64,000 nt of DNA. It comes from an uncultured beta proteobacterium (GTDB lineage: Bacteria; Pseudomonadota; Gammaproteobacteria; Burkholderiales; Burkholderiaceae_C). Shown piece by piece: positions 1-64,000 of the stretch (its first letter is position 1; each line of letters starts with the position of its first letter). A program made the translations under genes and the position numbers. The stretch is from positions 72,920 to 136,919 of the forward strand of contig CAVWNT010000010.1 in assembly GCA_963756415.1 (NCBI GenBank), given 5' to 3'. The notes beneath the pieces were generated by a model that saw only the letters and a program-made list of their open reading frames with translations, did not search any database and was not told the DNA's origin.

Positions 1-2181
<2,181 letters not shown>

Positions 2182-2185
<4 letters not shown>

Positions 2186-3669
2186 GGCCCGCCGACCAAG
2201 CCGACGACGAATCGCTGGACCCGGCCGACTGGCAGCAGTTCCGCGCGCTGGCGCACAAGATGGTCGATGCCGCGGTCGACAAGATGCAAGGCGCGCGCGA
2301 GGGCCGCGTCTGGACCGAGTTGCCGCAGCCGATGAAGGCCTCGCTGCAATCCCCGTTGCCCGACCAGGGGCTGGGGCCGGCGCTGACGCAGCAGCGCATC
2401 GAAGCGCTGTTGCCCTATGGCGTGGGCAACACCCATCCGCGCTTCTTCGGCTGGGTGCACGGCAGCGGCACGCCGGGCAACCTGATTGCCGACATCGCCG
2501 CGGCGGCGATGAACGCCAACCTCGGCGGGCGCGACCACGGCGCGATGTATGTCGAAAAGCAGGTGGTCGACTGGTGCCGCGAACTGTTCGGCTTCCCGCA
2601 AGGTTCGAGCGGCCTGGTCGTGTCGGGCACCTCGATCGCGACCGTGATCGCGTTGAAGGTGGCGCGCGACCGCTGCCTGGAATTCACCAGCCGCAAAAGT
2701 GGCATCGGCGCGGCGAAGCTGGTCGGCTACACCTCGACGCAGACCCATTCTTGCGTCGCACGCGCCTTCGACATCCTCGGCCTGGGCTCCGACGCGTTGC
2801 GCCGGATCGCGGTCGACGAGCGCTTCGAGATCGACATCGATGCGCTGAAGTCCGCCCTCGCCGCGGACCGCGCTGCCGGGCTGACGCCGTTTGTCATCGT
2901 CGGCACCGCCGGTGCGGTCAACGTCGGCGCCATCGACGACCTGGACGCGCTGGCCGACCTCGCCGCCGCCGAACGGCTGTGGCTGCATGTCGACGGCGCG
3001 TTCGGCGCCTGCGGCGTGCTCAGCGAGCGGCTGCGTCCGCGCCTGAGCGGACTGAAGCGCGCCGATTCGCTGGCCGTCGATTTCCACAAGTGGCTGCATG
3101 TCAACTACGACGCCGGCCTGGTGCTGATCCGCTCGGAGCCGGCGCACCGGCAAGCGTTTTCCGAGCGGCCCGACTACCTGAAGGGCGCCGAGCGCGGCCT
3201 GGCCGCCGGCAACCCGTGGCCGGTCGAATACGGCCCCGAACTGTCGCGCGGCTTTCGCGCACTGAAGATCTGGACCCAGTTCGCCGAACACGGCAGCGAC
3301 AAGCTCGGCCGAATGATCACGCGCAACTGCGAACAGGCGGCCTACCTGGCGCAGCAGGTGACGGCCCACCCGAACATGGCGCTGCTGGCGCCGGTGGCGA
3401 TGAACATCTGCTGCTTCTGTTATGTCGATGCGGGGTTGGCGTTGCCGGCGCTGGACCGTCTGAACGACGAGATCGTGATCCAGTTGCAGCTGCAGGGCAT
3501 CGCCGCGCCGTCGACCACGCTGATCCACGGCCGCACGGCGATCCGGGTCAACATCACCAATCACCGCACCCGCTTTGCCGATCTCGACCTGCTGGTGCAC
3601 GAGGTCGAGCGCATCGGTGCGTCGCTGGCTGCCGACGCCAACGCGGCGCTGCATAGGCCCGACGCCTGA
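2182..3669 (+). CDS. Group II PLP-dependent amino-acid decarboxylase
   Basis: ATGA overlap with the upstream gene. Motifs HPRFFGW, SGTSIAT, WLHVDGAFG, ADSLAVDFHKWLH and SRGFRALKIW. Confidence 0.88.
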
Positions 3670-3683
3670 GCCGGCGCTGAGCC

Positions 3684-5411
3684 TCAGCGCCGGGCGTGGC
3701 CGCCGATCATCTGCAGGATCTCGTGGAACACGCGGTTGCCCGGCGGCGCCGACAGGTCCAGCGCCTGGCCGCGGCTGTAGTACGGGCTCAGGTCGAGGCC
3801 GACGCCGATGCCGCAGATCTCGACCTGGCCGCTGCGCTCCAGGCGCTGACACGACGTCGCGCAGGTGATGGTCGAGGTAGTGCGCGTCGTTGGCCCGGTG
3901 CGTCGCGCTGTCCATCGGGCTGCCGTCGGAGACGACGAGCAGGATGCGGCGCTGCTCGCCACGGCCCTGCATGCGCTGGCAGGCCCAGTCGACCGCCTCG
4001 CCGTCGATGCCTTCGCGGAACAGGTCGGCCTTCAGCAGCGCGGCGATGTCGCGGCGGGCGCGCCGCCACGGCGTGTCGGCGGCCTTGAACACCAGGTGGC
4101 AGACCTCGTTCAGCCGCCCCGGGTGGCGCGGCCGCCCGGCGCGCTGCCAGTCGCGCTGCGCGCGCCCGCCGTTCCACGCACCGGTGGTGAAGCCGAGGAT
4201 TTCGCTGCTGACACCGGCCATCTCGAGCGCGCGCACGAAGACATCGATCAGCACCGCCACCGGCTCGATGTGCTGCTTCATCGACCCGGAGCAATCGATC
4301 AGGAAGCTGACCAGGCAATCGGCCAGCGGCTGCGGGCGGTCGATGCGGAACAGGCGCCGTTCGGTCGGCGAGCTGATCAGCTGCGCCAGGCTGCGGCCGT
4401 CGACCAGGCCTTCCTCCTGCGCGCCTTCCCAGCCGTCGACGAGCGGGCGCGCCAGCAACGCCCGCAGGTCACGCGCCAGCCGTGACAGGTTGATGCCCTG
4501 CTCGGCGATGCGGCGGTCGAGCCGCTGGCGATAGTCCAGCAGCAGCGCACGCCGCACCAGCGAGCCGGCATTCACCTCGCGGTCGTAGGCGCGCGTGAAG
4601 ACGCGGTAGCCGCCGGCGGCCTCGTCTAGCACCTTGCTGCGGCCCGCGTCGGCCACCGCAAAGCCGTCGTTCTCGTCGCCGTCGAGATCGAGCAGCAGGC
4701 TGAACAGGTTGCGGCGCGCATCGTCGCTGTCGTCGCCGCGCTCGGCGTCGTCGCTTTCGTCCTCGCGCTCGGCCATCAGCTCGGCCACGCGGCGCGCGAT
4801 CGCCAGCGCGTGCGCGCGCGTACGCGGCCTGGTCGAGCCGCGCGCGGCGCAGCCCCGCCAGGTCGTGGCCGATGTGCGGCGACGAGCATGCCGCGCGTGC
4901 CCTCGATCAGGTCTTCGGTGGCCTCGACCACCGGCTCGCCGCCGACGCGCGAGCGGCACACCTGCGCCACCGTGTACAGCAGCAGCCCGCGCGTGCTCTC
5001 GTTCAGGCCGCTGTCGTGATACGCCGCCGACCAGCGCTCGAAGCGATGGCGCAGGTTGCGGCGCAGACCCGGCATGTCGGCCGGCGCCTGCGCCTCGACG
5101 CGGAACTGCTCGAGCAGATCGAACACCAGCCGCTGCACCGGATCGGCGGGGCACAGGCCGGCGTGCAGTTCGGCATCGGAGCGCGCCAGGCGCAGCGCCA
5201 GGCCGTCGGCGGCGCCGCGAAACGATGCCAGATCGTCGTCGTCGAGCGACGGGTGCAGGTGCGGTGCGAAACGCGGCAGCGCGCGGGTGCCGCGGTGCAG
5301 CCGCTGGCCGCGGAAGTGCAGGTCGGCATCGCCGACGAGCGCGCGGATCGTCGCCGCGCACAGCTCCTCGAGCTTCTGCTGGTGGCGGGCGCGCGCCTGT
5401 GCCTGACCCAT
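3684..5411 (-). CDS. CobT-like von Willebrand factor A (vWA) protein, frameshifted in this sequence
   Basis: CobT-like N-terminus (FRGAADGLAL...LEQFRVE), an acidic linker, the MIDAS motif LIDCSGSM, EILGFTTGAWNGG, PGRLN and SDGSPMD. Split across frames. Confidence 0.8.
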
Positions 5412-5435
5412 GCTGCTGCGTGCGGTGAGCAGCGG

Positions 5436-6416
5436 CTAAGAAGCGTCGGCCGCCGGCCGGTAGGACTCGGCGAGCTCGCCGTCGAAGCAGCGCTGGTAGT
5501 ACTCGGCCACGATCGGCCGTTCGGCGTCGTCGCACTTGTTCAGGAACGAGAAGCGGAACGCGATTTCCGGGTCGCGGAAGATCTCGCAGTTCTCGGCCCA
5601 GGTGATCACCGTGCGCGGCGACATCAGGGTCGACAGGTCGCCGGCGGCGAAGCCCTTGCGCGTCATGTCGGCCACCGCGACCATCTGCTCGATGTGCGCG
5701 CGCCCGCGCGGGTTGTTCTTGCCCGGCACGCGCGCCAGCACGATCGCGACCTCTTCGTCGCGCGGCAGGTAGTTCAGCGCCGCGACGATGTTCCAGCGGT
5801 CGATCTGCGCATGGTTGAGCCGCTGCACGCCGTGGTACAGGCCGTTCAGGTTGCCCAGGCCGACCGTGTTCGAGGTCGCGAACAGGCGGAAGTACGGGTG
5901 CGGCGTGATGACCGTGTTCTGGTCCATCAAGGTGAACTTGCCGTCGCGCTCGAGGATGCGCTGGATCACGAACATCACGTCGGGCCGGCCGGCATCGTAT
6001 TCGTCGAAGACCAGCGCCACCGGCCGCCGCAGCGACCACGGCACGATGCCCTCCTGGAACTCGGTCACCTGCTGGCCGTCGCGCAGCACCACCGCATCCT
6101 TGCCGACCAGATCGAGCCGGCTGATGTGGGCATCGAGGTTGACGCGCACGCAGGGCCAGTTCAGGCGCGCCGCCACCTGCTCGATGTGCGTCGACTTGCC
6201 GGTGCCGTGCAGGCCCTGCACCATCACGCGGCGGTTGCGCGTGAAGCCGGCCAGCAGCGCCAGCGTGACCTCCGGGTTGAAGCGGTAGACCGTGTCGATC
6301 TCGGGCACATGCTCGTCGCGTTCGGCGAACGCGGGCACCTGCATGTCGGTGTCGATGCCGAAGACCTCACGCACCGACAGCTGGCGGTCGGGCTCCTTGA
6401 CGCTGATGTCGGCCAT
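5436..6416 (-). CDS. CobS-like MoxR-family AAA+ ATPase
   Basis: Intact 326 aa. Walker [10 protein letters not shown], Walker [45 protein letters not shown] upstream. Confidence 0.9.
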
Positions 6417-6440
6417 GGCCAGCTCCTTGGGTTGACGAAC

Positions 6441-6583
6441 AGGCTAACAAGCCGGCGCAGGCCGACGTAGAGCCAGTTGGCATCGATCGTGGGGCCCAGC
6501 GCCGCGCGGCGAGGGCGCCGATCGCTGGCGCCTACGAAAGCGGCGAACTGGCCCTATGGCGCGGGCCGCACAGCTAATACTGT
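6441..6583. promoter_or_regulatory. Divergent promoter with four TauR/MocR-like CTGG(N)CCTA boxes and two -10 elements
   Basis: Minus-strand boxes AACTGGCTCTA (6468-6478) and CTGGGCCCCA (6490-6499). Plus-strand boxes CTGGCGCCTA (6525-6534) and AACTGGCCCTA (6546-6556). Each pair has a 23-bp period. The -10-like hexamers TAGCCT (minus, 6441-6446) and TACTGT (plus, 6578-6583) both lie 21 nt from their proximal box. Confidence 0.6.
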
Positions 6584-6699
6584 AAGAGCCCTGGAGACAG
6601 GCCGGCCGGCAGCCAGCGGCCGGCGACCTTCTCCACCAGCCCCGCTGCCGGCCAAGACCCGGCTTCATCGATCTCGAGCGCAGACCCACAGGAGCAGAC

Positions 6700-8523
6700 A
6701 TGGCAGCCAAAGAATCCGCATCCACCCGTTCGGTGCCCACCGGAGCGACCCGCATGACCCCCAGCGAGGCCTTCGTCGAGACGATGGTGGCCAACGGCGT
6801 GACCGACATGTTCGGCATCATGGGCTCGGCCTTCATGGATGCGATGGACATCTTCGCGCCGGCCGGCATCCGCCTGATCCCGGTGGTGCACGAGCAGGGC
6901 GCGGGCCACATGGCCGACGGTTATGCCCGCGTCTCGGGCCGCCACGGCGTGGTCATCGGCCAGAACGGCCCCGGCATCAGCAACTGCGTCACGGCCATCG
7001 CCGCGGCCTACTGGGCGCACAGCCCGGTGGTGATCGTGACGCCCGAGACCGGCACCATGGGCATCGGCCTGGGCGGCTTCCAGGAAGCCAATCAGCTGCC
7101 GATGTTCCAGGAGTTCACCCGCTACCAGGGCCACGTCACGCACCCGGCGCGCATGGCCGAGTACACCGGCCGCTGCTTCGACCGTGCCATGTCCGACATG
7201 GGCCCGACGCAGCTGAACATCCCGCGCGACTACTTCTACGGCGACATCACCTGCGAGATCCCGAAGCCGATGCGCGTCGAGCGCGGCGCCGGCGGCGACG
7301 AAGAGCCTGAAGGCGGCGGCCGAGCTGCTGGCCAACGCCAAGTTCCCGGTCATCCTGTCCGGCGGCGGCGTGGTGATGGGCGATGCGGTCGAGGAGTGCA
7401 AGGCGCTGGCCGAGCGCCTGGGCGCACCGGTCGTCAACGGCTACCTGCGCAACGATTCCTTCCCCGCCAGCCACCCGCTGTGGTGCGGCCCGCTCGGCTA
7501 CCAGGGCTCGAAGGCGGCGATGAAGCTGATCGCGAAGGCCGACGTGGTGATCGCGCTGGGCTCGCGCATGGGCCCCTTCGGCACCCTGCCGCAGCACGGC
7601 CTGGACTACTGGCCGAAGGACGGCCAAGATCATCCAGGTCGAGGCCGACCACACCAACCTCGGGCTGGTGAAGAAGATCTCGGTCGGCATCTGCGGCGAC
7701 GCCAAGGCCGCCGCCACCGCGCTGACCGAGCATGCTCGGCAACCGCAAGCTGGCCTGCGACGAGACCAAGGATGCGCGCGCCAAGGAAATCGCCGCCGAG
7801 AAGAAGGCCTGGGAGGCCGAACTCGATGGCTGGACGCACGAGAAGGATTCGTTCAGCCTCGACATGATCGAGGAGAACAAGCAGGAGAAGCCCTTCTCCG
7901 GTGGCGAGTACCTGCACCCGCGGCAGGTGCTGCGCGAGCTCGAGAAGGCGATGCCGCCGGACGTGATGGTCTCGACCGACATCGGCAACATCAACTCGGT
8001 GGCCAACAGCTACCTGCGCTTCGACAAGCCGCGCAGCTTCTTCGCGGCGATGAGCTTCGGCAACTGCGGCTACGCCTGCCCGACCATCATCGGCGCCAAG
8101 GTGGCCGCGCCGCATCGCCCGGCGGTGTCGTATGCCGGTGACGGCGCGTGGGGCATGAGCCTGATGGAAACCATGACCTGCGTGCGCCACAACATCCCGG
8201 TGACCGCGGTGGTGTTCCACAACCGGCAGTGGGGCGCCGAGAAGAAGAACCAGGTCGACTTCTACAACCGCCGCTTCGTCGCCGGCGAACTCGACAACCA
8301 GAGCTTCGCCGCGATCGCCAAGGCGATGGGTGCCGAGGCCATCGTCGTCGACAAGCTCGAGGACGTCGGCCCGGCGCTGAAGAAGGCGATCGACATGCAG
8401 ATGAACGAGGGCAAGACCTGCGTCATCGAGATCATGTGCACGCGCGAACTCGGCGACCCGTTCCGCCGCGACGCGCTGGCCAAGCCGGTGCGCTATCTCG
8501 AAAAGTACCGCGACTACGTCTGA
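6700..8523 (+). CDS. xsc: Sulfoacetaldehyde acetyltransferase (ThDP-dependent), frameshifted in this sequence
   Basis: MTPSEAFVET, FGIMGSAFMD, HEQGAGHMADGYARVSGR, QNGPGISNC, ThDP motif GDGAWGMS...HNRQWGAEKKNQ, C-terminal ELGDPFRRDAL. RBS AGGAG. Confidence 0.95.
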
Positions 8524-8543
8524 GCCGCGCGCCGGTGCCCGCG

Positions 8544-9518
8544 ATGAACGAGTCCCTCGATGTCGATGCGCACCCGCGCCTGGCCGCGCTGGTGCAGCGG
8601 GCGCGCGCCAGCGCGGCCGACGCGCCGCCCGCGATCGCGCTGGCCTACCCGTGCGACGCGCTGGCGATCGAGGCGGCAGCGGGCATGCAGGCGCTCGGGC
8701 TGGCGCGGCCGCTGCTGGTCGGGCCGCGCGAGCGCATCGTGCGCGCGGCCGCGTCGGCGCAGCAGGACGCCGGCGCCTTCGAGATCGTCGACACCGGCGA
8801 CACGCGCCGCCGCAGCGGCGACACGGGCCGCGCAGCTGGCCCGCGACGGCGTCGTCGGCGCGCTGATGAAGGGATCGCTGCACACCGACGAACTGCTGGC
8901 GGCGGTGGTCGCCAAGGCGAACGGCCTGCGCGGCGAGCGCGCGCATCAGCCATGCCTTCGTCTTCGACCTGCCGCGCTATCCGAAGCTGCTGGCGCTGGC
9001 CGACTGCGTCGTCAACATCGCGCCCGACCTGCGCACCAAGACCAACATCCTGGCCAACGCGATCGAGCTGCTGCAACACCTGGGCATCGCGCAGCCGAAG
9101 GTCGCCATCGTCGCGGCCGTCGAAACGGTCAACCCGGCGATCCCGGCCACCGTCGATGCGCAGGCACTGGTGGCGATGGCACGCGACGGCGCCTGGCCCG
9201 GCGCGCATCGTCGAAGGACCGTTCGGCTTCGACAACGCGATCTCGGCGCAGGCCGCACGCATCAAGGGCATCGAATCGCAGGTGGCCGGCGACGCCGACC
9301 TGCTGCTGGTGCCCGACCTGAACGCCGGCAACATGCTGTACAAGAGTTTCAACTACATCGGCGGCGGCGATTGCGCCGGCCTGGTGCTCGGCGCCAAGGT
9401 GCCGATCGTGCTGACCTCGCGCGCCGACTCGGCCGCCTCGCGCATCGCCTCGCTGGCGCTGGCGGTGTTGCTGGTCGCCAGCCGTGGCGCAGCGGCAGCC
9501 GCGTCGGGCGCGGCATGA
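8544..9518 (+). CDS. pta: Phosphate acetyl/butyryltransferase, frameshifted
   Basis: LMKGSLHTDELL, EGPFGFDNAIS, VAGDADLLLVPDLNAGNMLYK, LGAKVPIVLTSRADS. Directly downstream of xsc. Confidence 0.85.
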   Translation: MNESLDVDAHPRLAALVQRARASAADAPPAIALAYPCDALAIEAAAGMQALGLARPLLVGPRERIVRAAASAQQDAGAFEIVDTGDTRRRSGDTGRAAGPRRRRRRADEGIAAHRRTAGGGGRQGERPARRARASAMPSSSTCRAIRSCWRWPTASSTSRPTCAPRPTSWPTRSSCCNTWASRSRRSPSSRPSKRSTRRSRPPSMRRHWWRWHATAPGPARIVEGPFGFDNAISAQAARIKGIESQVAGDADLLLVPDLNAGNMLYKSFNYIGGGDCAGLVLGAKVPIVLTSRADSAASRIASLALAVLLVASRGAAAAASGAA

Positions 9519-10577
9519 GCGCGACGCCGACCCATCCGCCCAGGGCCTCGATGACGCCGGGCGCGGCGCTGCGCCGCGTGCAGATGGTGACGCCGGGCGT
9601 CGGGCTGGCCGCGGTGATCGCGCTCGCGGCCACCGCGGTGTCGACGCTGCACGGCGGGCCGCAGCTGCTGTATGCGCTGCTGATGGGCGTTGCCTTCCAC
9701 TACCTGAGCCACGAGGCGCGCACCAAGCCGGGCATCGAGTTCTGCAGCCGTGCCGTGCTGCGGCTGGGCGTCGGCCTGCTCGGCGCGCGCATCACCGCGA
9801 CGCAGATTGCCGGGCTGGGCTGGGAAACCGCGCTGACCGTGATCGCGGCGCTGGTGACCACGATGCTGTGCGGCCTGCTGATCGGCAAGCGGCTGGGCAT
9901 GACCCGCGCCCAGCGGGTGCTGTCCGGTGGCGCGGTGGCGATCTGCGGCGCCTCGGCCGCGCTGGCGATCTCGGCGGTGCTGCCGCGCGAGACGGGACGG
10001 CGACCGCTTCACGTTGATGGTCGTCGTCACGGTGACGGTGCTGTCGACCCTGGCGATGGTCTTCTACCCGCTGATCGCGCGGCTGCTGCAGCTGCCGCCC
10101 GAGATGGCCGGCCTGTTTCTCGGCGGCACCATCCACGACGTGGCCCAGGTCGTCGGCGCCGGCTACATGCTCAACCACGAGACCGGCGACATCGCCACCA
10201 TCGTCAAGCTGTTTCGCGTCTCGATGTTGACGGTGGTGGTGGTGATCGTCGCGGCGGCCTTCAAGAAGTCGCGCGAGCGTGCGCTGGCCGAGGCCACGCC
10301 CGGGCGCACGCCGGCGCGGCAGGCGCTGGTGCCGTGGTTCCTGTGGCTGTTCGTCGCCATGGTGCTGCTCAATTCGCTGGGCGCCTTCGCGGCGCCGCTG
10401 CAGGCCGCGCTGAACGACGTGTCGCGCGCCTGCCTGGTGGTGGCGATCGCCGCCCTCGGCATGAAGACCAGCTTCGCCCAGCTGGCGCGCGCCGGCTGGC
10501 GCCCGCTGGCGCTGATCGTCGTCGAGACGGTGTGGATCGCCGCGTTCGTGCTGGCGGTGATCGTGCTGCGGCACTGA
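9515..10577 (+). CDS. YeiH/TauZ-type putative sulfate/sulfite exporter, frameshifted
   Basis: Multiple hydrophobic helices with LRLGVGLLG, GGAVAICGASAALA, GGTIHDVAQVVGAG and IVKLFRV. ATGA overlap with pta. Confidence 0.85.
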
Positions 10578-10616
10578 TACGCTGGCGGCCCAGGCCACGC
10601 TCAGCAGGACAGCCAG

Positions 10617-10901
10617 ATGAACGCCACCCCCTCGGTCCAGGTCGACAACGAACGTGTCATCGTCACGCTGTGGACCTTCCCCCCCGGCGCCGACACCGGC
10701 CACCATGTGCATGGGCACGACTATGTGGTGGTGCCGCTGACCAGCGGCATCCTGCGGCTGGTCGAGCCCGGCGGCGTGCGCGACGTGCCGATGACCGCCG
10801 GCGCGTCGTATGCCCGCGAAGCCGGCGTCGCGCACAACGTCATCAACGCCAACGACTTCGAGTTCCGCTTCGTCGAGATCGAGCTGAAGCAGCGCGGCTG
10901 A
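10617..10901 (+). CDS. Small cupin, BauB-like
   Basis: 94 aa: VDNERVIVT, TGHHVHGHDYVVVP, REAGVAHNVIN, FVEIELK. Confidence 0.75.
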   Translation: MNATPSVQVDNERVIVTLWTFPPGADTGHHVHGHDYVVVPLTSGILRLVEPGGVRDVPMTAGASYAREAGVAHNVINANDFEFRFVEIELKQRG

Positions 10902-10937
10902 ACCGGCGCGCCAGCCCGGCGGTGCCGCGCAGCGGCG

Positions 10938-12177
10938 TCAATTGCAGCCGTGGATCATCTCGCGCACGCGCGGATAGATCTGCTGCTGCCAGCGCCTGCC
11001 GCTGAACACGCCGTAGTGGCCGACGCCGAGCTGCACGTGGTGGCTCTTCATGTACGGCCGGATGCCGGTGCACAGGTCGTGCGCGGCCACCGTCTGGCCG
11101 ATGCTGCAGATGTCGTCGCGCTCGCCTTCGACGGTGAACAGCGCGGTGCGGCGGATCGCGGCCGGGCTCGACCTTCTCGCCGCGCACGCAGAACTCGCCC
11201 TTGGCCAGCCGGTATTCCTGGAACACCTGGCCGACGGTTTCCAGGTAGAACTCGGCGGGCAGGTCGTTGACGGCGAAGTACTCGTCGTAGAAGCGGATCG
11301 TCGCGTCGGCCGCCACCGCGTCGCCGTTCGACAGGTGCTCGTACAGGCTCTTGAACGCCTGCTGGTGGCGCTCGCGGGTTCATGCTCATGAACGCGGTGA
11401 GCTGCAGGAAGCCCGGGATAGACGCGGCGCAGCGCGCCGGCATAGCGCCAGCGGCACGCTGCTGATCAGGTTCTTCTCGAACCATTCGAGCGGCTTGCCG
11501 GTGGCCAGCTGGTTGACCTGCGTCGGGTTGATGCGGCAGTCGATCGGCCCGGCCATCAAGCGTCATGCTGCGCGGCTGCGCCGGGTGCTCGTCGCGCCGC
11601 CATCAGCGCCACCGCCGCCAGGGTCGGCACGCACGGCTGGCACACCGCCACCAGGTGCGTGTGCTCGCCGAGCGCTTCGATGAAGGCGATCAGGTGCTCG
11701 ACGTATTCGTCGAGGCCGAAGCGGCCTTCGCGCAGCGGCACGTGGCGGGCGTTGTGCCAGTCGGTGATGTACACGTCGTGGTCGGCGCAGCATCGTGCGC
11801 GCGGTGTCGTTGAGCAAGGTCGCGAAGTGGCCCGACAGCGGCGCCACGATCAGCACCTTCGGCCGCTCGGGCCGGTGCGCTTCGCCGAGGTCGTCGCGCA
11901 CGAAGCGCTGCAGCGTGCAGAACGGCAGCCGCTGCACCGCAAGCTCGCGCACCGGCACCTGGATGTCGCCCACCGGCACCGAATCGATGCCGAAGGACGG
12001 CCGCAGGTGCGTCAGCTGCATGCGCGAGAACACCTCCCAGGCGGCGGCGAGCTTGCGGCTGGCCGGCGTCTTCATCGCGCCGAACCAGTCGTGGTTCAGG
12101 TACGCGGCGCCGATGCGCGCGGCTTGCTGCAGCGGGCCGAGCCAGTCGTTGTGAAGCTGGTAGGCGTGATACAGCAT
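10938..12177 (-). CDS. phaZ: Intracellular polyhydroxyalkanoate depolymerase, frameshifted
   Basis: MLYHAYQ, VAPLSGHFATLL, VYITDWHNAR, catalytic AVCQP, DLPAEFYLET, EGERDDI, GHYGVF. Confidence 0.9.
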
Positions 12178-12247
12178 CGGTGGGTGGGTGCGGTGGCCGG
12201 GAACAAGCCACTCAGGCAATTCCCGGACCATGGCCGATGCACCAAGC

Positions 12248-12262
12248 TGGCACAGCGCTTGC
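12248..12262 (+). promoter_or_regulatory. Sigma54 (-24/-12) promoter
   Basis: Exact TGGCAC-N5-TTGC (TGGCACAGCGCTTGC), ending 32 nt before the GST start codon and on the same strand. Confidence 0.7.
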
Positions 12263-12294
12263 GACAGGCGTGTGCCAGCCGGAGCCCACGCACC

Positions 12295-12951
12295 ATGTCG
12301 AAGACCACGCTCACCATCAGCAGCAAGAACTATTCGTCGTGGTCGCTGCGCGGCTGGCTGCTGGCCCGCTTCGCCGGGCTCGACTTCGACGAGGTGGTGC
12401 TGCCGCCCGACGACCCCGGCGTGCGCGCCGAGATGCTGCTGCTGTCGCCGTCGATGCTGGTGCCGTGCCTGCGCCACGAGGGCGCCACCGTGTGGGACAC
12501 GCTGGCCATCGCCGAGTACCTGAACGAACTCAAGCCGAAGGCCGGCCTGCTGCCCGCGGACCGCGCCGCGCGCGCGCATTGCCGTTCGATCTGCGGCGAG
12601 ATGCACTCGGGCTTCACCTCCCTGCGCTCGGCGCTGCCGATGAACCTGAAGGCCGCTTCCCGGGCTACAAGGTGTGGAGCCGCGCGCAGAGCGACATCGA
12701 CCGCGTGGTCGAGATCTGGAGCGAATGCCTGAAGACGCTACGGCGGCCCGTACCTGTTCGGCGAGCGCAGCATGGCCGACGCGATGTATGCGCCGGTGGT
12801 GACGCGGCTGCAGACCTACGACGTGCGCATGAGCGATGCCGGCGCCATCGGCTATTGCCTGCACATCATGGCGATGCCCGAGCTGCGCGAGTGGATCGCG
12901 GCAGCCCACCTCGAGCCCGAGGACATCGACGAGCTCGAAGTGGAGTTCTGA
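12295..12951 (+). CDS. Glutathione S-transferase family protein, frameshifted
   Basis: SSKNYSSWSLRGWL, VWDTLAIAEYL, EMHSGF, ADAMYAPVV. Confidence 0.85.
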
Positions 12952-12961
12952 GCCCGCGCGC

Positions 12962-13399
12962 CTACACCGACCAGCCCTGCGCAGCGGGCACCGCGCACAC
13001 CGGCTCGACGTCGATCGACGTGAAGTCGGCCGGGCCGACCACCTCCAGGTACTCCATGTCGGGCGAGTAGTCGAACAGGTAGTGGCGCACGCCGGGACGC
13101 TGGTGCACGCAGTCACCGGCGTTGACCAGCGTCTCCTGGTCCTCGTACATGAAGCGCGCCCAGCCGCGCAGCATGATCACGATGTGGAAGTCCGCCTCAT
13201 GGCGGTGCCAGCCGGTGCCTTTTTCGGGTGCGTTGTGCGCGATGACGAGTTGCGCGAGGACCTTGCCGCCGGTGGCCGCGGCGATGCCCAGGTCGCGGTA
13301 GAGGAAAAAATCGCGCAGGCCGTCGCCGCGGAAGACGGTGTCGCTGGGCCGCACATGTGAAAACGCGGTATCGGTGGCAGTCTTGACCTTGTCGAGCAT
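12962..13399 (-). CDS. Cupin domain protein
   Basis: Intact 145 aa: YRDLGIAAATGG, TGWHRHEADF, AGDCVHQRPGVRH. RBS GGAGG. Confidence 0.85.
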   Translation of the reverse strand: MLDKVKTATDTAFSHVRPSDTVFRGDGLRDFFLYRDLGIAAATGGKVLAQLVIAHNAPEKGTGWHRHEADFHIVIMLRGWARFMYEDQETLVNAGDCVHQRPGVRHYLFDYSPDMEYLEVVGPADFTSIDVEPVCAVPAAQGWSV

Positions 13400-13465
13400 C
13401 GTGGGCCTCCCCGGGCAGTTGAACGGTGGGCTCGCACACGCATGAACCGTTCCTGCCCCGATCGC

Positions 13466-14366
13466 TCAGCGCGGCACCAATTTCGCGCCGGTGATCTGCT
13501 CCTGCGCCTCGACCAGCGAGGGCACGAACTTGCCGCCGTGGCCGAGCGCGCAGGCCAGCACCAGCGACTGGTGCACGGCCTCGCCGACGATCGACGGCGA
13601 GCCCTGGCTCTTCGGCCAGGTGGGTGTAGTAGCGCACGTCCTTGCGCGCGTTGTTGAGCTCGAACTTCAGGCCGTCCATCTCGCCGTGCAAGCGTCTTGG
13701 CCATGGCCTGGAACAGGCCCGAATTGACCGGCCCGGCCGAGATCAGCTTGACCAGCTGGCCGCAGGTCGACGCCGGCGCGCTGGCCGACCGCGAAGGCCT
13801 CGGCGGTGGCGGTGCACACGGCCTGGGCGATGAAGTTGTTCAGCAGCTTGATGGTGTGGCCGGCGCCCGGCGCGCCGACGTGGAAGACGTTCTCGGCAAA
13901 ACACTGCAGCACCGGCTCGAGCAACGCCAGCTCGGCGCTGTCGGCACCGACCATGACGTTGAGCTTGCCCAGCTTCGGCCTCGACCGGCGTGCGCGACAA
14001 CGGCGCGTCGATCAGCTTCACGCCCGCGGCCGCGCAGCGCTCGCGCAGCATGGCGGTGGAATCGGGCTCGCTGGTCGAGCAGTCGACGATCAGCAGGCCG
14101 GCCTTGGCACCGGCGAGCAGGCCCTCGTCGCCGAGCAGCGCGGCCTCGACCTGCGGCGAGCCGGTGACACACAGGAAGACGATGTCCGATGCGCCGGCCA
14201 GTTCGCGCGCGCTGCCGGCACGCTTGGCACCGGCGGCCAGCAGATCGGCCACGCGCTCGCTGTTGCGGTGCACCGTGAGCGACAGCGTGTGGCCCTTGGC
14301 CAGCAGGTTCTTCGCCATGCCGTGGCCCATCATGCCCGAGGCGCCGATGAATCCGATGTGTGCCAT
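13466..14366 (-). CDS. Beta-hydroxyacid (3-hydroxyisobutyrate dehydrogenase family) NAD(P)-dependent oxidoreductase, frameshifted
   Basis: IGFIGASGMMGHGMAKNL, VDCSTSEP, DAPLSRTP, GAGHTIKLLNNF. Confidence 0.85.
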
Positions 14367-14368
14367 GT

Positions 14369-15922
14369 TCAATCTCCGTTGGGGGTTGTTCGTGCGGGGT
14401 GGGTGCCGGCCAGTGCCAGCTTCTGGTACAGGGTGGCGCGCGATATGCCGAGCAGCCGTGCGGTGGCCAGCTTGTTGCCGCCGGTGGCGTGCAGGGCCTC
14501 GCGGATCGCGCGCGCTTCGAGTTCGGCCACCGCCTGCGGCAGCGGCCGCAGCATGATCGGTGGCGCCACGGTGGCGGTGCCGGGGCGCGCGGCGATGCGG
14601 GCCGCTGCGGCGCGGTGATGACCTGGCGCGGCGCTGCATCCGCCGCCGCCACGCCGGCGAAGTGCAGCGCACCGAGCACCAGGTCGTCGGTCATCAGCGA
14701 GGCCTGTTCCAGCACGTTGCGCAGCTCGCGGATGTTGCCCGGCCAGCTGTGTTGCGCCAGCAGCTCCAGCGCGTCGTGTGTCAGCCCCTTGTGCGGCAGG
14801 CCGCTGCGCCGCGAGATGTCGTCGGCCAGCGCCTCGACCAGCGCTTCCAGGTCGTCGAGCCGCTCGCGCAGCGCCGGCAGCCGGATCGGCAGCACGTTGA
14901 GCCGGTAGTACAGGTCGGCGCGGAAGCTGCCAGCGGCCACCATCGCGCCGAGGTCGCGGCTGGTGGCGGCGATGACACGCACGTCGATGCGCTGCACCGT
15001 GTTGCTGCCCAGCGGCTCGAGTTCCTGTTCCTGCAGCACGCGCAGCAGCTTGGCCTGCAGCGCCAGCGGCATGTCGCCGATCTCGTCGAGCAGCAAGGTG
15101 CCGCCCTCGGCGGCCTTGAACTTGCCGTCGCGGCCCTTGCGCTCGGCGCCGGTGTAGGCGCCCGGCGCGACGCCGAAGAACTCGGCCTCGAGCAGCGCTT
15201 CGGGCACCGCGGCGATGTTGACGCCGACGAAGGGCTTGCCGGCGCGGGCGCTGGCGGCATGGATGCCCTGCGCCAGCAGTTCCTTGCCGGTGCCGGTTTC
15301 GCCCAGCAGCAGCACCGTGCTGTCGGTCTGCGCGACGCGCCGCGCCAGGCGCTTGACTTCCACCGCCGCCGCGCTGCTGCCGATGAAGCTGGCGATGCGG
15401 TGCTTGGGCCGGCGCTGCGCGGCCAGCTGCTGGCGCGCCGCGTCGAGCTCGGCCTGCAGGCGGCCGAACTTGGCCATCAGCGGCTGCATCGTGGTTTCGG
15501 GCTGGTCGAGCAGCACCATGCCGAAGGCGCCGATGACCTCGCCCGGCCTCGTTGCGCAGCGGCAGCCGGCTGACCAGGAAGGTGCCGGCCGTGTTGCTGA
15601 GCAGGTCGACCAGGATCGCCTTGCCGCTGTCGATGACGTGGCCCATCAGCGAGTTCGGCACCACCTCCTCGATCAGCCGGCCGACGAACTGCTCGGCGCG
15701 CTCGAAGCCCAGCGCCGGCAGGAACTGCCGGTAGCCGTCGCTGATCCAGACGATGCGGTGCTGGCGATCGACCACCATCATGCCCATCGCGGTGCTGGCG
15801 AAGACATCGAACATGCTGCGCGCCGCCAGCTCGAGCATGCGCCCGTCGCTCAGCGGCATGGCGATCGGACTGCTGGGGGCGGTGGGGGTGGCATCGGCAA
15901 GGGCGGGCTGGGGCGGGTGCAT
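14369..15922 (-). CDS. PAS-domain sigma54-dependent transcriptional activator (Fis-type HTH), frameshifted
   Basis: [17 protein letters not shown] loop, [49 protein letters not shown]. The start codon is uncertain. Confidence 0.9.
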
Positions 15923-16008
15923 TTTCCATGCAAGCATCACACGCGGCGTGCGATTCGCGCGCCGGTGCCAAACCCATAATCGATCGATGCCGACTGCCGG
16001 GGACCCCG

Positions 16009-17318
16009 ATGCTCGATGAATTGCGCCAGGCCGCGGCCCGGCAACGCGCGGCGCAACAGCTGCGCAGCCTGATCTTCGGCTGCAAGCGGCTGCTGTCCGA
16101 GCGCGGCGAGACCAACAGCATGGCCATCGCGCGGCAGCTGATCGAACGGCTCGAGGCGATGGAGGACGAGCAGCTGGGCGCCTTCTTCGCCTACCTGGCG
16201 CTCGACCTGAGCCCGGAGCCGAAGGCGGTGCTGCAGGCCGCGCAGGCCTACGCCGACAGCCCCGATGCGGCGACCTTGATCAAGCTCACGCGCATCGCCG
16301 AGCCGCCGCGCCAGGAACTGCTGCGCCGGCTCGAACCGCAGCCCCGGCGGCACCGCCACGCTGGTGCGGCTGCGCCGCGAGCTGCTGCGGCGGCTGCGCA
16401 AGCAGCCCGAGCTGCAGGCGCTGGAGTCGGACATGCTGCATCTGTTCAGCTCGTGGTTCAACCCGGGCTTCCTGCAGATGCGGCGCGTCGACTGGAACTC
16501 GCCGGCCAAGCTGCTGGAAAAGATCATCCACCACGAGGCGGTGCATGCCATCGACGGCTGGGACGACCTGCGCCGGCGGCTGCAGCCCGACCGGCGCTGC
16601 TTCGCCTTCTTCCACCCGCAGCTGCCCGACGAGCCGCTGATCTTCGTCGAGGTGGCGCTGCTGCCGGAGATGCCGGCGGCGATCGCGCCGCTGATCGACA
16701 AGGTCTCGACGCCGCTGGCGGCCGATCGCTTCCGCGTCGCCGCGTTCTACAGCATCAGCAACTGCGAGCGCGGCCTGAGCAACGTCTCGCTCGGCAACTT
16801 CCTGATCAAGAGCGTGGCCGAGCAGCTGCAGCGCGAGCTGCCGCGCCTGCGCAGCTTCTGCACCCTGTCGCCGGTGCCCGGCTTCGCCGCCTGGCTGCTC
16901 GCCGAGCCGGTGTTCACCGAGCTGCCGAACCTGCGCCGCAACGTGGCCGGCGATTTCGACGCCGCGCGCGAGCACCTGCGCGAGCTGTGCGGCGGCGACC
17001 TGGCGGTGCTGCAGTCGCGCGTCGATCCACGACAAGCTGGACAAGGAATCGCAGGCCGCGCTGCTGACCTTGTGCTCGGCCTACCTGCTGCACCTGTCGC
17101 CGACACCCGACGGTGACCCGGTGGCGCGCTTCCACCTCGACAACGGCGCGCGGCTCGAGCGCCTCAACGCACGTGGCAACATGTCGCCGAAGGGCCTGAA
17201 ACAATCCTTCGGCGTGATGGTGAACTACCTGTACGACCTGGACAAGATCGAAGCCAGCCATGAGAAGTTCAAGGCCGGCGAAGTGGCCCGTTCGCGGGCC
17301 GTGCACACCCTGATGTAG
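16009..17318 (+). CDS. matA: Malonyl-CoA decarboxylase, frameshifted
   Basis: [68 protein letters not shown]. Confidence 0.92.
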
Positions 17319-17344
17319 GCGGGCAGAACGATGAGAACCGAGCG

Positions 17345-18118
17345 ATGAGCGCAGAAGTCCGCTGGGTTGCCGGTGATGAGCACGGCGTGGCACGGGTGGT
17401 GATCCACCATGCCGGCAAGCAGAACGCGTTGAACATGGCCATGTGGCAGCAGCTGCGCGCCGGCTTCGAGCAGCTGAAGGCCGATGGCGGCGCGCGGGTG
17501 GTGGTCATCGGCGGCGACGGCGCGCACTTCGCCGCCGGGGGCGACATCGACGAGTTCCCGCTGTTCCGCTTCGACGCCGACCAGCTGCGCCGCTTCCACG
17601 AGGTCATCGTCGCGCCGGCGCTGCGCGCGCTGCTCGATTGCGAGCTGCCGGTGCTGGCGGCGATCGAGGGCTCGTGCATCGGCGGCGGCCTGGAGATCGC
17701 CGCCTGCTGCGATCTGCGCATCGCCGCGCGCAGCAGCCGCTTCGGCATCCCGATCGCGCGCCTGGGCTTTCCGCTGGCGCCTTCCGAGGCGCAGATCGTG
17801 CACCGCATGCTCGGCGATGCGCTGCTGCGCGAGCTGCTGCTCGAAGCGCGGTTGCTCGGCGCCGACGAAGCGTTCGCTCGCGGCATCGTCAGCCGCGTCG
17901 TCGACGACGGCCAGGCGCTGGTCGAGGCGATGACCAGCGCGACGCGCATCGCCGCGTTGTCGCCGCAGGCACACCGGCTGAACAAGCGCACGCTGGCGCA
18001 GATCGCCGATGGCGGGCCGAGCGCGGCCGAGCGCGACGAGCACTTCGCCTACGCCGATTCGGCCGAGCACCGCGAGGGCCTCGCCGCCTTCATCGACAAG
18101 CGCCCTGCCCGCTTCTGA
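17345..18118 (+). CDS. Enoyl-CoA hydratase/isomerase family protein
   Basis: Intact 257 aa: FAAGGDI, CIGGGLEIAACCDLRIA, EGLAAFIDKR. Confidence 0.88.
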   Translation: MSAEVRWVAGDEHGVARVVIHHAGKQNALNMAMWQQLRAGFEQLKADGGARVVVIGGDGAHFAAGGDIDEFPLFRFDADQLRRFHEVIVAPALRALLDCELPVLAAIEGSCIGGGLEIAACCDLRIAARSSRFGIPIARLGFPLAPSEAQIVHRMLGDALLRELLLEARLLGADEAFARGIVSRVVDDGQALVEAMTSATRIAALSPQAHRLNKRTLAQIADGGPSAAERDEHFAYADSAEHREGLAAFIDKRPARF

Positions 18119-18126
18119 TCGCGACC

Positions 18127-19662
18127 ATGAGCAACCTGTACAGCGCCTTGCGCGAGGGCTTCGGCGCCGACCTCGACAGCATCGCCATCGAAACCGCCGA
18201 CGGGCCCGGCGCACCGCTGCGCTACCGCTGGCGCGACCTCGAACGCGGCAGCGCGATGATCGCCAACCTGCTCGAATCGCTGCAGCTGCCGGCCGGCGCG
18301 CGCGTGGCGGTGCAGACCGAGAAGAGCGTCGAGGCGCTGATGCTGTACCTGGCGGTGCTGCGCGCCGGCCTGGTCTATCTGCCGCTGAACAACGCCTACC
18401 AGGCCGCCGAGATCGAATATTTCATCGGCAATGCCGAGCCCTCGGTGGTGGTGTGCGCGGGCCGCAACTTCGGCTGGATCAGCAAGCTCGCCTTTCGTGC
18501 CGGCACCCAGAACGTCTTCACGTTGAACGACGATCGCAGCGGCAGCCTGCTCGAAAGGGCCGCTCGCCACAGTGACCAGCATGCGGTGGCGCCGCGGCGC
18601 AGCGACGACCTGGCCGCGATCCTGTACACCAGCGGCACCACCGGGCGCAGCAAGGGCGCGATGCTGTCGCACGGCAACCTGCTGAGCAACGCGCAGGTGC
18701 TGAAGGACTACTGGGGCTGGCGCAGCGACGATGTGCTGATCCATGCGCTGCCGATCTTTCATGTGCACGGCCTGTTCGTCGCCTCGCACGGCGCACTGCT
18801 GGCCGGCGCGAAGATGATCTGGTTCGCGAAGTTCGATGCCGCCGCGGTGGTCGCCCGCCTGGCCGAGGCGACCGTGTTCATGGGCGTGCCGACGCTGTAC
18901 GTGCGCATGCTCGGCGAGCCGGCGCTGAGCCGCGAGCAGTGCCGCCACATGCGCCTGTTCATCGCCGGCTCGGCGCCGCTGCTGATCGAGACCTTCGACG
19001 CCTGGCGCGAGCGCACCGGCCACACCATCCTCGAGCGCTACGGCATGAGCGAGACGGCGATGCTGACCTCGAACCCCTATGACGCGGCCGAGGGCGAGCG
19101 CCGCGGCGGCACGGTCGGGCGGCCGCTGCCCGGGGTGCGGCTGCGCGTGCACGATGAACATGGCCAGCCGCTGCCGGCCGGCCACATCGGCGCCATCCAG
19201 GTCAAGGGGCCGAACGTGTTCAGCGGCTACTGGCGCATGCCCGACAAGACCAAGGAGGAGTTCACCGCCGACGGCTGGTTCAAGACCGGCGACGTCGGCA
19301 AGGTCGACGCCGACGGTTGCGTCAGCATCGTCGGGCGCAGCAAGGACCTGATCATCAGCGGCGGCTACAACGTCTACCCGGCCGAGATCGAGGCGCAGAT
19401 CAACGCGCTGCCCGGGGTCGCCGAATCGGCGGTGATCGGCGTGCCGCACGCCGATTTCGGCGAGGCCGGCGTCGCGATCCTGGTGGCCAAGCCGGATGCG
19501 GCGCTGCACGGCGAGGCGATCATCGGCGCGCTGAAGGCCTCGATCGCCAACTTCAAGGTGCCGAAGGCGGTGTTCATCGTGCCGGAGCTGCCGCGCAACA
19601 CGATGGGCAAGGTGCAGAAGAACCTGCTGCGCGAACAGCACGCGGCGCTGTTCGACCGATGA
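18127..19662 (+). CDS. matB: Malonyl-CoA synthetase
   Basis: LYTSGTTGRSKGAM, LPIFHVHGLFVA, ILERYGMSET, FKTGDVG, PRNTMGKVQK. Clustered with matA. Confidence 0.9.
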   Translation: MSNLYSALREGFGADLDSIAIETADGPGAPLRYRWRDLERGSAMIANLLESLQLPAGARVAVQTEKSVEALMLYLAVLRAGLVYLPLNNAYQAAEIEYFIGNAEPSVVVCAGRNFGWISKLAFRAGTQNVFTLNDDRSGSLLERAARHSDQHAVAPRRSDDLAAILYTSGTTGRSKGAMLSHGNLLSNAQVLKDYWGWRSDDVLIHALPIFHVHGLFVASHGALLAGAKMIWFAKFDAAAVVARLAEATVFMGVPTLYVRMLGEPALSREQCRHMRLFIAGSAPLLIETFDAWRERTGHTILERYGMSETAMLTSNPYDAAEGERRGGTVGRPLPGVRLRVHDEHGQPLPAGHIGAIQVKGPNVFSGYWRMPDKTKEEFTADGWFKTGDVGKVDADGCVSIVGRSKDLIISGGYNVYPAEIEAQINALPGVAESAVIGVPHADFGEAGVAILVAKPDAALHGEAIIGALKASIANFKVPKAVFIVPELPRNTMGKVQKNLLREQHAALFDR

Positions 19663-19886
19663 GCGCGGTCAGCGACCGCTGCCCACGCTGCGGCGGCGGC
19701 TTCCACTGCGGCATCAACGATGCACAGCCTTGCGCCTGCACGGCGATCGCCCTGAAGCCCGAGATGTTGACCGCGCTGCGCCTGCAGTTCGAAGGCTGCC
19801 TGTGCCTGGCTTGCCTGCGCGTGCTGGCCGCGTCCGCGGGTTTGCCACAGCGCGCCGCGCCGCCCAACGAAGAAAAAATGACGTAG
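19659..19886 (+). CDS. Cysteine-rich CWC-family small protein
   Basis: CPRCGGGFHCG...PCAC...CLCLACL. ATGA overlap with matB. Confidence 0.7.
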   Translation: MSAVSDRCPRCGGGFHCGINDAQPCACTAIALKPEMLTALRLQFEGCLCLACLRVLAASAGLPQRAAPPNEEKMT

Positions 19887-19944
19887 TCAGCCGCCGCGAG
19901 CGGGCCGTCGCCCATCGCCGTTGCCGACGCACTGGAGAGATGCC

Positions 19945-21852
19945 ATGAACCGCGCCCATCTGCTCGACAGCGTCATCGGCGAAGACATGCCGGTGTTCGA
20001 CTCCGCCGCCGACGTGCAGGCCTTCGAGGCCAGCGCCACCTACGACGAGCGCATCGCCGCACACAGCACCTACGAGGCACTGCAACGCGGTGCGGCGCGC
20101 GACCCCGAGGCGCCGGCGCTGGTGTTCCTGCGCAAGGCCGACCCCGACGAGCAGCCGGTGACCTTGAGCCACGCGCAGTTCCTGGCGCGGGTCACGCAGG
20201 CGGCGAACATGTTCGTCGACCTGGGCATCGGCCCCGACGACGTGGTCAGCTTCCTGCTGCCGTTGTTGCCGCAGGCCTATTTCGGCATCCTCGGTGCGCA
20301 GGCCGCCGGCATCGCCAACCCGGTGAACCCGTTGCTGTCGGCCGCGCAGCTGGCGGAGATCCTGCGCGCCGCGCGCACCAAGGTGCTGGTCACGCTCGGC
20401 CCGGTTCCCGGCAGCGACATCTGGGACAAGGTGCAGCAGATCCGCGGCGATCTGCCGCTGCTGAAGGCGATCCTGGTGATCCCCGGCGGTGCCGACGAGG
20501 CGCACGCGGTGCTCGACTTCGACAAGGAGCTCGCCAAGCACCCGTCGGACAAGCTCACCAGCGATCGGCGCATCCAGTCCACCGACACCGCCGGCTACTT
20601 CCACACCGGCGGCACCACCGGCACGCCCAAGCTGGTGCGCCACACCCATGGCAACCAGGTCTACCAGGCCTGGGCCCTGCGGCTGACCTTGCCGATCGAC
20701 AGCGGGGCGATCCTGTGCGGCCTGCCGCTGTTCCACGTCGGCGGTGCGCTGACGCAGGGGCTGGCCAACCTGGCCGGCGGCGGCACGCTGGTGGTGCTGA
20801 GCCCGTCGGGCTGGCGCAACCCGGAAGCCATACGCAATGCCTGGAAGCTGGTCGAGCGCTACCGGCCGGCCATCTTCGGCGGCGTGCCGACGGTGCTGGC
20901 CGCGGCGCTGACGGTGCCGGTGGGCGATGCCGACATCTCCAGCGTCAGCGTCGCCTCGGGCGGCGGCTCGGCGATTCCGCTGGCGGTGTGCAAGGCCTAT
21001 GCCGAACTGATCCACGGCCCGGTGCTCGAGGTCTACGGCATGACCGAGACCTCCAGCGTGCACACCATGAGCTACCCCGACCGGCCGCTGCGCCTGGGCT
21101 CGGTGGGCCACGCGCTGCCCTACAGCCGGGTGCGCATCGTCAAGGTCGACGGCGAGGGCGCCTACCTGGGCGAGTGCGCGGTGAACGAGATCGGCGTGGT
21201 GGCGATGGCCGGCCCGGGCGTGTTCAGCGGCTACCTGAGCGAGACGCACAACCGCGGCGCCTTCATCGAGCCCGGCTGGGTGAACTCCGGCGATCTGGGC
21301 CGGCTCGACGAGGACGGCTACCTGTGGATCACCGGCCGCGCCAAGGACCTGATCATCCGCGGCGGCCACAACATCGACCCGCTGGCCATCGAGGAGGTGT
21401 TCTTCCAGCACCCGGCGGTGGCGCTGGCGGCGGTGGTCAGCCAGCCGGATGCCTATGCCGGCGAATTGCCGGTGGCCTATGTGCAGGCCAAGCCGGGCAC
21501 GACGATCGATGTCGACGAGCTGCTCGATTTCGTGCGCCAGCGCACGCCCGAACGCGCGGCGGTGCCGGTGAAGCTGTATGTCATCGACACCATTCCGCTG
21601 ACCGGCGTGGGCAAGGTCTTCAAGCCGGCCTTGCGCCTCGATGCGGCACGCAGGCTGGTCAGCGGGCTGCTGGCCGACCTGGCGCCTGCCGGCGCGACCC
21701 TCGCCGTCGCGGTGGACAGCCACGCGGTGCATGGCACCTTGATCGGCGTGTCGATCCACGGTGTCGCCGAGGCGGCGCGTGAGGCGCTCGGCCAGCGCGT
21801 GCACGAGCGGCTGAACCCGCTGCAGCTGCGCCACGAGATCGCCTGGTCCTGA
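19945..21852 (+). CDS. Acyl-CoA synthetase (AMP-forming)
   Basis: Intact ORF: YFHTGGTTGTPK, EVYGMTE, NSGDLG, RAKDLIIRGGHNIDP, TGVGKVFK. RBS GGAGA. Confidence 0.9.
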   Translation: MNRAHLLDSVIGEDMPVFDSAADVQAFEASATYDERIAAHSTYEALQRGAARDPEAPALVFLRKADPDEQPVTLSHAQFLARVTQAANMFVDLGIGPDDVVSFLLPLLPQAYFGILGAQAAGIANPVNPLLSAAQLAEILRAARTKVLVTLGPVPGSDIWDKVQQIRGDLPLLKAILVIPGGADEAHAVLDFDKELAKHPSDKLTSDRRIQSTDTAGYFHTGGTTGTPKLVRHTHGNQVYQAWALRLTLPIDSGAILCGLPLFHVGGALTQGLANLAGGGTLVVLSPSGWRNPEAIRNAWKLVERYRPAIFGGVPTVLAAALTVPVGDADISSVSVASGGGSAIPLAVCKAYAELIHGPVLEVYGMTETSSVHTMSYPDRPLRLGSVGHALPYSRVRIVKVDGEGAYLGECAVNEIGVVAMAGPGVFSGYLSETHNRGAFIEPGWVNSGDLGRLDEDGYLWITGRAKDLIIRGGHNIDPLAIEEVFFQHPAVALAAVVSQPDAYAGELPVAYVQAKPGTTIDVDELLDFVRQRTPERAAVPVKLYVIDTIPLTGVGKVFKPALRLDAARRLVSGLLADLAPAGATLAVAVDSHAVHGTLIGVSIHGVAEAAREALGQRVHERLNPLQLRHEIAWS

Positions 21853-21998
21853 GGGAGGGCGGCACCGCTCGTTGCGCAACGGCGGCACCTCCTCGAATCT
21901 GGGGATTGAACCGCAAGGAAGGCAACACCAGACTGCGTCGCGGTCCGCGGCGAAAGCCAGCGATCGTGGTTCCGCGTCAATCCACCCCAGGAGACACC

Positions 21999-22583
21999 AT
22001 GAAACTCGAAGTCATTGCCGTTGCGGCGCTGTGCACGCTTGTCAGCGTTGCGGCCCAGGCCCATGAAGTGGTCTACAACGTCACCCTCGGCGGAGCCAGC
22101 GAGGCACCCCCCAACAACTCACCGGCGACCGGCACCGCCACCGTGACGTTCGATCTGGATCTGGCGACGATGCGTTTGCAGACCAGCTTCAGCGGCCTCA
22201 CCGGTACAACCACTGCGGCACACATCCACTGCTGCACGGCGCTGCCCGGGGAAGGTACCGCGGGCGTGGCGACACAGTTGCCGTCGTTCATCGGCTTTCC
22301 GCTCGGCGTCGACGCCGGCAGCTTCGACGGCAGCTTCGACTTAAGCAACGCCGCCAGCTACAACCCGGCATTCGTCACCGCCAATGGCTCGGTCAGCGGC
22401 GCAATGAACGCGCTGTTGGCGGGCGCCGCCGGTGGCGCGGCCTACCTGAACCTTCACACCACGACATTTCCCGGCGGTGAGATTCGCGGTTTCCTGGCAC
22501 CGGTGCCCGAAGTGTCGAGCGTCGCGTTGATGGCGCTGGGCCTGTTGACCGTCGCTGCCGTTGCGCGGCGCCGCGTTCACTGA
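21999..22583 (+). CDS. CHRD-domain protein with PEP-CTERM sorting signal
   Basis: Signal peptide, AAHIHCC, YLNLHTTTFPGGEIRG, then VPEVSS, a hydrophobic helix and RRR. Confidence 0.85.
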   Translation: MKLEVIAVAALCTLVSVAAQAHEVVYNVTLGGASEAPPNNSPATGTATVTFDLDLATMRLQTSFSGLTGTTTAAHIHCCTALPGEGTAGVATQLPSFIGFPLGVDAGSFDGSFDLSNAASYNPAFVTANGSVSGAMNALLAGAAGGAAYLNLHTTTFPGGEIRGFLAPVPEVSSVALMALGLLTVAAVARRRVH

Positions 22584-22670
22584 AGCACTTGCACGTGGCA
22601 GGCACAGCACAGCGCGCTCGGGCCTGCTGCCTGGCCGCGACGCCCGGTGCCGGCGCGCCGCGCCGGCGGA

Positions 22671-23851
22671 TCAGAACTGCAAGGCCATCTGCAAGCGCAC
22701 GCTGCGGCCATCGGCATCACAGGATTGACCGGCGCACAGCGGCGCCAGCGCCTGCGCCTCGCTGCTGCCGAGCAGGTTGAGCACGCTCAGCGACAGCTGC
22801 AGGCCCTGCACCAGCTCGTCGCTGCTCAGGCGCAGCGTGGACAGCAGCCCCGAGCGCAGGTTGCCATCGCTGCCGATGCGCCCGGCGTCATACAGCCATT
22901 CGCTACCCAGCTGCAGCCCGGCCCAGGGCAGCGGCGTCGACAGCATCAGCTTGCCCAGCCGCTGCGGCACCTCGAGCAGCGCCTGCCCGCCGGCGGTGGC
23001 CGCCTGGCGCCACGACGCGCTGCCGCTCAGGTGGGTGCCCGCGGCCCAGCGTTGTTCGGCCGACACCTCGACGCCGCTGGCGTGCACCGTTTCGCCGGCC
23101 AGCCAGAGGGATCCGCCGCCGTCGGGTTCGGCCACGACTGCCGTGGTGTCGGCCGACGACCAGGCATAGGCGGTGGCGCGCAGGCGCAGGCCACCGCCCA
23201 GGCGCTGATCGGCCTCGGCCTCGACAGCCGAGACCCGATCGCCGCGCAGCGGCGGCAGCGCATGCAGCGTGCTGCCGGGTTCGAAGCCGGCCTCGCCCGG
23301 CAGCGGCGTGCGCTCGGCCCGGCCGTAGCGCAGCTGCAGCAGGGTGTCGGCGCCGGTGCGCCAGGCGAAGGCCGCGCGCGGGCGCATCAACGTGCGCGAA
23401 TCGGTGTCGCGGTCGAGCCTCACGCCCAGCGTGGCCGCCAGTGACGGCAGCAACTGCCAGCGGTCGTGCGCGTACACGCCGATGCGGTAGGCCGAAGCCC
23501 CGGCGCTGAGCGCCTGCTCGCTGGGCGTGACCAGCGCGTCGCCGTCGGCGGCACGGATGTCCACGCCGAGCACGGCCTTGTGTCCGTCGCCATCGACGTC
23601 GAGCACGCGCAGGTCGTTCGCCGGCGCGCATGCTCGCCGGGAAACGACGGGCTGCTGCGGGCACCGCCGACGATCTGCGACGCAGCGGCGGGCAGCACAT
23701 CGATCGCTCGCCGGGCGCGGCCAGCGTCCAGCGGTCGAAGGCCGCGGCCGTCGGCGCCTGTGTGGCGGCCAGCAGCGCCAGCACCAGCGGCAACGCGGCC
23801 CAGGCACGACGGGCGGGACGGCGTTCGCGGGCGAGTCAGGGATTTCGACAT
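22671..23851 (-). CDS. Outer-membrane beta-barrel resembling the C-terminal half of a TonB-dependent receptor, N-terminus frameshifted
   Basis: GVYAHDRWQL, TLGVRLD, PRAAFAW, YGRAERTP, SGVEVSAE, LSLSVLNLL, GRSVRLQMALQF (terminal Phe). A signal-like LVLALLAA segment lies upstream. The start is uncertain. Confidence 0.6.
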
Positions 23852-24051
23852 GGCACGGTGTCTGGTCCGAGTTGCCGCTCGATTCTGCGGCGCACGATGT
23901 CGCCGCGGCCGGTCCGGCGAGGCGCACGGCCGGCGACTGTGATGCGGTCGCAGTTCGCACTTCGCACGATCGCGGCTGCAAACGGACCCGGCAACAGTTG
24001 CACCGGATGCATGCGCGACAGGGCAGTGTTCTACCGCGGGCCGCTCGCGCC

Positions 24052-25380
24052 TCAGTGCAGCTTGATGCGCGGCCGGTGCGCGCGGTCGATCCATTCGCTC
24101 AGCGTGATCAGCGCCGTCTTCCTCAGCCCGCCCAACGCCAGCTGGTGCTGCTTGTGCAGCGCCCAGTACATCAGCCGGGCGATCTGGCCCTCGACGAACA
24201 GGCTGCCCTTGCTGAGACTGCCCATCAGGCTGCCGACCGACGAATATTCCGACAGCGACACCAGCGAGCCCTTGTCCTTGAAGACGAAGGGCGGCACGGT
24301 CTGCCCCGCCAGCAGCGTCGGCAGGGCCTCGGCCAGGTACATCGCCTGCTGGTGCGCCGCCTGCGCGCGCGGCGGCACCCAGCGCCCTCGCCCTGCGGGC
24401 AGGCCGCGCAGTCGCCCATGCGCGTAGATGTTCGGATCGCGCGTGGTCTGCAGGTTGCCGTTGACGAGCAGCTGGTTCAGCCGGTTGTGCTTCGAGCAGG
24501 CTCGGCGATCCGCCCAGGCTGCCGAGCAGCTCGTCGGCCTTGACGCCCGCCGCCCACACGGTGATGCGTCGAGGCGAGCGACCTTGCCACTGGCGGTGTT
24601 CACGCCGTGCGCCGTGACCTCGACCACCGTCTCGCCGGTGTGCACCTCGATGGCCAGCTTGCGCAGTTCGCGCAGCGCCGCGTGGCCCAGCCGCTCGGGC
24701 AGCTGCGACAACAGCCGCGGCGCGGCTTCGATGAGCACGATGCGCATGTCGTCGCGCGGGTTGACATGTTCGACACCGAAGCTGGACAGCACCCGCGCCG
24801 CCGAGTGCAGTTCGGCCGCCAGCTCGACGCCGGTGGCGCCACCGCCGACGATGACCACCGACCAGTGGCCGCCCGGGCGCGTCGCCCGGCAGGCTGTGCG
24901 CGCGCAGGCAGGCGTTGACCAGCCGTTCGTTGAACTGCCGCGCGGCGGCGGGGTGTCGAGCTTGATGCTGTGCTCGCGCTGCGCCGGGCGTGCCGAAATC
25001 GTGCGTCAGGCTGCCGACGCAGATGACCAGCGTGTCGTAGGGCAGTTGCTGCGGCGGCGCGATCTCGGCGCCGCGGTCATCGAAGGTGGCATCGAGTTCG
25101 ACGAGGCGCCGGGCGCGGTCGATCGCCAGCCATCTCGCCGATGCGGAACTTGAAGTGGTTCCAGCGCGCCTGCGCCAGGTATTCGATCTCCTCGGCGTGG
25201 GTGTCGAAGGTGCCGGCCGCGAGCTGGTGCAGCAGCGGCTTCCACACGTGGGTGCGCGCGGCGTCGACGAGCGTGACCTCGCCCGGCCCTTGCGGCCCAG
25301 CCGCGGCCCAGCTGCGTGGCCAGCGGCAGGCCGCCGGCGCCGCCGCCGACGATGACGATGCGGTGCAGGGGAGTCGTCAC
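24052..25380 (-). CDS. ndh: Type II NADH:quinone oxidoreductase, frameshifted
   Basis: RIVIVGGGAGG, WKPLLH, YDTLVICVGS, IVGGGATGVELAAEL, VPPRAQAAHQQA, C-terminal RPRIKLH. Confidence 0.9.
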
Positions 25381-25641
25381 CCGCCGATTGGAACATTGCC
25401 GCCGGTGCTGGCCCGCGCGCCCGCCGCTCCGGGGCTTCATGCACATCGGGATGGCCGTGCAGCCACCGCCCGGCGCCGGCGTCCACGCTCGCACGCGCGC
25501 CAGTGCACGAGATGTCCGCGCGCCGCTGCTCGCGCGCGGCGACGCCGAAGCGTGCCACGCACGCGATCGGCCAACGGTGTATCTTCGTTGCTCGGAGCTG
25601 AGCCGGGGCGCGATCAGCACGACTGTCGACGGAGTCTTGTC

Positions 25642-26595
25642 ATGCGCACCAAATCCCTGCTATCCGCGCTGCTGGTTTGTACGCTCGGATGCACCAGCGC
25701 TTCGGCGCAGCAGTACTTTCGCATCGGCACCGGCGGCACCGCCGGCACCTACTATCCGATCGGCGTGCTGATTGCGGGCGCCGTGTCGCAGCCCGGGGAC
25801 ATCGTGGTCACGGCGCAGGCCAGCAACGGGTCGCTGGGCAACGTGATCGGCGTCGCCGGCGGCTCGCTCGAATCGGGCTTCAGCCAGGCCGACGTCGCCA
25901 CCTGGGCCCAGACCGGCACCGGCATCTTCGAGGGCAAGCCGGCGCTCGCCAAGTTGCGGCTGATCGCCAACCTGTACCCCGAAAGCATCCATGTCGTGGT
26001 GCGCAAGGACGCCGATCTGCACGCCGTGGCCGATCTGCGCGGCAAGCGGGTGGCGCTGGACGAGGTCGGCTCGGGCAGCCTGATCAGTGCACGCCGGGTG
26101 CTGCTGGCGTATGGCTTGCGCGAATCCGATCTCAAGCCGGAGTACATCAAGCCGAACCAGGCCGCCGATCGGTTGCTGGCCGGCTCGCTGGATGCCTTCT
26201 TCTTCACCGGCGGCGTGCCCGCCAAGGTCATCAGCGAACTGGCCGCCAGTGCCGCCGGCATCCGCCTGCTGCCGATCGATGGACCGGTTGCCGAGCAGTT
26301 GCGCGGCAGCAGCGCGTTCCTGGTCAGCGAGCGCATCGCCGAGGGCGTCTACCCGGGTGTCGCGGCGACGGCGACCCTGTCGGTGGGAGCGCAGTGGGTG
26401 ACCAGCGAGGCGCTGGGCACCGAACTCATCTACCGCATCACCAAGGCCCTGTACAGCGAGGCCGGACAGAAGGCGCTGGCCGCGGGCCACCCGAAAGGCC
26501 GCTCGATCACGTTGTCGAATGCGCTGCGCGGCGCCGGCATGCCTTTCCATGCCGGCGCACTGCGCTACTACAAAGAAGTCGGCGTGCTGAAGTGA
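25642..26595 (+). CDS. TAXI-family TRAP solute-binding protein
   Basis: Intact: IGTGGTAGTYYPIG, SNGSLGN, QADVA, NLYPESIHVV, LDAFFFTGG, PFHAGALRYYKE. Confidence 0.92.
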   Translation: MRTKSLLSALLVCTLGCTSASAQQYFRIGTGGTAGTYYPIGVLIAGAVSQPGDIVVTAQASNGSLGNVIGVAGGSLESGFSQADVATWAQTGTGIFEGKPALAKLRLIANLYPESIHVVVRKDADLHAVADLRGKRVALDEVGSGSLISARRVLLAYGLRESDLKPEYIKPNQAADRLLAGSLDAFFFTGGVPAKVISELAASAAGIRLLPIDGPVAEQLRGSSAFLVSERIAEGVYPGVAATATLSVGAQWVTSEALGTELIYRITKALYSEAGQKALAAGHPKGRSITLSNALRGAGMPFHAGALRYYKEVGVLK

Positions 26596-28697
26596 GGTGG
26601 AATCTGTCGCAGCGCTTCGGCCCCGCGCTGCTGGCCGCGCTGGCCGGTGTCGTGCTGAGCGCATCGCTGGGCTACAAGCTGTGGCGTGAACGCGTGACGG
26701 TGCTGGACACGGCCAGCGCACAGACGCAGCGCTTTGCCGGCGCGCTGGAAGAGCACGCCCGCCAGACGCTGCACCGCGTCGGCAGCCATCTGAAGCAGGC
26801 CAACGAGGTGCTGAACACCCTGCAGCTCGAAGGTGTCGCCGACGAGGCCGAGATTCGCCGCGAACTGGCCGAGGTGTTGCCGGCCGATCGGCTGATCCAC
26901 TCGTTCGTATTGCTCGACACGCGCGGGCGCGTCCGTTTTTCCACGATGGCCGGGCCGCCCGAGTCGATCCCCGACGATCGTGCGGACCGCGACTACTTCA
27001 GGCCCCATGTGCGCGGCGCCGACCGCGATCTGGTGTTCGGCGCGCCCGAGAAGGCGCCCCATGACGGCGGCTGGGAGCTGCCCGTCAGCCGCCGCTTCAG
27101 CCTGCCCGACGGTTCCTGGGGCGGGGTGCTGGTGGCGTGGGTGCAGCCCGAATACTTCCAACCCTTCTACGACTCGATCATTCGCGGCGAAAAGGGCACG
27201 GTGACGCTGTTCCTGACTTCCGGCCGCGCGGCCGTGAGTTCGCCAGTGGACGAGGCGCGGATGCGCCGCGACTGGTCTACCGCGCCGCTGTTTCGCGAGC
27301 ACATGCCCAAATGGCCGACCGGCACCGAGCATGTGCGCTCGGTGGTCGATGGCGCGCAGCGCCTCTACAGCTACCGCGTGTTGAACGACTACCCGGTGGT
27401 GGTGAGCTACGCGCTCGACACCGAGGCCCTGCTCGCCGGCTGGCGCGCAACGGCCGGGCGCGACGCCTTGTTCCTGCTGCTGGCATTGACGGTGCTGGCC
27501 AGCGCGGCCGTGGCGCTGACGCGGCGCGATCAGGCGCGACGGGAAGCGGAACGCTCGCGCGCGCAGATGCGGGTGGCGCAGTCGGCCAACGAAGCCAAGA
27601 CCGAATTTCTGGCGCGCATGAGCCACGAGTTGCGCACGCCGCTGAACGCGGTGCTGGGCTTCGCGCAGTTGCTCGACGACCGCAGCGAACCACTGACGAC
27701 GCGCCAGCAGCGCAACGTGCGGCTGCTGCGCGATGGCGGGCAGCATCTGCTGGCGCTGATCGACGACATGCTCGACGTGGCCAGCATCGAGGCAGGCCGC
27801 CACGACATCGCCTGCGCGCCGGTGCCGCTGGACGAGGTGGTCGAGGCCAGCATCGCTTCGTGCGCCAATGCGGCCGACCGTGCGCAGGTGCATGTCGAAT
27901 CGAAGCTGCCCGCCGAATTGGCCCTGCATGTCAGCGCCGATCCGACCCGGCTGCGCCAGGTGCTGGCCAACCTGCTGTCCAACGGCATCAAGTACAACCG
28001 CGCCGGCGGGCGGGTGACGGTGACGGCCACGGCCACCGCCGAGCGCGTGCGCATCGCGGTCAGCGACGACGGGCTCGGCCTGACACCCGATCAGCAGCGC
28101 AACCTGTTCACGCCCTACGACCGGCTGGGCCGCGAGCGCAGCGGCATCCTCGGCACCGGCATCGGCCTGGTGCTGGCGCGGCAGCTGGTCGAACTGATGG
28201 GCGGCACGCTGACCTTGTGCAGCGAAGCCGATCGCGGCTCGACCGTGACCGTCGACCTGGCGCGCAGCGAGGCGGCGCCGGCGCCGGCCGGCAAGGTGAA
28301 CACGCAGCCGGGTCGGCTGCAGGGCGGCGGCCTGGTGCTCTACATCGAGGACGAGCCGGTCAACCAGGTGCTGGTGCAGGAGACGCTGCGCGGCTGCGCC
28401 GACATCGAGCTGCTGATGGCCGACAACGGGCACCAGGGCCTGGCGCTGGCGCGCGAGCGGCGGCCCGACCTGGTGCTGCTGGACATGCAGCTGCCCGACA
28501 TGAACGGGCCGCAGGTGATGCAGGCGCTGCGCAGCGACGTCGCCACCAGCGACATCACCGTGGTCGCGCTGTCGGCCGGCGCGATGTCGGAAGACATCGC
28601 GCGTGCCCACGCTGCGGGCGCGATCGAATACTGGACCAAACCCTTCGACGTCGCCCAGCTGCGCGCCGACGTGCGCCGCATCCTGGCAGCGGCCTGA
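26592..28697 (+). CDS. Hybrid sensor histidine kinase (Cache-type periplasmic domain, HisKA, HATPase, receiver)
   Basis: GTGA overlap with the TAXI gene. Two TM segments, ADRDYF, MSHELRTPLN, NLLSNGIKYN, GTGIGL, receiver YIEDEPVN...LLDMQLP...WTKPF. Confidence 0.92.
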   Translation: MRWNLSQRFGPALLAALAGVVLSASLGYKLWRERVTVLDTASAQTQRFAGALEEHARQTLHRVGSHLKQANEVLNTLQLEGVADEAEIRRELAEVLPADRLIHSFVLLDTRGRVRFSTMAGPPESIPDDRADRDYFRPHVRGADRDLVFGAPEKAPHDGGWELPVSRRFSLPDGSWGGVLVAWVQPEYFQPFYDSIIRGEKGTVTLFLTSGRAAVSSPVDEARMRRDWSTAPLFREHMPKWPTGTEHVRSVVDGAQRLYSYRVLNDYPVVVSYALDTEALLAGWRATAGRDALFLLLALTVLASAAVALTRRDQARREAERSRAQMRVAQSANEAKTEFLARMSHELRTPLNAVLGFAQLLDDRSEPLTTRQQRNVRLLRDGGQHLLALIDDMLDVASIEAGRHDIACAPVPLDEVVEASIASCANAADRAQVHVESKLPAELALHVSADPTRLRQVLANLLSNGIKYNRAGGRVTVTATATAERVRIAVSDDGLGLTPDQQRNLFTPYDRLGRERSGILGTGIGLVLARQLVELMGGTLTLCSEADRGSTVTVDLARSEAAPAPAGKVNTQPGRLQGGGLVLYIEDEPVNQVLVQETLRGCADIELLMADNGHQGLALARERRPDLVLLDMQLPDMNGPQVMQALRSDVATSDITVVALSAGAMSEDIARAHAAGAIEYWTKPFDVAQLRADVRRILAAA

Positions 28698-28724
28698 GCA
28701 GGCGGCAACCGGTCGCGCACAGCG

Positions 28725-31680
28725 TCAGCCGCAGGCACCCACATAGCCGCAGGCGGTGCAGAAGTCGCAGCCATCCTTGTGGATGACCGTGGCATTGCCG
28801 CATTCCGGGCACGCGCTGCCGGCCATCGGCGCGGGCCCGCTCGCGGCCGCCGGGCGCTCGGCCGGCGCTTGCAGGATGCCCATCTCGCGCAGCGCGTGGC
28901 CCTGCTCGTCGAGCACGCCGAGCATCGCGTAGCGGTGGATCACCAGCCGCGCCACGTAGGCCACCGTCGACGGCCAGACCTGCTGGCGGCGTTCGCCGGG
29001 CACCGGCGCCATGAAGTCGCCCAGCGGCTCGCCGACGTTGAGCAGCTTGCGCAGCTTCATGCCGATCCAGGCCGGGTCGATGACGCGCATGTCCAGCGAC
29101 AGCAGCCGCGCCAGGCCGTCGAGCGCGCGCGGGTAGTTGCCCGAAAAACCCAGCGCACACGGGCGCATCACCGGCGCGGCGCCGTCCGGCCGGCAGCTGC
29201 ACTTCCTTCAGCGTGACGGTGAACTGCTCGCCGGTGGCCGGGTTGTGCACGTCCACCGCCCAGGCCAGCGTGCCGGCAGCGGTGGTGCGCGGCTCGTCGC
29301 GGCTGAACATGGCATCGAGCACCGGCGTGTGGCCGCCTTCCTGCAGCGCGCCGAGCTGCTCGCAGCGCCAGCGGATCACCGCCGCGGTGGCCGCCACCAC
29401 GCCGGGGAACAGGCGCGGCTCGCCGTGCGGCGGGAACGGCATCTCGAAGGCGCGCTCCTCGGCCACCGTGGCCAGCGCGTCGAGCTTGAGCTTCAGCCAC
29501 TGCGCATCGTTGGCGCGCATGTCCATCGACAGCGTCTTGGCCATCGCCGACAGGCCGCGCGGCTGCTCGGCGCCGACCGCCCAGACCTCGAACGGCAGCG
29601 TCTTGGCGAACAGCCCCAGGTCGGGCCCGGCCTCGGCCGGCAGTTCGCCGACGAACAGCGCGAACTCGCCGTGCGGGTGCTGCGCACCATGAAGCTCCAC
29701 GCCGGGTTGCCGGCGGCCAGCTCGGGGCGGCCGGGCCAGCGCAGCGAGGTCAGCACCGGCGCCGGCAGCTTGTCGAGCTGCATGCGCTGGTTGGCGGCTG
29801 GCCGGCAGCGCCGACTGGCCGCCGTCGGCGCGCATCGGCGCCGGCTCCACCGGCCGGTGGCGGCGCCGGCACGCTCAGCACCGAGCCGAGCACCGCGTTC
29901 GGCCGGTAGGTGGCCAGGCCCTTCAGGCCGGCGCGCCAGGCCTGCAGGTACAGGTCCTCGAAGTCGGCATACGGGTAGTCGGCCGGCACGTTGACGGTCT
30001 TGCAGATCGAGGTGTCGATGAACGGCGCGACCGCCGCGACCATCGCCGCATGCGCCTGCGCCGACATCTCCAGCGCCGAGACGAAGGCTCGGGCCAGCGG
30101 CGCGTCGGCGCCGCGCAGGTGGCGGTACAGGCGCCAGGCGTGGTCTTCGACGTCGTACTCCTTGAAGCTGCCGTCGCCATCGCGCTTCTTGCGCGTGTAG
30201 CGCCAGCTGAACGGCGGCTCGATGCCGTTGCTGGCGTTGTCGGCGAAGGCCAGGCTGATGGTGCCGGTGGGCGCGATCGACAGCAGGTGCGAGTTGCGCA
30301 GGCCGTGCTGCGCGGATGCGCTCCTTCAGCGCCTGCCGGCAGGCGCGAGGCGAAGGTGCCGGCGCTGAGGAACAGGTCGGCATTGAACAGCGGGAAGGCC
30401 CCGCGCTCGCGCGGCCAGGTCGACCGAGGCACCGTAGGCCGCGTCGCGCAGCAGCCTCGGCGATGTGCGCGCGCCATGGCGCGCGCCTGGTCGCTGTCGT
30501 AGCGCAGGTTCAGCATCACCAGCGCGTCGCCCAGGCCGGTGAAGCCCAGGCCGATGCGGCGCTTGGCGCATCGCTTCGTCGCGCTGCTGCGGCAGCGGCC
30601 ACACGCGTGGCGTCGAGCACGTTGTCGAGCATGCGCGTCGCCACCGCCGCCACCGTCGCGCGAAGCCGGCCCCGTCGAAGCCGGCATCGGCGCTCGAAGG
30701 CGCGGCGTCACGAAGCGCGTCAGGTCGATGCGAGCCCAGGCAGCAGCAGCCGTAGGGCGGCAGCGGCTGCTCGCCGCACGGGTTGGTCGCGCTGATCGGT
30801 CTCGCAGTAGCCGAGGTTGTTGTCCTGGTTGATGCGGTCGAGGAACAGCACGCCCGGCTCGGCATGGTCGTAGGTGCTGCGCATGATCTGTTCCCACAGC
30901 GCGCGCGCGCGCGCCGTGCGGTAGACCCACAGGCCGTCGGCGCGCTGGTAGCGCGCCTGGCGCCTTCTGCGCCGCGCCCGGCTGCGGCGCGGTGCACCAG
31001 TTCGACCTCGCCGCCGTCTGCGACCGCCTGCATGAACGCATCGGTGACGCCGACCGAGATGTTGAAGTTGCTGCAGGTCGCCTTCGTCCTTGGCGTGGAT
31101 GAACTCCTCGATGTCGGGGTGGTCGCAGCGCAGCACGCCCATCTGCGCGCCGCGCCGGCTGCCGGCCGATTCGACCGTCTCGCACGAGCGGTCGAACACG
31201 CGCATGTAGCTGATCGGCCCGGAGGCGCTGCTCTGCGGTGCTGCCGACCTAGCGCGCCGCGCGGGCGGATGCGCGAGAAGTCGTAGCCGACGCCGCCGCC
31301 GCGGCGCATCGTCTCGGCGGCCTCGGCGCAGCGCGGTGTAGATGCCCGGCACGCCGTCTTCCGTCGGTGGCGATCGAGTCGCCCACCGGCTGCACGAAGC
31401 AGTTGATCAGCGTGGCCGCCAGCTCGGTGCCGGCGGCGGAGTTGATGCGGCCGGCGGGCACGAAGCCACGCCGCTGCGCATCGAGGAAGCGCTGCTCCCA
31501 TGCGCCGCGCTGCGCCGGCGGTTCGACCGCCGCCAGGGCGCGGGCGACGCGCGCGCGCACCTCGTCGACAGTGCGTTCGCCGCCCTTGGCGTATTTTTCG
31601 AGCAGCACGTCCTGGCTGATCGGCTGCTCGGGCAGGCTGGCACGGCTGGGCTGCGAGGGGATTTCGGTGCGGGTGCTCAT
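28725..31680 (-). CDS. nrdJ: Class II (adenosylcobalamin-dependent) ribonucleotide reductase, heavily frameshifted
   Basis: [78 protein letters not shown] and a C-terminal CPECG...CTACG. Confidence 0.92.
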
Positions 31681-31889
31681 GTCGGATGCGGCCTCAAACT
31701 GGCGCCGGGTCGATCCCCGGGCTGGCATTTTATCCAGTATCGAGTGGCTGTGAAGATGGGCTGTGACGTGCACAGCATGCATGGATCATCCGGGTGCTGC
31801 AACGCCAGCTCGCTGCGAGTGGATCGACCGCGGCGCGCTGCGGTACGGTACGGTACAAACCCGCACCAGCGCCGCCGAAGGAAGCCGAC

Positions 31890-32877
31890 ATGTCGCAGCA
31901 CAGTGAAAGACCCGCGTCGGCAGATGCCCGGTCCGCCCCGACCCGCTCGATCGCGCCCTACATCCGCGTCATCGGCCGCGGCAAGGAAGGCGCCCGTTCG
32001 CTCGATTCGACGCAGGCCCATGACCTGATGAGCCGCCTGCTCGACGGCGAACTGAGCGATCTGGAGATCGGTGCCTTCGCGCTGGCGATGCGCATCAAGG
32101 GTGAATCGGTGGCCGAGCTGAGCGGCTTCCTGCGCGCGGTGCACGAACGCTGCATCGCCTTGCCCGGCGCGCCGGCCACGACGCGGCCGCGGGTGCTGCT
32201 GCCGACCTACAACGGTGCACGCAAGCTGCCCAACCTGGCACCGCTGCTGGCGCTGCTGCTCGCACGCGAAGGCATCGAGGTGCTGATGCACGGCCCGTTG
32301 CTCGATGCCGGCCGCGTGGCCAGTGCGCAGATCCTGGCCGCGCTCGGGCATCCCCGCCTGCACCGATGGCGCGCAAGTGCAGGCCGCCTGGATGCGCGGC
32401 GAAGCGGCCTTCATGCCGATCGACACGCTGTGCCCGCCGCTGTCGCGGCTGCTGGATGTGCGCCGCGTGGTCGGGTTGCGCAACTCGGGGCATACGCTGG
32501 CCAAGATCCTGGCGCCGCTGCCGCGCGCGCTGCGGCTGGTGAGCTACACACACCCGGAGTACGCCACGCTGCTGGCCGAGTTTTTCGCGCACGAGCGTGC
32601 CGACGCGATGCTGCTGCGGGGCACCGAGGGTGAAGCGGTGGCCGATGCACGGCGCCTGCCCAGGCTGCAGGTGTTCGTCGCCGGCGCGGCGCACGACGAG
32701 CTGGGACACGACGGCCAGGGCGGCGCGCTGGCGGTGCTGCCCGAGCTGCCGCGCGAGCACGACGCCGACTCGACGGCGCACTACATCCGGCGCGTGCTGG
32801 CCGGATCGACCCCGCTGCCGGCGCCGATCGCCACCCAGGTGGCGGCGATCAGGCAGGCGTTGGCCGCGCTGCGATGA
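31890..32877 (+). CDS. ybiB: YbiB family (anthranilate phosphoribosyltransferase-like) DNA-binding protein, frameshifted
   Basis: YIRVIGRGKEGARSL, AMRIKGES, PTYNGARKLPNL, GLRNSGHT, SYTHPEY, RGTEGEAVAD. Confidence 0.88.
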
Positions 32878-34110
32878 ACAGCCCCAGCCGCTTCGCACGC
32901 ATCAGCAGGAAGACGACGATGGCCAGGTTGAGCAGGTTCCAGGCGATGCCGTTGAGGAAGGCGGCGCGGTAGGAGCCGGTGAGGTCGAACACCGCGCCGG
33001 ACATCCAGCCGCCCAGCGCCATGCCGAACAGCGTGGCCATCAGCACCGTGCCGACGCGCGCGCCGGCTTCCTGCGGCGGGAAGTACTCGCGCACGATCAG
33101 CGCGTAGCCGGGCACGATGCCGCCCTGGAACAGGCCGAACATCGCCGACACGAGGTACAGCGACACCAGGCCGTCGAACGGCAGGAACAGCAGCAGCGCC
33201 ACGCCCTGCAGCAGCGAGCCGAGCAGCAGCGTGCGCAGGCCGCCGATGCGGTCGGAGATCCAGCCCGACACCAGCCGGCTGACGACGCCCATGCCGAGCA
33301 TCAGCGACAGCATCTCGCGCGCCGCGCGCCGCGCCGAAACCGAGGTCGCCGCAGTAGGCGACGATGTGCACCTGCGGCATCGACATCGCCACGCAGCACG
33401 ACACGCCGGCCACGCACAGCAGCAGCTGCAGCGCGGCCGGGCGACATGCCCAGCGGCCGCGCCGACGCGGCGCGCGGTGCGCCGGCAGGCCGGCGGCCAC
33501 CGGCGCTGCCGCAGCCGGCGGCGGGCGGCGCAGACCAGCGCCAGCGGCAGCATCGTCAGCAGGCAGAAGACGCCGATGCCGACGTAGGTGCTGGCGCCAG
33601 CCGACGCTGTCGATGAAGTGCTGCATCACCGGCGGCCAGACCGCGCCGGCCATGTAGTTGCCGCTCATGCAGATGGCCAGCGCGATGCCGCGCCGGCGGT
33701 CGAACCACTGCGAGGTGTCGGCCACCAGCGGCGCGAAGGTGGCGGAGGTGCCGAGCAGGCCCATCAACAGCGCCCTGCGCCAGGCAGAACTGCCAGAGGT
33801 TGCCGGCCGAGCCGGCGCCGATGAAGCCGGCGCCCAGGCCGAGGCCGCCGAGCATCACCGGCACCATCACGCCGAAGCGGTCGGCCAGCCGGCCCATCAG
33901 GATGCCGCCGATGCCGAAGCCGATCATGGTCAGCGTGTAGGGCAGCGAAGCGTCGCCGCGGTCGACGCCGAAATCGGCCTGGATGCGCGGCAGCACCACC
34001 GTCACCGCGTACATGCCCGAGCCGCCGATGGTCATCAGCAGCAGCGACACGCCAAGCCGGAACCAGGCGTACGGCGATTCCTGCGGCGCGGCGGCAGCGG
34101 CGGTGCTCAC
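32849..34110 (-). CDS. MFS transporter, frameshifted
   Basis: MGRLADRFG, WFDRRRGIA, SGWISDRIGG and many TM helices. Confidence 0.85.
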
Positions 34111-34236
34111 CCCGGTACCTTCGTGCTGCGCACGGCGGTGCGAGCCCCTTCGGCCGGCCGCGTGGGGGTCAGCGGGCGGCATTTGCCTGGCAGCAGCCCG
34201 CCGGGCTCATGACTCAGGCAGCCGGCCGGCGCCACG

Positions 34237-34839
34237 CTACAGGTCGGCCGCATAGCGCGCGCGCATCTGCGCCTGGTCCTCGGCCACCGCGTCGTTGCCG
34301 GTCTGGTCGTTGATCATCTGCCCCATGCTCGGCAGCACAGTGCGATCGAGCTGCCGCTCGGGCTCCCACAGGCGCGAGCGCATGAAGGCCTTGGCGCAGT
34401 GCAGGTAGGCCTCCTGCACCGTCACCTCGATGACCAGCCGCGGCGGCTTCCTCTCGTCGGCGAAGTGCTGCAGGTGCTGCGGCTCGCGGCTGAGCCGGGC
34501 AGCGCCGTTGACGCGCAGCGTTTCTTCGACGCCCGGCAGCATGAACAGCAAGCCGATGTGCGCATTGTCGGCAATGTTGCGCAGCGAATCGAGCCGGTTG
34601 TTGCCCGAGGCATCGGGAATCAGCAGCGTGCGCGGGCCGGTGGCCTTGACGAAGCCGGCCGCACCGCCGCGCGGCGACGCATCCATGCGGCCATCGCGGC
34701 TGCCGCTGGCGATGACCACGAACGGCGACAACGCGATGAAGCGCAGGCAATGGCGGTCCAGCGCATCGAGCTGCTTCTTCACTGCCCGCTCGCCAGGCGC
34801 CGGGTACAGCGCCAGCAGTTCGGCTGGGTTTTGATTCAT
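34237..34839 (-). CDS. Pyridoxamine 5'-phosphate oxidase-like FMN-binding protein (MSMEG_1061 type)
   Basis: Intact 200 aa: DASPRGG, GNNRLDSLRN, ETLRVNG, YLHCAKAFMRSRLW. Confidence 0.88.
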   Translation of the reverse strand: MNQNPAELLALYPAPGERAVKKQLDALDRHCLRFIALSPFVVIASGSRDGRMDASPRGGAAGFVKATGPRTLLIPDASGNNRLDSLRNIADNAHIGLLFMLPGVEETLRVNGAARLSREPQHLQHFADERKPPRLVIEVTVQEAYLHCAKAFMRSRLWEPERQLDRTVLPSMGQMINDQTGNDAVAEDQAQMRARYAADL

Positions 34840-34936
34840 GTTGGGGCCTTCGACGAGGCCGAATTATGTCCGCCCCAAGGCGGTGCGCGCCGGGCGCCAC
34901 AGCGGCGTGGCAAGGCGCGCGTGATAGCCTTTCCCG

Positions 34937-36085
34937 ATGCCCACCGCGCCGTCTTCCTGCTGGATCGAAACCGAGCAGGGCGCGGCCGTGGTGCATCTGG
35001 CCGGTGCCTGGCGCCTGGCGGCCCTGCAGGCGCTGGCCGGTGCGCTTGCCGCCAGCGTGGGCCAGCTCGCGCCGCACGCGGGCAAGGATGCGCCGGTGCT
35101 GGTGGTCGATGGCCGGGCGCTGGAGCACATCGACACCGCCGGCGCGCTGCTGGTGCTGGCCGCGCTTCAGGATGCCGGCCGCGATGTCGCGCAGCTCGAA
35201 TTGCGCGGCTTCGATGCCAGCCACCGCCGCATCGTCGAGGCGGTGCGCGAGCGCCTCGACGACACCCGCGTCGACGCGCTGCCATCCGCGCCCGGCGCGC
35301 TGGCGCAGCTGGGCCGGGCCGTCAGCCGGCTCGGCGGCGTGCTCGGCGGCCATGTCGAGTTCCTGGGCCGCACGCTGGCCAGCGCCGCGCACACGCTGTT
35401 GCACCCGCGCACGCTGCGCCTGAAGGAGACCTTTGCTCAGCTCGGCCAGGTGGGCGTGCGCTCGATCCCGGTGGTGATACTGGTGACCTTCCTGATCGGC
35501 GTGGTGATGGCCTACATGCTCGGGCTGCAGGCCGAAAAATACGGCGCCAACATCTTCGTCGTCGATGGCGTCGCGCTCGGCATCACGCGCGAGTTCTCGC
35601 CGCTGATCGTGGCCACCATCCTGGCCGGCCGTTCCGGCGCGGCCTTCACTGCGCAGCTGGGCACGATGAAGCTGACCGAGGAGATCGACGCCATCCGCAC
35701 GCTCGGCCTCGATGCCATGCAGGTGCTGGTGCTGCCGCGCGTGCTGGCGCTGGTGCTCACGCTGCCGCTGCTGGTCTTCGTCGGCGACGTCGCCGGCCTG
35801 GCCGGCTCGATGCTGATGGCCGCCGGCACGCTCGACATCTCACCGCAGGCGTTTCTCGACCGGCTGCATGTGGCACTCAAGCCGCGCCACTACCTGATCG
35901 GCCTGGCCAAGGCACCGGTGTTCGCGCTGTTCATCGCGGTCATCGGTTGCCGCATGGGGCTGTCGGTGAGCCGCGATACACGCTCGATCGGCGTCAACAC
36001 GACCTCGACGGTGGTGCAGGGCATCGTCGCGGTGATCCTGATCGACGCGCTGTTCGCGGTCGTGCTGCAGGCGGTCAGTCTGTGA
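34937..36085 (+). CDS. MlaE-family ABC permease with N-terminal STAS domain
   Basis: HIDTAGA (STAS), REFSPL, AGRSGAAFTAQLGTMKLTEEIDA, NTTSTVV. Confidence 0.9.
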   Translation: MPTAPSSCWIETEQGAAVVHLAGAWRLAALQALAGALAASVGQLAPHAGKDAPVLVVDGRALEHIDTAGALLVLAALQDAGRDVAQLELRGFDASHRRIVEAVRERLDDTRVDALPSAPGALAQLGRAVSRLGGVLGGHVEFLGRTLASAAHTLLHPRTLRLKETFAQLGQVGVRSIPVVILVTFLIGVVMAYMLGLQAEKYGANIFVVDGVALGITREFSPLIVATILAGRSGAAFTAQLGTMKLTEEIDAIRTLGLDAMQVLVLPRVLALVLTLPLLVFVGDVAGLAGSMLMAAGTLDISPQAFLDRLHVALKPRHYLIGLAKAPVFALFIAVIGCRMGLSVSRDTRSIGVNTTSTVVQGIVAVILIDALFAVVLQAVSL

Positions 36086-36963
36086 ACGTGCCCGGCGACG
36101 GCTGCGGCCGCGACCGGGCCGCCGACGCCGCGCGCGACGTCGTCATCGACGTCGCGGGCCTGAGCACCCGCTTCGGCCAGCAGATGGTGCACGAGCAGCT
36201 CGATCTGCAGATCCGGCGCGGCGAACTGGTGGCGCTGATCGGCGGCAGCGGCACCGGCAAATCGGTGCTGCTGCGCGAGATCCTCGGTCTGCACCGGCCC
36301 AGCCAGGGCAGCGTGCACGTGCTCGGCACCGACATGTGGGGCTCTGAGGAAGAAGCCCTCGCGGCCACCCGCAAGCGCTTCGGCATGATGTTCCAGGAAG
36401 GCGCGCTGTTCTCGTCGCTGAGCGTGGCCGCCAACGTGGCCACGCCGCTGATCGAACACACGAACACGCCGGCCGAGTTGCTGCCACGGTTGGTCAACCT
36501 GCGCCTGGCGTTGGCGGGACTGAGCGCCGATGTCGGCCCGAAGATGCCGGCGCAGCTGTCCGGCGGCATGAAAAAGCGCGCCGCGTTGGCGCGCGCACTG
36601 GCGCTCGAGCCCGAGGTGCTGTTTCTCGACGAGCCCACCTCCGGGCTCGACCCGATCACCGCGCGCGCATTCGACCAGCTGATCGCGTTCCTGAACCGCG
36701 ACCTGGGGCTGACCGTGCTGCTGGTGACCCATGACCTGGACACGCTGCTGTCGATCGCCGGGCGGGTGGTGGTGCTCGGCAACGGCAAGGTGCTGGCCGA
36801 CGGCACGGTCGACGAGGTGATGGCCTTCGATGACCCGTGGATACAATCGTATTTCTCGTCGCGCCAGAGCCGCAATGGCGCGCACACGCGCCCTGCCGGC
36901 GCCGCAGCGCACACCGCCACGCCGGTCGCATCAACGACACAACCCGCACACGATGGAGCCTGA
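36082..36963 (+). CDS. MlaF-family ABC ATP-binding protein
   Basis: GGSGTGKS, LSGGMKKR, LDEPTSGLD, VTHD. GTGA overlap with the permease. Confidence 0.92.
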   Translation: MNVPGDGCGRDRAADAARDVVIDVAGLSTRFGQQMVHEQLDLQIRRGELVALIGGSGTGKSVLLREILGLHRPSQGSVHVLGTDMWGSEEEALAATRKRFGMMFQEGALFSSLSVAANVATPLIEHTNTPAELLPRLVNLRLALAGLSADVGPKMPAQLSGGMKKRAALARALALEPEVLFLDEPTSGLDPITARAFDQLIAFLNRDLGLTVLLVTHDLDTLLSIAGRVVVLGNGKVLADGTVDEVMAFDDPWIQSYFSSRQSRNGAHTRPAGAAAHTATPVASTTQPAHDGA

Positions 36964-37951
36964 AGCACGCTACACAGTCATCGGTGCGGTGGTGCTGGCC
37001 CTGATCGGCGCCGCCATCGCCACCTTCCTGTGGTTGAGCAGCAGCGGCCGCAGTTCCGATTTCCGCTATTTTTCGGTGGTTTTCAGGCACCAGTCGCTGG
37101 ACGGGCTGCAGGTGGGGGGCAACGTCAACATGCGCGGCATCACCGTCGGCCGCGTCGAAAGCTATTCACTCGGCGCCGATGCCAACCGGGTCAACGTCGT
37201 GGTGCGCGTCGGCCGCGACACGCCGGTGCACCAGAACACCAAGGCATCGGTCTCGCGCAACGTGCTGACCGGCATCGCGCGCATCAACCTGGCCACGCCG
37301 AACACGCCCAGTCCCGATCTGGTCGCCGCACCGCCCGGTGAACCCTATCCGGTGATTGCCGAAGGCGCGTCCAACTTCGACCAGATCACCGATTCGGTGA
37401 ACCAGCTCGCGGCCGAGGCCAGCACCGCGCTGGTCGGCGTCAACAAGCTGTTGGCGCCACCGAACCAGCAGATGGTGACCGAGTTGCTGACCAGCACGCG
37501 TGACCTGGCAAGAGATCTCGACAAGCGTGTGCAGCAGCTCGATCGCACGATGCGCGTGGTCGACGACAGCGGGCTGGCGTTTCAGCGCGCCGCCGGCGAC
37601 ATCGCCCGCGCGACGCAGGGCCTGGTCAATGAGCTGAAGCCGGTGGCGCAGGAAGGCGGCGTCACGCTGCGCGAGGTGCAGGCGACATTGCGCACCTTCA
37701 CGCAGGACACGCGTGCACTGCAGACTGATCTGACGAACGCCGTCAAGCGCCTCGAACAGGCCAGCACCGCGATGCTGGCCAATGCCGACAACGCGCTCGA
37801 CAGCGGTGCGCTCGAGCTGCGCGCCACCGCCACCGAGCTGCGCAACAGCGCGCAGATCGTCTCGCGCACGCTCGATCGCCTGCAGGATCCGCGCGCCGCG
37901 TTGCTGGGTGCCGACAAAGCGCAGCTGGGTCCCGGCGAGGCGTTGCCGTGA
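36953..37951 (+). CDS. MlaD/MCE-family protein with long coiled coil
   Basis: MEPEARYTVIG, TM anchor, DGLQVGGNVNMRGITVGRV, helical C-terminus ending LGPGE. Confidence 0.88.
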   Translation: MEPEARYTVIGAVVLALIGAAIATFLWLSSSGRSSDFRYFSVVFRHQSLDGLQVGGNVNMRGITVGRVESYSLGADANRVNVVVRVGRDTPVHQNTKASVSRNVLTGIARINLATPNTPSPDLVAAPPGEPYPVIAEGASNFDQITDSVNQLAAEASTALVGVNKLLAPPNQQMVTELLTSTRDLARDLDKRVQQLDRTMRVVDDSGLAFQRAAGDIARATQGLVNELKPVAQEGGVTLREVQATLRTFTQDTRALQTDLTNAVKRLEQASTAMLANADNALDSGALELRATATELRNSAQIVSRTLDRLQDPRAALLGADKAQLGPGEALP

Positions 37952-38647
37952 GGCGGCCGGTGCGCCGTTTGCCGGCTCCCGCAGTGCCGGCCTGCGCAGT
38001 GCCGGGCTCACGCCGACCCGCGACGTACCCCGCCCGACGCACCGTGCTCGCGCTGGCTGTCGGCAGCCCGTTGTGGGGCGGGCTGGTTGCCTGTGGCCTG
38101 AACCCGGCACCGGTCGTCGACTACCACACGCTGCGCGACGCCGGCAGCAGCGCGGTGGCGCCGCGCGCGACGCCGCTGTTCGACAAGGTGTTGTTGCTGT
38201 CCGCGGGCGACGCGCCGACGCTGTACGGCACCGATCGCATGGTCTTCAGCCGTGACGGCAACAGCCTGTCGTACTTCCAGTACGGGCGCTGGACCCAGGC
38301 GCCGGCGCGCAGCCTGCTGGCGCTGACCGAGCAGCGGCTGGCGGCGTTCCGGCCTGTACCGCAGCGTGCTGCAAAGCACCTCGGGCGTGCGCGGTGCGCT
38401 GCTGCTGACCTTGCGCCTGGACGAGCTGTATCTGGACGACGCCGCGCAACCGGCACAGGCGCATGTGGCCTTCTCGGTCGATTTGCTGGACTGGGCACAA
38501 CGCAGCCTGATTGCGCGTCGGCAGTTCAGCCGTTCGCAAGCCGCATCGACACGAAATGCGGCCGGTTTCGCGCAGGCCGCTGCGCAGGCGATCGGGGTGC
38601 TGCTCGACGAAGTACAGGCCTGGCTGGCGGACTTGCCGCCCGCCTAG
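37948..38647 (+). CDS. PqiC-like ABC auxiliary lipoprotein, frameshifted
   Basis: RRTVLALA...LVAC lipobox, YFQYGRWTQAP, LIARRQF. Last gene of the MCE operon. Confidence 0.75.
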
Positions 38648-38660
38648 CGACGAAGCGCGT

Positions 38661-38954
38661 CTACATGCGCGCCAGCGTCCTGCGCGCGCGCTGAAAGAGC
38701 CCCCACCCCCACCACGCGGTACCCGCCCAGCGCAGCACCCGGCGCGGGCGCAGCAGGGCCAGCAAGGTCACCGCACCCAGCGGCCACTGCGGATTCATCA
38801 GCAACCAATCGATCGCGTCGCGCGCCTTGTCGACGTAGCCCAGCGGCTGGCGCAGCACCTGCGCTTGGGCGGCCACGTCTGCGCGCAAGCGCTGGCTGCG
38901 CTGCGTCAACCGCGCCAGGCGATACTCGAGGCTTTCAGAGCTCGGCGTGTTCAT
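38661..38954 (-). CDS. YqjK-family protein
   Basis: RSQRLR...RPRRVLRWAGTAWWGW. Follows the yqjE-like gene. Confidence 0.7.
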   Translation of the reverse strand: MNTPSSESLEYRLARLTQRSQRLRADVAAQAQVLRQPLGYVDKARDAIDWLLMNPQWPLGAVTLLALLRPRRVLRWAGTAWWGWGLFQRARRTLARM

Positions 38955-39333
38955 CGTGAGGCGGGCCGAGCGCGGCGCGGTCACGCCGCAGCTCGGCGCT
39001 GCTGGTGGCCAGCACCGGCGCACCCTGGTGCAGCTGGCGGCGCGCCGCCAGCAACAGCCACACACCGGCGGCCAGCGTGGCCGCGGCCAGCCCGCCGATG
39101 GCCACCAGCCGGTGTTGGTCCCACAGCAGCAGCAGCACAAAACCGACCAGCAGGGTCATGCCCAGACCGAGCAGCAACGCACCCAGCAGCATGCGCAGCA
39201 ACACGTCGGCGAGGTGCCGCTTCTGGATCTCGAGATCGACGACCAGCAGTTCGAGACGAACGCTGGCCAGTTCGAGCGCCGTCAGCGACAGCTGGCGCAG
39301 CGACTCGAACAAACCGGTACGCGTCGCGCGCAT
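38935..39333 (-). CDS. YqjE/DUF1469-family membrane protein
   Basis: VRLELLVVDLE, two TM helices, ELRRD. Synteny with elaB and yqjK. Confidence 0.75.
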   Translation of the reverse strand: MRATRTGLFESLRQLSLTALELASVRLELLVVDLEIQKRHLADVLLRMLLGALLLGLGMTLLVGFVLLLLWDQHRLVAIGGLAAATLAAGVWLLLAARRQLHQGAPVLATSSAELRRDRAALGPPHDEHAEL

Positions 39334-39352
39334 GTCCGGCGGGGCGCCGATG

Positions 39353-39664
39353 TCAGCGCCGGCTCAACAGCATGCCGATGATGAGACCGAAACCGGCGGC
39401 AGCCGCCACTGCTTTCCACGGATGATCGTGCACATAGTCATCGGTGGCCGCGCCGGCAGCGCGTGCGCGCGCCACCGCTGAAGCCTGCATGTGCGACAGG
39501 CTGTCGCGCGCCTGGCTCAGCCGCGCATGCATGCGCGAGCGCAATTCAGCGGCGCCTTCATTGGCCTGGTCGGCGGTGACACGCAGCACCTCTTCGGCAT
39601 CCGAGATGACAGTGCGCAGATCAGCCATCAGTTTTTCCTTGTGTTCGGCGCTCAGCTCGCTCAT
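39353..39664 (-). CDS. ElaB/YqjD/DUF883 family tail-anchored protein
   Basis: KLMADLRTVISDAEE, TDDYVHDHPW, GLIIGMLLSRR. RBS AGGAG. Confidence 0.9.
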   Translation of the reverse strand: MSELSAEHKEKLMADLRTVISDAEEVLRVTADQANEGAAELRSRMHARLSQARDSLSHMQASAVARARAAGAATDDYVHDHPWKAVAAAAGFGLIIGMLLSRR

Positions 39665-39710
39665 CGGTGGCTCCTGTTGAAAGTCGATCGGTGATCCTAG
39701 CAGCACCGCT

Positions 39711-40486
39711 TCAGCCGCGGCCGACGAACGGCATCTTCGTCGCCATGACGGTCATGAACAGCACGTTCGCGTCGAGCGGCAGGTTCGCCATGTGCAGCGA
39801 CCGACTTCGCCGACGTGCTGCACGTCCATCGCGGCTCGACCTCGATGCGCCGTTCGCCTGCGGCACGCCGTGCGTCATGCGCGCGGTCATGTCGGTGAGC
39901 GGCGTTGCCGATGTCGATCTGGCCGCAGGCGATGTCGTACTTGCGGCCGTCGAGCGCGGTGCGACTTGGTCAGGCCGGTGATGGCGTGCTTGGTGGCGGT
40001 GTAGGGCGCCGAATTGGGCCGCGGCGCGTGCGCCGAGATCGAGCCGTTGTTGATGATGCGCCCGCCCTTCGGCGTCTGCGCCTTCATGATGCGAATCGCG
40101 TGCTGCGTGCACAGGAACGCGCCGGTCAGGTTGATGTCGACGACCTCGCGCCACTGCTCGAAGGTCAGGTCTTCGAGCGGCACCGGCGGCGCGCCCATGC
40201 CGGCGTTGTTGAACAGCACGTCGAGGCGGCCGAACCGCTTGACGAGCGTGTCGAACAGCGCGTCCACCGAATCAGGCTGCGTCATGTCGGCGCTGACGCC
40301 CACCGCCCGCTGCGCGATGTCGCCGAAGGGATCGCCGGCCGAGGCGATGGCGGCCTCGAGCAACTCCTGGCGGCGGCCGGTGAGGACGACGCGCCAGCCG
40401 TCCTGCAGCAAGGCCACGGCGCAGGCCTTGCCGATGCCGGTGCCTGCGCCGGTGATCAGTGCGATGCGGTTGTGCGGGGTGCTCAT
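39711..40486 (-). CDS. SDR family oxidoreductase, frameshifted
   Basis: [31 protein letters not shown]-terminal [11 protein letters not shown]. Confidence 0.88.
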
Positions 40487-40542
40487 GACAAAGGTCTCCT
40501 TGATGCTGTTTGCAAGATGGTCGCTGGCGAGCCGTCCGAAGC

Positions 40543-40995
40543 TCAGCCGCTGGCGCGCCGTGCCAGGCCTTCGATGGCCAATGCATAACCGTCGATGCCG
40601 AAGCCGACGACGATGCCCTGCACCACCGGCGACAGGTACGAATGGTGGCGGAAGGGCTCACGCGCATGAACGTTGCTGATGTGCACCTCGATCACCGGCA
40701 CGCCGGTGCCCTTGATGGCATCGTGCAGCGCCACGCTGGTGTGCGTGAACGCGCCGGCGTTGAAGACCACGCCCAGCAGGCTGCCATCACGCTGCGCTGC
40801 GCCAGCCTCGTGCAGCCAGTCGATGAGCACACCTTCGTGGTTGCTCTGGCGAAAGTCCACCCCATGACCCAGTCGCGCGGCAGTGGCTTCGCACAGCACG
40901 CGCACGTCGTCGAGCGTGGCTGCGCCGTACACCGCCGGCTCGCGGCGGCCGAGCAGGTTCAGGTTCGGACCGTTGAGGATGAGGATCGTGGCCAT
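40543..40995 (-). CDS. aroQ: Type II 3-dehydroquinate dehydratase
   Basis: [52 protein letters not shown]. Confidence 0.95.
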
Positions 40996-41111
40996 CGACA
41001 CAAAGCAACCCGCGGGGCCTACCGGACCCCGCTCGGACGCAAGTATGGCCGAGACAAGATGGCACACTGCGCCGCATCGCCATCCGCCCCGTGCCCAGCC
41101 GGGCGTTGCCC

Positions 41112-41243
41112 ATGACCCAAGCCCTCATCGTCGAGTTCCGCACCAGCCGCACGTTTGCCGAAACCTCCGCTGCGGCCAGCGTCGACCACGCACGCGCCGT
41201 GCGCGAGACCGAGCGCGGCTGCCGCAGCCGGGTGGCGCCGTGA
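41112..41243 (+). pseudogene. 43-aa ORF resembling the N-terminal half of an ABM/quinol monooxygenase-family protein
   Basis: [43 protein letters not shown]. The stop overlaps the otnK GTG start (GTGA). Confidence 0.4.
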
Positions 41244-42509
41244 AGCTCGGCTGCATCGCCGACGACTTCACCGGCGGCACCGACCTGGCCAACAACCTGG
41301 TGCGCGCCGGCATGCGCACGGTGCAGTTGATCGGCGTGCCCGCAGCCGGCGACGACGCGCCCGACGCCGATGCGCTGGTGGTGGCGTTGAAGTCGCGCAC
41401 CGCACCGGTCGCCGAGGCGTGCGCCGAATCGCTGGCCGCGGCTCGCTGGCTGCGCGCCGCGGGTGCCGAACAGATCTACTTCAAGGTCTGCTCGACCTTC
41501 GATTCGACGCCGCAGGGCAACATCGGCCCGGTCACCGAAGCGCTGATGGACGAGCTGGGCGCCGACTTCGTGGTCATCACGCCGGCCTTTCCCGAGAACG
41601 GCCGCACCGTCGTCAAGGGCCACCTGTTCGTCGGCGACATGCTGCTGTCCGACAGCTCGATGCGCCACCATCCGCTGACACCGATGACCGACGCCAGCCT
41701 GGTGCGCGTGATGCAGGCGCAGCTCGATGGCCGGCGCGGCCGCCAGGTCGGCCTGATCGACTACCGCAGCGTCGGCGCGGGTGCCGAGGCGATCGGCCGG
41801 CGCATCGCCGAACTGCGCGCTGCCGGCATCTCGATGGCGATCGTCGATGCGCTCGACGATGACGACCTGCGCACCTTGGCGACGGCCTCGGCGCAGCTGC
41901 CGTTGGTGGTCGCCGGCTCGGGGCTGGCGATCGGCATCCCGGCGCTGCACGGCCTGCACGCCGATGCGCAGGCGGCACGACTGCCCGCGGCCGGCGGCAC
42001 GCGGGCCATCGTCTCGGGCAGCTGTTCGGCGGCCACCAACGCGCAGGTGGCGGCGTTCATCGCGGCTGGCGGCGCGGCCTTCGCGATCGACCCGCTGCAG
42101 CTCGCGGCGGGCCGTGATCTGGCCGCGGACGCATTGGCCTGGGCCGCCCCGCGATTGCCACAGGGCGCGCTGCTGGTGCATGCCACCGCATCGGCCGATG
42201 CGGTGCGGGCGGTGCAGCAGCAACTCGGTGCCGAGCGCGCCGGCGCGCTGGTTGAAGACACGCTCGCGCGCATCGCCAGCGGCCTGGTGCGCGCCGGCGT
42301 CGGCCAGTTGATCGTCGCCGGCGGCGAGACGTCAGGCGCCTGCGTCAAGTCGCTGGGCATCTCGCAGCTGCGCATCGGCCCGCAGATCGACCCCGGCGTG
42401 CCCTGGTGCCACGCCGCCACGCCGCAGCGCGCGGGCGGCTGCACCTGGCGCTGAAGTCGGGCAACTTCGGCGGCGCGATTTCTTCACGCGCGCCTTCGAG
42501 CTGCTGTGA
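41240..42509 (+). CDS. otnK: 3-oxo-tetronate kinase (DUF1537 four-carbon acid sugar kinase), C-terminal frameshift
   Basis: LGCIADDFTGGTD, ALKSRT, YFKVCSTFDST, GNIGP, HHPLTPMTD, AGGETSG, LKSGNFG. Confidence 0.92.
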
Positions 42510-43181
42510 GCGACCGGCCCGCTTGGCGACAGCAGCGCGCTGCGCGACGAGATCTGCCGTGTCGGCCGCTCGCTGTACGAGCGCGGGTACGTGCACGCCA
42601 GCGCCGGCAACATCAGCGTGCGCCTGGACGACGGCTTCCTGATCACGCCCACCGATGCCTGCCTGGGCACGCTCGATGCCGGCGACCTGGCGCGCATCGA
42701 TGGCCATGGCCAGCAGAGCGGCGGCGCACGCGCCAGCAAGACGCTGGCGCTGCACCGGCGCATCTACGCCGCGGCGCCCGATGCGCGTTGCGTGATCCAC
42801 ACGCACAGCACGCACCTGGTGGCGTTGAGCCTGCAGGGCGTGTGGCACGACGACGACATCGTGCCGCCGATCACGCCGTACTTCGTGATGAAGGTCGGCC
42901 ACGTGCCGCTGATCCCCTACCACGCACCGGGCGATGCCGCGGTGGGCGAACGGGTCGCGCAGCGCGTCGCGGCGATGGCTGCGCGCGGCACGCCGATCCG
43001 CGCGGTGATGCTCGATCGGCTGGGCCCGATCGTGTGGCACCGCAGCCCCGCCGAGGCGAGCGCGGTGCTCGAGGAACTGGAACAGACGGCACGCCTGTGG
43101 CTGCTGTGCACGCCGGCGCCGGCGCCACTGGACGCGGCGCAGATCGAGGTGCTGCGCCAGCGCTTCGGCGCGGCCTGGTAG
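42506..43181 (+). CDS. otnC: 3-oxo-tetronate 4-phosphate decarboxylase (class II aldolase family), N-terminal frameshift
   Basis: SAGNISVRL, ITPTDACLG, HTHSTH, PITPYFVMKVG, EELEQTARL. Follows otnK. Confidence 0.85.
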
Positions 43182-43186
43182 GCGCC

Positions 43187-43305
43187 GGCCTCAGATCGCG
43201 CGGCGGCGCGGGCCTCAGATCGCGCCGGCGGCGGGGCCTCAGATCGCGCCGGCGGCGGGGCCTCAGATCGCGCTGGCGGCGGGGCCTCAGATCGCGCTGG
43301 CGGCG
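43187..43305. repeat. Tandem repeat, about 5 x 24 bp (GGCCTCAGATCGCGCYGGCGGCGG)
   Basis: Copies start at 43187, 43211, 43235, 43259 and 43283, with no spacers. The last copy is the 3' end and stop codon of the CoA-transferase gene. Confidence 0.95.
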
Positions 43306-44478
43306 CGAAGCGTGGCGATCTCGTCGCCCGACAGCCCGAGTTCGGACAGGATCGAATCGGTGTGCTCGCCGACCCGCGGCACCGCCTGCATGCACGCATC
43401 GCCGGCGCGCTGCCCCGGCGGCCACAGCGCGGGCAAGGCGCCGGCCGGCGAATCGACCTCGGTCCAGCGATCGCGTGCGCGCAGCTGGGCATGCGCCCAC
43501 AGGCCCTGCATGTCGTTGACCTGCGCATTGGCGATCTGCGCCGCGTCGAGCCTGCGCACCACCTCGTCGGTGCGCAGCGGTGCAAAAGCCTCGGCGATGA
43601 GCCCGTGCAGCACCTCGCGCTGCTGGTTGCGCAGGCCGTTGTCGGCAAAGCGCGGGTCATCGGCCAGGGCCGGCTGCTGCAACACCTGTTCGCAAAAGCG
43701 CCGCCATTCGCGCTCGTTCTGCGCGCCCAGCATCACGCTGCCGCCGTCCCCCACCGGGTACGGGCCGTAGGGCGAAATGGTCGGGTGCGCGGCGCCGCTG
43801 CGCGGCGGGCCGTCGGCACCGTCGAACGCGTAGTACATCGGAAACCCCATCCACTCGCCCAGCGCCTCGAGCATCGACACGTCGATGCGCCGCCCCTGGC
43901 CGTCCTGCGCGCGCTGCATCAACGCGGCCAGCACGTTGCTGTAGGCGTACATGCCGGCAGCGATGTCGGCCACCGGCAAGCCGGCCTTGGCCGGCGCTTC
44001 CTGCGCGCCGGTGACCGAGACCAGCCCGGCCTCGCTCTGGATCAGCAGGTCGTAGGCCTTCTTGTCGCGGTAAGGGCCCGGTCGATCGCGATCGTCGCCA
44101 TAGCCGGAGATGTCGCAGACGATGAGGCTGCCCTTCAGCGGCGACAACTGTGCATGCGACAGGCCCAGCCGCGCTGCCGCCCCAGGCCCGAGGTTCTGCA
44201 CCAGCACGTCGGCCTTTTCGATCACCAGCCTTTTCAGCAGCGCCGCCGCAGCCGGCTGCTTCAGGTCGAGCGTGAGGCTTTCCTTGGAGCGGTTGGTCCA
44301 CACGAAATGGGACGACAGCCCGCGCACGCGCTGGTCGTAGCCGCGCGCGAAATCGCCGACACCGGGGCGCTCGATCTTGATCACGCGCGCGCCCAGATCG
44401 GCCAGCTGGCGGGTGGCGAAGGGCGCGGCGATCGGCATGCTCGAGCGCGACGACGGTGATGCCTTGCAGCGGTTGCAT
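43287..44478 (-). CDS. CaiB/BaiF family III CoA-transferase (itaconate CoA-transferase-like), frameshifted
   Basis: AAPFATRQLADLGARVIKIERP, NRSKES, DISGYG, KKAYDLLIQ, ADIAAGMYAY. Confidence 0.88.
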
Positions 44479-44484
44479 GGGGGC

Positions 44485-45349
44485 TCAATCGAAGGTGACG
44501 TGGGCATCCATCGCCAGCGCGCCGTGCGCGTCACCGGCCCACAGATGCAGCGAGCGGCCGTCGGCGGCAGGCGTGCCGCACAGCCGCAGCGGCTGGCCGT
44601 CGAACGACGGCCGCAGCGCCTTGAAGGCAAAGCTGCGCACGCGCGCTTCCGGCACTTCCTGCTGCAGCGCATCGAGCAGCAAGGTGGCGATCAGCGGGCC
44701 GTTCATCACCAGGCCCGGATAGCCTTCGACCTCGGTGACGTAGGGCCGGTCGTAGTGGATGCGGTGGCCGTTGAAGGTCAGTGCGGAATACCGGAACAGC
44801 AGCACCGGATCGGGCATCAGGGTACTGCTGCCACACGGCCGTCCGCCGGCGACGACTGCGTCGGCGGCGGGGGTGCGTTCGGGTCCGGCTCGCGTCGCGA
44901 TAGACGATGTCCTGTTCTTCGGTGATGGCTGGCACGGTACTGTCGTTGCCGAACACCTCGTGCCGCACCTTGACGAACACCAGCCGGCCGCTGCGACCGG
45001 TCTTGTCGCTGATCGATTCGATGGTCGAGACACGGCGCAGTGCATCGCCGATGTGCAGCGGGGCATCGAAGCGGAACTGGCTGCCGGCCCACATGCGCCG
45101 CGGCAACGGCACCGGCGGCATGAACCCGCCGCGCTGCGGATGCCCATCGACATCGATCTGCGACTGCCGGTGCAGCGGCAGGAAGTACAGCCAGTGCCAC
45201 AGCGGCGGCAGCTCGCGGCCCGCCGGCCACGGCTGCGGCGCATGGTCAAGCGTGGCTGCCAGCGCCAGTGCGGGCGTGGCCTGCGCGCTGTCGTGCAGCG
45301 TCTGGCTGCGCCCGACCCAGGCGTCGAGGTTGATGTCCGTGGATGTCAT
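44485..45349 (-). CDS. Double-hotdog dehydratase (itaconyl-/mesaconyl-CoA hydratase-like), frameshifted
   Basis: LPPLWHWLYF, DGHPQRGGFMPP, RRMWAG, EEQDIVYR, LFRYSALTFNGHRIHYD. Confidence 0.88.
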
Positions 45350-45625
45350 GCTCGGCGCTGTCGCCCATCAATGCCAGCCGGAAGCCCTGGATTCGATCGA
45401 GACATGTGCGCTCCTGAAGTGGTGGGCGGATGTGAGCGGCGAGTGCCGGGTGCCGTGGGTCGCGATGTCCTGCAGCACCGGGCGCCAGTATTGCAGCGTG
45501 GAAAGCGCCGAACAACCGCGCTGCGCCAGGCCACCCTGTTTGCCGAGCGGGCACTGCCTGCGGGTGCCCGGCGTACCCGCTTCCTACAATGCCCCGTCAC
45601 GCAGCCCGCTCTTGGAGGACCGACC

Positions 45626-46426
45626 ATGATCGTCGAACGCATCTGGACCGGCAACGACTATCGCAACTTCAACTACCTGATCGCCTGCCCCGAGACCGGC
45701 GAGGCGCTCGCGATCGATCCGCTCGATCACGAGAAGTGCCTGCGCGCCGGCGAAGGACGCGGGCTGGAAGATCACGCAGATCCTGAATACGCACGAGCAT
45801 CGCGACCACACCGGCGGCAACGCGGCGGTGGTCGCAGAAGACCGGCGCGAAGATCCTCGCGCACAGGCGACGCCAAGGACAAGATCGCCGACATGTCGCG
45901 CGGGCTTGAGCGCCGGCGACGTCATCAAGGTCGGCAAGACGCGTCGAGCTCGAAGTGCTGGATACGCCGGGCCACACGATGTGCCACGTCTGCCTGCTGC
46001 TCGCATACCGACCAGCCGGCGCTCTTCTGCGGCGACACGCTGTTCAACGCCGGCGCCGGCAACTGCCACAACGGCGGTCACCCGGCGCGAGCTCTACAAG
46101 ACGTTCGCCGAGCAGCTCGCGAAGCTGCCGGACAACACGCTGATCTATCCGGGCCACGACTACATCGAGAACAACCTGCGCTTCACGCTCGACCGCGAGC
46201 CGGACAACGCCGCGGCGCAGGCGATGCTCGAACGGTTGGCAGGGCCAGGACCCGGCCAACGCGTACGTCTCGACGCTCGCCGTCGAGCGCGAGGTCAACA
46301 CGTTCTTCCGGCTGACGAGCCCGACGCGTGATCGCGCGGCTGCGCGAGGCGTTTCCCGACCTGCCCGACAACCCCGATCCGCGCACGGTGTTCCTCAAGC
46401 TGCGCGAGCTGCGCAACAGCTGGTGA
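45626..46426 (+). CDS. gloB: Hydroxyacylglutathione hydrolase (glyoxalase II)-like metallo-beta-lactamase, heavily frameshifted
   Basis: RNFNYLIAC, NTHEHRDHTGGN, DTPGHT, FCGDTLFNAG, YPGHDY, C-terminal LRELRNSW. RBS GGAGG. Confidence 0.8.
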
Positions 46427-46447
46427 GCCATTCTCCGTACGCGGTGC

Positions 46448-47108
46448 ATGCAGCACGACAGCGACCTGCGTGAGCTGCTGAGGCAGCGCCTCGCCGAGTT
46501 CGTGGTGCAGGCCGCGCCGCAGCCGGTGCAGCGGGCCGCGGCGGTGGCGCTGGTGGTGTGCCAGCGAAGGGCCCGGCGCGGGCCTGGGCGGGCTGCCAGA
46601 TGCACACCGAGTGGAGCACCCGTGCTGCGCTGATCCTGACCAAACGATCGCTCGCGCTGCGCAACCACGCTGGCCAGTGGTCGTTGCCGGGCGGTCGCAT
46701 CGTGGCGACGAAACACCGGAGCAGGCGGCGCTGCGCGAGCTGGCCGAGGAGGTGCAGCTGGTGCTCGACGAATCGAGCGTGCTCGGCCGGCTCGACGATT
46801 TCGTCACCCGCTCGGGCTTTGCGATCACACCGGTGGTGGTGTGGGGCAGCGAGGCGCGCGAGCTGGTCGCCAACCCGGCCGAGGTGCACAGCATCCACCG
46901 CATCCCGATCGTCGAGTTCGGCCGCGCCGATGCGCCGTGGCTCGACTTGGTGGACACCAGCGAGCGTCCGGTGTTGCGCGTGCCGGTGGGCGACACCTGG
47001 ATCGCCGCGCCGACTGCCGCCGTGCTGTACCAGTTCCGCGAGCTGTGCCTGCACGGCCGCACCACCCGGGTGGCCCATTTCGAGCAGCCGGCGTTCGCCT
47101 GGAAGTGA
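46448..47108 (+). CDS. Nudix hydrolase, CoA pyrophosphatase type, frameshifted
   Basis: LRNHAGQWSLPGG, ETPEQAALRELAEEV, TRSGFAITPVV, APTAAVLYQFRE. Confidence 0.85.
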
Positions 47109-47305
47109 GCCCCTGCGGCCTCGGCCGGCCAGACCGAGGCGGGGCGGCGTGTGTCGCAACGTAAAGTTGTTTGAAGCCGCGCCAGGCCGTTGCCGTGTGC
47201 GACGTGAAGAACGTTACATGCGCTCACACGCGCGCACCCCGCGGGTCGGCGAGAGTGCCGCCCGCCGCGTTACGGTGGTGTCGTCAACGAAAAGAAGGAC
47301 ACCCC

Positions 47306-47713
47306 ATGAAGCAGCTCTGTCTTGCTCTCGCGCTCAGCGCAGCCTCGCTGTGTGCCACGGCGGCGACCCAGGTCGGCGTGTCGATCGGGATCAACCAGCC
47401 GGGCCTGTACGGCCGCGTCGACATCGGCACCGTGCAGATGGCGCCGGTGCTGGTGTATCCGAGGCCGGTGGTGATCCTGCCTTCACCGGTGTCGACCTAT
47501 CAAACCCCGATCTACCTGCACGTGCCGCCGGCACAGGCGCGCGACTGGCGCCATCACTGCTCGGTCTATGGCGCCTGCAACCGGCCGGTGTACTTCGTGC
47601 AGGAGAGCTGGTACCGCGATCACTATCACGCCAAACCAGTCAAGTACAAGCACGGGCACGGGCATTCAAAGGGCCACGGAAAGGGCCACGGCAAGGGCCA
47701 CTACAAGGATTGA
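47306..47713 (+). CDS. Secreted hypothetical protein with His/Gly/Lys-rich tail
   Basis: RBS AAGGA, signal peptide, GVSIGINQPGLYGRVDIG, PIYLHVPP, C-xx-YGAC-x-RPVYFV, (KGHG)n tail. Confidence 0.8.
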   Translation: MKQLCLALALSAASLCATAATQVGVSIGINQPGLYGRVDIGTVQMAPVLVYPRPVVILPSPVSTYQTPIYLHVPPAQARDWRHHCSVYGACNRPVYFVQESWYRDHYHAKPVKYKHGHGHSKGHGKGHGKGHYKD

Positions 47714-47729
47714 GCGACTGCCCCGCTAC

Positions 47730-48516
47730 TCAGCGCGCGGCGTCGTCGCTGGCCGCCGGCGCCGGCGCGCGCAGTCGCCCCAGCGCGGCGCCGAGCAAAT
47801 CCATCGGCAGCGGCAGGATCACCGTCGAGGCGCGATCGCCGGCCACCTGCGTCATGGTCTGCAGATAGCGATCCTGGACGGCGTCGGGCTGGCGCGCCAG
47901 CATCTGGGCGGCTTCGAGCAGTAAGCGGCGGCCTGCTTCTCGCCCTCGGCATGGATCACCTTGGCACGCCGTTCGCGTTCGGCCTCGGCCTGGCGTGCAA
48001 TGGCGCGGATCATCGATTCGGTCAGGTCGACCTGCTTGATCTCGACATTGGTCACCTTGATGCCCCAGCCTTCGGTTTGCGCATCGAGCATGCGCTGCAC
48101 ATCGAGGTTCAGCCGTTCGCGTTCGGCCAGCATCTCGTCGAGCTCGTGCTTGCCCAGCACCACGCGCAAGGTGGTCTGCGCCAGCTGGCTGGTGGCCATC
48201 AGGTAGTTCTCGACGTTGATGATGGCCTTCTGCGCATCGACGACGCGGAAGAAGACCACCGCGTTGACCTTTACCGAGACGTTGTCGCGGCGAGATCACA
48301 TCCTGCGGTGGCACGTCGAGCGTGACCACGCGCAGATCGACACGCACCATCTGCTGGATGCCGGGAACGACGACCACCAGCCCGGGGCCCTTGATCTTCC
48401 AGAAGCGGCCCAGCTGGAAGACCACGCCGCGCTGGTATTCACGCAGGATGCGCAGCGAGGCGAATGTCAGGATCAGCAACAGGAGCAGCAGCACGCCACC
48501 GAGGCCGAAGAACAGT
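47730..48516 (-). CDS. SPFH/stomatin (slipin) family protein, frameshifted
   Basis: [44 protein letters not shown]. The start codon reads A(C)TG, probably from an inserted base. Confidence 0.88.
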
Positions 48517-48518
48517 GG

Positions 48519-49916
48519 TCAATCTCCTCGAAACGAAAGGGTTGTGGCAGGGTCGGGGCATCACGTCCAGCGTCAGGCCGCGCACGCCGTTCACGCGCAC
48601 ATGTTGCCCGGCCGACAGCGAGCGTCGGCTGCGCACTGTCCTGCGCTCGCCGTTGACCTCGGCCCAGGTGTCGGCGCCGTCGAGCCAGAGCACGGTGAGC
48701 GGCCCTGCCGACCATCCTCGGCGCCGCTGACGACCCGCCGCCGGCGTGCGCGCAACGCCATGCCGCCACGACGAACACCAGCCCCGCCGAGGTGGCGGCC
48801 AGCGCCAGGATCAATGCCAGCGGCACGCCGAAACCCGGCATGTCGGAATCGAAAAGCAGAATGCCGCCGGCGATGAACGCGGCGATGCCACCCGCGCCGA
48901 GCACGCCGAAGCTCGGCGACGAGCGACTTCGGCCCCGAGCAGCGCCAGGCCGAGCAGCAGCAGCGCCAACCCGGCGTAGTTCACCGGCAGCATCTGCAGC
49001 GCGAACAGGCCCAGCAGCAGGCAGATCGCGCCGATCACGCCGGCAACCCCGAAGCCGGGCGACATGAACTCGAAGATCAGCCCGTACAGCCCGATCATCA
49101 TCAGCACCAGCGCGAAGCTGGGGTTGGCGATCACCGACAGCAGCCGCGTGCGCCAGTCGGGCAGCAGCCGTTCGCTGGCCAGACCGCGGGTGTGCAGCTG
49201 AACCTCCTTGCCCTGCACCTGCACGCGGCGGCCGTCGATCTGCGCCAGCAGGTCGGCCTCGTTCGTCGCCACCACGTCGATGACCCGCTCGCGCAGCGCT
49301 TCGGCTGCCGTCAGGCTGACCGCCTCGCGCACCGCGCGTTCGGCCCACTCGGCATTGCGCCCGCGCTGCTGCGCCAGGCCGCGGATGTAGGCCGCCGCAT
49401 CGTGTGTGCGCTTGGCGCTCATCGCATCGAAGGTCGCCGGCGCAGCCGCCGAGGCCGCACCGCTGGCGCCCTTGTCCGGGGCCGGGGCCGGGCCGCATCG
49501 GGCTTCGGCGCCGTCGGCATGCCGCATGGCGACCGGCGTCGCCGCACCCAGCGTGGTGCTGGGCGCCATTGCCGCCACATGGGCCGCGTACAGGATGTAG
49601 GTGCCGGCGCTGGCGGCGCGTGCCCCCTCGGGGCTGACATACACCGCCACCGGCACCGGCGAGACCAGGATGCCTGGATGATCTGGCGCATCGCGCTGTC
49701 CAGGCCGCCGGGCGTGTCGAGCTCGATCACCACCAGCACCGCCTCTTCGGCGGCGGCCTTCTTCAGGCCGCGCAGCACATAGTCGGCGCTGGCCGGACCG
49801 ATGGCATCGTGCACCTGCAACACGCGCACCGGCGCAGCGACTGCGGCCAGCGACGCGAACAGCGCCAGGGCGAGGGCCACGGACAGGGTGCGGAAGAGAG
49901 TCGACACGGCGCGCAC
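48519..49916 (-). CDS. NfeD-family membrane-bound serine protease, frameshifted
   Basis: LDTPGGL, AASAGTYI, GAATPV, RGRNAEWA, TM segments and a C-terminal OB domain. Immediately upstream of stomatin. Confidence 0.88.
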
Positions 49917-50055
49917 GAGTGGTTTGCGGCGTCGCGGCAGCGGCGGCAGCGCCCTGCAGCGACGGCTCTACACCATACGCCATTGGGGCTTTTGCCGTGC
50001 GAAACGCGAGCCCGCCGCGGCGCCGGCGCCGTGTATCGACCGCTGCTGCGCGCGG

Positions 50056-50701
50056 TCAGCCGGGCCGACGCACGCCCGGCCGCGCCAGCGCTGCGGCATG
50101 CCAGCCGGCGCCGTCGAACCAGGGGTCGCCGTGCAGGCAGGCCGCGGCCATCGGCAACGCGTCCAGGCCCCAGAACAGGCGCCCGTCGAGTTCGATCGTC
50201 GGCACGCCGAAGATGCCGCGTGCGATGGCGGCGTCGGTGTGCGCGCGCAGCTCGGCTCTTGACCGCGTCCGAGGCCGGGTCGCGCACCGGCGAGACCGCC
50301 TCGTGCAGTTGCTGCAGCCGCTGCGCGTCGTTGGCGTCGGCGCCGCCGCGCCAGACATGGCGCATCAGCAACTCGACCACGCGCCGGTTCGGCAGGCCAC
50401 CGGCCGGCGCGCTGGCCAGGCTCAGGCGCAGCAGCGCCAGCGGGTTGAACGGGTGCTGCGCCGGCGTCGTGCATTCGATGCCGAGCCGATGGGCGTGCCA
50501 GGCCACGTCGCGAAAGGTCCAGGCGCGCTTGGGTTCGATCTCGGCCGGCCCCTTCTGGCCCCAGTGTGCGAGCAGGCCGGCAAACAGCAGCGGCCGGTAG
50601 TCGACCGCCACCGAGACACCCTGCAAGGCCTCGGGCAGGTGTTCGAAGGCCAGGCAGGCGTAGGGCGAGATCGGGTCGAACCAGAAGGTCAGGCGCTTCA
50701 T
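50056..50701 (-). CDS. 2-hydroxychromene-2-carboxylate isomerase / kappa-GST family protein, frameshifted
   Basis: FWFDPISPYA, GPAEIEPKR, HPFNPL, GIFGVPT, FWGLD. Confidence 0.85.
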
Positions 50702-50917
50702 GGCTGCTCGTCGACGGCTTGGCGCCGGCTTTGCATACAGCCGCCACTCGGCCCGCCGCGCGATGATGTGGCGCCACACCGCGCGCTTGCCGGCATCGTC
50801 GAGCGTGCGCCAGGCGCCGATCTCGTCGAGCGTGCGTTTGCAGCCCTCGCACCAACCGGTGCCTTCGTGAATGCGGCAGACGTTGATACACGGGCTGGGC
50901 ACGGCATCGGGAGTCAT
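50698..50917 (-). CDS. DUF1289 family small Cys-rich protein
   Basis: VPSPCINVC...WCEGCKRTLDEIGAW. The 3' end probably carries an indel. Confidence 0.8.
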
Positions 50918-51064
50918 CGGCAAGGCACTCCAGGAGCGGAAGAACGCGCGTTGTTCGCGCAACGAGACCGCGCGAAGACGCGACGAGTGCCGATTCTGAC
51001 GCACCCGCTCACCCTGTTCAGGGGGCCTCGGCGTCGGTGCCGCCGACCACAATGCACGACGACC

Positions 51065-51406
51065 ATGGACGACACCTTGCGCCTGCAGCTGGCCAACCGC
51101 ATGCACATCGCCTTGCTGCGCGAGATCGGCCAGGGCATCGACCTCGACCGCATGCTGCAAAGCGATCTGTACGCCCGCGATGTGCTGCTGGTGTGCAAAG
51201 CCTTTGCCGGCACCGAACTGCAGCAACTCGGATCGGAGTTCGTGCAGGCGTCGCGGACCAGCGCACCGATGCCCGACGCCGCAGCGGCCGATTCCGACTT
51301 CGCGCCATCGTCACCCGCGGGCGAAGGCGGGCGGCGCAGGAAGCCGGCACCGCCGCCACCGTTGTCCAGCCGTTGGATGTATCCGTCGCGCTGGTTCATC
51401 GACTGA
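51065..51406 (+). CDS. Hypothetical protein
   Basis: MDDTLRLQLANRMHIALLREIGQGID...YARDVLLVC. Codon usage looks coding, and the C-terminus is low complexity. Confidence 0.6.
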   Translation: MDDTLRLQLANRMHIALLREIGQGIDLDRMLQSDLYARDVLLVCKAFAGTELQQLGSEFVQASRTSAPMPDAAAADSDFAPSSPAGEGGRRRKPAPPPPLSSRWMYPSRWFID

Positions 51407-51461
51407 GCGCCGCTGGCAGCAGCAGGGCACGGTCGCCACGATCGGCGGCAGCGACGCCACT

Positions 51462-52082
51462 TCAGGCCGCTGCGATGCGCACCGCTTCTTCCTCGACATC
51501 GCGCAGCCGCTCCTTGCCGAACCACAGCTCGTCGCCGACCAGGAAGCTGGGTGAGCCGAAGGCGCCGCGGTCATGGGCCGACTGCGTGTTGTGCAGCAAC
51601 AGGTTCTTCACCTGCGGGTCCTGCGCCAGCGCGACGATCTGCGGTGCATCCAGGCCGCCCGCAGCCAACGTCGCCATCGATCACCGGCAGCTCGTCCATG
51701 TTCTTGGCGTCTTCCCACATCGCCGCGAAGACGACATCGACGTAGCGCTCGAGACAGCCGAGCTGGTGCGCGGCGCATCGCGCCGCGCATGATCTTCAGC
51801 GTGTTGACCGGGAAGAATGGATTGAACTTGAACGCGCGTCAGCCGTGGCGGGCGATGAAGCGCTGCATCTCGCGGTTTTCGTAGGCGCGCTTGTTCGGGA
51901 TCTCGGCAAAGGCTTCGGCCGGCGAGCGGTTGTTGCTCAGCTTGAACAAGCCACCGAGCAGGATCGGCACGTACTCGAATCGTGGCGCCGCTGCGCTGCT
52001 CGATGGCCGGGATCACCTTGTGGCACAGGTAGGCATTGGGACTGCCGAAATCGAACAGGAACTCGACTTTCACGGGTTGCAT
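51462..52082 (-). CDS. Second HCCA isomerase / kappa-GST family protein, frameshifted
   Basis: VEFLFDFGSPNAYL, NPFFPVNT, RGAFGSPSF, WFGKERL. Confidence 0.85.
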
Positions 52083-52134
52083 CGATGACCTCGTTGGTGG
52101 GGGTTGGTCGGGGCCGTGGGCGCAGCGGCGCGGC

Positions 52135-52863
52135 TCACCACGCCTCCATCCAGGGCCGCAGCTCGGTCTCGTGGGTCCAGGCGTCGCGCGGCTGCCGGTG
52201 GATCTGCCAGTAGGCCTCGGCGATGCTGTCGGGGTCGACGATGCCCTGCTGCTCCTTCGCCGCATAGCGCTCGGGGAAGTTGGTGCGGATCCACTCGGTG
52301 TCGATGGCGCCGTCGATCACCGGGTGCGCGACATGGATGTTCTTCGGCCACAGCTCGCGCGCCATGCTCTGCGCCAGCGCGCGCAGCGCATGCTTGGCGC
52401 CGGCGAAGGCCGCGAAGCCCTCGCGGCCGCGCAGGCTGGCGGTGGCGCCGGTGAAGATGATCGTGCCGCGCCCGCGCGTGAGCATCACCTTGGCGGTCTC
52501 GCGGCCCATCAGGAAGCCCGAGAAGCAGGCCATCTCCCAGACCTTCTGGTACACCCGCGAGGTGGTCTCGGTGATGCCGAAGCGCACGTTGGCGCCGATG
52601 TTGAACACGGCCACCTCGATCGGTGCGATGTCGCGCTCGATGCCCTCGACGAGCGCGACCATCGCCTCTTCGTTGCGCGCATCGCTGCCGAAGGCGTGCG
52701 CCTCGCCGCCGTCGGCACGGATCTGTTCGACCAGCGGTGTCAGCTTGTCGGCCGTGCGCCGCGTCACGCAGGCGATGTAGCCCTCGCGCGCAAAGCGCCG
52801 CGCGATGGCACCGCCGGTGGCGTCGCCGGCACCGATGACCAGGATTGACTTGCGATCGGCCAT
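52135..52863 (-). CDS. SDR family oxidoreductase
   Basis: Intact 242 aa: IGAGDATGGAIA, FTGATASLRG, FAGAKHALRALAQS, DAWTHE. Confidence 0.9.
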   Translation of the reverse strand: MADRKSILVIGAGDATGGAIARRFAREGYIACVTRRTADKLTPLVEQIRADGGEAHAFGSDARNEEAMVALVEGIERDIAPIEVAVFNIGANVRFGITETTSRVYQKVWEMACFSGFLMGRETAKVMLTRGRGTIIFTGATASLRGREGFAAFAGAKHALRALAQSMARELWPKNIHVAHPVIDGAIDTEWIRTNFPERYAAKEQQGIVDPDSIAEAYWQIHRQPRDAWTHETELRPWMEAW

Positions 52864-52917
52864 GTGAATCTCCTTCAGGTTGCCACCCTCACGCGGCGGC
52901 GCTGCGGGTGTCGACTG

Positions 52918-53527
52918 TCATGCCACCGCCGGGTCCGACGTCCCGCGCCAGCGCCGCAGCAGCGCGCGCACGAAGCGCATGAGCCAGACGATCAACACCA
53001 CCATCAGCAGCACCGACAGCGCCAACGCGGCATAGAACCAGGCCGGGTGCTCCCAGGCCAGCCACAACATCGCCGGCACCGCGGCGTCGCCGAGCAGCGA
53101 CAGCCCGATGTTCGAGAACGGCTCCGGCGAGGTGTTGACCGCGGCCCGGGTGGCGCTCTTGGCGACATGGCTGGTGGCGGCGAGCGTGCCGCCCATCAGC
53201 GCGGCGATCAACATCCAGCTGTCGTGGTCGCCGCCGAACACCGCCCGCGGCGAGCAGCGCGCCGGCGGGGATGCGCACCAGCGTGTGCAGCGCGTCCCAC
53301 ACCGAATCGAGCCCGGGCACCTTGTCGGCGAGGAACTCGACGACGAGCATCGTGCCGCTGGCACCCAGCACCAGCGGGCCCTGCAACAGGCGCAGGCCGG
53401 CGGGCAGGTCGACCCAGCCCAGCACACCGGCCAGCCCGGTGAGGAAAACCACGGCATACAGCCGCAGCCCACTGGCCCAGCCGAGTGCGGCGGCTATGGC
53501 GAACAGCTGGCTGGTGTCCAGGTTCAT
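52918..53527 (-). CDS. DUF4126 membrane protein, frameshifted
   Basis: GWASGLRLYA, EFLADKVPGLDSVWD, VNTSPEPFSNIGLS. Confidence 0.85.
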
Positions 53528-53586
53528 GGGGTCAACGTGCTTGCGCTAAGCTTTCGACGATCGTGCAGCGACAGAAGGAAACAGCC

Positions 53587-54108
53587 GTGGGCAACAAGGA
53601 AAGCAAGGACTACAAGAAGGGCCTGGCCAGGATCGACAGCATCAACATCGGTCTCGATGCCGAAGATCGCAGCGAGATTGCCGCTGGGCTGTCCAAGGTG
53701 CTGGCCGACACCTACACGCTGTATCTGACGACGCACAATTTTCACTGGAACGTCACCGGGCCGATGTTCAACACGCTGCATCTGATGTTCATGGCGCAGT
53801 ACACCGAATTGTGGAACGCGGTGGACCCGATCGCCGAGCGCATCCGCTCGCTGGGCCACGCTGCACCGGGCAGCTACGCCGCCTTCGGCGCGCTGGCCTC
53901 GATCGCCGATGCGCCGACCGAGCCGCCGAAGGCGATGGACATGGTGCTGATCCTGAAGCAGGGCCACGAGGCGGTGGCGCGCACCGCACGGGCCGTCTTT
54001 CCGATCGCCGACAAGGCCGGCGACGAACCCACCGCCGATCTGCTGACCCAGCGCCTGACGGTGCATGAACAGACGGCCTGGATGCTGCGCTCGCTGCTCG
54101 AGACCTGA
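53587..54108 (+). CDS. dps: DNA starvation/stationary phase protection protein Dps
   Basis: HNFHWNVTGPMF, LHLMF, DPIAERIR, HEQTAWMLRS. Confidence 0.95.
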   Translation: MGNKESKDYKKGLARIDSINIGLDAEDRSEIAAGLSKVLADTYTLYLTTHNFHWNVTGPMFNTLHLMFMAQYTELWNAVDPIAERIRSLGHAAPGSYAAFGALASIADAPTEPPKAMDMVLILKQGHEAVARTARAVFPIADKAGDEPTADLLTQRLTVHEQTAWMLRSLLET

Positions 54109-54156
54109 AGCTGCCGGCTCGGCGCGCGCACATCGACGCTTCGCCGGCCACCGGCT

Positions 54157-54579
54157 TCAGCCCGGCGACGCCTTGTCGGCATGCGGGGCCTTTGCGGCCT
54201 TGTCGGCCACCGGCGCGCCCGACTCTTTCCACGCGCCGAAGCCGCCCTCGATGTGGGCGACCTTGCTCAGCCCCATGTCCTGCAAGGTCTTGGCGGCCAG
54301 CGCCGAGCGCCAGCCGCCGGCGCAGAACAGCACCAGCTCCTTGCCCGAGACGAACAGCGGCTTGTGGTACGGGCTTTGCGGATCGACCCAGAACTCGAGC
54401 ATGCCGCGCGGTGCGTGATACGCGCCGGGCATGACCCCTTCGCGTTCGAGTTCGCGCACATCGCGGATGTCGATGAACTGCACATCGTCGCGGCCCTGCA
54501 GCGCGCGCGCCTGCGCGACGCTGTAGGTGGTGATGCTGGCGTTGGCCTCGTCGACCATCGACTTGACGGAACGGATCAT
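54157..54579 (-). CDS. Rhodanese-like domain protein
   Basis: IDIRDVRE, PRGMLEFWVDP, FCAGGWRS, HIEGGFGAW. Confidence 0.88.
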   Translation of the reverse strand: MIRSVKSMVDEANASITTYSVAQARALQGRDDVQFIDIRDVRELEREGVMPGAYHAPRGMLEFWVDPQSPYHKPLFVSGKELVLFCAGGWRSALAAKTLQDMGLSKVAHIEGGFGAWKESGAPVADKAAKAPHADKASPG

Positions 54580-54614
54580 GGGCGTGGGTCCTGGATTGAG
54601 AAGGATCGCCCACC

Positions 54615-56221
54615 TTAAACCGAAGGTGCGCGCGCGTCCATCGCGGCCGCACCGGACGGGCGCGCCGTGGGCACCGGCGCCTGCGGATACAGGCGCAGCA
54701 GCACCTCGCGCAGCGCGCTGTCGATGAGCGGACGTATCTGCCGCGCCAGCTGCCGCAGGGCGGCATCGTCGTGGCGTCGGTTGCCACGCTGCTGCCACAG
54801 CGCGCTGAGCGCCGAACGCTGCGGTGCCAGCGCGGCCGACACCACGGCCTGCCAATGCGCCGGTGTCACCGAGGCCACCCACTCGCCGCGGCCCCGGCCG
54901 AAATGCGCCACGGCCAGATAGCGCAGCAACGCGGCTTCGAGCATCGCATCCAGCGCGTCGGCATTCCACGCCAGCCACGACGCGTCGATGCCGCGCACCA
55001 GGTTCACGCAGCGCGCCAGGCTGGCGCCACCCAGCGCACCGAGCAGGCCGCCGGCCAGCGCGCCGCCGCCCAGCGTCAGGCCACCGCTGGCGATGTCGGC
55101 CTTCAACCCGGCCAGCGCGCCGGCCAGCGCACCGCCGACCCACGCCGCCTTGCTTTCGTCCATGCGCAGGCGCTGTTCGTAGTGCGTGGCCAGCCGCTGC
55201 ACGATCTGGGTCTGCGCCTCACCGGCGAGGCCGTGCAGGCGGATCAGCGCCGTGGTGTCCTCGCGTGACTGCACTTCGAGCTGCGCGGCCAGCGCCGCCT
55301 GCGCCAGTGCGCTCGGGTTGTTGTCGGCCGCGCCGATGCCGACACCGAGCGCCTTGCCCAGCGCGCGCAGCCGCGATTTCAGCCCCGAGACATCGCCGAC
55401 ATCCTGGCGCGCCGCGGCCAGCGTGGCCATGCTGTCGGCGAGCACCACCGACCGAGGCGTCGAAGGTGGCCAGCCGCCGCGTCTGCCACTGTTCGATGAG
55501 CCGCGCCATCGGCGCGCGCTGGCTCGTCGGCGACACACGCTTCGACGGCGCGCAGCAGCACGCTTTCCTGCACCCAGCAGCGCGCGAACGCATCCATCGG
55601 CAGCACCTGCTTGACGAATGCGCGCGGGGCCAGGTGCTGGCGCCAGGCTTCGATCTCGGCCGCTTCCAGCGCCGCCTCGCGCGGCGCGCCGAGCTGGTTC
55701 AGCAGCACGATCACCGGCTTGCCGACCCATTCGAGCAGGTCCATCTCGCTGTTCACGTAGGCCGCGGCGGCCGGCGCTTCGGCGGCGCTGACCAGGTACA
55801 GCATCACGTCGGAGCGCTCGACGACATGGCGCATGGCCTGCTGGCTGGCCCAGAACGGCCGGTCGCGCCAACGGTCCCAGGCCTGGCCGAGCAGCCAGCC
55901 GAGCGGGCGATCGCTTTGCCGCAGCCTCTTCAACAAGCGCGTGCTGTCGCCGAAGCCGGGCGTGTCCCACAGCTGCAGCTCGTCGCCCTGCGGCGTTTGC
56001 AGCAGCGTGTGGCTGTCGGCGGCATCGGTGACATGCGCGGCATCGCGCACCTCGCCCACATCCTGGCCGAGCAAGGTGCGCGCCAGCGCGGTCTTGCCGA
56101 TGTTGGTGTGCGACACCAGGCTCAGGTGGATCGCCTGCGGCGTGCGTTCGCCGTCGGTCCCTGGTGCACCGTCGTGCTGCGCACTTCGCAGTTCGCCCTT
56201 CGGGCGGCCGGGCTGGCTCAC
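54615..56221 (-). CDS. P-loop GTPase with DUF3482 C-terminal domain, frameshifted
   Basis: SLVSHTNIGKT, GEV, LWDTPGFGD, VLLNQLG, DAFARCWVQE, Gly-rich GGLTLGGG segment, YLAVAHFGRGRG. Confidence 0.8.
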
Positions 56222-56257
56222 GTGCCACCCTGCAGTTGTGTCACAGCCTGCGCTTGG

Positions 56258-57662
56258 TCAGGCGCACTGCAGGTCGACGAACACCGCCGGCGCGCCGACG
56301 TCGTCGGCCAGCGCCTGCCAGGCCTGTCGACGCTGCTGCACGCGGTCGTCGGCAAAGCGGCGCCTGAAGCCGGCCTCGTCGATCAACATCGTCACCGGCG
56401 CGCCGGCAGCCGCGGCGAGCAACTGCACGAAGCGGCCGTGGTTCTCGGCTTCGGGCGTGGCCGCCAGGTCGAACAACGCCAGCGCCTGCTCGCCGTCGGC
56501 AATCGTGGCCTGCCAATCGTCTTCGCCACCGAACGCCACCGCCTCGGCCAGCTGCAGTTGCGCCTGCGCGCCGAAGGCACGCTCGACCAGCCGCTGCAGC
56601 TGCGACAGCCGCGCCGCGTCGGGCTGCAGCCCGTACGGCCACACGCGCAGGCGACGCGCGCCGCCCTGCTGCTGCATCAGCAGGTTGCGGAAGTAGGGCT
56701 CGTGCAAGGGCAGCGCCATGTGCGTCGCCAGGCGCCGCGAGCGCCGCGCCGCGACCAGTGCCAGCGCCAGCCGCGGCAGCACCACCAGCAGCGCCAGCTG
56801 CGCGGCATACAGATGAATCCACGGTGCGGCAGAGTCGTCGGCGCCCGCCGCCGCTGCTGGCAGCGCCGGGCGGCACGCGCAAGGCCTCGATGCCGGCGAC
56901 ATCGGGCACCACGATGCCGGTGACCGCGGTGGCCGGCGCCAGCAGCGTGGTCAGCAGCGGTTGCACCGTCTGCGCGTCGAGGAAGGTGCTCTGCCATCCG
57001 ATGCGGTAGTCGAGCACCAGGCCGCGCAGGTACATGCCGCCGATCAGGCCGGCAGCCAACGCGGCTGCAGCGATGTGCAGGCCCAGCGACACGTGCGCCG
57101 CCGCCACCGGCCCGGCCAGCCGCGCCCACGGCGGCACGAAGGCCGCCCACACCGCCGCCGCGGCGACCATGTCGCCACCCCGGTCGTCGAGCGACTTGAC
57201 CTTGCGCCGCTGCCAGCGGCGCAGCAGCACGTCGGCGGCGGCGCTGGCCAGGCTCGATCGCTTGCCGGCCACGGCGTGCCACAGCAGCGCGGCGTAGACG
57301 AGCAGGTTCCACACGATCACCGCCCACACCGGCGGTGCGAGCAGGTTGATGCGCTGGCTGGCGCCGATGCGATCGGCGAGCACGCCCGCCAGCAGGCCCA
57401 CCGCCAGCGCCGCCAGCAGCCAGGCCCCGTGCCGGGAGCCCAGCGGCTCGGCCGGCGGCGCCAGCGACGGTGTGCGCGGCAGCAGGCGCTGCAGCGCGGT
57501 GTGTGCGCGCTGCGCCAGGAAGATGTCGGCGGGGGCATCGCTGCCCACCGTTTGCAAGGCGGTGCGACCGGCCCAGGCCGCGTCGGCGTCGCTCCACGAC
57601 GGCTGCCCGGTGCTTTCCACCGCGCGCACCCACAGCACCCGGGCCGCCGCGTGTGGCTCCAT
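56258..57662 (-). CDS. DUF2868-family membrane protein, frameshifted
   Basis: RINLLAPP, three or four TM helices, [25 protein letters not shown]. Adjacent to the DUF3482 GTPase. Confidence 0.75.
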
Positions 57663-57675
57663 CGCTGCGCTCAGA

Positions 57676-58395
57676 TCAGGCGCCCAACTGGCGTGCCAGG
57701 TCGAGAAAATCGGCGGCGCACAGATCGAAGCTGCGATCGACCTCGCGCGCCACACCGGCGCCGAACTCGAGCGGGCGGTGCACGTACGCGGTGCGCAGGC
57801 CGCACTCGCGCGCTGCGCGCAGATCGCTGGGGTGCGCGGCGACCATCAGCAATTCGGCGGGTGCCACATCGAGCAGCCGCGCCGCGTTCAGGTAGGCCTT
57901 CGGGTCGGGCTTGTAGGCCTGCGCCAGCTCGGCCGACAGCACGCAGTCCCACGGCAGGCCGGCGTTCCTGGCCATGTCGACCAGCAGCGAGACATTGCCG
58001 TTCGACAGCGTGCTGATGACGAAGCGCCCGCGCAGCCGGTTCAACCCGCCCACGCTGTCGGGCCATGGCGACAGGCGGTGCCAGGCGCGGTTCAGCTGCA
58101 CGCGTTCGTCCTCGTTCAGCGAGGTCAGGCCGAAGCGCGGCAGCAGGCCGTCGAGGATCTGCCGGTGCAGCACATCGATGCTCTGCCAGGCCGCGCCTGC
58201 CGCCCGCGTGCGGTCCATCGCCGGTGCATAGCCGGCGCGCCAGGCGTCGGCGAAGGCCGGCCAGTCGACCTGCAGGCCCTTGCCGGCCGACAGCGTCTCG
58301 CCCTCGCGGATCAGCGAGCCGCGCCAATCGACGACGGTGCCGAAGACATCGAAGGCCAGGGCACGGATCTGACGCGGATCGAAAGCGCTGTTCAT
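57676..58395 (-). CDS. Haloacid dehalogenase type II family hydrolase
   Basis: [35 protein letters not shown]. Confidence 0.9.
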
Positions 58396-58530
58396 GCGCG
58401 GATTCTGCCCGCTGGCGCCGCAGCGGGTCAGCGCCTGCGCCGGCTCGTCCGTCGCGGGGTGTCGGTTATCGTGGCCGCGACCCACCGTTTCCAGCCCAGC
58501 CCCCTTTGCATCCCCATCGACGGAGCCGAC

Positions 58531-58992
58531 ATGCACACCCCCGCCGCTGCAAACCCCCCCGGCACCACGGTCGTCGGCAAGGCGACACCACGCGGCAAGT
58601 ACCCGCACCTCAAGCGCGCGGGCGATTTCCTGTTCGTCTCGGGCACCAGTTCGCGGCGCGCCGACAACAGCATCGCCGGCGCGTCGGTCGATGCGATGGG
58701 CACGGTGAACCTCGACATCCGCGTGCAGACGCGGGCGGTGATCGAGAACATCCGCGACATCCTCGCCAGCGCCGGCGCGACGCTGGCCGATGTGGTCGAG
58801 GTCGGCAGCTTCTTGGTCAACATGAACGACTTCGGCGGCTACAACGAAGCCTACGGCGAGTACTTCGACGCCGGCGGCCCGGCGCGCACCACGGTCGCGG
58901 TGCACCAGTTGCCGCACCCGCAGCTGCTGATCGAGATCAAGTGCGTGGCCTACAAGCCGCCGCTGCCGGTGATCGACCCCGGCAGCCCCTGA
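58531..58992 (+). CDS. RidA family protein, 2-aminomuconate deaminase-like
   Basis: [58 protein letters not shown]. Confidence 0.85.
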
Positions 58993-59042
58993 CCTGACCG
59001 ACACGCGGCCCGGCAGCGGCGCCTCGGCGCCGCCCCGGAGCC

Positions 59043-59927
59043 CTATGCGCCAGCGTCCGCCAGCGCCGCGGCCAGCAGCGGCACCACCGACACCACGTTG
59101 CTGGCATGCGGCACGCTGTCGCTGCTCCAGACATGGCGCACGCCGGCGCGCTCAATCTGCTGCAGCGCATCGCCGACGAACAGCGCATGCGTCACCGCGA
59201 CATCGACGCTGCGCGCACCGTGCGCCAGCAGCGCGCGCGCCGCCGCCGCCAAGCGTGCGCCCGGTGCTGGCGACGTCGTCGACCAGCACCACCTCGCGGC
59301 CGGCGAAATCCATCGCCGGCAGCGCCACCGCCACCTCGCGGTCGCCGCTGCGCTGCTTGCTGCACGCACCGTGCTCCAGGCCGTGCGCCGCCGCGGCCAG
59401 GCGCACCCACTGCGCGGCTTCGGCGTCGGGGCCGAGCAGGATCGGCCGCTCGGCATGGCGCGCGGCCCAGTCGCCCAGCAACGCCGCGGCCGACAGCGCG
59501 GTGCCGCGCTTGCCGCCGAGCACCTCGTGCATCGTCGCCACGCGGTGCAGGTGCGGGTCGATGGTGATGACGTGGTCGAACCAGCCGGCCAGCGCCGCGC
59601 CGATGTGGCGCTGGCTCACCGCCTCGCCGGGCGTGAAGGCCAGGTCCTGGCGCATGTAGGCCAGGTACGGGCACACCAGGTCAGGTGGCCGGCGCCGAGT
59701 TCGCGCGCGGCCGGCGCGGCGATCATCAGTTCGGCGAGCTTGGCATTCGGCTGCTGCAGCCCGCGCAGCAGGGCCACACGCTGCGGCAGTTCGGCCGGCA
59801 GGGTCAGCTTGTCTTCGCCGTCGGGAAAGCGGTGCCGCCGGATCGGCTGCAGCGCGCAGCCGAGCGCTTGCGCCAACGCGGCGGCGAGCACCGTCTCGTC
59901 GTCGAAGTGCAGCAGCAGCTCGGTCAT
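59043..59927 (-). CDS. Divergent ribose-phosphate pyrophosphokinase family protein, frameshifted
   Basis: HRFPDGE, PYLAYMRQD, TIDPHLHR, GPDAEA, PRPP-binding VLVDDVASTG, VTHALF. Confidence 0.82.
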
Positions 59928-60719
59928 GTCGTTTCGCCGATGGGCGCTCCCAGGCTCGCCAATGCCGCACCGGGCCGCGCCGCTGCACCGCTCAACGCGG
60001 CGTCGATCTGCTGGCGCACCGCCTCGGCCAGTGCGCGCCGCTCGGCGCCGGCACTCGGCAGCGCCGGCAGCAGATCGACACGCACCGCCAGGCCGCGGGT
60101 GCCGAGCATGCGCCACACCGTCTGCAGCAGCGTGGTGTCGCCGAGGAACTCGGCGGCCGGGCTGATGGCGTGTTCGGCGTCGCTGTAGCGCAGCGCCACA
60201 GCCTGCACCGGCACGCCGGTGGCGATCGCCGACTGCAGCAGGTTGGCATGAAACGGCAGCAGCGCGCGACCGCTGCCGGTGGTGCCTTCGGGGAACACCG
60301 CCACCAGGTCGCCGGCCTGCAGCGCCGCGCCGATCTGGTGCAGCACGCGCACGCGCATCGCGCTTGCGCTCGCGTTCGATGAACAAGGTGCCGGCGTTGC
60401 GGATCAGCCAGCCGAGCAGCGGCCAGGCCAGCACATCGGCCTTCGAGACGAAGCGGGCGCGCGGCGCCACTGCATGGATGGCGGCGATGTCCAGCCACGA
60501 GATGTGGTTGGCCAGCAGCAGCGCGGCACCGGGATCGGCCTGGCCGCTGGTGTGCAGCCGCAGCCCGGCCACGCGCACCAGCCCGGCCGACCACCACTGG
60601 ATGCGCGCCTGTCGGCCGGCGGCATCGAGCGACGGAAAGCGCCAGGCCATCACCGCCATGCCGTGCAGCAGGTGCACCAGCATGCGCGACAGTCGCCAGG
60701 CGGCCAGCAGGTGACGCAT
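59924..60719 (-). CDS. 1-acyl-sn-glycerol-3-phosphate acyltransferase family protein, frameshifted
   Basis: ANHISWLDI, FVSK, FIER, FPEGTT. Confidence 0.88.
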
Positions 60720-60730
60720 CGCGCTGCGCT

Positions 60731-62045
60731 TCAGTCGGCCTCGTAGGCCACGGTGCCGGCCACCAGCGTGGCGCGCACGCGGCCCGGCAGCGCGGTGCCG
60801 GTGCTGGCGAAACTGAACGGCGTGTGCTTGCCCTGGCTCTTCAGCATGCCGGGCAGCAGCCGCCACTCGGCCGCCGGGTCGAACACGCAGACGTCGGCCA
60901 CGCCCCCGGGCACCAGCCGCCCGGCGCTGGCCGGCAACGAGCCCAGCGCGTCGCCGAGCACGCGCACCGGGCCGCAGGTGATGCGCGCCAGCGTCTCGGC
61001 CAGCGGCACGCCGCTCGTCCCGGCCCCACTTCAGCGCCAGGCTGAGCAGCAGTTCCAGGCCGGTCGCGCCCGGCTCGGCCTCGGCGAAGGGCAGCGTCTT
61101 GGCGTCGTCGTCGACCGGGGTGTGGTCGGACACCAGCGCGTCGATGGTGCCGTCGGCCAGCGCGCCGCGCAGCGCATCGCGGTCGCGCTGCTGGCGCAGC
61201 GGCGGCGTCAGGCGCATGCGGCGTCGAAGTAGCCGATGTCGACGTCGGTCAGGTGCAGCGAGTTGATGCTGACATCGCAGCGTCACCGGCAGGCCTTCGG
61301 CCTTGGCCGCGCGCACCAGCGCCACGCCGGCCGCGCTGCGACAGCCGGCACAGGTGCACGCGCGCGCCGGTGGCGCGCATCAGCTCGAAGATGGTGTGCA
61401 GCGCGATGGTCTCGGCCGCCACCGGCACCGCCGACAGGCCCAGCCGCGTGGCCAGCGCGCCGCTGGCGGCCACGCCCTTGCCCAGGAACGCGTCCTGCGG
61501 CCGCAGCCAGACGGTGTAGCCGAAGGTGGCGGCGTACTGCAGCGCGCGCTGCAGCACCTGCGTGTTGCGCAGCGGCACGTCGGCCTGGCCGAAGCCGACG
61601 CAGCCGGCCTCGGTGAGCTCGACCATCTCGGTCAGCACCTCGCCGGCCAGGCCGCGCGTCAGCGCGCCGAGCGGGAACAGCGCGCAGCTGCTGCAGCTTC
61701 TCGGCGCGGAACTTCAGCATCTCGACCAGGCCCGGCTCGTCGAGCACCGGGTCGGTGTCGGGCGGGCAGACCAGGCTGGTGACGCCGCCGGCCACGGCCG
61801 CGGCCATTTCGCTTTCGAGCATGCCCTCGTGTTCGTAGCCCGGCTCGCGCAGGCGCGCCGCCAGATCGACCAGGCCGGGCGCGACGATGCAGCCGCTGGC
61901 ATCGAGCGTGCGCTCGGCGTCGAAGTCGGCGGCGACCGCGCCGATGGCCGACGATGCGGCCCGACGGCAATCGCCACATCGCCGACCTCGTCGCGGCCCG
62001 ATGCCGGATCGATCGACGCGGCCGTCCGCTGATGAGGATCTTCAT
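60731..62045 (-). CDS. pyrC: Dihydroorotase-like protein (PyrC', probably non-catalytic ATCase subunit), frameshifted
   Basis: [14 protein letters not shown] (the metal-binding HxH is replaced), [23 protein letters not shown]. Follows pyrB. Confidence 0.85.
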
Positions 62046-63015
62046 GCTTCGTTGCCCGGCGACGATGCCCATCACCGCCATGCGCACCGCGATGCCGAAG
62101 GTGACCTGCGGCAGGATCACGCTCTGCGCTGCCGTCGACCACCGCCGAGTCGATCTCGACGCCGCGGTTGATCGGCCCCGGGTGCATGACGATGGCATCG
62201 GGCTTGGCCAGCGCCAGCTTCTCGCGGCGTCAGGCCGTAGCTCTTGAAGAACTCCTGGCGGCACGACGGCAGCAGCGCGCCGCTCATGCGCTCGTTCTGC
62301 AGCCGCAGCATGATGATCACGTCGCAGTCGCGGATGCCTTCTTCCAGCGTGTGGCACACGCGCACGCCCATCTGCGCCATGTCGCCGGGCACCAGCGTCT
62401 TCGGGCCGACGACGCGCACCTCGGCGCAGCCCAGCGTGGTCAGCGCGTGGATGTCGGAGCGCGCCACGCGCGAATGCAGCACGTCGCCGACGATCGCCAC
62501 CGTGAGGTTGCGCGAAGTCCTTCTTGTAGTGGCGGATCGTGTACATGTCGAGCAGCCCCTGCGTCGGGTGCGCATGGCGGCCGTCGCCGGCATTGACCAC
62601 GTGCACGTGCGGCGCGCACGTGCTGGGCGATCAGGTAGGGCGCGCCCGATTCGCCGTGGCGCACGACGAACATGTCGGCCGCCATCGCCGACAGGTTGGC
62701 GATGGTGTCGAGCAGCGACTCGCCCTTGGTCGCGCGAGGAGCGCGCGATGTCGAGGTTGATGCACGTCGGCCGACAGGCGCTTGGCCGCGATCTCGAAGG
62801 TGGTGCGGGTGCGCGTGCTAGTTCTCGAAGAACAGGTTGAACACGCTCTTGCCGCGCAGCAGCGGCACCTTCTTGACCTCGCGGTCGTTGACGCTGACGA
62901 AGGTGCCGGCGGTGTCGAGGATCTGCGTCAGGATGGCCTTCGGCAGGCCCTCGATCGACAGCAGGTGGATCAGCTCGCCGTTCTTGTTGAGCTGCGGATT
63001 GCGGCGCGACAGCAT
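62042..63015 (-). CDS. pyrB: Aspartate carbamoyltransferase catalytic subunit, frameshifted
   Basis: [58 protein letters not shown]. Confidence 0.95.
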
Positions 63016-63524
63016 CAGTCGCTGGCCTTCACCGTGAAGCCGAAGCGGCCGCCGTCGTCGCGCGCGAGCGCGAGCTGGTGCTGCGCCGGCAGCGTCAACG
63101 CGCGCCGCCGCGTAGGCCGGCCTGCGACCGGCAGCTCGCGCCCGCCGCGGTCGACCAGCACCGCCAGCTGCACGCTGGCCGGGCGGCCGAAGTCGAACAG
63201 CTCGTTGATCACCGCGCGGATGGTGCGGCCGGTGTAGAGCACGTCGTCGAGCAGCAGGATGTGCGCGCCGTTGACGTCGAAGGGCAGCTCGGTCTGCGTC
63301 GGTGCCGACGGCCAGGCCGCGCGCGCGAAGTCGTCGCGGTGCAGCGGCTGACGAGATGACGCCGGCCGCGCCGGGCAGCCCCAGGTCCGCTGCAGCCGCT
63401 CGGCCAGCCAGGCGCCGCCGGACGCAGATGCCGACCAGCACGCGTGCGGCGGCTGCAGCAGCCCCCGCACGCCGCGCAGCAGCTCGCCGTACAGCGCCTC
63501 GGCGTCGAGCGCCAGCGTGCTCAT
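63015..63524 (-). CDS. pyrR: Bifunctional pyr operon regulator / uracil phosphoribosyltransferase PyrR, frameshifted
   Basis: [30 protein letters not shown]. Confidence 0.92.
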
Positions 63525-63933
63525 GGTGGCGACGGCAGCTCGCTCAGGAACTGTTCGAGGATCAGCGCGGCCGCCGCGGCATCGGCATCGGCGCGCCGTC
63601 GGCCAGCGCCTCGGTGGTGCTGTAGCGCTCGTCGACCTCGTACACCGGCAGCCGGAAGCGCGCCGTGCAGCTGGCGGGCGAAGCGCCGCGCGCGCCGGGT
63701 GTTGTCGTGCTCGGCGCCGTCGGGGTGGAAGGGCACGCCGACCACCAGCGCCTCGGGCTGCCATTCGCGGACCAGGGCGTCGATGGCGGCCAGACGCGGC
63801 TCGCCCTCGGCCGCGATCGTTGTCTGCGGCGTGGCCTGACGCAGCAGCGGTTGCCGACCGCGACGCCGGTGCGCTGCAGACCGAAATCGAAGGCGAGGAA
63901 GGCTGGCAGCGCGCGGGCGCGGCACCGACTCAT
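63521..63933 (-). CDS. ruvX: YqgF/RuvX pre-16S rRNA nuclease, frameshifted
   Basis: LAFDFG[10 protein letters not shown], [33 protein letters not shown]. Confidence 0.9.
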
Positions 63934-64000
63934 GCATGCCCCGCCTCCGGCGACAGCATCCGCGGGTCGAGGCCCAGCAGCGACAGCGCCCGCTCGTAGC
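63930..64000 (-). CDS. YqgE/AlgH family protein, 3' end only
   Basis: [22 protein letters not shown]-stop is the typical YqgE C-terminus. ATGA overlap with ruvX. Confidence 0.8.
   Translation of the reverse strand, partial: YERALSLLGLDPRMLSPEAGHA

Follow-up and report, generated by a model that had tools for sequence, protein, structure and literature searches.

A CobS/CobT-type AAA+/vWA gene pair linked to one clade of sulfoacetaldehyde acetyltransferase, a candidate helper of C2-sulfonate desulfonation

Described AAA+/vWA systems

The Rubisco activase CbbQ/CbbO combines a MoxR-type AAA+ hexamer with one vWA adaptor and remodels its enzyme with ATP; only certain forms of that enzyme are its clients, and release of inhibitor has been shown for it. 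The AAA+/vWA genes of NorQ/NorD and CoxD/CoxE are encoded with the client enzyme. The reactivases of the diol and glycerol dehydratases, which are Hsp70-like and serve adenosylcobalamin enzymes, use ATP to clear away cofactor that their enzyme itself damages during turnover. CobS and CobT of CobNST (PDB 9ujv and 9uka series; 10.64898/2026.07.21.739949, 10.64898/2026.10.09.757910) are homologous over both proteins to the pair presented here, which lies beside xsc in an uncultured beta proteobacterium. Xsc is a hub of C2-sulfonate desulfonation and is described as needing ThDP (PMC6453916). Our literature searches found no paper on a cobS/cobT-type pair with xsc, and the TauR regulon paper (PMC5320631) names neither cobS nor cobT nor any chelatase, either in its text or in its one supplement.

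The locus and its divergent spacer

The window (the whole 64,000-nucleotide stretch analyzed) holds the features in Table 1. The first-pass annotation had described a MoxR-type AAA+ ATPase and a MIDAS-bearing vWA protein with an acidic linker, divergent from xsc, and Pfam matches, motifs, linker composition, and strands all confirm this. Present as a single copy in the genome, the CobS-like gene encodes a protein that matches PDB 9ujv with an E value of 1e-142 and scores 528.2 bits against TIGR01650, narrowly below the equivalog cutoff of 558.55. Walker A and B, sensor 1, the arginine finger, and sensor 2 are intact, and the catalytic residues (Walker A at residues 68 to 76, Walker B D138-E139, N183, R207, and R268) are those of Brucella CobS at an offset of 3, with the reference CobS and CobT MIDAS residues taken from 10.64898/2026.07.21.739949. 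The vWA gene adjoins the AAA+ gene in the same orientation. Like the CobNST motor, the pair has all ATPase motifs, the N-domain/acidic linker/shaft/vWA layout, and DxSxS with the final MIDAS Asp.

Table 1. Positions, strands, and properties of the features in the window
Feature	Position	Strand	Remarks
CobT-like adaptor (N-domain, acidic linker, shaft, vWA domain)	3684-5411	-	Pfam CobT and CobT_C; three pieces
MIDAS-bearing core of adaptor	3916-4296	-	DCSGS (DxSxS) 4282-4296, REGIDGE 3997-4017, VSDGSP 3916-3933
Acidic linker of adaptor	4663-4776	-	16/38 residues D/E
CobS-like MoxR-type AAA+ ATPase, xsc-linked clade	5436-6416	-	Intact, 326 aa; Pfam PF12556 (CobS_N) and PF07728 (AAA_5)
Inverted repeat in divergent spacer	6463-6561		Each arm with AACTGGCYCTA; like TauR box CTGGACYTAA
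xsc, sulfoacetaldehyde acetyltransferase, clade A, likely client	6700-8523	+	Best family TIGR03457; four pieces, three frame breaks
Putative pta-type phosphate acyltransferase	8475-9470	+	Four pieces; 52-87% to L003 homologue
YeiH/TauZ-type putative sulfate exporter	9506-10577	+	Two pieces; TIGR00698

The AAA+, vWA, and xsc gene calls of the first-pass annotation stand, but it made no mention of frameshifts in cobT and xsc. In cobT the frame shifts around 4860-4890 and again around 3850; intact orthologues of 571 to 574 aa (loci L003 and L118) align over the three frames at 55 to 70%, and a cobT_N match was found in 77 of 81 loci. Pieces of xsc score 339 and 414 bits against TIGR03457 and 743.7 bits with neighboring pieces, above the cutoff of 676.4, and align to the L003 Xsc at 78 to 86% in four pieces. 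Because the YeiH-type gene and the downstream gene, assigned as a likely pta because of its homologues in related loci and its place in the operon, are also broken, as is rpoB elsewhere in the genome (two frames), the frameshifts are probably assembly indels. At most 18% of the region's words were found in sequencing runs.

The spacer between the pair and xsc is 283 bp long. Its inverted repeat, with arms at 6463-6501 and 6523-6561, pairs at 28 of 39 positions, more than in any of 40 shuffles (maximum, 23), and the 11-mer pattern has five matches genome-wide, two of them inside the repeat. Given the likeness of its arms to the TauR box consensus (PMC5320631), the repeat is likely a MocR/TauR-type operator; two MocR/TauR-like genes lie just beyond the window. 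The symmetry that had been read as a shared promoter is real, but no sigma-70 consensus promoter was found in the spacer and the repeat is not conserved: of 86 loci, only that of the window has a TauR-like box pattern upstream of cobS. A TauR-like operator common to these loci was rejected, and its spacer symmetry sets this locus apart. The gap measures 500 to 1300 bp in 34 of 69 loci, the size of the IclR-type gene seen there in the loci checked.

Distribution and phylogeny of the pair

Genomes were sampled from the window's family (250), order (200), and class (80). The family sample has the pair in 24 of 26 xsc genomes and in 0 of 224 xsc-negative ones (Fisher p of 2e-31, overstated since kin are not independent; for the same reason the co-occurrence counts overstate the number of events), with cobS and xsc no more than 5 kb apart on one contig in 23 of the 24. 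An ordinary cobaltochelatase motor, acting with CobN in B12 synthesis, is what the top family matches, CobS and CobT, would suggest; a CobN-family gene occurs in 8 of the 24 family genomes with the pair, and the window's own genome is just 75.9% complete. Such a gene is, however, no commoner with the pair than without it (80 of 226), and while 16 of the 24 pair genomes, which are near complete, give no CobN-family match, 80 genomes with a CobN-family gene lack the pair. At 75.9% completeness, the window's genome yielded no CobN (PF02514), CbiC/CobH (PF02570), or CobI above its cutoff. The pair thus tracks xsc rather than cobN, as the first-pass annotation had anticipated.

The phylogeny points the same way. 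In three CobS trees, quick searches with SH-aLRT as the only branch support, the xsc-linked sequences fall on one side of a branch with supports of 99, 95, and 98; this branch is the pair's own and lies outside the canonical clade, whereas a CobS copy 10 kb from cobN (genome G136) falls among the alphaproteobacterial sequences. Unlike the CobNST motor, then, the pair forms a separate clade untied to CobN. Xsc-linked and alpha-type adaptors share 21% identity in the N-domain, 27% in the shaft, and 42% in the vWA domain, against roughly 65 to 70% for CobS, and the pair's neighbors are xsc genes, where those of Sinorhizobium cobS/cobT are bolA and a DnaJ-domain gene.

The adaptors also differ at the MIDAS. 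Of the canonical set D422-S424-S426-N518-D546, the D, S, S, and D are invariant in 79 of 79 xsc-linked sequences, but N518 is Gly in 78 of 79 (within REGIDGE in the window) and Asn in 21 of 21 alpha-type sequences. Nine of 13 diagnostic columns lie inside or adjoin the MIDAS-face motifs and, from vWA topology, would share one face; by alignment, the MIDAS face is shown to be rebuilt. CobN is bound beside the adaptor's MIDAS in CobSTN (CobSTN preprint). With a CobS below the equivalog cutoff as well, a cobaltochelatase role for the pair is scarcely credible.

The link is limited to one Xsc clade, clade A. In the order sample, the pair lies within 4 kb of xsc in six of seven clade-A genomes, whereas none of 23 genomes with other Xsc carries an xsc-clade cobS copy and 22 of those 23 lack any cobS match. 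A reverse search found the pair in 18 of 18 metagenome loci with an xsc match of at least 80% and 5 kb on both sides. Cultured bacteria with the locus include Variovorax paradoxus ISL-3 (L009) and Cupriavidus basilensis OR16 (L052). Long loci with the pair include xsc in 38 of 47 cases, with tauX in 26 and tauY in 25, leaving xsc as the only near-universal enzyme gene; seven of seven beta/gamma genomes checked whose cobS locus lacks xsc have a high-scoring xsc elsewhere. IclR, Pta, TauXY, HpsN, and the YeiH-type exporter were discarded as obligate clients because of their distributions.

One CobS clade matching one Xsc clade could stem from a single capture of the pair beside an ancestral clade-A xsc, with linkage carrying it along and little functional tie. 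Losses fit such a history: 4 of 36 clade-A genomes have no query match (G153, G221, G345, and G616; 94 to 100% complete; CobT_C is also absent from G153), and clade A includes a low-GC marine branch, covered by loci only, where none of 9 long loci has the pair beside xsc and, across the corresponding identity band, just 1 of 25 loci does. Clade-A Xsc therefore does not strictly require the pair. Capture and linkage alone are nevertheless very improbable. In the class sample, three of four clade-A genomes carry cobS away from xsc and all three copies belong to the xsc clade, so that the association exceeds hitch-hiking; xsc-negative genomes of this sample yielded two cobS copies, both of the alpha clade. 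The pair survives at least four gene orders, its ATPase residues and the D, S, S, and D of the MIDAS stay invariant, and no placed full-length copy occurs without clade-A xsc in any sample; G144, without xsc or CobT_C, has two contig-end CobS fragments that are unplaced in the tree. A correlation of Xsc and CobT distances (Mantel rho 0.44; permutation maximum, 0.26) was set aside, as shared species ancestry explains it equally well.

The client and a proposed mechanism

Xsc is probably the physical client of the pair. When the vWA domain was co-folded with Xsc, the score was 0.60, against 0.00 for the best control; separate runs shared at least 88% of contacts, and partner pLDDT was at least 82. 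Among 157 solved complexes, 116 attained the same mark, just 18 of them at no more than 0.60; 2 of 215 mismatches passed it, both at no more than 0.60. The co-fold thus lends weak support to a predicted vWA-Xsc contact. The PDB yielded no structure of Xsc, so the predictor is unlikely to have memorized this pair; the predicted Xsc model (pLDDT 86.5) matches general AHAS-like folds only. An acidic Xsc helix-loop of clade A (residues 372 to 392) is a candidate for the docking site, although no interface emerged there in the co-fold and it is short in several clade-A proteins with the pair.

Gene context cannot reveal a physical client, and the pair might serve the pathway through another protein: a sulfite-sensitive housekeeping enzyme, a sulfite oxidation component, Pta, TauXY, or the IclR regulator. 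The family evidently has further clients, as the alpha-type pair is kept without a CobN-family gene in 68 of the 124 alphaproteobacterial genomes that have cobS, and an IclR-type gene adjoins the pair in 36 of 47 long loci. Yet 15 of 22 loci from the other Xsc clades, where the pair is missing, also carry an IclR homologue, and the window has none; no other enzyme gene fits the pair's distribution, and a general role in sulfite stress would not be confined to one Xsc clade. Together with the co-fold, weak as its support is, this makes a client other than Xsc improbable.

A separate branch that tracks one type of Xsc, and not B12 genes, suggests an ATP-driven repair helper for that enzyme. Our favored reading, offered tentatively, is that the pair is an activase that opens the active site of clade-A Xsc and frees damaged or inhibitory ThDP species. 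By analogy with the solved CobSTN machine, six CobS-like subunits would form a ring, on which the adaptor's N-domain would dock while its shaft enters the pore and its opposite MIDAS face grips the client. The motor would then prise the Xsc active site open and release the damaged or inhibitory thiamine diphosphate, the damage coming from sulfite freed by Xsc beside its own cofactor. Metabisulfite breaks down thiamine in solution (PMC11206890). Sulfite alone is insufficient to explain the need, because all Xsc enzymes release it and yet no cobS match at all turned up in 22 of the 23 order-sample genomes that carry other Xsc.

The job could instead be done once, with a maturation chaperone loading ThDP/Mg or another cofactor into clade-A Xsc or assembling its oligomer, in the way NorQ/NorD serves NO reductase. 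Co-occurrence, clade, and co-fold evidence fit this equally well, and metal or cofactor insertion is a common MoxR/vWA job according to the CobSTN preprint. The clade-A-specific Xsc residues include N420, H495, and A516-G517-E518, which fall within or next to ThDP-binding motifs, assigned as in the AHAS family, and a low-confidence loop of the model. As a rule, however, ThDP and Mg load into enzymes unaided, and one metal ligand of the adaptor's MIDAS is gone. Repair is also somewhat favored because the four genomes named above keep an intact clade-A xsc despite lacking the pair, and Xsc of the other clades manages alone, which suits a helper better than an obligate step. Maturation is accordingly somewhat unlikely, and reactivation, if Xsc is the client, is somewhat more likely than not.

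As a reactivase, the pair would resemble CbbQ/CbbO, whose client specificity recalls the restriction to one Xsc clade. CbbQ is distant from the CobS-like protein (E value of 1e-7), the putative client here is a ThDP enzyme, and release of inhibitor, shown for CbbQ/CbbO, would only be expected of the pair. NorQ is also distant (E value of 3e-4). We know of no metal cluster in Xsc, whereas NorQ/NorD and CoxD/CoxE build metal centers. The dehydratase reactivases are a functional analogy only, as ATPase fold and cofactor differ. The first-pass proposal that the pair, despite its likeness to cobaltochelatase, may serve a sulfonate-pathway enzyme is supported, with the link narrowed to one Xsc clade.

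It is possible, and we put this more tentatively still, that the pair is the first ATP-driven activase for a ThDP enzyme: a motor derived from CobST, its client face rebuilt, that clears clade-A Xsc of cofactor damaged by sulfite. In that case, remodeling would be the general function of the CobST motor, with cobalt chelation just one of its uses. A dedicated Xsc helper, if true, would be a missing component of C2-sulfonate desulfonation; as far as we know, no AAA+/vWA system with a ThDP-dependent client has been described before. Such a helper would also correct "cobalt chelatase" annotations that imply B12 synthesis where this is absent, and may offer a handle on the wider puzzle of the alphaproteobacterial genomes that carry cobS without a CobN-family gene.

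The divergent locus and its assembly

The first-pass annotation described a MoxR-type AAA+/vWA pair within a sulfonate cluster, divergent from xsc (sulfoacetaldehyde acetyltransferase); both genes (the pair) were found, on the strand opposite xsc.

Features of the sulfonate locus, in window positions
Feature	Position	Strand	Remarks
HpsN-like dehydrogenase, DegT-type aminotransferase, PLP decarboxylase	1-3669	plus	convergent on cobT
cobT-like gene	5411-3684	minus	next after cobS; three pieces
cobS-like AAA+ gene	5436-6416	minus	intact, 326 aa
xsc	6700-8523	plus	four pieces
pta-type gene		plus	with xsc
YeiH-type exporter		plus	with xsc

The HpsN-like dehydrogenase matches a solved sulfopropanediol 3-dehydrogenase (E 6e-141), and tauX, tauY, and two MocR/TauR-like genes lie on the same contig just beyond the window edge. 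The three-gene operon recurs in a relative's locus, L033 (80, 69, and 73% identity, in the order tabulated); speculatively, it may carry a C3 sulfonate via an amino-sulfonate to taurine. Three Acetobacter loci (L073, L078, and L079) have a PLP decarboxylase with 48-49% identity to the window's, convergent on a canonical cobT, a shared layout that is probably coincidence.

Frame breaks are frequent in xsc, cobT, the pta-type and YeiH-type genes, and rpoB (G000:C2:180176-184250 in the window's own genome). Because neighbors and rpoB are also broken, those in cobT and xsc were taken as probable errors of an indel-rich assembly, whose broken genes should not be taken for pseudogenes.

The symmetric promoter said to be shared with xsc was borne out in its symmetry: the 283-bp spacer contains a 39-bp inverted repeat with 28 positions paired, exceeding all 40 shuffles, and its arms look like the TauR box CTGGACYTAA (consensus from PMC5320631). 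The repeat is specific to this locus. Spacers of L012, L019, L044, L048, and L052 display, by eye, AT-rich GTTCCG/GTACCG-like repeats near both divergent starts, perhaps a candidate IclR-type operator common to cobS and xsc.

Co-occurrence of the pair with xsc

Because sampled kin are not independent, all co-occurrence figures describe patterns, not numbers of events. The expected association with xsc and not cobN holds in 250 genomes of the family: cobS is present in 24 of the 26 genomes with xsc (at most 5 kb away on one contig in 23) and absent from all 224 xsc-negative genomes, while the CobN/BchH family, found in 88 genomes, occurs in 8/24 with the pair versus 80/226 without. In the order sample (200 genomes), xsc exceeded the cut-off in 30; the pair lies within 4 kb of it in 6 of the 7 scoring >1020 bits, and among the 23 scoring 883-980 bits, cobS occurs only in G136, 10 kb from cobN and on a different contig from xsc. 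Genome G144 has two unplaced contig-end CobS fragments, with neither xsc nor CobT_C found. Within the class sample (80 genomes), four have xsc of clade A, the proposed client group, three of them with cobS unlinked to it; two with other xsc have no cobS, and two with cobS have no xsc. Pooled, 32/36 clade-A genomes contain the pair (G145 taken once; missing in G153, G221, G345, and G616). Among 151 alphaproteobacterial genomes, cobS is present as a single copy in 124 (including the unpublished G483, used in these tallies only), the CobN family in 56 of those 124, and xsc in 19; all 18 full-length Xsc proteins fall outside clade A.

Among the best 80 of about 600 candidate relatives scanned in GTDB contigs, xsc lies within 8 kb of the pair in 57. 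Of the 47 nonalphaproteobacterial loci of at least 15 kb, 38 include xsc, 36 an IclR-type gene, 26 tauX, and 25 tauY. All seven checked genomes whose locus is without xsc (six of the nine such long loci plus one shorter locus) have a high-scoring xsc elsewhere; that the pair hitchhikes with xsc is very unlikely. Of 69 cobS/xsc loci, the divergent ones have gaps of <500 bp (12), 500-1300 bp (34), or >1300 bp (5); xsc is downstream in 15 and on the same strand in 3. A reverse survey with Xsc as the query gave 80 metagenome loci. At ≥80% identity (55 loci), the pair is present in all 18 loci that extend 5 kb to either side and in 32/36 with 3 kb upstream; at 75-78% (25 loci, mostly low-GC), it is present in 0/9 long loci and 1/25 overall. 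Twenty-four metagenome loci within L241-L271 have mostly low-GC clade-A xsc with a shorter acidic loop and no nearby pair.

Relationship to canonical CobST

Trees were quick IQ-TREE searches with SH-aLRT support only. Xsc proteins accompanying the pair form one clade (100 and 99) that also includes four pair-less exceptions and a marine branch and that may equal a subgroup named in early Xsc literature. In a 115-row CobS tree, nonalphaproteobacterial rows split from 34 alphaproteobacterial rows (30 closest of the class sample plus four Acetobacter; order-sample rows left out). A 109-row tree with divergent alphaproteobacterial rows, two distant outgroups, and about half of the xsc rows united 50 xsc-linked rows in one branch and placed G136 and urease-linked copies among alphaproteobacterial rows. 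In a 75-row tree that kept roughly one-quarter of the xsc rows and added the class-sample copies, three unlinked copies of clade-A genomes fell within the xsc branch and two copies of xsc-negative genomes grouped with alphaproteobacterial rows. The pair thus occupies its own branch outside the canonical CobS clade in all three trees (SH-aLRT 99, 95, and 98, respectively), as proposed.

The reported lack of a nearby cobN extends to the whole genome as assembled (75.9% complete), which has one cobS, no match to CobN or CbiC/CobH, and no CobI over the cut-off. By four membership tests, the pair is a homologue of cobaltochelatase CobST, not a member, and it is most improbable that it is a cobalt chelation motor. 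Canonical CobST itself likely has a second, wider job, since 68/124 alphaproteobacterial genomes with cobS have no CobN-family gene. Alphaproteobacterial cobS is present even in 1.2- to 1.7-Mb genomes. On Pandoraea oxalativorans plasmid pPO70-1 (L206:3392-10850), a urease cluster has an alphaproteobacterial-type cobS-cobT immediately following ureG, and neither ureE nor ureF is annotated in that stretch; this is a further non-B12 context, possibly nickel-center maturation.

The adaptor and a putative Xsc activase

The CobT-like adaptor aligns to Brucella CobT over the N-domain and the shaft-vWA part. In CobSTN, the shaft goes into the CobS ring, with CobN on the opposite side near the MIDAS (10.64898/2026.07.21.739949; 10.64898/2026.10.09.757910), which comprises D422, S424, S426, N518, and D546 (10.64898/2026.07.21.739949). 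All 79 rows of the xsc clade keep the MIDAS D, S, S, and D; the N518 position is Gly in 78/79, versus Asn in 21/21 alphaproteobacterial rows. Further diagnostic changes occur at 371, 462-463, 497, and 534-538, and the GRP that follows DxSxS gives way to a shorter, different stretch. From vWA topology, we infer that these changes lie on one client-binding face. A change of client would be expected to leave the motor (CobS) conserved while the adaptor diverges, which is the pattern seen here; a client other than Xsc is improbable.

The C-terminal 315 residues of the adaptor were co-folded with full-length Xsc and Mg, using Variovorax paradoxus ISL-3 (L009) proteins and 47-row alignments from the same loci. 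The score was 0.60, versus 0.00 in the highest-scoring of the three controls (run agreement at least 88%, partner pLDDT at least 82), on a calibration that fits this job only roughly: 116/157 solved complexes and 2/215 mismatches reached the mark, and just 18/157 solved complexes, yet both passing mismatches, lie at ≤0.60. The model lends weak support to binding of Xsc by the vWA part. Sequence and fold searches turned up no structure of Xsc.

No description of the cobS/cobT-xsc pairing was found in the literature searched, which covered a minority of subscription papers and only part of the classic taurine-degradation work, where a passing mention may exist; supplements of 10.64898/2026.07.21.739949 and 10.64898/2026.10.09.757910 could hold distribution data.

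Xsc produces sulfite at its ThDP site (PMC6453916), and thiamine is degraded by metabisulfite in solution (PMC11206890). The pair may plausibly be an ATP-driven activase for clade-A Xsc, which by analogy would work like CbbQO or NorQD. A maturation chaperone for clade-A Xsc is a less probable role and, as an obligate assembly step, suits the dispensability of the pair less well than repair does; because some clade-A genomes and other Xsc clades manage without it, the putative activase would more probably repair Xsc. Several Xsc residues are clade-A specific (N420, H495, and A516-E518) and adjoin cofactor-binding motifs; clade-A Xsc may therefore hold its cofactor differently and require its forced release.
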